Below, one piece after another: positions 1 to 64,000 of a stretch of DNA of 64,000 bases. The stretch's first letter is position 1; the number at the start of each line of letters is the position of its first letter. The notes beneath the pieces were generated by a model. The model was not told the DNA's origin. It saw only the letters and a list, made by a program, of their open reading frames with translations, and did not search any database. Made by a program: the position numbers and the translations under genes. Source of the DNA: Escherichia coli (GTDB taxonomy: Bacteria > Pseudomonadota > Gammaproteobacteria > Enterobacterales > Enterobacteriaceae); NCBI RefSeq assembly GCF_003334785.1, contig NZ_QOWV01000014.1; one strand, 5' to 3'.

Positions 1-11138: not shown

Positions 11139-11863
11139 TGATTACCCTGAAAAATGTTTCAAAATGGTATGGTCACTTTCAGGTGCTGACCGACTGCTCA
11201 ACCGAAGTGAAAAAAGGCGAAGTGGTGGTGGTTTGCGGCCCGTCTGGTTCCGGCAAATCAACGCTGATTAAAACCGTCAACGGCCTCGAACCGGTGCAGC
11301 AAGGTGAAATCACCGTCGATGGTATCGTGGTTAACGACAAGAAAACCGATCTGGCAAAGCTGCGTTCCCGCGTCGGGATGGTATTCCAGCATTTCGAGCT
11401 GTTCCCTCATCTGTCGATTATCGAAAACCTGACCCTGGCGCAGGTGAAAGTGCTTAAACGCGATAAAGCGCCGGCTCGTGAAAAAGCCCTGAAACTGCTG
11501 GAGCGTGTCGGGCTTTCTGCTCACGCCAATAAGTTTCCGGCGCAGCTTTCCGGCGGTCAGCAGCAGCGTGTGGCAATCGCTCGCGCGTTGTGTATGGATC
11601 CTATTGCGATGCTGTTTGACGAACCGACATCGGCGCTGGATCCGGAGATGATCAACGAAGTACTGGACGTGATGGTGGAACTGGCGAACGAAGGAATGAC
11701 CATGATGGTGGTGACCCACGAAATGGGCTTTGCCCGTAAAGTGGCGAATCGGGTGATCTTTATGGACGAGGGTAAAATTGTCGAAGACTCGCCGAAAGAC
11801 GCTTTCTTCGATGATCCGAAATCGGACCGCGCAAAAGACTTCCTCGCGAAAATCCTGCATTAA
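11138..11863 (+). CDS. gltL: Glutamate/aspartate ABC transporter ATP-binding protein
   Basis: 241-aa ORF with Walker [10 protein letters not shown], signature LSGGQQQR and Walker [11 protein letters not shown]. Confidence 0.9.
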
Positions 11864-11980
11864 TCACTCTGGCGCGCATACCCAATTGCGCGCCATCTCA
11901 CGCTTTATCGTTTCGCCCCTCGTATCTGTTACATCCTGGCGTTACCCTTGTCGCAAAGAAGCACACAACAAGGAGCAACA

Positions 11981-12916
11981 ATGGCACTGCCAATTCTGTT
12001 AGATTGCGACCCAGGTCATGACGACGCTATCGCAATAGTTCTCGCCCTCGCCTCACCAGAGCTTGATGTCAAAGCAATTACGTCTTCCGCCGGAAACCAG
12101 ACACCAGAAAAAACCTTACGCAATGTTCTGCGTATGCTGACCTTGCTTAATCGCACCGATATTCCGGTAGCAGGCGGCGCGGTAAAACCGTTAATGCGTG
12201 AGTTGATTATCGCGGACAATGTGCACGGCGAAAGCGGTCTCGACGGCCCGGCATTACCGGAACCGACATTCGCACCGCAAAACTGTACGGCGGTAGAGCT
12301 GATGGCGAAAACGCTGCGTGAAAGTGCGGAACCTGTCACCATTGTGTCTACCGGACCGCAAACTAACGTTGCCTTGCTGCTCAATAGCCATCCGGAACTG
12401 CATAGCAAAATTGCCCGTATCGTGATTATGGGTGGCGCTATGGGGCTGGGTAACTGGACGCCTGCGGCTGAATTTAATATTTACGTTGACCCGGAAGCGG
12501 CAGAAATTGTCTTCCAGTCAGGGATCCCGGTGGTGATGGCCGGTCTGGATGTTACTCATAAAGCACAAATCCACGTTGAAGACACCGAGCGTTTCCGCGC
12601 GATTGGTAACCCTGTTTCAACCATTGTTGCCGAACTGCTGGATTTCTTCCTCGAATATCATAAAGACGAAAAATGGGGCTTTGTCGGCGCACCACTGCAT
12701 GACCCATGCACCATCGCCTGGCTGTTGAAACCGGAGTTATTTACCTCTGTTGAGCGCTGGGTTGGCGTGGAAACACAGGGGAAATATACCCAGGGTATGA
12801 CGGTTGTTGATTATTATTATCTGACAGGCAATAAACCGAATGCCACCGTAATGGTCGATGTTGATCGTCAGGGCTTTGTTGATTTACTGGCTGATCGTCT
12901 GAAATTTTACGCTTAA
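11981..12916 (+). CDS. rihA: Pyrimidine-specific ribonucleoside hydrolase
   Basis: Start at ATG 11981 ([18 protein letters not shown], the nucleoside hydrolase DxDxxxDD motif), preceded by AGGAG; 311 aa. Confidence 0.85.
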
Positions 12917-12925
12917 CACACGTCA

Positions 12926-12985
12926 TTGATTAAGATCACCACGCGTTACCTGGGTGGTCTTAATCTGTTTATCTCTTTTTCTTTC
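12926..12985 (+). terminator. Candidate intrinsic terminator after rihA
   Basis: Inverted repeat GATTAAGATCACC / GGTGGTCTTAATC followed by a T-rich tract. Confidence 0.5.
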
Positions 12986-12999
12986 AAGATATAAATGCA

Positions 13000-14670
13000 A
13001 TGGATAATGCAGAACTCGCCATTGGTATCGATCTCGGTACTACCAATAGTTTAATTGCCGTCTGGAAAGACGGTGCCGCGCAATTAATTCCAAATAAGTT
13101 CGGTGAATATTTAACACCATCCATAATTAGCATGGATGAAAATAATCATATTTTAGTCGGAAAACCGGCTGTATCACGGCGTACTTCGCATCCGGATAAA
13201 ACGGCAGCGTTATTTAAACGTGCAATGGGCAGTAATACCAACTGGCGGTTAGGCAGCGACACATTTAACGCGCCAGAACTGTCCTCTTTGGTATTACGCT
13301 CATTAAAAGAAGATGCCGAAGAATTTCTGCAACGTCCGATTAAAGATGTGGTGATCTCCGTTCCGGCTTATTTCAGCGATGAACAACGCAAGCATACCCG
13401 TTTAGCAGCGGAGTTAGCCGGGTTAAATGCGGTACGCTTAATTAATGAACCCACAGCAGCTGCGATGGCGTATGGCCTGCATACCCAACAAAATACCCGT
13501 TCGCTGGTGTTTGATCTCGGTGGCGGCACGTTTGACGTTACGGTGCTTGAGTACGCCACGCCGGTGATTGAAGTTCACGCCTCCGCTGGCGACAACTTTC
13601 TTGGTGGCGAAGATTTTACCCATATGCTGGTCGATGAGGTTTTAAAACGCGCGGATGTCGCCAGGACCACGCTTAACGAGAGTGAACTGGCAGCCTTGTA
13701 CGCCTGTGTGGAAGCGGCAAAATGTAGCAATCAATCGCCATTGCACATTCGCTGGCAGTATCAGGAAGAAACGCGGGAATGCGAATTTTACGAGAACGAA
13801 CTGGAAGATTTGTGGTTGCCGCTGCTCAATCGCTTGCGAGTGCCGATTGAACAGGCGTTGCGCGATGCGCGTCTGAAGCCGAGTCAAATCGACAGTCTGG
13901 TGCTGGTTGGCGGCGCGTCACAAATGCCGCTGGTGCAGCGAATCGCCGTGCGTCTGTTTGGCAAATTACCGTATCAAAGTTACGATCCGAGCACCATTGT
14001 CGCGCTGGGCGCAGCAATCCAGGCCGCCTGCCGCTTACGCAGTGAAGATATTGAAGAGGTAATCCTCACTGATATTTGCCCTTACTCGTTGGGCGTTGAA
14101 GTTAACCGCCAGGGCGTTTCCGGCATTTTCTCGCCGATTATTGAACGAAACACCACTGTGCCCGTGTCGCGTGTAGAAACTTATTCAACCATGCACCCGG
14201 AACAGGATTCAATTACGGTTAACGTCTATCAGGGAGAAAACCACAAAGTTAAAAACAACATTCTGGTGGAATCCTTCGATGTGCCGTTGAAGAAAACCGG
14301 GGCTTATCAGTCGATTGATATTCGCTTTAGTTATGATATCAACGGGTTGCTTGAAGTTGACGTGCTTCTGGAAGACGGCAGCGTTAAGTCCAGAGTGATT
14401 AACCACAGCCCGGTAACATTGAGCGCGCAGCAGATTGAAGAGAGTCGGACGCGGTTATCCGCATTGAAAATTTATCCGCGCGATATGCTCATCAATCGCA
14501 CCTTTAAAGCCAAACTGGAAGAGTTGTGGGCGCGGGCGCTGGGTGACGAGCGAGAAGAGATCGGCCGGGTGATCACCGATTTTGATGCGGCGTTGCAGTC
14601 AAACGATATGGCCCGCGTGGATGAAGTTCGGCGGCGGGCGAGCGATTATTTAGCCATTGAGATCCCATAA
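13000..14670 (+). CDS. hscC: Hsp70-family chaperone Hsc62
   Basis: 556-aa ORF with Hsp70 ATPase signatures (IGIDLGTTNS, DLGGGTFD); shorter than DnaK. Confidence 0.9.
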   Translation: MDNAELAIGIDLGTTNSLIAVWKDGAAQLIPNKFGEYLTPSIISMDENNHILVGKPAVSRRTSHPDKTAALFKRAMGSNTNWRLGSDTFNAPELSSLVLRSLKEDAEEFLQRPIKDVVISVPAYFSDEQRKHTRLAAELAGLNAVRLINEPTAAAMAYGLHTQQNTRSLVFDLGGGTFDVTVLEYATPVIEVHASAGDNFLGGEDFTHMLVDEVLKRADVARTTLNESELAALYACVEAAKCSNQSPLHIRWQYQEETRECEFYENELEDLWLPLLNRLRVPIEQALRDARLKPSQIDSLVLVGGASQMPLVQRIAVRLFGKLPYQSYDPSTIVALGAAIQAACRLRSEDIEEVILTDICPYSLGVEVNRQGVSGIFSPIIERNTTVPVSRVETYSTMHPEQDSITVNVYQGENHKVKNNILVESFDVPLKKTGAYQSIDIRFSYDINGLLEVDVLLEDGSVKSRVINHSPVTLSAQQIEESRTRLSALKIYPRDMLINRTFKAKLEELWARALGDEREEIGRVITDFDAALQSNDMARVDEVRRRASDYLAIEIP

Positions 14671-14673
14671 ACA

Positions 14674-14716
14674 CGGCTGCCGGATGCGGCGTAAACGCTG
14701 CATCCGGCATCGGCGC
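14674..14716. repeat. REP-type palindrome between the convergent hscC and djlC
   Basis: GCTGCCGGATGCGGCGTAAACGCTGCATCCGGCATCGGCG. Confidence 0.55.
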
Positions 14717-14729
14717 AAAAAACACATCG

Positions 14730-16181
14730 TCAGCTAAACAACATCGCGATTTTGCCGAGAGCATAACCTATCACCAGCACCGTTAAACTGATTTTGATAA
14801 TGCTGGTAATGCTCTGTGGTTTTTCACCCTCATCATTTTTTTCTTCATGATTTTCAGGTGTTGGCTCATCGACATCTTCATCCTCCGGCTCGAGTTTCAC
14901 TTTCGTCAAAAGCATCCGGGTGACAATGGCCTCTAATGGATGAGCATCTCCGCCTTCCAGCCTTGTATTAAGACGGGCCAGCATCTCTTGTTTCGGAAAC
15001 GCTTCAAGTACTACCTGTTCCGCTACCCGATACAAATCCAGGAACGGTGAATCTTGCTCTGTCTCGCTACCGACTCTCGATTTCCACCACGCCCATGCTT
15101 TGCGCTTGAAGAATAACGACTCAATAAACGATTGACCTAACGGCGATAATTTTCCGCTATGTAAAATCTCCGCCCATAACAGCCGCGTCCGGGCGCTCTC
15201 ACCAGGAACATATTTCAGCGGTTGACCTTGCGCATCTACCATGCTCCGCGCTTCGATAACCATCACTAATAACGCGAAATAATCCGGGCAATGACGCTTG
15301 CTCCACTGCAACAACAAATTATCAGCTTGTGTAGATGGGTAACTTTCCCAGTACGCGCAGAGATCGGCAAGCAGGCTTTCCCCCTCGCCGCAGTACAAAC
15401 GTTGTGCACACAAGTAATACCGGGCATCTTCGCTTTCTGGTTCTTCCGTTTGCCACTGTTGAGCGACAGGAATGAGTTCCGCCATACCTGTTTGCACCGA
15501 GCTGTACCAGCGCAACAGTTTGCGATGTAACTTTGCATCATCAGGAATTAACCACGGACCTTCCATCGCCAAAAACGCAGTGACATAGTCAGGATGGTAA
15601 CGGCAGCAACGTTCCAGCGCGAAGTAATACTCAACAGTCTGGTTCTGCAACGCAATGGGATATTCCAGAAGGCTAAGGAAATCGAAACAATCACCAGCCT
15701 GAATGGCCTCAAGAAAAGCCTCCCTTTCTTCCTCATCCATTCCTTCGCTGTCATTAAATGAATGCCAGTTCAAACGCTCTGCCAGCAAAGAAGCACAATT
15801 TAATGAAAGATATCGCGCTTCTATGGCGATTGCACACAGCGGCCAGCGTAATTGATCGACATCCTCCATGTTCCAGGTATTTAATTGCTGAATAAATTTC
15901 TGCCAGGCGGAAGGCTGAAAACGATCACTTTCTGAATCCAGTAATGTCCTGAATGCACGTAGTATTTCATGTTCAGCGGCAGCATCTTTTTCTTCATCAT
16001 CTGCTTCCTCGACAGGATTTACCGCCAGTCGCAGGGCCTCTTCATAGGCCTGGCGTAATGCTTTAAACCCTTGCGGATCGGTTTCGGGATGACACAACGG
16101 TAAGCGAGCAAGATAAGCCTGGCGGATAATGTCTATTTGCGTCGTGCTTTCAATTTCGAGGATTTGCCAACATGTTTTCAT
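14730..16181 (-). CDS. djlC: Tail-anchored J-domain co-chaperone (Hsc56)
   Basis: 483-aa ORF with an N-terminal J-like domain (ILEIE...[21 protein letters not shown]) and a hydrophobic C-terminal segment; paralog of the djlB ORF. Confidence 0.85.
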
Positions 16182-16885
16182 AGGTCGCTCACATCCTTAA
16201 GCGTTACCGGGCATTCAGACTGGACAGTTAATGGCTGCCAGGGAAGCGTGGCATAGAAACGATCGCTTCCCGCTGCCAGCTCTTCGAACATACGACTCCC
16301 GGCGCTATCGTATTTGTACAGGGTTAGCGCCTCGCGTAGCGAAGTGTTGTCTTCGCACTGAGAAGATTGCCAGTAGAGACGTCCTAACGAATAGGCGGAA
16401 AAATAGTGCATCCAGCTGTGATAGTAATGGTGAGCTCGTACATAGACGCGCGATTGCAGCCATAAACTCTCTTCTTCCGTCAGCCACTTGTTGAGCACAC
16501 CGACCCGTGACAGAAACCCCATTCGAACATAATCCCAGGCTTTGATTCCCCCTTCCCCACAGCACATAGCGGTTTGGGCAACGAATTGGGTATAAATCAA
16601 CCCTCTCTCCGAGCCACCAGCAATTAATGCTTTCCACTCTTCAGGGGAAGAGCGATGCCATGTCAGATATAAGCCAGCTAAATCATTGGCATGACCATCA
16701 TCAGTCATCTGATAAATAGTCTGAATTAAATCATCACGATTATTTATTCCCCAGGATGATGAGAGCTCGAATTCTTTTATCCCAGTATACATTTTTGGCG
16801 AGTCATGCGCGGGTTTGCAACCCTGATTAAGTATTTCCATGGGCGCAGAAAGCGCAAAAAGAAGATATTGTTCTTCCTTATTCAT
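16178..16885 (-). CDS. ybeU: DUF1266-family protein
   Basis: 235-aa ORF, paralogous to the ybeR ORF with a shared [20 protein letters not shown] block; ATGA overlap with djlC. Confidence 0.8.
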
Positions 16886-16986
16886 TTGTTAATAATCCCT
16901 TAAGTGCATTAACTGACTACTTTTTTATTATTGATGAGTATAAACTTGACGCTTTCAAAATAAAAAGAAAATCGAAGCATTCACAC

Positions 16987-17541
16987 ATGAATAAAAAATT
17001 AATGTATATATTCGCAATTTTTATAGTTGCAGCAATTACCTGTATTAGCCAACCCAAGAAAACGACGTTGCGTGATAAAGCCATGGTGAATTATGCCTTT
17101 GATTATTTAAGCTCACCGGGCAGTCTTCCATTCACCACGGCAGCCACGGAGCTTTCCGCGATTCATGGTCACTCAACGTCGCAATATCGCCTTGGAGAAT
17201 TTTATCTTCATGGTAGCGACGGTAAACCACTGGATTATACACAGGCGAGATACTGGTATGAGCAATCAGCGGAACAGGAAAATCCACGCGCGCAAAGTAA
17301 ACTGGGGTGGATCTACCTCAAAGGTCTGGGGGTCAAACCCGACACCCGTAAAGCAATTCTCTGGTATAAGGAAGCAGCTGAACAAGGGTATGCTCATGCT
17401 CAATATACTTTAGGTTTGATCTACAGAAATGGCTCAGGTATTAATGTTAACCATTATGAATCTCAAAAATGGTTAAAACTGGCCGCCAAACAACATTACA
17501 AAAATGCGGAAAGATTACTTGCCGGGCTTCCCGCACATTAA
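16987..17541 (+). CDS. ybeT: Sel1-repeat protein with N-terminal signal peptide
   Basis: 184-aa ORF with a hydrophobic N-terminus and Sel1-like repeats ([16 protein letters not shown]..., [15 protein letters not shown]...). Confidence 0.8.
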
Positions 17542-17550
17542 CGTCGACTG

Positions 17551-18978
17551 TCACCCGAACAGATGGAGTATTTTCCCTATCAAACCAGCAAAGATAAAAA
17601 TATAGAAAATAATTTTAATGATGCCCAGACAGCCTGGCCCACCATCGTCAACGGGCATTGGCTGCGGTTGCGGCTCCGGTTCAACAGTTTGCTTCTCGGT
17701 AAAATTCGCCGCCTGAATTAATAATCGACGAATAATTAATGCTTCCAGTGGACAACGATTTTCTGCATCAAGGCGGCTCACAATCGGCATTAATGATTCT
17801 TCTGTAGGTTGGCAGGCCTGCACTAATTGTTTGGCAACTAGATATAATGGCCATAAGGTATGTTCTGTATCACGCGTGAGTGAGATCCGCGGCTTACGTC
17901 CTTTGTGCAAAACCATCTCGACCAGTGAACGCCCCAGCGCAGAGAGTTTTTCATCGCTGAGTATTTCGTATAAATGAAAACGCGTACGGGCGCTGTCGCC
18001 GGGGACATAAAGTAGCGGTTTTCCCTGATCGTTAACCAGATCACGCGCTTCAATCATCATCACCAGTAATGGGTAATAATCGACCCGATGCTGACGGCAC
18101 CATTGCAACATTAAAGCATCCGCCTGGGTGGAGGGATACTCGCGCCAGTAGTCACAAAGTTCTGCCAACAGGCTTTCGCCTTCTCCACAATAGACGCGTT
18201 GCGCGTATTCATAATAAGGCGCATCTTCATTATCAGGTTCAGTTTCCCGCCATGACTGGGCGTAATCCAGAAGTTCGGGGATATCCAGGCGACCTGCGCT
18301 ATACCAGCGGAGTAAATTTCTGTGCAGTTTTGCATCATCGGGGATAATCACTGCGCGATGTTGCGCTAAATACAATGTCAGCCATTGTGGATGCGATGAC
18401 CAAATCCGAGCGAACATTTGGTAAAAATCGATGGTGTCATTTTGCACGGCAACGGGCAGATGCAGAATGGTCTGGAAGTTAAAAACATTCCCCTTCGCAA
18501 TGGCATATAAAAAGGATTCCAGTTCTTCTTCGTCTATTTCCCCGGTATTTTCCTCCTGTAACCACCGCAATCTTTCTGCTAATAACACCACGCACTCGAA
18601 GGATAAATGGGCAGTGTTCATGGCGATTGTGCACAGCGACCAGCGTAATTCATCAATCTCCTCCATCGAGCAATAATTTAATTGCTGAATGAATCGCTGC
18701 CAGGCGGAGGGCAGAAAACGTTCACTATCAGAGGCAAGTAACGCACGAAAGGCGAGCAGAATTTCATGTTCTGCTACCTCATATTCTTCTGGTTGCCAAA
18801 CAGATTTAGCAGGCGACTGCGCAATCCGTAGCGCCTCCTCATACGCCTGACGAAGTTGTTTAAAACCCTGCGGATCGGTTTCTGGATGAAAGGACGGTAA
18901 CAGCGCCAGATAAGCGCGGCGGATAATATCGACGTCAGTCGTTTCCTCTATATCGAGGATCTTCCAGCAATTTTTCAT
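17551..18978 (-). CDS. djlB: Tail-anchored J-domain co-chaperone
   Basis: 475-aa ORF paralogous to djlC ([38 protein letters not shown]...), with a C-terminal hydrophobic segment. Confidence 0.85.
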
Positions 18979-19682
18979 AGGTCGCTCATATCCTTAAGCG
19001 TTTCCGGGCATGCAGAATAGTAAGCCAATGGTTGCCAGGACAAGGTAGGGTAATACGCATCATCACTGGCAAATAATTGATAAAACATATCATTGCCGGA
19101 ATCGTCGTATTCTTTACGCGCTAAGAATTCGCGTAATAAAGGCAGATGATCATCTTCGGGAGACTGCCAATATTGCCGACCAAAGGTATAACCGGCAAAG
19201 TATTGCCGCCAGTTACTATAATAACGTAGAGCCCGTAGATGAATGCGCGACTGGATCCATAGACTTTCTTCTTCGCTCAACCAGTTATTAAGTACGCCCA
19301 TTCGGCTTAAAAAACCCATCCGGACATAATCCCAGGCTTTGATTCCCCCTTCGCCACAGCATTCGGCGGTGCTGGCGACAAATTGCGCATAAGCCTGACC
19401 TTGCTCATTTAGTTCAGCAAGATAGTCACGCCATTCACATGGCGAATAACGAAACCAGCGGTGATAAAACCCTGCCAACCGAGCGGCATGACCGTTATCG
19501 ATCATTCGGTGAATTGTGCGCAGCAGGTCATCACGGTCATCAATTCCCCATGAGGAAGAAAGGTCAAAAAAGCATGTACCTAAATACATTTTGGGTGATG
19601 AATGCGAAGGTAAACAGCATTCATTGCGTATTTCCATCGGAGTGGAAAGTGCAAACAATATTTTTTGCGACTCCATGTCCAT
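18975..19682 (-). CDS. ybeR: DUF1266-family protein
   Basis: 235-aa ORF paralogous to ybeU; ATGA overlap with djlB. Confidence 0.8.
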
Positions 19683-19845
19683 ATAATTTATCCTTAAATA
19701 TTCATTAAATGAATATTAGCCGCATTGCGAGGCTCGTTTATTTATACTTTTCTGACGCGACATAATACGCATAAAATAAGGCTTACGCAAAAATGGAACA
19801 CATAAAAATATAATATGTTTTATCTGCAACCATAAGGAAATGATA

Positions 19846-20823
19846 ATGATTTTCACGTCAAGTTGCTGCGATAATTTATCAATAGATGAGATTATCGAAC
19901 GTGCTGAAAAAGGCGATTGCGAGGCTCAATATATTGTTGGGTTTTATTATAATCGCGATAGCGCAATTGATTCTCCGGACGACGAAAAAGCCTTTTACTG
20001 GCTGAAGCTGGCCGCTGAGCAAGGTCATTGTGAAGCACAGTATTCCTTAGGGCAAAAGTATACCGAGGATAAAAGCCGTCATAAAGATAATGAGCAAGCC
20101 ATCTTCTGGCTGAAAAAAGCTGCCCTACAAGGCCATACTTTCGCTTCCAACGCCCTTGGCTGGACACTGGATCGTGGAGAAGCCCCCAATTATAAAGAAG
20201 CGGTTGTCTGGTATCAGATAGCCGCGGAGAGCGGAATGTCTTATGCGCAAAATAATCTTGGGTGGATGTACAGAAATGGCAACGGAGTCGCAAAAGACTA
20301 TGCGCTGGCATTTTTCTGGTACAAACAAGCTGCATTACAAGGCCATAGTGACGCGCAAAACAATCTGGCCGATCTTTATGAAGACGGAAAAGGCGTTGCT
20401 CAAAACAAGACACTCGCCGCATTCTGGTATTTGAAAAGCGCACAGCAGGGTAATCGGCACGCCCAGTTTCAAATTGCATGGGATTATAACGCTGGCGAAG
20501 GGGTGGACCAGGACTATAAGCAAGCGATGTACTGGTATCTGAAGGCTGCCGCTCAGGGGAGCGTCGGCGCTTACGTCAACATCGGTTATATGTATAAACA
20601 CGGACAAGGCGTTGAGAAAGATTATCAGGCTGCCTTTGAATGGTTTACGAAAGCCGCTGAATGCAATGACGCCACTGCCTGGTATAACCTGGCCATTATG
20701 TATCACTACGGAGAAGGAAGACCTGTCGATCTCCGACAGGCTCTCGACCTGTATCGTAAAGTTCAGTCATCCGGAACCAGAGATGTCAGTCAGGAAATTC
20801 GTGAGACTGAAGATTTACTGTAG
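19846..20823 (+). CDS. ybeQ: Sel1-repeat protein, apparently cytoplasmic
   Basis: About seven Sel1-like repeats (AQY.LG..Y..G.GV..D); no N-terminal signal peptide. The start is uncertain (ATG at 19840 or 19846). Confidence 0.8.
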   Translation: MIFTSSCCDNLSIDEIIERAEKGDCEAQYIVGFYYNRDSAIDSPDDEKAFYWLKLAAEQGHCEAQYSLGQKYTEDKSRHKDNEQAIFWLKKAALQGHTFASNALGWTLDRGEAPNYKEAVVWYQIAAESGMSYAQNNLGWMYRNGNGVAKDYALAFFWYKQAALQGHSDAQNNLADLYEDGKGVAQNKTLAAFWYLKSAQQGNRHAQFQIAWDYNAGEGVDQDYKQAMYWYLKAAAQGSVGAYVNIGYMYKHGQGVEKDYQAAFEWFTKAAECNDATAWYNLAIMYHYGEGRPVDLRQALDLYRKVQSSGTRDVSQEIRETEDLL

Positions 20824-20833
20824 AGATAAAAAC

Positions 20834-20875
20834 AAGGGCCGGGGAATTTCATTCGGCCCATATTCTCTTTATTGC
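20834..20875 (+). terminator. Candidate intrinsic terminator between the convergent ybeQ and ybeL
   Basis: Hairpin GGGCCG-GGGAATTTCATT-CGGCCC followed by a T-rich tract. Confidence 0.5.
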
Positions 20876-20892
20876 TGTGCGAAATCAGACTA

Positions 20893-21375
20893 TTACGGCT
20901 CAAACGGGCGTCTCTGGAACTGGTCATGACCACATTTCGGGCATAGCGTCAGCACTTCCGGTGTGTAGATCGGGAGATGGAAGTGACATTTCTCGCAGAC
21001 CAGATTTCCCAGCCCGACCACTTCTCCGCTGTGATAAACCCCATGATGATTGAGGTCCTGGAAAACTTCGCGCCATTCAAGCTGCGTTTTATCGGTGATG
21101 TCTGCCAGCTCCTGCCACAAGCTTTCTTTAATCACCCGCATAAAGACGCTGTCAGATTCTTCTTTCAGGCTCTCTTCATAGCTCATGGCGAACTCTTCCA
21201 GGTCACGTCTGACAGCTCGCGTCAGCTCATCGACCTCGGTTCGCGTTAACTCCCCTGTTTTTATTACGCGCTCGCGCGCCTGTTCCACCAGTGCGTCGAT
21301 ATCACGTTCGCCATTGCGCAGGCGTTCGCTCAGTGACGCAACCAGTTCACGGTAATATTGAGCAACCTTGTTCAT
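20893..21375 (-). CDS. ybeL: DUF1451 zinc-ribbon-containing protein
   Basis: 160-aa ORF with C-terminal CxxC...CxxC (CEKCHFH...CPKCGH). Confidence 0.8.
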   Translation of the reverse strand: MNKVAQYYRELVASLSERLRNGERDIDALVEQARERVIKTGELTRTEVDELTRAVRRDLEEFAMSYEESLKEESDSVFMRVIKESLWQELADITDKTQLEWREVFQDLNHHGVYHSGEVVGLGNLVCEKCHFHLPIYTPEVLTLCPKCGHDQFQRRPFEP

Positions 21376-21609
21376 CGTTTCATCTCCCGGGTCGTTAACT
21401 GACTATAATAATAGACGTTCTTTGTTCCTTGCTTTGCTAATACGCCCACAAACTCTGTAAATTAATGTATGAATAATCCGGGCATCATTTCAACGTCGAG
21501 TGCGCGAAAGGCTGTTTTGACGCGGACGTTTGGGCTATGCTATGCGGATCTGAAAAACCACCTCAACGCTACATTTGTAGCCGTATTGAAAACAGGACCA
21601 CTGGCTGCC

Positions 21610-24192
21610 ATGCAAGAGCAATACCGCCCGGAAGAGATAGAATCCAAAGTACAGCTTCATTGGGATGAGAAGCGCACATTTGAAGTAACCGAAGACGAGA
21701 GCAAAGAGAAGTATTACTGCCTGTCTATGCTTCCCTATCCTTCTGGTCGACTACACATGGGCCACGTACGTAACTACACCATCGGTGACGTGATCGCCCG
21801 CTACCAGCGTATGCTGGGCAAAAACGTCCTGCAGCCGATCGGCTGGGACGCGTTTGGTCTGCCTGCGGAAGGCGCGGCGGTGAAAAACAACACCGCTCCG
21901 GCACCGTGGACGTACGACAACATCGCGTATATGAAAAACCAGCTCAAAATGCTGGGCTTTGGTTATGACTGGAGCCGCGAGCTGGCAACCTGTACGCCGG
22001 AATACTACCGTTGGGAACAGAAATTCTTCACCGAGCTGTATAAAAAAGGCCTGGTATATAAGAAGACTTCTGCGGTCAACTGGTGCCCGAACGACCAGAC
22101 CGTACTGGCGAACGAACAAGTTATCGACGGCTGCTGCTGGCGCTGCGATACTAAAGTTGAACGTAAAGAGATCCCGCAGTGGTTTATCAAAATCACTGCT
22201 TACGCTGACGAGCTGCTCAACGATCTGGATAAACTGGATCACTGGCCAGACACCGTTAAAACCATGCAGCGTAACTGGATCGGTCGTTCCGAAGGCGTGG
22301 AGATCACCTTCAACGTTAACGACTATGACAACACGCTGACCGTTTACACTACCCGCCCGGACACCTTTATGGGTTGTACCTACCTGGCGGTAGCTGCGGG
22401 TCATCCGCTGGCGCAGAAAGCGGCGGAAAATAATCCTGAACTGGCGGCCTTTATTGACGAATGCCGTAACACCAAAGTTGCCGAAGCTGAAATGGCGACG
22501 ATGGAGAAAAAAGGCGTCGATACTGGCTTTAAAGCGGTTCACCCATTAACGGGCGAAGAAATTCCCGTTTGGGCAGCAAACTTCGTATTGATGGAGTACG
22601 GCACGGGCGCAGTTATGGCGGTACCGGGGCACGACCAGCGCGACTACGAGTTTGCCTCTAAATACGGCCTGAACATCAAACCGGTTATCCTGGCAGCTGA
22701 CGGCTCTGAGCCAGATCTTTCTCAGCAAGCCCTGACTGAAAAAGGCGTGCTGTTCAACTCTGGCGAGTTCAACGGTCTTGACCATGAAGCGGCCTTCAAC
22801 GCCATCGCCGATAAACTGACTGCGATGGGCGTTGGCGAGCGTAAAGTGAACTACCGCCTGCGCGACTGGGGTGTTTCCCGTCAGCGTTACTGGGGCGCGC
22901 CGATTCCGATGGTGACGCTGGAAGACGGTACCGTAATGCCGACCCCGGACGACCAGCTGCCGGTGATCCTGCCGGAAGATGTGGTAATGGACGGCATTAC
23001 CAGCCCGATTAAAGCAGATCCGGAGTGGGCGAAAACTACCGTTAACGGTATGCCAGCACTGCGTGAAACCGACACTTTCGACACCTTTATGGAGTCCTCC
23101 TGGTACTATGCGCGCTACACTTGCCCGCAGTACAAAGAAGGTATGCTGGATTCCGAAGCGGCTAACTACTGGCTGCCGGTGGATATCTACATTGGTGGTA
23201 TTGAACACGCCATTATGCACCTGCTCTACTTCCGCTTCTTCCACAAACTGATGCGTGATGCAGGCATGGTGAACTCTGACGAACCAGCGAAACAGTTGCT
23301 GTGTCAGGGTATGGTGCTGGCAGATGCCTTCTACTATGTTGGCGAAAACGGCGAACGTAACTGGGTTTCCCCGGTTGATGCTATCGTTGAACGTGACGAG
23401 AAAGGCCGTATCGTGAAAGCGAAAGATGCGGCAGGCCATGAACTGGTTTATACCGGCATGAGCAAAATGTCCAAGTCGAAGAACAACGGTATCGACCCGC
23501 AGGTGATGGTTGAACGTTACGGCGCGGACACCGTTCGTCTGTTTATGATGTTTGCTTCTCCGGCTGATATGACTCTCGAATGGCAGGAATCCGGTGTGGA
23601 AGGGGCTAACCGCTTCCTGAAACGTGTCTGGAAACTGGTTTACGAGCACACAGCAAAAGGTGATGTTGCGGCACTGAACGTTGATGCGCTGACTGAAAAT
23701 CAGAAAGCGCTGCGTCGCGATGTGCATAAAACGATCGCTAAAGTGACCGATGATATCGGCCGTCGTCAGACCTTCAACACCGCAATTGCGGCGATTATGG
23801 AGCTGATGAACAAACTGGCGAAAGCACCAACCGATGGCGAGCAGGATCGCGCTCTGATGCAGGAAGCACTGCTGGCCGTTGTCCGTATGCTTAACCCGTT
23901 CACCCCGCACATCTGCTTCACGCTGTGGCAGGAACTGAAAGGCGAAGGCGATATCGACAACGCGCCGTGGCCGGTTGCTGACGAAAAAGCGATGGTGGAA
24001 GACTCCACGCTGGTCGTGGTGCAGGTTAACGGTAAAGTCCGTGCCAAAATCACCGTTCCGGTGGACGCAACGGAAGAACAGGTTCGCGAACGTGCTGGCC
24101 AGGAACATCTGGTAGCAAAATATCTTGATGGCGTTACTGTACGTAAAGTGATTTACGTACCAGGTAAACTCCTCAATCTGGTCGTTGGCTAA
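21610..24192 (+). CDS. leuS: Leucyl-tRNA synthetase
   Basis: Start at ATG 21610 ([15 protein letters not shown]...), 860 aa, with the class I HMGH motif ([13 protein letters not shown]) and KMSKS (MSKMSKS). Confidence 0.95.
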
Positions 24193-24206
24193 GCGCGGGA
24201 GGAAGC

Positions 24207-24788
24207 GTGCGATATCTGGCAACATTGTTGTTATCTCTGGCGGTGTTAATCACCGCCGGGTGTGGCTGGCATCTGCGTGATACCACGCAGGTTCCTTCCA
24301 CTATGAAGGTCATGATCCTGGACTCAGGCGATCCGAACGGGCCATTAAGCCGTGCGGTGCGTAACCAGTTACGTCTGAATGGTGTCGAGTTGCTTGATAA
24401 AGAAACCACGCGTAAGGACGTTCCATCCTTGCGTTTGGGTAAAGTGAGCATCGCGAAAGATACCGCATCGGTATTCCGTAACGGTCAAACAGCAGAGTAT
24501 CAGATGATCATGACGGTTAATGCGACCGTGTTGATCCCCGGCCGTGATATCTACCCGATTAGCGCCAAAGTCTTCCGTTCGTTCTTCGATAACCCGCAAA
24601 TGGCGTTAGCGAAAGATAACGAACAAGACATGATCGTAAAAGAGATGTACGACCGTGCTGCCGAACAGCTGATTCGTAAGCTGCCAAGCATCCGTGCTGC
24701 GGATATTCGTTCCGACGAAGAACAGACGTCGACCACAACGGATACTCCGGCAACGCCTGCACGCGTCTCCACCACGCTGGGTAACTGA
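24207..24788 (+). CDS. lptE: LPS-assembly lipoprotein LptE
   Basis: 193-aa ORF with GTG start and lipobox LITAGC. Confidence 0.9.
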
Positions 24789-25819
24789 TGATTCGGTTGT
24801 ACCCGGAACAACTCCGCGCGCAGCTCAATGAAGGGCTGCGCGCGGCGTATCTTTTACTTGGTAACGATCCTCTGTTATTGCAGGAAAGCCAGGACGCTGT
24901 TCGTCAGGTAGCTGCGGCACAAGGATTCGAAGAACACCACACTTTTTCCATTGATCCCAACACTGACTGGAATGCGATCTTTTCGTTATGCCAGGCTATG
25001 AGTCTGTTTGCCAGTCGACAAACGCTATTGCTGTTGTTACCAGAAAACGGACCGAATGCGGCGATCAATGAGCAACTTCTCACACTCACCGGACTTCTGC
25101 ATGACGACCTGCTGTTGATCGTCCGCGGTAATAAATTAAGCAAAGCGCAAGAAAATGCCGCCTGGTTTACTGCGCTTGCGAATCGCAGCGTGCAGGTGAC
25201 CTGTCAGACACCGGAGCAGGCTCAGCTTCCCCGCTGGGTTGCTGCGCGCGCAAAACAGCTCAACTTAGAACTGGATGACGCGGCAAATCAGGTGCTCTGC
25301 TACTGTTATGAAGGTAACCTGCTGGCGCTGGCTCAGGCACTGGAGCGTTTATCGCTGCTCTGGCCAGACGGCAAATTGACATTACCGCGCGTTGAACAGG
25401 CGGTGAATGATGCCGCGCATTTCACCCCTTTTCATTGGGTTGATGCTTTGTTGATGGGAAAAAGTAAGCGCGCATTGCATATTCTTCAGCAACTGCGTCT
25501 GGAAGGCAGCGAACCGGTTATTTTGTTGCGCACATTACAACGTGAACTGTTGTTACTGGTTAACCTGAAACGCCAGTCTGCCCATACGCCACTGCGTGCG
25601 TTGTTTGATAAGCATCGGGTATGGCAGAACCGCCGGGGCATGATGGGCGAGGCGTTAAATCGCTTAAGTCAGACGCAGTTACGTCAGGCCGTGCAACTCC
25701 TGACACGAACGGAACTCACCCTCAAACAAGATTACGGTCAGTCAGTGTGGGCAGAGCTGGAAGGGTTATCTCTTCTGTTGTGCCATAAACCCCTGGCGGA
25801 CGTATTTATCGACGGTTGA
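24788..25819 (+). CDS. holA: DNA polymerase III delta subunit
   Basis: 343-aa ORF immediately after lptE with a 1-nt overlap; conserved leuS-lptE-holA-nadD order. Confidence 0.9.
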
Positions 25820-25820
25820 T

Positions 25821-26462
25821 ATGAAATCTTTACAGGCTCTGTTTGGCGGCACCTTTGATCCGGTGCACTATGGTCATCTAAAACCCGTGGAAACGCTGGC
25901 GAATTTGATTGGTCTGACGCGGGTCACAATCATCCCTAATAATGTTCCTCCGCATCGTCCCCAGCCGGAAGCGAACAGCGTGCAGCGTAAACACATGCTT
26001 GAACTGGCGATTGCCGACAAGCCATTATTTACTCTTGATGAACGCGAGCTAAAGCGCAATGCCCCCTCTTACACTGCGCAAACACTGAAAGAGTGGCGGC
26101 AGGAACAAGGACCGGACGTGCCGCTGGCGTTTATTATTGGTCAGGATTCACTGCTGACCTTTCCGACCTGGTACGAATACGAAACGATACTCGACAATGC
26201 ACATTTGATCGTCTGTCGGCGTCCAGGTTACCCACTTGAAATGGCGCAACCGCAATACCAGCAATGGCTGGAAGATCATTTGACACATAACCCGGAAGAT
26301 CTTCACCTTCAGCCTGCCGGTAAAATTTATCTGGCTGAAACGCCGTGGTTTAACATCTCGGCGACCATCATCCGCGAACGTTTGCAAAACGGTGAATCAT
26401 GTGAGGATTTATTGCCGGAACCGGTACTGACTTACATTAACCAACAAGGCTTGTATCGCTGA
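25821..26462 (+). CDS. nadD: Nicotinate-mononucleotide adenylyltransferase
   Basis: 213-aa ORF with the nucleotidyltransferase motif [11 protein letters not shown]. Confidence 0.9.
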
Positions 26463-26485
26463 TACCTGTCGTTACGGAGGGCATG

Positions 26486-27097
26486 ATGCGACTGTGGTTA
26501 ATTCGTCATGGTGAAACGCAAGCGAATATCGATGGTCTTTACAGCGGTCATGCGCCCACCCCCCTGACCGCGCGCGGTATTGAGCAAGCGCAAAATCTGC
26601 ATACGCTGCTACATGGTGTTTCCTTTGATCTGGTTTTATGCAGTGAACTGGAACGGGCACAGCATACCGCGCGACTGGTTCTCAGTGACCGCCAGCTCCC
26701 CGTGCAAATCATACCTGAACTCAACGAAATGTTTTTTGGCGACTGGGAGATGCGACATCATCGCGACCTCATGCAAGAAGATGCCGAAAACTATAGCGCG
26801 TGGTGCAATGACTGGCAGCATGCAATCCCCACGAACGGTGAAGGATTTCAGGCATTTTCGCAACGTGTGGAACGCTTTATCGCAAGGCTTAGTGAATTTC
26901 AGCACTATCAGAATATTTTAGTCGTCAGCCATCAGGGTGTACTGAGTCTGTTAATCGCCCGTTTAATTGGCATGCCTGCCGAGGCTATGTGGCATTTTCG
27001 CGTTGACCAGGGGTGTTGGAGCGCCATTGATATCAACCAAAAATTCGCGACGCTACGCGTCCTCAATAGCCGTGCCATCGGGGTCGAGAATGCATGA
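26486..27097 (+). CDS. cobC: Alpha-ribazole phosphatase (histidine phosphatase family)
   Basis: RHGE motif (MRLWLIRHGETQAN); start placed at the second ATG, giving 203 aa. Confidence 0.85.
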   Translation: MRLWLIRHGETQANIDGLYSGHAPTPLTARGIEQAQNLHTLLHGVSFDLVLCSELERAQHTARLVLSDRQLPVQIIPELNEMFFGDWEMRHHRDLMQEDAENYSAWCNDWQHAIPTNGEGFQAFSQRVERFIARLSEFQHYQNILVVSHQGVLSLLIARLIGMPAEAMWHFRVDQGCWSAIDINQKFATLRVLNSRAIGVENA

Positions 27098-27338
27098 CTT
27101 TTCTGTTTTTTTACGGGTAAGCCGCAACGACCATTGACAGACCCGGGCAGGCTGATATTCTCCGCAGCCAGACTTTTTCCGCCAGACACGACTTTGTAGA
27201 AATTGTTTTACAAAAATGGCGATGCAATCTGCGGCGCGGGGTGGGATGATAGCCCACTTTCGAAAGCCGATTCGGCGACAATTGTCCCGAAATCGCCTCT
27301 GGTTCAGGTATACTGACAGACCATTTTTATCTATTTGA

Positions 27339-27674
<336 letters not shown>

Positions 27675-27677
27675 TGC

Positions 27678-28145
27678 GTGAAGCTGCAACTTGTCGCCGT
27701 GGGAACGAAAATGCCGGACTGGGTACAAACCGGTTTTACCGAGTACCTGCGTCGTTTTCCGAAAGATATGCCCTTCGAGCTGATTGAAATTCCGGCCGGA
27801 AAACGCGGCAAGAATGCGGACATCAAGCGCATACTCGACAAAGAGGGTGAGCAGATGTTGGCGGCCGCAGGCAAAAACCGCATTGTCACCCTCGATATTC
27901 CAGGCAAGCCCTGGGATACGCCGCAGTTAGCCGCTGAGCTGGAACGCTGGAAGCTGGATGGTCGCGACGTCAGTCTACTGATTGGCGGGCCTGAAGGGTT
28001 GTCGCCTGCCTGTAAAGCGGCGGCTGAGCAGAGCTGGTCGCTGTCGGCGCTTACCCTCCCCCATCCGCTGGTTCGCGTGCTGGTCGCAGAGAGTCTGTAC
28101 CGGGCGTGGAGCATCACCACCAACCATCCTTATCACCGTGAGTGA
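27678..28145 (+). CDS. rlmH: 23S rRNA m3-pseudouridine1915 methyltransferase (SPOUT)
   Basis: 155-aa ORF with GTG start. Confidence 0.85.
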
Positions 28146-28175
28146 TAAGGGAGCTTTGAGTAGAAAACGCAGCGG

Positions 28176-30077
28176 ATGAAACTACAGAACTCTTTTCGCG
28201 ACTATACGGCAGAGTCCGCGCTGTTTGTGCGCCGGGCGCTGGTCGCCTTTTTGGGGATTTTGCTGCTGACCGGCGTGCTTATCGCCAACCTGTATAATCT
28301 GCAAATTGTTCGCTTTACCGACTACCAGACCCGCTCTAATGAAAACCGCATTAAGCTGGTGCCTATCGCGCCCAGCCGCGGCATTATCTACGATCGTAAC
28401 GGTATCCCTCTGGCCCTCAACCGCACTATCTACCAGATAGAAATGATGCCGGAGAAAGTCGATAACGTGCAGCAAACGCTGGACGCTTTGCGCAGCGTGG
28501 TAGATCTGACCGATGACGATATTGCTGCATTCCGAAAAGAGCGCGCACGTTCACACCGTTTCACCTCTATTCCGGTGAAAACTAACCTGACCGAAGTACA
28601 AGTAGCTCGCTTTGCCGTCAATCAGTACCGTTTTCCGGGTGTCGAAGTTAAAGGCTATAAACGTCGTTACTATCCTTACGGTTCGGCGTTGACCCACGTC
28701 ATCGGCTATGTGTCGAAAATCAACGATAAAGACGTCGAACGCCTGAATAATGACGGCAAACTGGCCAACTATGCGGCAACGCATGATATCGGTAAGCTGG
28801 GCATTGAGCGTTACTATGAAGATGTGCTGCACGGTCAGACCGGTTATGAAGAGGTTGAAGTTAACAACCGTGGGCGTGTTATTCGCCAGTTAAAAGAAGT
28901 ACCACCGCAAGCCGGACACGATATTTACCTGACGCTGGATCTCAAACTCCAGCAATATATTGAAACGCTGCTGGCGGGTAGCCGCGCAGCTGTGGTAGTC
29001 ACCGATCCGCGTACAGGTGGGGTGCTGGCGCTGGTTTCCACGCCTAGTTATGACCCAAACTTGTTTGTTGACGGTATCTCCAGCAAAGATTATTCCGCCT
29101 TGTTGAACGATCCGAATACACCGCTGGTGAACCGCGCCACACAGGGGGTTTATCCTCCCGCGTCTACAGTTAAACCCTATGTGGCGGTTTCGGCATTGAG
29201 CGCCGGGGTGATCACGCGCAATACGACGCTGTTTGACCCAGGCTGGTGGCAACTGCCAGGTTCGGAAAAACGTTATCGTGACTGGAAAAAATGGGGCCAC
29301 GGGCGTCTGAATGTCACAAGATCGCTGGAAGAATCTGCGGATACCTTCTTCTATCAGGTGGCCTACGATATGGGGATCGATCGCCTCTCCGAATGGATGG
29401 GTAAATTCGGTTATGGTCATTACACCGGTATCGACCTGGCGGAAGAACGTTCCGGCAACATGCCTACCCGCGAATGGAAACAGAAACGCTTTAAAAAACC
29501 GTGGTATCAGGGTGACACCATTCCGGTTGGTATCGGTCAGGGTTACTGGACAGCGACCCCAATCCAGATGAGTAAGGCACTGATGATCCTGATTAATGAC
29601 GGTATCGTGAAGGTTCCTCATTTGCTGATGAGCACCGCCGAAGACGGCAAACAGGTGCCATGGGTACAGCCGCATGAACCGCCCGTCGGCGATATTCATT
29701 CCGGTTACTGGGAGCTGGCGAAAGACGGTATGTACGGTGTTGCTAACCGCCCTAACGGTACGGCGCATAAATACTTTGCTAGCGCACCGTACAAAATTGC
29801 GGCGAAATCCGGTACCGCTCAGGTCTTCGGTCTGAAAGCGAACGAAACCTATAATGCGCACAAAATTGCCGAGCGTTTACGTGACCACAAACTGATGACC
29901 GCCTTTGCGCCATACAACAATCCGCAAGTGGCTGTCGCCATGATTCTGGAGAACGGTGGTGCGGGTCCGGCGGTTGGTACACTGATGCGCCAGATCCTCG
30001 ACCACATTATGCTGGGTGATAACAACACCGATCTGCCTGCGGAAAATCCAGCGGTTGCCGCAGCGGAGGACCATTAA
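28176..30077 (+). CDS. mrdA: Penicillin-binding protein 2 (elongasome transpeptidase)
   Basis: 633-aa ORF with an N-terminal TM segment and the transpeptidase motifs STVK, SAD and KSGT. Confidence 0.95.
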
Positions 30078-30079
30078 TC

Positions 30080-31192
30080 ATGACGGATAATCCGAATAAA
30101 AAAACATTCTGGGATAAAGTCCATCTCGATCCCACAATGCTGCTGATCTTACTGGCATTGCTGGTTTACAGCGCCCTGGTTATCTGGAGCGCCAGCGGTC
30201 AGGATATTGGCATGATGGAGCGTAAAATCGGCCAAATCGCGATGGGTCTGGTCATCATGGTGGTGATGGCGCAAATTCCTCCACGCGTTTATGAAGGCTG
30301 GGCCCCCTATCTCTATATCATCTGTATTATTTTGCTGGTGGCGGTAGATGCTTTCGGTGCCATCTCTAAAGGTGCTCAACGCTGGCTGGACCTCGGTATT
30401 GTTCGTTTTCAGCCGTCGGAAATTGCCAAAATAGCCGTACCACTGATGGTTGCGCGCTTTATCAACCGCGACGTTTGCCCGCCATCGTTGAAGAACACTG
30501 GCATCGCGCTGGTGCTGATATTTATGCCCACGCTGCTGGTGGCTGCACAGCCTGACCTGGGAACATCAATCCTCGTTGCGCTTTCCGGTCTGTTTGTACT
30601 GTTCCTCTCTGGCCTTAGCTGGCGTCTGATTGGCGTCGCAGTAGTGCTGGTAGCGGCGTTCATTCCGATTCTGTGGTTCTTCCTGATGCATGATTACCAG
30701 CGCCAGCGCGTAATGATGCTCCTGGACCCGGAATCAGACCCACTCGGCGCGGGCTATCACATTATTCAGTCTAAAATTGCTATTGGCTCCGGCGGATTAC
30801 GCGGCAAAGGCTGGCTGCACGGCACTCAGTCACAGCTTGAATTTCTCCCCGAACGCCATACTGACTTTATCTTCGCGGTACTGGCGGAAGAGCTGGGATT
30901 AGTGGGCATTCTGATTCTGCTCGCTCTCTACATTCTGCTGATCATGCGCGGGCTGTGGATAGCCGCCAGAGCGCAAACCACCTTTGGTCGCGTCATGGCT
31001 GGCGGCTTAATGCTGATATTATTCGTTTATGTCTTCGTAAATATTGGTATGGTAAGCGGTATTCTGCCGGTTGTAGGGGTTCCGCTCCCACTGGTCAGTT
31101 ATGGAGGATCGGCGCTAATTGTGCTGATGGCTGGGTTCGGGATTGTAATGTCAATCCACACCCACAGGAAAATGTTGTCGAAAAGCGTGTAA
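30080..31192 (+). CDS. mrdB: Peptidoglycan glycosyltransferase RodA (SEDS family)
   Basis: 370-aa polytopic membrane ORF directly after mrdA. Confidence 0.95.
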
Positions 31193-31202
31193 GAGGTGCG
31201 CA

Positions 31203-32291
31203 ATGCGTAAGCAGTGGCTCGGGATCTGCATCGCGGCAGGAATGCTCGCGGCATGTACAAGCGATGATGGTCAGCAACAGACGGTAAGTGTACCGCAGCC
31301 TGCGGTATGTAACGGCCCTATAGTTGAAATTAGCGGGGCGGACCCGCGTTTCGAACCACTGAACGCGACGGCAAATCAGGATTACCAGCGCGACGGTAAA
31401 AGCTACAAAATCGTGCAGGATCCGTCTCGATTTAGCCAGGCGGGACTGGCGGCAATCTATGATGCCGAACCCGGCAGTAACCTGACGGCCTCTGGCGAAG
31501 CATTCGATCCGACACAGCTGACGGCAGCCCATCCAACGCTTCCGATCCCCAGCTACGCCAGAATCACTAACCTGGCTAACGGGCGAATGATCGTGGTGCG
31601 CATTAATGATCGCGGCCCTTACGGCAACGACCGCGTTATTTCACTTTCTCGCGCGGCAGCTGACCGTCTTAACACGTCAAACAACACCAAAGTTCGTATC
31701 GATCCGATTATTGTTGCCCAGGATGGTTCGCTTTCTGGTCCTGGTATGGCTTGTACCACAGTCGCCAAACAGACTTACGCCCTGCCTGCACCTCCCGATT
31801 TAAGCGGTGGCGCGGGAACAAGTTCAGTGTCTGGCCCGCAGGGTGACATTCTTCCGGTCAGTAATTCGACGCTAAAAAGCGAAGATCCGACCGGCGCGCC
31901 GGTAACCAGTAGCGGTTTCCTCGGCGCACCAACGACCTTAGCGCCTGGTGTACTGGAAGGCAGCGAACCGACGCCTGCGCCACAGCCCGTTGTTACAGCT
32001 CCGTCGACAACGCCTGCAACCTCGCCTGCAATGGTGACACCGCAAGCCGTCTCGCAAAGCGCCAGCGGCAACTTTATGGTGCAAGTCGGGGCCGTAAGCG
32101 ATCAGGCTCGTGCGCAACAGTACCAACAGCAACTGGGACAGAAGTTCGGCGTCCCCGGTCGCGTAACTCAAAATGGCGCGGTCTGGCGGATCCAGCTTGG
32201 CCCATTCGCCAGCAAAGCCGAAGCCAGTACCTTGCAGCAACGTTTGCAAACCGAAGCCCAATTACAGTCATTTATTACTACCGCGCAGTAG
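31203..32291 (+). CDS. rlpA: Septal lytic transglycosylase lipoprotein RlpA
   Basis: 362-aa ORF with lipobox MLAAC, a DPBB domain, a Pro/Thr/Ala-rich linker and a C-terminal SPOR-like domain. Confidence 0.9.
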   Translation: MRKQWLGICIAAGMLAACTSDDGQQQTVSVPQPAVCNGPIVEISGADPRFEPLNATANQDYQRDGKSYKIVQDPSRFSQAGLAAIYDAEPGSNLTASGEAFDPTQLTAAHPTLPIPSYARITNLANGRMIVVRINDRGPYGNDRVISLSRAAADRLNTSNNTKVRIDPIIVAQDGSLSGPGMACTTVAKQTYALPAPPDLSGGAGTSSVSGPQGDILPVSNSTLKSEDPTGAPVTSSGFLGAPTTLAPGVLEGSEPTPAPQPVVTAPSTTPATSPAMVTPQAVSQSASGNFMVQVGAVSDQARAQQYQQQLGQKFGVPGRVTQNGAVWRIQLGPFASKAEASTLQQRLQTEAQLQSFITTAQ

Positions 32292-32429
32292 CGTAAAGCA
32301 GGCATCTGATGTGTCAATTTCTGTAAATGACGTTAACAAAGTCACGCGGAAAGTCAGATGCCTGCCGGTAGTGCATTTGCTATAGTAGGGCACTTTTTTA
32401 ATTCCATCACGGATGTCGTAGTTCAGACC

Positions 32430-33641
32430 ATGAATACCATTTTTTCCGCTCGTATCATGAAGCGCCTGGCGCTCACCACGGCTCTTTGCACAGCCTTTAT
32501 CTCTGCTGCACATGCCGATGACCTGAATATCAAAACTATGATCCCGGGTGTACCGCAGATCGATGCGGAGTCCTACATCCTGATTGACTATAACTCCGGC
32601 AAAGTGCTCGCCGAACAGAACGCAGATGTCCGCCGCGATCCTGCCAGCCTGACCAAAATGATGACCAGTTACGTTATCGGCCAGGCAATGAAAGCCGGTA
32701 AATTTAAAGAAACTGATTTAGTCACTATCGGCAACGACGCATGGGCCACCGGTAACCCGGTGTTTAAAGGTTCTTCGCTGATGTTCCTCAAACCGGGCAT
32801 GCAGGTTCCGGTTTCTCAGCTGATCCGCGGTATTAACCTGCAATCGGGTAACGATGCTTGTGTCGCCATGGCCGATTTTGCCGCTGGTAGCCAGGACGCT
32901 TTTGTTGGCTTGATGAACAGCTACGTTAACGCACTGGGCCTGAAAAATACCCACTTCCAGACGGTACATGGTCTGGATGCTGATGGTCAGTACAGCTCCG
33001 CGCGAGATATGGCGCTGATCGGCCAGGCATTGATCCGTGACGTACCGAATGAATACTCGATCTATAAAGAAAAAGAATTTACGTTTAACGGTATTCGCCA
33101 GCTGAACCGTAACGGCCTGTTATGGGATAACAGCCTGAATGTCGACGGCATCAAAACCGGACACACTGACAAAGCAGGTTACAACCTTGTTGCTTCTGCG
33201 ACTGAAGGCCAGATGCGCTTGATTTCTGCGGTAATGGGCGGACGTACTTTTAAAGGCCGTGAAGCCGAAAGTAAAAAACTGCTAACCTGGGGCTTCCGTT
33301 TCTTTGAAACCGTTAACCCACTGAAAGTAGGTAAAGAGTTCGCCTCTGAACCGGTTTGGTTTGGTGATTCTGATCGCGCTTCGTTAGGGGTTGATAAAGA
33401 CGTGTACCTGACCATTCCGCGTGGTCGCATGAAAGATCTGAAAGCCAGCTATGTGCTGAACAGCAGTGAATTGCATGCGCCGCTGCAAAAGAATCAGGTC
33501 GTCGGAACTATCAACTTCCAGCTTGATGGCAAAACGATCGAGCAACGCCCGCTGGTTGTGTTGCAAGAAATCCCGGAAGGTAACTTCTTCGGCAAAATCA
33601 TTGATTACATTAAATTAATGTTCCATCACTGGTTTGGTTAA
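32430..33641 (+). CDS. dacA: D-alanyl-D-alanine carboxypeptidase PBP5
   Basis: Start at ATG 32430 ([29 protein letters not shown]), 403 aa; motifs SLTK, SGN and KTG. Confidence 0.95.
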
Positions 33642-33692
33642 AAATTAAACACTTGAAAGTGTAATTTCCGTCCCCATATACTAAGCATCAGT

Positions 33693-33728
33693 AAAAAACT
33701 CCCGCCTTCTGGCGGGAGTTGCTATTTA
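33693..33728 (+). terminator. Intrinsic terminator after dacA
   Basis: Hairpin ACTCCCGCC-TTCT-GGCGGGAGT followed by TGCTATTT. Confidence 0.65.
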
Positions 33729-33750
33729 ATTACGTTACGCCGGAGCTGAC

Positions 33751-34014
33751 ATGAAAACCAAACTTAACGAACTGCTTGAATTCCCTACTCCTTTTACTTA
33801 CAAAGTTATGGGGCAGGCGTTACCTGAGCTGGTTGATCAGGTGGTTGAAGTGGTACAGCGCCATGCGCCAGGTGACTACACCCCAACGGTAAAACCAAGC
33901 AGCAAAGGCAACTACCACTCGGTATCTATCACTATCAACGCCACTCATATCGAGCAGGTTGAAACACTGTATGAAGAACTGGGCAAAATCGATATTGTCC
34001 GCATGGTTCTGTAA
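33751..34014 (+). CDS. ybeD: UPF0250-family small protein
   Basis: 87-aa ORF at the conserved position between dacA and lipB. Confidence 0.85.
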
Positions 34015-34114
34015 CTCGCTTCTCCGTTACCCGGCTCCTGGTCGGGTAACTCCCCTCTCCTCGCTGTGATATACTTTTCCCCCACTTTTACTCATTCTCC
34101 ACGGAGATGCCGTT

Positions 34115-34756
34115 TTGTATCAGGATAAAATTCTTGTCCGCCAGCTCGGTCTTCAGCCTTACGAGCCAATCTCCCAGGCTATGCATGAATTCACCGATAC
34201 CCGCGATGATAGTACCCTTGATGAAATCTGGCTGGTCGAGCACTATCCGGTATTCACCCAAGGTCAGGCAGGAAAAGCGGAGCACATTTTAATGCCGGGT
34301 GATATTCCGGTGATCCAGAGCGATCGCGGTGGGCAGGTGACTTATCACGGGCCGGGGCAACAGGTGATGTATGTGTTGCTTAACCTGAAACGCCGTAAAC
34401 TCGGTGTGCGTGAACTGGTGACCTTGCTTGAGCAAACAGTGGTGAATACCCTGGCTGAACTGGGTATAGAAGCGCATCCTCGGGCTGACGCGCCAGGTGT
34501 CTATGTTGGGGAAAAGAAAATTTGCTCACTGGGTTTACGTATTCGACGCGGTTGTTCATTCCACGGTCTGGCATTAAACGTCAATATGGATCTTTCACCA
34601 TTTTTACGTATTAATCCTTGTGGGTATGCCGGAATGGAAATGGCTAAAATATCACAATGGAAACCCGAAGCGATGACTAATAATATTGCTCCACGTTTAC
34701 TGGAAAATATTTTAGCGCTACTAAACAATCCGGACTTCGAATATATTACCGCTTAA
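34115..34756 (+). CDS. lipB: Octanoyltransferase (lipoyl(octanoyl) transferase)
   Basis: 213-aa ORF with TTG start ([12 protein letters not shown]...). Confidence 0.9.
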
Positions 34757-35014
34757 TTCCATACATCAATGGCCCAATTTACACTGGGTCATTACTCATA
34801 ATATCTGCTAATGCTTTACATCTCCTTCGCGTTTGTATATTTTCTTTATCACTTGCAGAAATGCGGTGCCACGCCTTGCTCCGTAACTCACCCCATTGAT
34901 TAACCTATTGAAATAGTTGATTATGGTGAGCAAAAGCGTTCCGTTCCAATTAGACATAAGATTATTGTAATTTTTTAAATATTATTTTTCCATGAATAAA
35001 ATTGGAGTAAGTGC

Positions 35015-35968
35015 GTGGATAGTAATAATCAAATTGAACCCTGTTTAAGCAGAAAGTCGTCAGAAGGTAAACCACAAATATTTACAACCTTACGAAATAT
35101 TGATCTTAACCTTCTGACTATTTTTGAAGCTGTATATGTACATAAAGGGATCGTTAATGCAGCGAAAGTGCTTAATCTGACCCCCTCGGCAATCAGTCAG
35201 TCTATTCAGAAACTGCGCGTTATATTCCCTGACCCATTGTTTATTCGCAAAGGCCAGGGTGTCACTCCTACCGCATTTGCGATGCATCTACATGAGTATA
35301 TCAGTCAGGGCCTTGAGTCCATTCTTGGCGCGCTGGATATCGAAGGAAGCTATGATAAGCAACGAACGATAACTATTGCGACCACTCCCTCGGTCGGAGC
35401 ACTGGTCCTTCCTGTCATCTATCGGGCGATTAAAACTCACTATCCGCAGCTTTTACTGCGCAACCCGCCCATCAGCGACGCGGAAAACCAACTCAGTCAG
35501 TTTCAAACCGATCTCATCATCGATAACATGTTTTGCACCAATCGTACGGTGCAACATCATGTTCTGTTCACCGACAATATGGTGTTAATTTGCCGCGAGG
35601 GAAATCCACTACTCTCTTTAGAAGATGACAGAGAGACTATCGACAACGCTGCGCATGTACTTCTGTTACCGGAAGAGCAAAATTTCAGCGGTCTGCGGCA
35701 GAGAGTTCAAGAAATGTTTCCGGACCGGCAAATCAATTTCACCAGCTACAACATTTTGACAATCGCTGCACTGGTTGCCAACAGTGACATGTTAGCGATT
35801 ATTCCCAGCCGTTTTTATAACCTGTTTAGCCGCTGCTGGCCGCTGGAAAAACTGCCTTTTCCGTCCTTAAATGAGGAGCAAATAGATTTCTCTATCCACT
35901 ACAACAAATTCAGCCTGCGTGATCCCATCCTGCACGGAGTAATAGATGTTATCCGTAATGCATTTTGA
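35015..35968 (+). CDS. ybeF: LysR-family transcriptional regulator
   Basis: 317-aa ORF with GTG start and an N-terminal wHTH (KVLNLTPSAISQSIQKLR). Confidence 0.8.
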   Translation: MDSNNQIEPCLSRKSSEGKPQIFTTLRNIDLNLLTIFEAVYVHKGIVNAAKVLNLTPSAISQSIQKLRVIFPDPLFIRKGQGVTPTAFAMHLHEYISQGLESILGALDIEGSYDKQRTITIATTPSVGALVLPVIYRAIKTHYPQLLLRNPPISDAENQLSQFQTDLIIDNMFCTNRTVQHHVLFTDNMVLICREGNPLLSLEDDRETIDNAAHVLLLPEEQNFSGLRQRVQEMFPDRQINFTSYNILTIAALVANSDMLAIIPSRFYNLFSRCWPLEKLPFPSLNEEQIDFSIHYNKFSLRDPILHGVIDVIRNAF

Positions 35969-36176
35969 AAAAGTATTGTTACAGCCAGATCACAGCGCAG
36001 AACGATAAAATGGCACAATCCAACAACAATTTTACATTTTCGCGACCGCTTTGGCTGCTTTCAGGTCCGTTTCAATGATATACTGCCAGTCGTTAATTCA
36101 AAAATAGTTGATAATTACAACAATCTATTGAATTGAAACGCTTTCCTTCGTAATTCGCAACTGGAACACGCACGCT

Positions 36177-37142
36177 ATGAGTAAACCCATTGTGATGGAA
36201 CGCGGTGTTAAATACCGCGATGCCGATAAGATGGCCCTTATCCCGGTTAAAAACGTGGCAACAGAGCGCGAAGCCCTGCTGCGCAAGCCGGAATGGATGA
36301 AAATCAAGCTTCCAGCGGACTCTACACGTATCCAGGGCATCAAAGCCGCAATGCGCAAAAATGGCCTGCATTCTGTCTGCGAGGAAGCCTCCTGCCCTAA
36401 CCTGGCGGAATGCTTCAACCACGGCACAGCAACGTTTATGATCCTCGGCGCTATTTGTACCCGCCGTTGTCCGTTCTGTGATGTTGCCCACGGTCGCCCG
36501 GTAGCTCCTGATGCCAATGAACCAGTGAAACTGGCTCAGACCATTGCCGATATGGCGCTGCGTTATGTGGTTATCACCTCCGTTGACCGTGATGACCTGC
36601 GCGATGGCGGTGCCCAGCACTTTGCGGATTGCATTACTGCCATTCGGGAAAAAAGCCCGCAAATCAAAATTGAAACTCTGGTGCCGGATTTCCGCGGTCG
36701 TATGGATCGTGCTCTGGATATTCTGACTGCAACGCCACCAGATGTGTTCAACCATAACCTGGAAAACGTACCGCGTATTTACCGTCAGGTACGGCCTGGT
36801 GCAGATTACAACTGGTCGCTGAAGCTGCTGGAACGCTTTAAAGAAGCGCATCCGGAAATCCCGACCAAGTCTGGTCTGATGGTGGGACTGGGTGAAACCA
36901 ATGAAGAAATTATTGAGGTAATGCGCGACCTGCGCCGTCATGGTGTGACGATGTTAACGCTGGGGCAATATTTGCAGCCAAGCCGCCATCACCTGCCGGT
37001 TCAACGTTACGTTAGCCCGGATGAGTTCGACGAAATGAAAGCCGAAGCGCTGGCGATGGGCTTTACCCATGCTGCATGCGGTCCGTTTGTCCGCTCTTCT
37101 TACCACGCCGATTTGCAGGCGAAAGGGATGGAAGTTAAGTAA
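36177..37142 (+). CDS. lipA: Lipoyl synthase (radical SAM)
   Basis: 321-aa ORF with the two cysteine clusters [12 protein letters not shown] and CTRRCPFC. Confidence 0.95.
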
Positions 37143-37171
37143 TCCTGTAATAATTACTTACATCTGTCTGA

Positions 37172-37204
37172 TAAAAAACCCGCTTTTTGAAGCGGGTTTT
37201 TTGT
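37172..37204. terminator. Bidirectional intrinsic terminator between the convergent lipA and tatE
   Basis: AAAAAACCCGCTTTTTGAAGCGGGTTTTTTG: a hairpin flanked by an A-run and a T-run. Confidence 0.8.
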
Positions 37205-37242
37205 ATCGAACAAGATATTGAGGGAGCGTCCTGCTCGCCACG

Positions 37243-37446
37243 TCACTCTTTATGAGAGAGCTTTTCAGCCTGAAGATCAACGTCTGCGCCTTTTTTCGCC
37301 GCAGCATCGTCATCATTCATCGCCTTCTTGAACCCTTTAATGGCCGCTCCAAGGTCTCCGCCCAGCGTACGTAACTTCTTAGTCCCAAACAGCAGAACGA
37401 CCAGCGCCGCAACTACCAGCAGTTTGGTAATACTAATCTCACCCAT
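37243..37446 (-). CDS. tatE: Twin-arginine translocase subunit TatE (TatA paralog)
   Basis: 67-aa [36 protein letters not shown].... Confidence 0.9.
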
Positions 37447-37574
37447 AGATACCTTCTTGACATATAACCGGCAACAGAACGCGCCTTAAAAACCAGAGAA
37501 TATTAACGGTCATTCGACGCGCGCACACAATAGCAATCTGTAACAAGGTGAATCAAGCGCCGAGTAAAAAAACA

Positions 37575-38368
37575 TCATAATAATTGCGGCGGCGCAAAGC
37601 GACGGTTGTTTAAGACGGGCAGTTGCGCGCGCACCTGACGCACACGTTCGGGCGTCACTTCCGCCATAATGAGTGCAGGCATTTCTGACGCTGCCGCAAT
37701 GGTGACGCCAAAGGGATCTATAATCCGGCTTTGACCGATATTTTTGTTCCCGCACTCCCCCGCCGCCACCATATAACAGGTGGTATCCAGCGCACGAGCG
37801 GCAAGCAACGTTGACCAGTGATGCTCTTTGAGCGGCCCGCGAACCCAGGCGGCAGGAAGTACCAGGATTTCAGCTCCCTGTAATGCCTGTGCCAGCGCCA
37901 GCTCTGGAAAGCGTAAGTCATAACAGGTCATCAGACCGACCTTCATCCCTTCCACCTCCAGTAACGGAGCGATTTCATTACCAGCATCAACACGGCGTGA
38001 TTCCTGAATGGCAAATGCATCATAGAGATGCAGTTTGGCATAACGGGCGACGATGTTTCCTGCCTGAAGTGCCACCAGCATATTCCATGCGCGCCCCGGC
38101 GTTGAAGGAACATGAATCGTCAGAATTGTCGTCATCATGTTACGTTTACTTTCTCGCCGTAAAGTCCGAGGAATTCGCCTTCCAGCAGCTGTGCTGATTT
38201 AACCGATAGATCTGCATCATGATCATCGCGCGCCAGCAATGCTTCCGGCAGGACAAACAGCGATACGTCGTTTTCCGCCGCCTGCGCCATCAACGAGGCA
38301 CAAATCTCAGCGTTCTTTTCCCACACAGATGTAACAGCAAACTGTCCTGCGGCAACCAGCATTGCCAC
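37575..38368 (-). pseudogene. ybeM: Carbon-nitrogen hydrolase (nitrilase superfamily) gene interrupted by a frameshift
   Basis: Two overlapping minus-strand ORFs in different frames (38135-38368, 77 aa, and 37575-38138, 187 aa). The catalytic Glu (LPE) lies in the upstream ORF and the Lys (AKLHLYD) and Cys (CYDLRFPE) in the downstream ORF. Confidence 0.7.
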
Positions 38369-38454
38369 CTCCTGTCAGAGTCGTAAAATTCGCCAACGAC
38401 GATTATTCGGCGTTACACTTATCACTCATACAAATCAAATAGCAGGATTTTGCA

Positions 38455-38838
38455 GTGTTACAACTTCTTTTAGCAGTTTTTATTGGCGGTGGTACGGGAA
38501 GCGTGGCGAGATGGCTGTTAAGTATGCGATTTAACCCACTGCATCAGGCGATTCCGTTGGGGACGCTGACAGCAAACCTGATTGGGGCATTCATCATAGG
38601 AATAGGATTCGCATGGTTCAGCAGGATGACGAACATTGATCCAGTGTGGAAAGTATTAATCACCACCGGATTTTGTGGCGGTCTAACAACCTTCTCAACA
38701 TTTTCGGCAGAAGTGGTGTTTTTGTTACAAGAGGGCCGCTTTGGCTGGGCATTACTGAACGTTTTCGTCAACCTTCTGGGGTCTTTTGCCATGACCGCAC
38801 TGGCATTCTGGCTGTTTTCGGCCTCAACCGCACACTAA
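38455..38838 (+). CDS. crcB: Fluoride channel CrcB/Fluc
   Basis: 127-aa four-TM ORF with GTG start. Confidence 0.9.
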
Positions 38839-38842
38839 AGAC

Positions 38843-38875
38843 CAAAAAAAACCCGCTGATTAAGCGGGTTTTGAA
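38843..38875. terminator. Bidirectional intrinsic terminator between the convergent crcB and cspE
   Basis: AAAAAAAACCCGCTGATTAAGCGGGTTTTGAATT. Confidence 0.8.
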
Positions 38876-38891
38876 TTCTTGCTGACGTATC

Positions 38892-39101
38892 TTACAGAGC
38901 GATTACGTTTGCAGCAGAAGGGCCTTTGGCACCGTTAGTGATTTCGAACTCTACGCGCTGACCTTCAGCAAGAGTTTTAAAACCATTAGTCTGGATTGCA
39001 GAGAAGTGTACGAACACGTCTTTGCTGCCGTCTTCCGGAGTAATGAAACCGAATCCTTTGGACTCATTAAACCACTTAACGTTACCTTTAATCTTAGACA
39101 T
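38892..39101 (-). CDS. cspE: Cold-shock-domain RNA chaperone CspE
   Basis: 69-aa [23 protein letters not shown]... with the RNP motifs of a cold-shock domain. Confidence 0.95.
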
Positions 39102-39275
39102 CAAAATTACCTTTACATGAAAAATAGACACAAATGCTGTGTCGGTTACCAGTACACCAATTGTGGTACGCTTTGTCCAGTGTAACTTTACTAAAAAGTG
39201 ATAAAAGTCGCGTTATTTTTGATGTTACTTATTTTAGCTATTGATTTTAAAGAAGTTACTAAAACTTCATTTGTC

Positions 39276-39836
39276 TCAAAACTGAAAGCGCATCCAGGCA
39301 AAGTACACATTGCCATTGTTGTAGGTACCCGGAATGTAGGTCATCTGAAAAGTCACTGGGCCATAACCCACGGAGGCCAATGGCAGTAGAACCGGGAGAG
39401 GGATGTAATTCCAGTTATCGCGTGCCGTTACGCCAGCGGTGAATCCCAGACCTAAATGAAAATTTTCATCCGCCAGCGGTCGCCAGGTACTTTCCCATCC
39501 GTATCCGGCAATCGGTTCCCATTTGTTCCACGAGTCCTTAAATGCCATGGCATACAGGCCATGCCAGTTTCCTTTTTCATCCCAACGCGACAGGCCAAAA
39601 CCGCCACCCCACGGTCGCTCGTTATAGCGATCGGTTTTTTCTTTGTCGTAAGCGAAACGTGCATGCCAGGTGATGGCAGGAATATATAAATCATAATGTT
39701 CAGGCTGTTGCCAGGTTTGTGCAATATTTTCTCTAAACGTTGTCATCCACTCATCTGCGTTAGCAAAAACTTTACCAACGCTGATTAACTGAATAAAAAC
39801 AAAGGAAAAGATAGCGACATATTTACTCACGTTCAT
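39276..39836 (-). CDS. pagP: Lipid A palmitoyltransferase (outer membrane beta-barrel)
   Basis: Start at the internal ATG ([25 protein letters not shown]..., signal peptide), 186 aa. Confidence 0.9.
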
Positions 39837-40321
39837 TTGTGACCATAAAACATTTATCAAAAATCTACTACTAGCATAGCAAAGCTACAATTAACATAAC
39901 CTTAATAGACCCAACATAAAGAATAATCTGAATAGCTGCTCTATTTATTTCCGCTTGTTCAAGTTAAATATTTCCGCGCATCGATTAAAGATGATGCGTC
40001 GTTTTCTGCGATGGGAATAGTCAAAAAAGAAAAACCAAGTCTTTTTTGATGACAAAATGCAATCAAGGAAAAATTATTTTATTTTTTAACGAGATACAAC
40101 AATCATCTTAACGAAGTATATAATATATATCGTCAACCTATGCTCATATTAGATTATTTTTTGAGCGCACAGCCGCAGCTAACACCATTGCAATTAACAA
40201 ATTTGCATCAATCCACCATCAATTTGCACACATTATTATGTGATAATTGCCAACCGCTAAATATGCGTTTTGTTATCTATGTATAAAAACAGCAACTTCA
40301 ATGTCTTAATGGCAGTTTTTA

Positions 40322-40335
40322 TTGATTTTAATCAG
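40322..40335 (+). promoter_or_regulatory. Candidate FNR-type site in the dcuC upstream region
   Basis: TTGATTTTAATCAG matches TTGAT-N4-ATCAA at 9 of 10 positions, about 96 bp upstream of the dcuC ATG in an AT-rich region. Confidence 0.4.
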
Positions 40336-40424
40336 CATTCATCGCCAATTTATTGGGCATATTTTTTCCTTAAGCTTTAGGAATTTTTTATTATTTACTT
40401 TGGGGCCTGGAGACAGGAAAAATT

Positions 40425-41810
40425 ATGCTGACATTCATTGAGCTCCTTATTGGGGTTGTGGTTATTGTGGGTGTAGCTCGCTACATCATTAAAGGGTATT
40501 CCGCCACTGGTGTGTTATTTGTCGGTGGCCTGTTATTGCTGATTATCAGTGCCATTATGGGGCACAAAGTGTTACCGTCCAGCCAGGCTTCAACAGGCTA
40601 CAGCGCCACGGATATCGTTGAATACGTTAAAATATTACTAATGAGCCGCGGCGGCGACCTCGGCATGATGATTATGATGCTGTGTGGATTTGCCGCTTAC
40701 ATGACCCATATCGGCGCGAATGATATGGTGGTCAAGCTGGCGTCAAAACCATTGCAGTATATTAACTCCCCTTACCTGCTGATGATTGCCGCCTATTTTG
40801 TCGCCTGTCTGATGTCTCTGGCCGTCTCTTCCGCAACCGGTCTGGGTGTTTTGCTGATGGCAACCCTATTTCCGGTGATGGTAAACGTTGGTATCAGTCG
40901 TGGCGCAGCTGCTGCCATTTGTGCCTCCCCGGCGGCGATTATTCTCGCACCGACTTCAGGGGATGTGGTGCTGGCGGCGCAAGCTTCCGAAATGTCGCTG
41001 ATTGACTTCGCCTTCAAAACGACGCTGCCTATCTCAATTGCTGCAATTATCGGCATGGCGATCGCCCACTTCTTCTGGCAACGTTATCTGGATAAAAAAG
41101 AGCACATCTCTCATGAAATGTTAGATGTCAGTGAAATCACCACCACTGCTCCTGCGTTTTATGCCATTTTGCCGTTCACGCCGATCATCGGTGTACTGAT
41201 TTTTGACGGTAAATGGGGTCCGCAATTACACATCATCACTATTCTGGTGATTTGTATGCTGATTGCCTCCATTCTGGAGTTCCTCCGCAGCTTTAATACC
41301 CAGAAAGTTTTCTCTGGTCTGGAAGTGGCTTATCGCGGGATGGCAGATGCGTTTGCTAACGTGGTGATGCTGCTGGTTGCCGCTGGGGTATTCGCTCAGG
41401 GGCTTAGCACCATCGGCTTTATTCAAAGTCTGATTTCTATCGCTACCTCGTTTGGTTCGGCGAGTATCATCCTGATGCTGGTATTGGTGATTCTGACAAT
41501 GCTGGCGGCAGTCACGACCGGTTCAGGCAATGCGCCGTTTTATGCGTTTGTTGAGATGATCCCGAAACTGGCGCACTCTTCCGGCATTAACCCGGCGTAT
41601 TTGACTATCCCGATGCTGCAGGCGTCAAACCTTGGCCGTACCCTTTCGCCCGTTTCTGGCGTAGTCGTTGCGGTTGCCGGGATGGCGAAGATCTCGCCGT
41701 TTGAAGTCGTAAAACGCACCTCGGTACCGGTGCTTGTTGGTTTGGTGATTGTTATCGTTGCTACAGAGCTGATGGTGCCAGGAACGGCAGCAGCGGTCAC
41801 AGGCAAGTAA
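40425..41810 (+). CDS. dcuC: Anaerobic C4-dicarboxylate transporter DcuC
   Basis: 461-aa polytopic membrane ORF at the conserved position between pagP and dpiA. Confidence 0.9.
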   Translation: MLTFIELLIGVVVIVGVARYIIKGYSATGVLFVGGLLLLIISAIMGHKVLPSSQASTGYSATDIVEYVKILLMSRGGDLGMMIMMLCGFAAYMTHIGANDMVVKLASKPLQYINSPYLLMIAAYFVACLMSLAVSSATGLGVLLMATLFPVMVNVGISRGAAAAICASPAAIILAPTSGDVVLAAQASEMSLIDFAFKTTLPISIAAIIGMAIAHFFWQRYLDKKEHISHEMLDVSEITTTAPAFYAILPFTPIIGVLIFDGKWGPQLHIITILVICMLIASILEFLRSFNTQKVFSGLEVAYRGMADAFANVVMLLVAAGVFAQGLSTIGFIQSLISIATSFGSASIILMLVLVILTMLAAVTTGSGNAPFYAFVEMIPKLAHSSGINPAYLTIPMLQASNLGRTLSPVSGVVVAVAGMAKISPFEVVKRTSVPVLVGLVIVIVATELMVPGTAAAVTGK

Positions 41811-41816
41811 ATAGTA

Positions 41817-41846
41817 ATGCCGGAGGCAAGTTTCCTCCGGCTTTAT
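41817..41846 (+). terminator. Intrinsic terminator after dcuC
   Basis: Hairpin GCCGGAGG-CAAGTTT-CCTCCGGC followed by TTTAT. Confidence 0.6.
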
Positions 41847-41850
41847 CATG

Positions 41851-42531
41851 TCACCCACTGTGGTATATGCGTTGTGGTCTGCCAACTTTGCCGTGAACAA
41901 TTTCAGCAATAATCAGATGGCGGCTGGCGCAATATTCAAGATAACGCCTGGCAGTGGTGCGGCTGATGGTCAGTGCCTGCGCCACCGTTTCTGCCGTATG
42001 TTGCACACCAGGCTCTTTAAACAGTTTTCGCACCGCGTTTAGCGTCAAGGGGTCAATGCCGGTCGGTAGCTCGTCCTTAGGTTCACCGCGAGCATAAGCA
42101 TTAAACATCTCATCAATTTGCTTCTGGCTGGCGCTATCAATACTTTCCAGCATATGTTTACGCTGGCGGAAACGGGTTAGCGTTTGCCCCAGCCGTTCAT
42201 AGGCAATGGGCTTAATGAGATAATCAAATACACCACAACGTACGGCTTCAGACACCGTTTCCATATCGCTGGCTGCAGTGGTAAACACCACGTCGCCGGG
42301 ATAATGCGCCTGCACCAGTTCATGCAGTAAATTAATCCCTCTACCGTCAGGAAGATAGTTATCGAGCAAGATTAGCCCCGGCTTAAAACGCTCGATCATC
42401 ATTCGGGCCTGCGCCAGATTTCCCGCCAGTAATATCTGACTGAATCCGGGAATGTGACGAATATATTCCGCATGCATCTCTGCCAGCGGCGTTTCGTCCT
42501 CAACGATCAATAGGGTTAATGGAGCTGTCAT
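41851..42531 (-). CDS. dpiA: Two-component response regulator DpiA (CitB)
   Basis: 226-aa ORF with a receiver domain and a C-terminal HTH. Confidence 0.9.
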   Translation of the reverse strand: MTAPLTLLIVEDETPLAEMHAEYIRHIPGFSQILLAGNLAQARMMIERFKPGLILLDNYLPDGRGINLLHELVQAHYPGDVVFTTAASDMETVSEAVRCGVFDYLIKPIAYERLGQTLTRFRQRKHMLESIDSASQKQIDEMFNAYARGEPKDELPTGIDPLTLNAVRKLFKEPGVQHTAETVAQALTISRTTARRYLEYCASRHLIIAEIVHGKVGRPQRIYHSG

Positions 42532-44158
42532 TAGGTTTCACTTTCGGAATATAGATTGAAAATAAGGTACCGCAGGGATCATTATCTTCGAGAGTGATAA
42601 CACCACCGCAGCGCGTTACGTAGCTGGCAATCAAGTACAACCCAATGCCATGTTCACCGGGCTCGTCAGCACGCGTACTGACCCCCTGCTCAAATATTTT
42701 GTCTCGTAGAGACTCTGGAACGCCGCAGCCCTGATCGGCGACTTCAATCACCACATCATCGCCTTCATCGCTGAGGAATAATTCAACGATCTTGTTTCCT
42801 TCATCGCTACGCAGGCTGGCTTCGAAGGCGTTATCAAGTAAATTGCCCACAATGGCTGCAAACTCGGTGCTATCCAGTCCTGGCGGCAGTTGCGAAAGCT
42901 GGCTACCGGGGACAATGATCATTTTTAGCCCCAGTTCCCGGGCGCGCTGCACTTTACCAAAAAGCAGCCCCGCCACCTGGCGATCGGCAAACGCCTCGCG
43001 CAGGCTGTCAATAAGCTGTTGCTGGGCCTGAGACTCCCCCTGCACCATCGCCAGCACGCGATCATACTCTTTCATCTGCAACAGACCATTGAGCGTCGAC
43101 ATCCAATTGAGATGCTCGTGTCGCAATGTACGAAGGCTCTCAACGTATTGTTTTATTTGCGTCAGTTGCGCATTGAGGGTGGAAATTTCGTCTTTACTAC
43201 GAAAGCTGATAATGGCCCCCAGCAAATCATCACCTGAACGAATAGCTTCCCGGTTGGCAATAACGCTCAGACCGTTAAAGTTCGCCACCACATCCTGACG
43301 TTTTTCATCAATCTGTTCGGTAAAGAAATCGGCGGGCCTGACCACTTCAACAATGGGTTTACCCAACCATTGCCGTCCGGGGGAACTCAGCCCCAGCATC
43401 TTTCTTGCGTTACGATTGATGGCGGTAATGTAACCATGCGGATCCACCGCAATCAGCCCTTCATAAACCGAACTAAACAGCGCCTCTTGCTGACGGACCA
43501 CGCGTGCGATTTGCTTTGGCTCCATGCCCATCATCTGCCGACGGATATGCGCGGCCAGGAACCACGACAGCAACATCAGAATCCCTAACAGCACGACAAA
43601 CACACCTGCCATCGGTAATAAAAACTCAGCCCGCCAGCTATCGATTTTACTCACCAGGTAGCCAATCGACACCACGCCGATGACTTTTCCATCGTCATCA
43701 AAGATTGGCGTTTTGGCGCGCATCGCCATCCCCATTGACCCTTTCCCGGTAATGAAGTAGCTCTCCCCTTTCTCCAGCGCGCCCTGTTTGGTGAACTGCA
43801 TAGGATAACCAATTTTCTCCGGATTAGGATGGTAAAGGCGGATCGAGTGCCGGTCCCCAATCACCACATAATCAAAATCGGTATCTCTTTGTAATTTGTT
43901 AGCGATGGTCGCCAGCCGTTTGTAGTCACGCGTTTTCACCGCAGAGATGACACTGTCATTGGAGGCAATAATTTTCGCCTGATTCATTGCCATGTCGCGT
44001 ACATGAAGCGTTAAATAGTCCTCAAAACTGGCCGCAAAATATTGCGCCAGGGCTGCAATGACAAATATTGAGAACACCAGAATCAGCAAAAAGATACGCA
44101 GCGGAAATGCCAGTCTTTGGAAAAATGCAAACTGTTTATTCTCGTTAAGCTGCAACAT
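42500..44158 (-). CDS. dpiB: Sensor histidine kinase DpiB (CitA)
   Basis: Start at the internal ATG (MLQLNENKQ...), 552 aa, with two TM segments, a periplasmic domain and kinase/ATPase domains; 32-nt overlap with dpiA. Confidence 0.9.
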   Translation of the reverse strand: MLQLNENKQFAFFQRLAFPLRIFLLILVFSIFVIAALAQYFAASFEDYLTLHVRDMAMNQAKIIASNDSVISAVKTRDYKRLATIANKLQRDTDFDYVVIGDRHSIRLYHPNPEKIGYPMQFTKQGALEKGESYFITGKGSMGMAMRAKTPIFDDDGKVIGVVSIGYLVSKIDSWRAEFLLPMAGVFVVLLGILMLLSWFLAAHIRRQMMGMEPKQIARVVRQQEALFSSVYEGLIAVDPHGYITAINRNARKMLGLSSPGRQWLGKPIVEVVRPADFFTEQIDEKRQDVVANFNGLSVIANREAIRSGDDLLGAIISFRSKDEISTLNAQLTQIKQYVESLRTLRHEHLNWMSTLNGLLQMKEYDRVLAMVQGESQAQQQLIDSLREAFADRQVAGLLFGKVQRARELGLKMIIVPGSQLSQLPPGLDSTEFAAIVGNLLDNAFEASLRSDEGNKIVELFLSDEGDDVVIEVADQGCGVPESLRDKIFEQGVSTRADEPGEHGIGLYLIASYVTRCGGVITLEDNDPCGTLFSIYIPKVKPNDSSINPIDR

Positions 44159-44218
44159 TGTTTTCCTTGCGGGTTGTCCCGAGCCTCTTTGACGGATGTA
44201 ATTAAAATGTTGAATCAA

Positions 44219-44536
44219 AATACATAGATATTAATTATGATCGTGGCAAATTTTATTCATTAAATCAATTAAATCACTTAAACCTGCGAGTCATTTCGTA
44301 ATTACATTAATTAAAAAACTTAAAATCATTAAATAAATAAAAAACCACTAACTCTATGTGAAATAAATCAAAATTTCACGCCGAAATACTCCTTAGGATG
44401 TATAGCGAAAGGAGAAAAAGATATACCTCGATCACCCCCTTTCTCCCAAGTGAAAATAAAAGGTTATCAGTTTGCAACATTGAACAACATTCGTTGCAAA
44501 TCGATAACAACATGCACCTTCAGGATACTATTTATT
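44219..44536. promoter_or_regulatory. Divergent dpiBA / citCDEFXGT control region
   Basis: 318-bp AT-rich spacer with repeated TTAAATCA motifs and the palindromes GTGAAAT...ATTTCAC and TTGCAAC...GTTGCAA. Confidence 0.5.
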
Positions 44537-45595
44537 ATGTTCGGCAATGATATTTTCACCCGCGTAAAACGTTCAGAAAATAAAAAAATGGCGGAAATCG
44601 CCCAATTCCTGCATGAAAATGATTTGAGCGTTGACACCACAGTCGAAGTATTTATTACCGTAACCCGCGATGAAAAGCTTATCGCGTGCGGTGGAATTGC
44701 CGGAAATATTATTAAATGCGTTGCTATCAGTGAATCCGTCCGCGGTGAAGGACTGGCGCTGACATTAGCCACTGAATTGATAAACCTCGCCTATGAGCGG
44801 CACAGCACGCATCTGTTTATTTATACCAAAACCGAATACGAGGCGCTGTTCCGCCAGTGCGGTTTTTCCACGCTGACCAGCGTACCCGGCGTGATGGTGC
44901 TGATGGAAAACAGCGCCACGCGACTGAAACGCTATGCCGAATCGCTGAAAAAATTTCGTCATCCAGGGAACAAGATTGGCTGCATTGTGATGAACGCCAA
45001 TCCCTTTACGAATGGTCACCGTTATCTGATTCAACAGGCTGCGGCACAGTGCGACTGGTTGCATCTGTTTTTAGTCAAAGAAGATTCTTCACGCTTCCCC
45101 TATGAAGACCGGCTGGATTTGGTGTTAAAAGGCACCGCCGATATTCCACGCCTGACTGTGCATCGTGGCTCCGAATACATCATCTCCCGCGCTACGTTCC
45201 CTTGCTACTTCATTAAAGAACAGAGCGTCATTAACCATTGTTACACCGAAATTGATCTGAAGATTTTCCGTCAGTACCTCGCTCCCGCGCTGGGTGTAAC
45301 TCACCGCTTTGTCGGTACTGAACCCTTTTGTCGCGTTACCGCCCAGTACAACCAGGATATGCGCTACTGGCTGGAAACGCCGACTATCTCCGCACCGCCC
45401 ATCGAACTGGTTGAAATTGAGCGGCTGCGTTACCAGGAGATGCCGATATCCGCTTCCCGGGTACGTCAACTGCTGGCGAAAAACGATCTCACGGCTATCG
45501 CGCCGCTGGTCCCTGCAGTCACGCTGCATTATTTGCAGAACCTGCTTGAGCACTCCCGCCAGGACGCGGCAGCTCGTCAAAAGACCCCCGCATGA
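44537..45595 (+). CDS. citC: [Citrate (pro-3S)-lyase] ligase
   Basis: Start at the internal ATG 44537 (MFGNDIFTRVKRSEN...), 352 aa. Confidence 0.9.
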   Translation: MFGNDIFTRVKRSENKKMAEIAQFLHENDLSVDTTVEVFITVTRDEKLIACGGIAGNIIKCVAISESVRGEGLALTLATELINLAYERHSTHLFIYTKTEYEALFRQCGFSTLTSVPGVMVLMENSATRLKRYAESLKKFRHPGNKIGCIVMNANPFTNGHRYLIQQAAAQCDWLHLFLVKEDSSRFPYEDRLDLVLKGTADIPRLTVHRGSEYIISRATFPCYFIKEQSVINHCYTEIDLKIFRQYLAPALGVTHRFVGTEPFCRVTAQYNQDMRYWLETPTISAPPIELVEIERLRYQEMPISASRVRQLLAKNDLTAIAPLVPAVTLHYLQNLLEHSRQDAAARQKTPA

Positions 45596-45609
45596 GAAAC
45601 AGGTGAAAA

Positions 45610-45906
45610 ATGAAAATAAACCAGCCCGCCGTTGCAGGCACCCTTGAGTCTGGGGATGTGATGATACGCATCGCCCCACTCGATACGCAGGATATCGACC
45701 TGCAAATCAATAGCAGCGTTGAGAAACAGTTTGGCGATGCAATTCGCACCACCATTCTGGACGTTCTCGCCCGCTACAACGTGCGCGGCGTACAGCTGAA
45801 TGTCGATGACAAAGGCGCACTGGACTGCATTTTACGTGCACGACTGGAAGCCCTGCTGGCACGCGCCAGCGGTATCCCGGCTCTGCCATGGGAGGATTGC
45901 CAATGA
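45610..45906 (+). CDS. citD: Citrate lyase acyl carrier protein (gamma subunit)
   Basis: 98-aa [26 protein letters not shown].... Confidence 0.9.
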
Positions 45907-46811
45907 TTTCCGCTTCGCTGCAACAACGTAAAACTCGCACCCGCCGCAGCATGTTGTTTGTGCCTGGTGCCAATGCCGCGATGGTCAGCAACTCCTTCAT
46001 CTACCCGGCTGATGCCCTGATGTTTGACCTCGAAGACTCCGTAGCATTGCGTGAAAAAGACACCGCCCGCCGCATGGTTTACCACGCGCTGCAACATCCG
46101 CTGTATCGCGATATTGAAACCATTGTGCGTGTCAACGCGCTGGATTCCGAATGGGGTGTTAACGACCTGGAAGCCGTCGTTCGCGGTGGTGCGGACGTTG
46201 TGCGTCTGCCGAAAACCGATACCGCTCAGGATGTTCTGGATATTGAAAAAGAGATCCTGCGTATCGAAAAAGCCTGTGGTCGTGAACCCGGCAGCACCGG
46301 CCTGCTGGCGGCGATTGAATCTCCGCTGGGGATTACCCGCGCAGTGGAAATCGCTCACGCTTCCGAGCGTTTGATCGGTATCGCCCTCGGTGCAGAAGAC
46401 TATGTGCGCAACCTGCGTACAGAACGCTCCCCGGAAGGAACTGAACTGCTGTTCGCACGCTGTTCCATTTTGCAGGCCGCGCGCTCTGCGGGTATTCAGG
46501 CGTTCGATACCGTCTATTCCGACGCTAACAACGAAGCCGGATTTCTGCAAGAAGCCGCCCACATCAAACAGCTGGGCTTTGACGGCAAATCGCTGATCAA
46601 CCCGCGTCAGATTGATCTGCTGCACAACCTCTACGCACCGACCCAGAAAGAAGTGGATCACGCCCGCCGCGTCGTAGAAGCCGCTGAAGCCGCCGCTCGC
46701 GAAGGCCTCGGCGTGGTTTCCCTGAACGGCAAGATGGTGGACGGTCCGGTTATCGATCGCGCCCGTCTGGTGCTCTCCCGTGCAGAACTTTCCGGCATCC
46801 GCGAAGAATAA
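45903..46811 (+). CDS. citE: Citrate lyase beta subunit (citryl-ACP lyase)
   Basis: Start at ATG 45903 ([22 protein letters not shown]...), 302 aa; ATGA overlap with citD. Confidence 0.9.
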
Positions 46812-46821
46812 GGCAATCAAA

Positions 46822-48354
46822 ATGACGCAGAAAATTGAACAATCTCAACGACAAGAACGGGTAGCGGCCTGGAATCGTCGCGCTGAATGCGATCTTGCCG
46901 CTTTCCAGAACTCGCCAAAGCAAACCTACCAGGCTGAAAAAGCGCGCGATCGCAAACTGTGCGCCAACCTGGAAGAAGCGATTCGTCGCTCTGGTTTACA
47001 GGACGGCATGACGGTTTCCTTCCATCACGCTTTCCGTGGCGGTGACCTGACCGTCAATATGGTGATGGACGTCATCGCGAAGATGGGCTTTAAAAACCTG
47101 ACCCTGGCGTCCAGCTCCCTGAGTGATTGCCATGCGCCGCTGGTAGAACACATTCGCCAGGGCGTGGTTACCCGCATTTATACCTCCGGCCTGCGTGGTC
47201 CACTGGCGGAAGAGATCTCCCGTGGTCTGCTGGCAGAACCGGTGCAGATCCACTCTCACGGCGGTCGTGTGCATCTGGTACAGAGCGGCGAACTGAATAT
47301 CGACGTGGCTTTCCTCGGCGTCCCGTCCTGTGATGAATTCGGTAATGCCAACGGCTACACCGGTAAAGCCTGCTGCGGCTCCCTCGGCTATGCAATGGTT
47401 GATGCCGACAACGCAAAACAGGTCGTGATGCTTACCGAAGAACTGCTGCCTTATCCGCATAATCCGGCAAGCATTGAGCAAGATCAGGTTGATTTGATCG
47501 TCAAAGTTGACCGCGTTGGCGATGCTGCAAAAATCGGCGCTGGCGCGACCCGTATGACCACTAACCCGCGCGAACTGCTTATTGCCCGTAGCGCTGCGGA
47601 TGTGATTGTCAACTCTGGCTACTTCAAAGAAGGTTTCTCCATGCAAACCGGCACCGGCGGCGCATCGCTGGCGGTAACCCGTTTCCTGGAAGACAAAATG
47701 CGTAGCCGCGATATTCGCGCCGACTTCGCCCTTGGCGGTATTACCGCGACGATGGTTGACCTGCACGAAAAAGGTCTGATCCGCAAACTGCTGGATGTGC
47801 AGAGCTTTGACAGCCATGCTGCGCAATCGCTGGCCCGTAACCCCAATCACATCGAAATCAGCGCCAACCAGTACGCTAACTGGGGTTCGAAAGGCGCATC
47901 GGTTGATCGTCTCGACGTGGTGGTACTGAGCGCGCTGGAAATTGACACCCAGTTCAACGTTAACGTGCTGACCGGCTCTGACGGCGTACTGCGTGGTGCT
48001 TCCGGTGGTCACTGCGATACCGCGATTGCCTCTGCGCTTTCCATCATCGTCGCGCCGCTGGTACGCGGTCGTATTCCGACTCTGGTGGATAACGTACTGA
48101 CCTGCATCACCCCAGGCTCCAGTGTCGATATTCTGGTCACAGACCACGGTATCGCAGTTAACCCGGCACGTCCGGAACTGGCAGAACGTCTGCAGGAAGC
48201 GGGCATTAAAGTGGTTTCCATTGAGTGGCTGCGCGAACGTGCGCGTCTGCTGACCGGTGAACCACAGCCGATTGAATTCACAGACCGCGTCGTTGCCGTT
48301 GTGCGTTACCGCGATGGCTCGGTGATCGATGTTGTGCATCAGGTGAAGGAATAA
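46822..48354 (+). CDS. citF: Citrate lyase alpha subunit (citrate:acetyl-ACP transferase)
   Basis: Start at ATG 46822 (MTQKIEQSQRQERV...), 510 aa. Confidence 0.9.
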   Translation: MTQKIEQSQRQERVAAWNRRAECDLAAFQNSPKQTYQAEKARDRKLCANLEEAIRRSGLQDGMTVSFHHAFRGGDLTVNMVMDVIAKMGFKNLTLASSSLSDCHAPLVEHIRQGVVTRIYTSGLRGPLAEEISRGLLAEPVQIHSHGGRVHLVQSGELNIDVAFLGVPSCDEFGNANGYTGKACCGSLGYAMVDADNAKQVVMLTEELLPYPHNPASIEQDQVDLIVKVDRVGDAAKIGAGATRMTTNPRELLIARSAADVIVNSGYFKEGFSMQTGTGGASLAVTRFLEDKMRSRDIRADFALGGITATMVDLHEKGLIRKLLDVQSFDSHAAQSLARNPNHIEISANQYANWGSKGASVDRLDVVVLSALEIDTQFNVNVLTGSDGVLRGASGGHCDTAIASALSIIVAPLVRGRIPTLVDNVLTCITPGSSVDILVTDHGIAVNPARPELAERLQEAGIKVVSIEWLRERARLLTGEPQPIEFTDRVVAVVRYRDGSVIDVVHQVKE

Positions 48355-48357
48355 GCC

Positions 48358-49762
<1,405 letters not shown>

Positions 49763-49812
49763 TTATTTAAGCACTTGATAAATTTGGAAATATTAATTTT
49801 CGGAGAACCCGT

Positions 49813-51276
49813 ATGTCTTTAGCAAAAGATAATATATGGAAACTATTGACCCCACTGGTGGTGATGGGTGTCATGTTTCTTATCCCTGTCCCCGACGGTA
49901 TGCCGCCGCAGGCATGGCATTACTTCGCTGTGTTTGTGGCAATGATTGTCGGCATGATCCTCGAGCCAATTCCGGCAACAGCGATCAGTTTTATTGCGGT
50001 TACTATTTGCGTTATTGGCAGTAATTACCTGCTCTTTGATGCCAAAGAATTAGCTGACCCAGCGTTTAATGCGCAAAAACAGGCGCTGAAATGGGGCCTG
50101 GCTGGTTTTTCCAGCACCACGGTATGGCTGGTATTTGGCGCATTTATTTTTGCATTAGGGTATGAAGTTTCCGGGTTAGGTCGTCGCATTGCCCTTTTCC
50201 TGGTGAAATTCATGGGCAAACGCACGCTGACGTTGGGTTATGCGATTGTCATTATCGACATTCTGCTGGCACCGTTTACACCTTCCAACACCGCGCGTAC
50301 CGGGGGTACGGTTTTTCCGGTCATTAAAAACCTGCCGCCGTTGTTTAAATCATTCCCGAACGATCCGTCCGCGCGTCGTATTGGCGGCTATTTGATGTGG
50401 ATGATGGTCATTAGTACCAGTCTGAGTTCGTCCATGTTTGTCACCGGTGCGGCACCAAACGTGCTGGGTCTGGAGTTCGTCAGCAAAATTGCCGGTATCC
50501 AGATTAGCTGGTTGCAGTGGTTCCTCTGCTTCCTGCCGGTTGGGGTTATCTTGCTTATCATTGCGCCGTGGCTTTCCTACGTGCTGTACAAACCGGAAAT
50601 CACACACAGTGAAGAAGTGGCAACCTGGGCGGGTGATGAACTGAAAACCATGGGTGCGCTGACACGCAGAGAGTGGACACTGATTGGCCTTGTATTGCTC
50701 AGCTTAGGTTTGTGGGTATTTGGCAGTGAAGTCATTAATGCTACTGCGGTTGGTCTGCTGGCAGTTTCGCTAATGCTGGCCCTGCACGTTGTGCCTTGGA
50801 AAGACATTACCCGCTATAACAGCGCATGGAACACACTGGTCAACCTGGCAACTCTGGTTGTGATGGCTAACGGCCTGACTCGTTCTGGTTTTATTGACTG
50901 GTTCGCCGGTACCATGAGTACGCACCTGGAAGGATTCTCACCAAACGCAACGGTGATTGTACTGGTTCTGGTGTTCTACTTTGCACACTACCTGTTTGCC
51001 AGCCTGTCTGCGCACACCGCAACCATGCTGCCGGTTATTCTGGCCGTCGGTAAAGGTATTCCGGGCGTACCAATGGAACAACTGTGTATCCTGCTGGTGC
51101 TGTCTATCGGTATCATGGGCTGTCTGACGCCGTATGCAACCGGTCCTGGGGTGATTATTTACGGCTGTGGCTATGTGAAATCAAAAGATTACTGGCGTCT
51201 TGGCGCAATCTTCGGGGTGATTTACATCTCTATGTTGCTGTTGGTTGGCTGGCCGATTCTCGCCATGTGGAACTAA
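49813..51276 (+). CDS. citT: Citrate:succinate antiporter (DASS family)
   Basis: 487-aa polytopic membrane ORF closing the cit operon. Confidence 0.9.
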   Translation: MSLAKDNIWKLLTPLVVMGVMFLIPVPDGMPPQAWHYFAVFVAMIVGMILEPIPATAISFIAVTICVIGSNYLLFDAKELADPAFNAQKQALKWGLAGFSSTTVWLVFGAFIFALGYEVSGLGRRIALFLVKFMGKRTLTLGYAIVIIDILLAPFTPSNTARTGGTVFPVIKNLPPLFKSFPNDPSARRIGGYLMWMMVISTSLSSSMFVTGAAPNVLGLEFVSKIAGIQISWLQWFLCFLPVGVILLIIAPWLSYVLYKPEITHSEEVATWAGDELKTMGALTRREWTLIGLVLLSLGLWVFGSEVINATAVGLLAVSLMLALHVVPWKDITRYNSAWNTLVNLATLVVMANGLTRSGFIDWFAGTMSTHLEGFSPNATVIVLVLVFYFAHYLFASLSAHTATMLPVILAVGKGIPGVPMEQLCILLVLSIGIMGCLTPYATGPGVIIYGCGYVKSKDYWRLGAIFGVIYISMLLLVGWPILAMWN

Positions 51277-51304
51277 TACGTTCGCCAAACGCTGAATAAA
51301 TCAT

Positions 51305-51345
51305 CACGCCCGCCAGGTAAGCCCACCTGGCGGGCTTTTTTATGA
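51305..51345 (+). terminator. Intrinsic terminator after citT
   Basis: Hairpin CCCGCCAGGT-AAGCCC-ACCTGGCGGG followed by CTTTTTTAT. Confidence 0.8.
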
Positions 51346-51389
51346 TTTAATAGATAGTATTCAGTGTATGTATGAGTTCCACACCCATT

Positions 51390-52196
51390 ATGAAAGCATT
51401 CTGGCGTAACGCCGCGTTGCTCGCGGTTTCTCTGCTTCCCTTCTCTTCTGCCAACGCCTTAGCGTTGCAGGCAAAACAGTATGGCGATTTTGATCGCTAT
51501 GTCCTGGCCCTCTCCTGGCAAACCGGATTTTGCCAGAGTCAACACGATCGAAATCGTAACGAACGAGATGAATGTCGCCTGCAAACCGAAACGACCAACA
51601 AAGCTGATTTTCTGACCGTACATGGTCTGTGGCCAGGATTGCCTAAATCGGTTGCTGCCCGTGGTGTTGATGAACGCCGCTGGATGCGCTTCGGTTGCGC
51701 TACTCGCCCAATCCCGAATCTACCAGAAGCGCGCGCCAGCCGAATGTGTTCATCGCCGGAAACCGGATTATCACTGGAAACGGCCGCTAAACTAAGTGAA
51801 GTCATGCCAGGAGCTGGCGGACGTTCCTGCCTGGAACGCTACGAATATGCCAAACACGGTGCCTGCTTTGGTTTTGATCCGGACGCATACTTCGGTACGA
51901 TGGTACGCCTGAATCAAGAAATTAAAGAGAGCGAAGCCGGAAAATTCCTTGCGGATAATTACGGTAAAACAGTGAGCCGCCGTGACTTTGACGCCGCCTT
52001 TGCCAAAAGCTGGGGAAAAGAGAACGTGAAAGCAGTTAAGCTAACGTGCCAGGGTAACCCTGCGTATTTGACTGAAATTCAGATCTCGATCAAAGCTGAC
52101 GCCATCAACGCTCCGCTTTCTGCAAACTCATTCTTGCCACAACCTCACCCAGGTAACTGTGGCAAAACCTTTGTGATTGATAAAGCGGGTTATTAA
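51390..52196 (+). CDS. rna: Periplasmic ribonuclease I (RNase T2 family)
   Basis: Start at the internal ATG (MKAFWRNAALLAVSLLPFSSANA, signal peptide), 268 aa; RNase T2 motifs HGLWP and KHGAC. Confidence 0.9.
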   Translation: MKAFWRNAALLAVSLLPFSSANALALQAKQYGDFDRYVLALSWQTGFCQSQHDRNRNERDECRLQTETTNKADFLTVHGLWPGLPKSVAARGVDERRWMRFGCATRPIPNLPEARASRMCSSPETGLSLETAAKLSEVMPGAGGRSCLERYEYAKHGACFGFDPDAYFGTMVRLNQEIKESEAGKFLADNYGKTVSRRDFDAAFAKSWGKENVKAVKLTCQGNPAYLTEIQISIKADAINAPLSANSFLPQPHPGNCGKTFVIDKAGY

Positions 52197-52425
52197 TCAT
52201 CTGATTTACAAAACACGCTAATTCGTCTTCCATAAACCAAGGCGATTAAGATTTATACATAATGCGCTGCATTGAGGAATTCCCTGAATGTGACGCAAAT
52301 CACTTCAAAGAGTGAGCAACAGTCAGTATCATCATGTGAGTTAAACCCTCGCCGCCTGACGGTGAGGGTTTTCTTTTGGGTATGTTTATCTGCGACACTC
52401 GCAGCACCGACGACATGGAGTAAAA

Positions 52426-52836
52426 ATGTCCAGACCAACTATCATCATTAACGACCTGGATGCCGAACGCATCGATATTCTGCTGGAGCAACCCGCCTAT
52501 GCTGGTTTGCCAATCGCCGACGCGTTAAACGCAGAGTTGGATCGCGCCCAAATGTGTTCGCCAGAAGAGATGCCACACGACGTGGTGACAATGAACAGCC
52601 GGGTTAAATTCCGCAATCTTAGCGATGGCGAAGTGCGTGTGCGCACGCTGGTGTATCCGGCAAAAATGACCGATAGCAATACTCAGCTTTCCGTTATGGC
52701 TCCGGTAGGTGCCGCACTGCTGGGGCTGCGCGTTGGCGATTCCATTCACTGGGAACTTCCGGGTGGCGTTGCAACCCACCTTGAAGTGCTGGAACTCGAA
52801 TACCAGCCAGAAGCTGCTGGCGACTACCTGCTTTAA
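52426..52836 (+). CDS. rnk: Regulator of nucleoside diphosphate kinase (GreA/GreB-like C-terminal domain)
   Basis: 136-aa ORF. Confidence 0.85.
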
Positions 52837-53066
52837 TCCCATCTGCACAAGCGATAACTCGCTTTGCCCAGAGGATGCACTCGCATCCTCTTTACGCAAA
52901 ATCAGCAATTTTTCCTGGTTCTCACTGTTCACTTTTGCTGCAAAATTATTCCGTTTCGTTTGTGGGAATAACCATGGCAGAAGCATTTTACATCCTGATA
53001 GGATTTCTGATTATGGCGGTGATTATCGTCATGGCTGTCCTTTACCTCGAAAACCACTCCTGACGA

Positions 53067-54305
53067 TCATATTGTTCCCCCCGGCATCGCATTCACCAGA
53101 CCTGAAACCGCCTTCTGCGCCGCCTCTGCGCTTTGTGCACCGGGTACCAGAATCACCTTACGGCACTCCTCTTCACGTTTTTCGAAAATCTCATATCCCC
53201 GGGCGGCCTCTTCAAACGGCATATAGTGGGTAACAATTTCTTCTGGTTTCAGTAATCCTTTCTCAATTAACGGTAATAATTCTCCCAGCCATGCGTGAAC
53301 GTGGGTCTGTCCCATTTTAAACGACAACCCTTTATCAAAGGCGTCGCCAAACAGGAAACCGTGAATAAATCCAGCGTAGACGCCCGGTACGCTAACAATG
53401 CCGCCACGCCTGACCGCCGCAATACACTGACGCAACGCTTTACCGCTGCTGCCCTCCAGTTTCAGGTTAGTCAGCACCGTTTCCGTGGTGCTGCCTTTCG
53501 CTTCAAAACCGACGGCGTCTATTACTGCATCCACGCCCCGGTGACCTGCCGTTTGTTCAATAATTGACTGTGCCGGATCGCTGTCTTCATCAAAATTAAT
53601 CGGGATCGCGCCGTAGCGGTCGGCGGCGAAATGCAAGCGGTAGGGATGATGATCAACAACAAAAATCTGTTCCGCACCGAGCAACCGTGCACAGGCGATT
53701 GTCAACAATCCCACAGGACCAGCACCATAGACTGCAACGCTTGAACCTTGTTGGATCTGCGCATTTTTTGCTGCCTGCCATGCCGTTGGCAGAATATCAG
53801 AAAGGAAAAGCGCTTTATCATCTGAAAGCAAAGGCGGTACTTTAAACGGCCCCACATTCCCTTTAGGGACGCGGACATATTCCGCCTGCCCACCAGGAAC
53901 GCCGCCATACAGGTGACTATAACCAAACAATGCCGCTGGAGCTGGTATCTGTTTTTTATTGAGCGCAGCGCCTTTACCCGCATTGGTATTTTCGCAGGCG
54001 GCATATTGTTGCAATCGACAGAAAAAACAGTCGCCACAAGCAATGACGAACGGAATTACCACTCGGTCGCCTTTTTGCAAATTTTTTACGTCCTTTCCGG
54101 TTTCAACTACTTCCCCCATAAATTCATGACCAAAAATATCGCCATGTTTAACCTGAGGTATTTTGCCTCGATAAAGATGGAGGTCAGAGCCACAGATCGC
54201 CGTTGCCGTAATACGCAGAATAATATCATCTGCCTGTTCAACGCCCGGATCGGGAACATTTTCTACCTGAACGTGATGTGGGCCGTGATAAGTCAATGCT
54301 TTCAT
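53067..54305 (-). CDS. ybdR: Zn-dependent alcohol dehydrogenase-like oxidoreductase (MDR family)
   Basis: 412-aa ORF with a GHE zinc-binding signature (GHEFMGEV) and a Rossmann GAGPVG motif. Confidence 0.85.
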
Positions 54306-54525
54306 GCAACCTCCAGAGACAGTTCAAAAAAGAGTCAGTCTTTAAGGGTAGCTATCACAGCGGGAAAACGGGCGGTACCACAGGTTTTGGGAGAATTCCT
54401 GGTGTTCAGTGAGAATATATTCATCACAGAAACAGTTCGTAAGGAAAAAGAACCAGACAAATATCAGGGATAAATATTATAATCATGGCGAATGATTTGT
54501 TCATGATTAACAGGGAGAAAGGGTT

Positions 54526-54954
54526 ATGTATAAGACAATCATTATGCCAGTTGATGTATTTGAAATGGAATTGAGCGACAAAGCTGTTCGCCACGCTGAA
54601 TTCCTCGCCCAGGATGACGGAGTTATTCATCTACTTCACGTACTACCCGGGTCAGCCAGCCTGAGCCTGCACCGTTTTGCCGCTGATGTGCGTCGTTTTG
54701 AAGAGCATCTGCAACATGAAGCACAAGAACGTCTGCAAACGATGGTCAGCCACTTCACCATCGATCCTTCCCGCATTAAACAACATGTCCGTTTTGGTAG
54801 CGTGCGGGATGAAGTCAATGAGTTGGCAGAAGAACTGGGGGCTGATGTTGTAGTTATTGGTTCTCGCAACCCATCGATTTCGACCCATCTGTTAGGTTCT
54901 AACGCCTCGAGCGTGATCCGCCACGCCAATCTGCCGGTGCTGGTTGTGCGTTAA
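54526..54954 (+). CDS. uspG: Universal stress protein G
   Basis: 142-aa ORF with a UspA-like fold ([10 protein letters not shown]...). Confidence 0.85.
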
Positions 54955-54969
54955 TTGCCAGAATAAGTA

Positions 54970-55017
54970 TCCCGCCCTGCCCGGAGCCATCCCGGCGGGG
55001 CTTTTTAATGCCATAAA
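54970..55017 (+). terminator. Candidate intrinsic terminator after uspG
   Basis: GC-rich hairpin CCCGCC...GGCGGG followed by GCTTTTT. Confidence 0.5.
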
Positions 55018-55046
55018 AAAGCCGCCAGGTTTGACCCCGGCGGCTA
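55014..55046 (-). terminator. Candidate intrinsic terminator after ahpF (minus strand)
   Basis: AAAAAAGCCGCCAGGTTTGACCCCGGCGGCT on the plus strand, which gives a hairpin plus U-run on the minus-strand transcript. Confidence 0.55.
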
Positions 55047-55074
55047 AGCAATTGCAGGTGAATCTTACTTCTTC

Positions 55075-56640
55075 TTATGCAGTTTTGGTGCGAATCAGGT
55101 AGTCAAAAGCACTCAGAGAGGCTTTGGCACCTTCGCCAGTGGCGATGATGATCTGCTTGTACGGAACCGTCGTACAGTCACCCGCTGCGAACACGCCTTT
55201 CACGTTGGTTTCGCATTTCGCATCAATGATAATCTCGCCCATGCGGTTACGTTCGACTGCGCCTTCGAGCCAGTTGGTGTTCGGCAGCAGACCAATCTGG
55301 ACGAAAATACCGGCCAGTTCGATGTTGTGAATATCGCCGCTGACACGATCTCGATATTCCAGACCAACGACTTTGCTGCCGTCGCCTTTCACTTCCGTGG
55401 TTTGCGCATTCAGAATAATGTCGACGTTTTTCAGGCTGCGCAGTTTGTCCTGCAGAACCTGGTCGGCTTTCATTTCTGGCGCAAATTCCAGCAGCGTTAC
55501 GTGCTCAACGATACCCGCCAGGTCAATTGCCGCTTCCACGCCGGAGTTACCGCCGCCGATAACCGCTACGCGTTTACCTTTAAACAGCGGGCCGTCGCAG
55601 TGCGGGCAGTAGGTCACGCCTTTGGTGCGATACTGATCTTCGCCCGGAACGTTCATGTTGCGCCATTTTGCACCGGTCGCCACGATAATGCTGCGTGCTT
55701 TCAGTACCGCGCCAGAAGCTGTTTCAATCTGATGCAGACCACCTTCAACTGCTGCTGGGATCAGTTTGCTGGCGCTCTGGCTGTCGATCACATCAACGTC
55801 GTATTCATCAACGTGAACTTTCAGTGCGCCTGCCAGCTTCTGCCCTTCAGTCTTCGGTACAGAAATGTAGTTTTCGATATCAACGGTATCGAGGATCTGA
55901 CCACCAAAACGTTCGCCCATCAGACCGGTACGGATGCCTTTACGTGCGGAGTAAATTGCTGCCGCTGCACCCGCCGGGCCGGAACCGACGATTAATACGT
56001 CATAAGCATCACGCTTGTTCAGCTCTTCTGCCGCACGTTTTTCCGCGCCAGTATCAATTTTGGCAACGATTTCAGTCAACGTCATGCGGCCCTGACCAAA
56101 CTCTTTCCCGTTTACGAACACTGCCGGAACGCCCATCACGTTGCGATCGGTGATTTCGTTCTGGAAGGTGCCGCCGTCAATTGCAGTGTGCTTGATGCGC
56201 GGGTTCAGTACGCTCATCAGGTTCAGCGCCTGCACCACGTCCGGGCAGTTGTGGCAAGAGAGCGAGTAATAGGTTTCGAATTCAAAATCACCGTCAATAT
56301 GGCGAATCTGCTCCAGCAGAGACTGCGCTTCTTTCGACGGATGACCACCGGTCCACAGCAACGCCAGTACCAGCGAGGTGAACTCGTGGCCCAGCGGGGA
56401 GCCTGCAAAACGTGGCCCCTGGTTGGAACCTGGGTTGGTGATCAGGAAAGACGGCTTACGCACCGGCAAGCTGTTATCTTCTTTAAAGGTGACTTTGTCT
56501 GACAGTTCTGCGATTTCAGCCAACAGTTCCTTGATTTCTGCCGATTTAGCGCTGTCATCCAGCGTGGCAATTAACTCAACAGGCTTGGTCAATTTCTCAA
56601 GGTAAGCCTTGAGTTGAGTTTTCATATTTGTGTCGAGCAT
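55075..56640 (-). CDS. ahpF: Alkyl hydroperoxide reductase subunit F (NADH:peroxiredoxin oxidoreductase)
   Basis: Start at the internal ATG ([16 protein letters not shown]...), 521 aa; redox CxxC centres (CHNCP, CPHCDG) and FAD/NAD motifs. Confidence 0.95.
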
Positions 56641-56884
56641 GTTTATCTCCTGGGCTTTAAACATCATCATGCAAGCGGCCTCTGCGGCTACCTGGATGCA
56701 GCTTGCATCATGGTGCGGGGAAGAAAATCGGGTGCCGCAGCACCCGAAGAATTAGGTGAATTTCCGAAGTATTTCGCGTCAGAGCAAGGCGGCTAGCCTG
56801 TGAATCCCCGGGAGCTTACACAAGTAAGTGACCGGGGTGAGCGGGCGACGCCAACGCCGCTATGGCGTGAAAGACGAAGGAAAT

Positions 56885-57448
56885 TTAGATTTTACCAACC
56901 AGGTCCAGAGACGGAGCCAGAGTTGCTTCACCTTCTTTCCATTTAGCCGGGCAAACTTCACCTGGGTGAGAAGCTACGTACTGTGCTGCTTTGATTTTAC
57001 GCAGCAGGTCAGACGCGTCACGGCCAATGCCTTCAGCGGTAACTTCGATTGCCTGGATGATACCCTGCGGGTCAACAACGAAGGTCGCACGGTCAGCCAG
57101 ACCTTCATCTTCACGCATGTTGTCGAAGTTACGGGTCAGGGCGCCAGTCGGGTCGCCGATCATCGCATATTTGATTTTAGCGATGGTTTCAGAGCTGCTG
57201 TGCCATGCTTTGTGGGTGAAGTGAGTATCGGTAGATACTGCGTATACGTCTACGCCCAGTTTCTGCAGTTCTTCGTAGTGGTCAGCAACGTCACCCAGTT
57301 CGGTCGGGCATACGAAAGTAAAGTCAGCCGGGTAGAAGAAGAAGACGCTCCAGCGGCCTTCGGTATCTTTTTCGGTGATTTCGATGAATTCGCCGTTTTT
57401 GAATGCCTGGTTTTTAAAAGGTTTAATTTTGGTGTTAATCAAGGACAT
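56885..57448 (-). CDS. ahpC: Alkyl hydroperoxide reductase subunit C (2-Cys peroxiredoxin)
   Basis: 187-aa ORF with the peroxidatic Cys motif FTFVCPTE and the resolving Cys in EVCPAKW. Confidence 0.95.
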
Positions 57449-57819
57449 CTATACTTCCTCCGTGTTTTCGATGAGATGTAAGGTAACCAATTTTTGCCGA
57501 TTCGGCTAATGCGTTTCCATTATCAAATCGATAAGTTTTACCTTACAACCTTCGTAAGACAACTTTGTGAACTTTGCACCGCCAGCGGCGATAAAAAGTA
57601 AAATGGCCCCCTTTCCAGGTGACCGTGTAATCTGAACTACCCTTTGGTATCTTCAGTGCCTGCCTGCAGGCTGAGGTGTTGCCCTTACAAATGCAACAAC
57701 GACATGGATTACAACACCCTCATAAACAAAGGGCAATCACCTGATCTAAGCTCTTACCTATGACAGTGATAGGTTATGCCTTTTACTCGACTTTTGCACT
57801 GACTGAAAAGGACAAATTA
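57449..57819. promoter_or_regulatory. Divergent ahpC / dsbG control region (expected OxyR-responsive promoter region)
   Basis: 371-bp spacer between divergent redox genes containing the palindrome CTAT-N7-ATAG at 57757-57771. OxyR control of ahpC is established knowledge; the exact site was not mapped here. Confidence 0.45.
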
Positions 57820-58566
57820 ATGTTAAAAAAGATACTTTTACTGGCTCTGCTTCCTGCAATCGCCTTCGCAGAGGAACTTCCTGCTCCAGTAAAAGCGATT
57901 GAAAAACAGGGCATTACAATCATCAAAACATTCGATGCCCCCGGAGGAATGAAAGGTTATCTCGGAAAGTATCAGGATATGGGCGTCACCATCTACCTGA
58001 CTCCAGATGGTAAGCACGCTATCTCTGGTTACATGTACAACGAGAAAGGTGAAAACCTGAGTAACACACTTATCGAAAAAGAAATTTACGCACCAGCCGG
58101 ACGCGAAATGTGGCAACGGATGGAACAATCCCACTGGCTCCTCGACGGTAAAAAAGATGCGCCGGTCATTGTCTACGTCTTCGCCGATCCGTTCTGCCCA
58201 TATTGTAAACAGTTCTGGCAGCAGGCGCGCCCGTGGGTAGATTCTGGCAAAGTGCAATTAAGAACATTGTTGGTTGGGGTTATCAAGCCAGAAAGCCCGG
58301 CGACAGCAGCGGCAATTCTTGCCTCCAAAGATCCCGCAAAAACCTGGCAACAATATGAAGCCTCTGGTGGCAAGCTTAAGCTAAACGTGCCTGCAAACGT
58401 AAGTACAGAGCAAATGAAAGTGTTAAGTGACAATGAGAAACTGATGGACGATCTGGGGGCAAATGTCACGCCGGCTATCTATTACATGAGTAAGGAAAAT
58501 ACGCTACAACAGGCCGTGGGGTTGCCCGATCAGAAAACGCTTAATATCATTATGGGGAATAAATAA
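57820..58566 (+). CDS. dsbG: Periplasmic disulfide isomerase/chaperone DsbG
   Basis: Start at the internal ATG ([17 protein letters not shown], signal peptide), 248 aa; thioredoxin CPYC active site. Confidence 0.9.
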
Positions 58567-58774
58567 AAGGTAATTCATGGATGGTTGAACTATATCCCTG
58601 CTTTTCAACCATCCTAAAAAAGCATGAATTGCTCGCTCTGCCCTAAGTGGCTGTGCTATTTTAGAAAAACTTAATCCTGAGTTAAGCAAAAAAACATAAT
58701 CAATAAAAATATATACGCAAAAAACATTGATTAAGTGAATATATCATGGAAGAAAAATATAACCGGAGTAGTGT

Positions 58775-64000: not shown

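Follow-up and report, generated by a model that had tools for sequence, protein, structure and literature searches.

We consider it very probable that the inverted repeat CTAT-N7-ATAG just upstream of dsbG in Escherichia coli belongs to the known dsbG-proximal OxyR operator, that this operator serves a promoter pointing leftwards (P2, the STnc70 promoter), and that the ATG at 57760, within the repeat, is not a start codon, DsbG being made from the ATG at 57820. OxyR is a LysR-type peroxide sensor, and in the mechanism proposed here a tetramer of its oxidised form would contact four ATAG-like elements, set one helical turn apart across 57747-57783, with the palindrome supplying elements 2 and 3 at what would be the junction of two OxyR dimers. 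From its position at -65, OxyR would act on a conserved sigma-70 promoter directed leftwards to ahpC, and the resulting transcript would open with STnc70 and for the most part stop at an intrinsic terminator at 57597, such that read-through past this point would yield a longer RNA, the 'second ahpC transcript'. The ATG at 57760 would be present because CTATG belongs to a half-site, with translation beginning at 57820.

The window, to which all coordinates refer unless stated otherwise, is a stretch of 64,000 nucleotides from an E. coli contig (NZ_QOWV01000014.1), and 57449-57819 is the 371-bp intergenic region between ahpC and dsbG (Table 1). On comparison its sequence proved to be 100% that of K-12 MG1655, and a window coordinate is converted to one of MG1655 (NC_000913.3) by subtracting it from 696393. 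Of 5,426 complete E. coli genomes, 5,423 matched a 701-bp query from the region, with 100% identity in many of them, and in 5,238 of the 5,423 the segment 57725-57825 is at least 99% identical. A genome scan with DsbG yielded 70 loci; ahpC and dsbG are divergent neighbours in all Enterobacteriaceae sampled, and the arrangement is absent in Pectobacterium. Two loci come from assemblies that are probably contaminated or mislabelled, as 'Chryseobacterium sp. 18061' carries an enterobacterial dsbG (75% identity) together with ahpC, and a 'Lachnospiraceae bacterium' MAG carries an enterobacterial dsbG at 97% identity. In Citrobacter amalonaticus AUH_CA_2023_1, dsbG is apparently frameshifted near its 5' end, the match beginning at residue 23 with a stop codon in the expected frame, which would make it either a pseudogene or an assembly error. 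Downstream of dsbG lies the LysR-type gene citR/ybdO (58775..59677). The dsbG stop codon is closely followed by an inverted repeat of 11 bp, GGATGGTTGAA...TTCAACCATCC (58559-58620), which has no T-run and was not called by the terminator scan; a match of 14/20 to the OxyR consensus at 58559, overlapping this repeat, is probably due to chance.

Table 1. Features of the ahpC–dsbG region, in window coordinates
Feature	Position	Strand	Remarks
ahpC	56885..57448	-	ORF list and RefSeq annotation; followed by ahpF
ahpC P1 transcription start site (TSS)	57472	-	Kim 2012 Table S1, 24-nt 5' UTR; Cappable-seq RRS 362
ahpC-proximal OxyR operator	57509..57545		centre 57527, -55 from P1; 10/16 core and 13/20 extended in E. 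coli
STnc70 leader/small RNA	57597..57700	-	104 nt; three conserved hairpins and intrinsic terminator
dsbG TSS	57662	+	unstressed cells; Kim 2012 Table S1; 158-nt 5' UTR; listed sequence ends ...CTTCAGTGCCTG
Leftward TSS (P2)	57700	-	Cappable-seq, U00096.2 637916(+), RRS 4.2; weak in unstressed cells
-10 hexamer TGTAAT, leftward promoter	57708..57713	-	TnTAAT in 52/53 species
-35 hexamer TTGCCC, ahpC P2/STnc70 promoter	57731..57736	-	TTG in 53/53 species
dsbG-proximal OxyR operator, TAAG-N7-CTAT-N7-ATAG-N7-CTTT	57747..57783		centre 57765; 13/16 core, 16/20 extended
Palindrome CTAT-N7-ATAG	57758..57772		inner pair (2 and 3) of the four OxyR half-sites
Upstream in-frame ATG	57760..57762	+	part of CTATG half-site; not the dsbG start; unused in RefSeq and PDB
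dsbG Shine-Dalgarno AAGGA	57808..57812	+	7 nt upstream of 57820; -5.3 kcal/mol
dsbG CDS	57820..58566	+	RefSeq, 248 aa; signal peptide is codons 1-17, cut at AFA|EE

A four-element OxyR site between ahpC and dsbG

A first-pass annotation had placed a CTAT-N7-ATAG palindrome of OxyR type at 57757-57771, covering an ATG at 57759 that opens the longest dsbG open reading frame. The motif is indeed there, but its true span begins one nucleotide later, with CTAT at 57758-57761, a 7-nt spacer at 57762-57768 and ATAG at 57769-57772, and the perfect inverted repeat reaches out to 6-nt arms, ACCTAT/ATAGGT, over 57756-57774. Likewise the ATG does lie within the left arm, as part of CTATG, although at 57760-57762. 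The bare motif is not significant alone: the 64 kb contain two matches where 0.52 would be expected, and two or more were found in 9 of 100 shuffles. The other match, at 28426-28440, lies inside a 633-aa open reading frame and is likely to have arisen by chance.

We took an OxyR operator to consist of four ATAG-like elements in an 11-bp register with dyad symmetry (ATAGnTnnnAnCTAT twice). The corresponding pattern, ATAG-N7-CTAT-N7-ATAG-N7-CTAT, fits 57747-57783 with three mismatches, and 0.09 such matches are expected per window; the only other 37-mer that matches as well, at 44780-44816, falls inside a 381-aa open reading frame and is again likely to be a chance occurrence. Scored against a 20-position consensus, in which each half gains two positions, 57747-57783 is the single best site in the 64 kb (16/20, with runner-up sites at 14), and the same consensus gives 12-17/20 at classical OxyR promoters, the oxyS-oxyR site reaching 16/20. 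The scan with an OxyR matrix that the first-pass annotation had called for points the same way, placing 57747-57783 first among 63,964 positions (22.3 bits, z = 5.2), although the six training sites, namely the best-matching 37-mer from each of the oxyS-oxyR, katG, dps, grxA and trxC regions together with the ahpC-proximal site, were picked by consensus match and not from footprints, which makes this a rough and not fully independent test.

In papers that cite Zheng et al. (2001; J Bacteriol 183:4571), the ahpC–dsbG intergenic region is described as holding two OxyR sites, and the control region of dsbG is reported to be bound by OxyR. Taken with the consensus and the matrix, these published sites bear out the OxyR character that had been suggested for the palindrome, which is the core of an already published E. 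coli OxyR operator; finding it here is a rediscovery. The two site centres in the window, 57765 and 57527, are 238 bp apart, and 57765 is 55 bp from the dsbG ATG at 57820. The footprint of 2001 is reported to have its centre 54 bp ahead of dsbG, at a distance of 238 bp from the ahpC site already known, and on this geometry we take 57747-57783 to be the dsbG-proximal site of that study. The dsbG-proximal site is further said to induce a second, longer ahpC transcript, and the ahpC-proximal site to induce both ahpC and dsbG.

The operator is conserved within the family. CTATG-N6-ATAG is found 50-57 bp upstream of the dsbG ATG in nearly all Enterobacteriaceae loci, representing about 50 species of Escherichia, Citrobacter, Salmonella, Klebsiella, Raoultella, Kosakonia and other genera, and a second OxyR-like 37-mer, 79 bp upstream of the ahpC ATG, is kept in nearly all species. 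In an alignment of 53 enterobacterial species, C57758, A57760, T57761 and A57769-G57773 are invariant in all 53, while the outer-arm positions vary on one side only and without compensation, and this combination of an invariant core with uncompensated changes in the arms is the pattern of a site for a sequence-specific protein and not that of an RNA hairpin.

The leftward promoter and the STnc70 RNA

Beside the operator, on the ahpC strand, lie a -35 and a -10 hexamer (Table 1) whose spacer is exactly 17 nt in 53/53 species. The start predicted from these conserved elements coincides with the TSS at 57700 in the Cappable-seq data, which as used here are those for the ahpC strand. Relative to this start the centre of the OxyR site falls at -65, as compared with -55 at P1, and is thus displaced upstream by one further helical turn (10 bp). 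Palindrome and leftward promoter were found together in all aligned species, and the only locus without the palindrome, that of Enterobacter sp. ENT03, also has neither the leftward promoter nor STnc70. From its position, from this co-conservation and from what the 2001 study is reported to have found, we infer that OxyR at the palindrome activates the 57700 promoter specifically.

Two Enterobacter loci depart from the common arrangement. The intergenic region of ENT03 is a natural deletion, 155 bp in length, which retains the ahpC-proximal OxyR site only. In Enterobacter sp. kpr-6 (261 bp), most of the sequence between the leftward promoter and ahpC has been deleted, the palindrome and the leftward promoter being kept and the STnc70 terminator lost, so that P2 would there run directly into ahpC.

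The promoter scan missed the leftward promoter because of the G at position 2 of TGTAAT. Its only call, TTGTAA/GATAAT, lies inside the ahpC-proximal OxyR site and is regarded as chance. An alternative -10 for P2, TATGAG (57719-24), would give a P1-like distance of -55; it is conserved in only 4/53 species and there is no TSS near 57711. A Reg-Seq preprint covered neither ahpC nor dsbG. The Cappable-seq data also contain a leftward TSS at 57764 (-), at the exact centre of the palindrome, which in unstressed cells is stronger (RRS 15.8) than that at 57700; its -10, TAACCT (57776-57771), occurs only in Escherichia sequences, and OxyR bound at the palindrome would block this start rather than activate it.

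The transcript that starts at 57700 opens with STnc70. The Rfam model RF02069 matches 57686..57593 on the minus strand with 42.7 bits (gathering score 40), and it matches 14 of 20 other loci with 53-186 bits. The block 57593-57700 (-), long and intergenic, is conserved to an extent equal to that of the OxyR sites and corresponds to this uncharacterised enterobacterial sRNA candidate. RNAalifold, run on 22 species, gives three hairpins with 22 pairs, of which 6 show compensatory changes, and the last hairpin has a GC-rich stem followed by TTTTTAC(T/G)TT; in E. coli this stem contains an A·G mismatch. A single-sequence fold of the E. coli region is not significant (z = -0.72), and the case for structure is that of covariation and Rfam. 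Term-seq (Adams et al. 2021) locates a 3' end in the U-tract, at 57597 (MG1655 638796(+)); it is not Rho-dependent and has an intrinsic-terminator score of 5.17. Since a Cappable-seq 5' end at 57700 and a Term-seq 3' end at 57597 bound it, a discrete 104-nt RNA exists in E. coli. Among the predicted candidates of Sittka (2008) is STnc70, located in the dsbG/ahpC intergenic region on the strand of ahpC; it had few reads there and was not enriched with Hfq (5 vs 7 reads), and the synteny and strand seen here agree with that description.

In Salmonella enterica subsp. arizonae and subsp. diarizonae the intergenic region is 440 bp long, as against 371 bp in E. coli, and the extra sequence is an insertion of ~59 nt in the first STnc70 hairpin. 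This insertion is part of the Rfam model and is absent from E. coli, Citrobacter and Klebsiella; one of the two subspecies loci (L017) scores 186 bits, compared with 42.7 for E. coli.

The starts at 57662 (+) and 57700 (-) are convergent and overlap by 39 bp, so that STnc70 and the dsbG mRNA are perfectly complementary at their 5' ends. Such an overlap could allow promoter interference or antisense control, and because of it either activation of the leftward promoter or the presence of OxyR in the dsbG leader could depress dsbG.

Readings that centre on dsbG or on another use of the palindrome

The first-pass annotation held that OxyR bound at the palindrome would regulate dsbG. What stands of this is that dsbG belongs to the OxyR regulon, DsbG protein having been reported as 2.63-fold up in a delta-ahp strain. 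Direct control of dsbG transcription from the palindrome, be it as an activator or as a repressor or roadblock, is on balance unlikely. In its favour, the operator is only 36 bp from the dsbG ATG, one paper has ahpC and dsbG activated 'via two OxyR binding sites', and a review notes that transcriptomic data suggest that oxidised OxyR may repress dsbG, which would fit a roadblock or interference between convergent promoters. However, dsbG was found in the literature to be unresponsive to sublethal H2O2 while other OxyR genes responded, and the geometry of the locus is unfavourable: the dsbG TSS is mapped 85 bp upstream of the operator, and the dsbG 5' UTR spans both P2 and the OxyR site, the operator occupying about +86 to +122. 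Activation in the usual register would be impossible, as transcription from a rightward promoter that had the operator at -55 to -65 could begin no earlier than the ATG itself, and there is no conserved -35/-10 between operator and ATG, nor any conserved rightward promoter before it, whereas the coupling to the leftward promoter is invariable. The reported assignment of dsbG induction to the ahpC-proximal site likewise counts against direct control from the palindrome. The promoter that the operator seems to serve is one directed away from dsbG.

That the palindrome is bound instead by a different regulator, such as the LysR-type CitR/YbdO, seems to us very improbable. T57759-N11-A57771 does fit the generic LysR T-N11-A box and, centred at -65, occupies the classical position of a LysR recognition site; a LysR-family gene is close by, at 58775..59677, and conservation of the 7-nt spacer (G..TGTG) exceeds what a model with OxyR alone would call for. 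Yet agreement with the four-element OxyR consensus (16/20) extends to the flanking elements and to positions T6/A10, the OxyR matrix puts this very site first in the window, the literature reports OxyR binding in the region, and no evidence of CitR binding was found. A hairpin in the dsbG 5' UTR, for instance one that hides the upstream AUG, is scarcely credible as the reason for the inverted repeat: the repeat is transcribed (TSS 57662) and a 6-bp stem with a 7-nt loop including the AUG could form, but neither the T57759-to-G change of 5 species nor the C57757-to-T change of 16 is compensated, and 57756/57774 can pair in Watson-Crick fashion in only 24/53 species, so that it is sequence and not pairing that has been conserved.

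As to translation, the first-pass annotation preferred the ATG at 57820, which opens the signal peptide, and this choice was right. The reason it gave, that an operator over the ATG at 57760 disfavours that codon as a start, fails, because the mRNA begins upstream, at 57662, and carries both ATGs, such that the position of the operator is silent on the choice. What speaks for 57820 is, first, a Shine-Dalgarno pairing of -5.3 kcal/mol, compared with -0.5 for 57760, and this element is conserved (median -6.0 kcal/mol in 55 species). The ATG at 57820 opens a canonical Sec signal peptide, MLKK...AFA|EE, with a positive n-region, a hydrophobic core and an AxA cleavage site; it is conserved in the aligned species and is the RefSeq start, giving 248 aa. 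In the numbering of the long open reading frame (268 aa, 57760..58566), the PDB chains have M21 or E38 as their first residue, which correspond to Met1 and E18 of the 248-aa DsbG. An ATG is present in the palindrome of 41/55 species because CTATG is a half-site, and just 6 of the 55 have it in the dsbG frame with no intervening stop. A proteomic determination of the mature N-terminus, as had been suggested, cannot separate the two starts, both precursors being cut at the same AFA|EE.

That 57760 is nonetheless a genuine alternative start, producing a 268-aa isoform in Escherichia, is extremely unlikely. From there the frame is open in two Salmonella subspecies as well as in Escherichia species, the dsbG mRNA includes both ATGs, and the current K-12 DsbG protein record is version 2, the earlier version presumably having had a different start. 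Against this, the pairing at 57760 is weaker than that of most ATGs in the window, and the additional 20 residues, with a net charge of zero, would leave the n-region of the signal peptide buried. Stop codons interrupt the extension in 49/55 species, and the peptide it encodes in Escherichia bears no relation to that in Salmonella. The computed masses of the 248-aa precursor and of the mature protein are 27.49 and 25.67 kDa, which sizes reported for DsbG in 1997 are said to match.

Relation to known OxyR sites and what the operator may be for

The dsbG-proximal site in the window has the same locus and sequence as that reportedly footprinted in K-12, and between the sites themselves there is no difference; what is added here is the conserved -35/-10 partner, a TSS at 57700 from which the transcript opens with STnc70, and the intrinsic terminator that this transcript meets. 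With the classical ahpC-proximal site at P1, reportedly described in 1989 and 1994, it shares regulator, target operon, helix face and species range. The two differ in placement, the P1 site having its centre at -55, directly against the -35 of P1, and the palindrome site at -65 from P2. Though it has the poorer consensus (13/20 vs 16/20), the P1 site belongs to a far stronger promoter (RRS 362 vs 4.2).

A further likeness is to the oxyR-oxyS unit, in which a four-element OxyR site similarly lies by the promoter of a short, structured and intrinsically terminated RNA, and the promoter of the small RNA similarly diverges from a protein-coding gene. The parallel has its limits. Control of STnc70 by OxyR is something we infer, STnc70 is unlike OxyS in not being Hfq-enriched, and, being located in the ahpC leader, it may work as an attenuator and not in trans. 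With these differences in mind, we raise as a tentative possibility, one that we would not yet favour, that the conserved job of the dsbG-proximal site is the control of STnc70 and not simply the provision of 'a second ahpC promoter', with the first 39 nt of the RNA (57662-57700) acting as antisense and its terminator gating read-through into ahpCF. Were this true, STnc70 would join OxyS as a small RNA, or an attenuator, under OxyR control, and the expression of ahpCF and dsbG would be linked via convergent, overlapping promoters. Our literature search found no published link between STnc70 and OxyR, and the connection between operator and STnc70 may be the only part of this account that is new.

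The observation as first posed matters little, the OxyR site having been known since 2001 and the dsbG start being 57820 in RefSeq already. What the corrected reading offers is the identity of the operator's evolutionarily conserved partner, the leftward promoter, the ATG in the palindrome being a by-product of the half-site. If the link between OxyR and STnc70 holds, an attenuator or antisense layer would be added to a textbook operon of peroxide defence.
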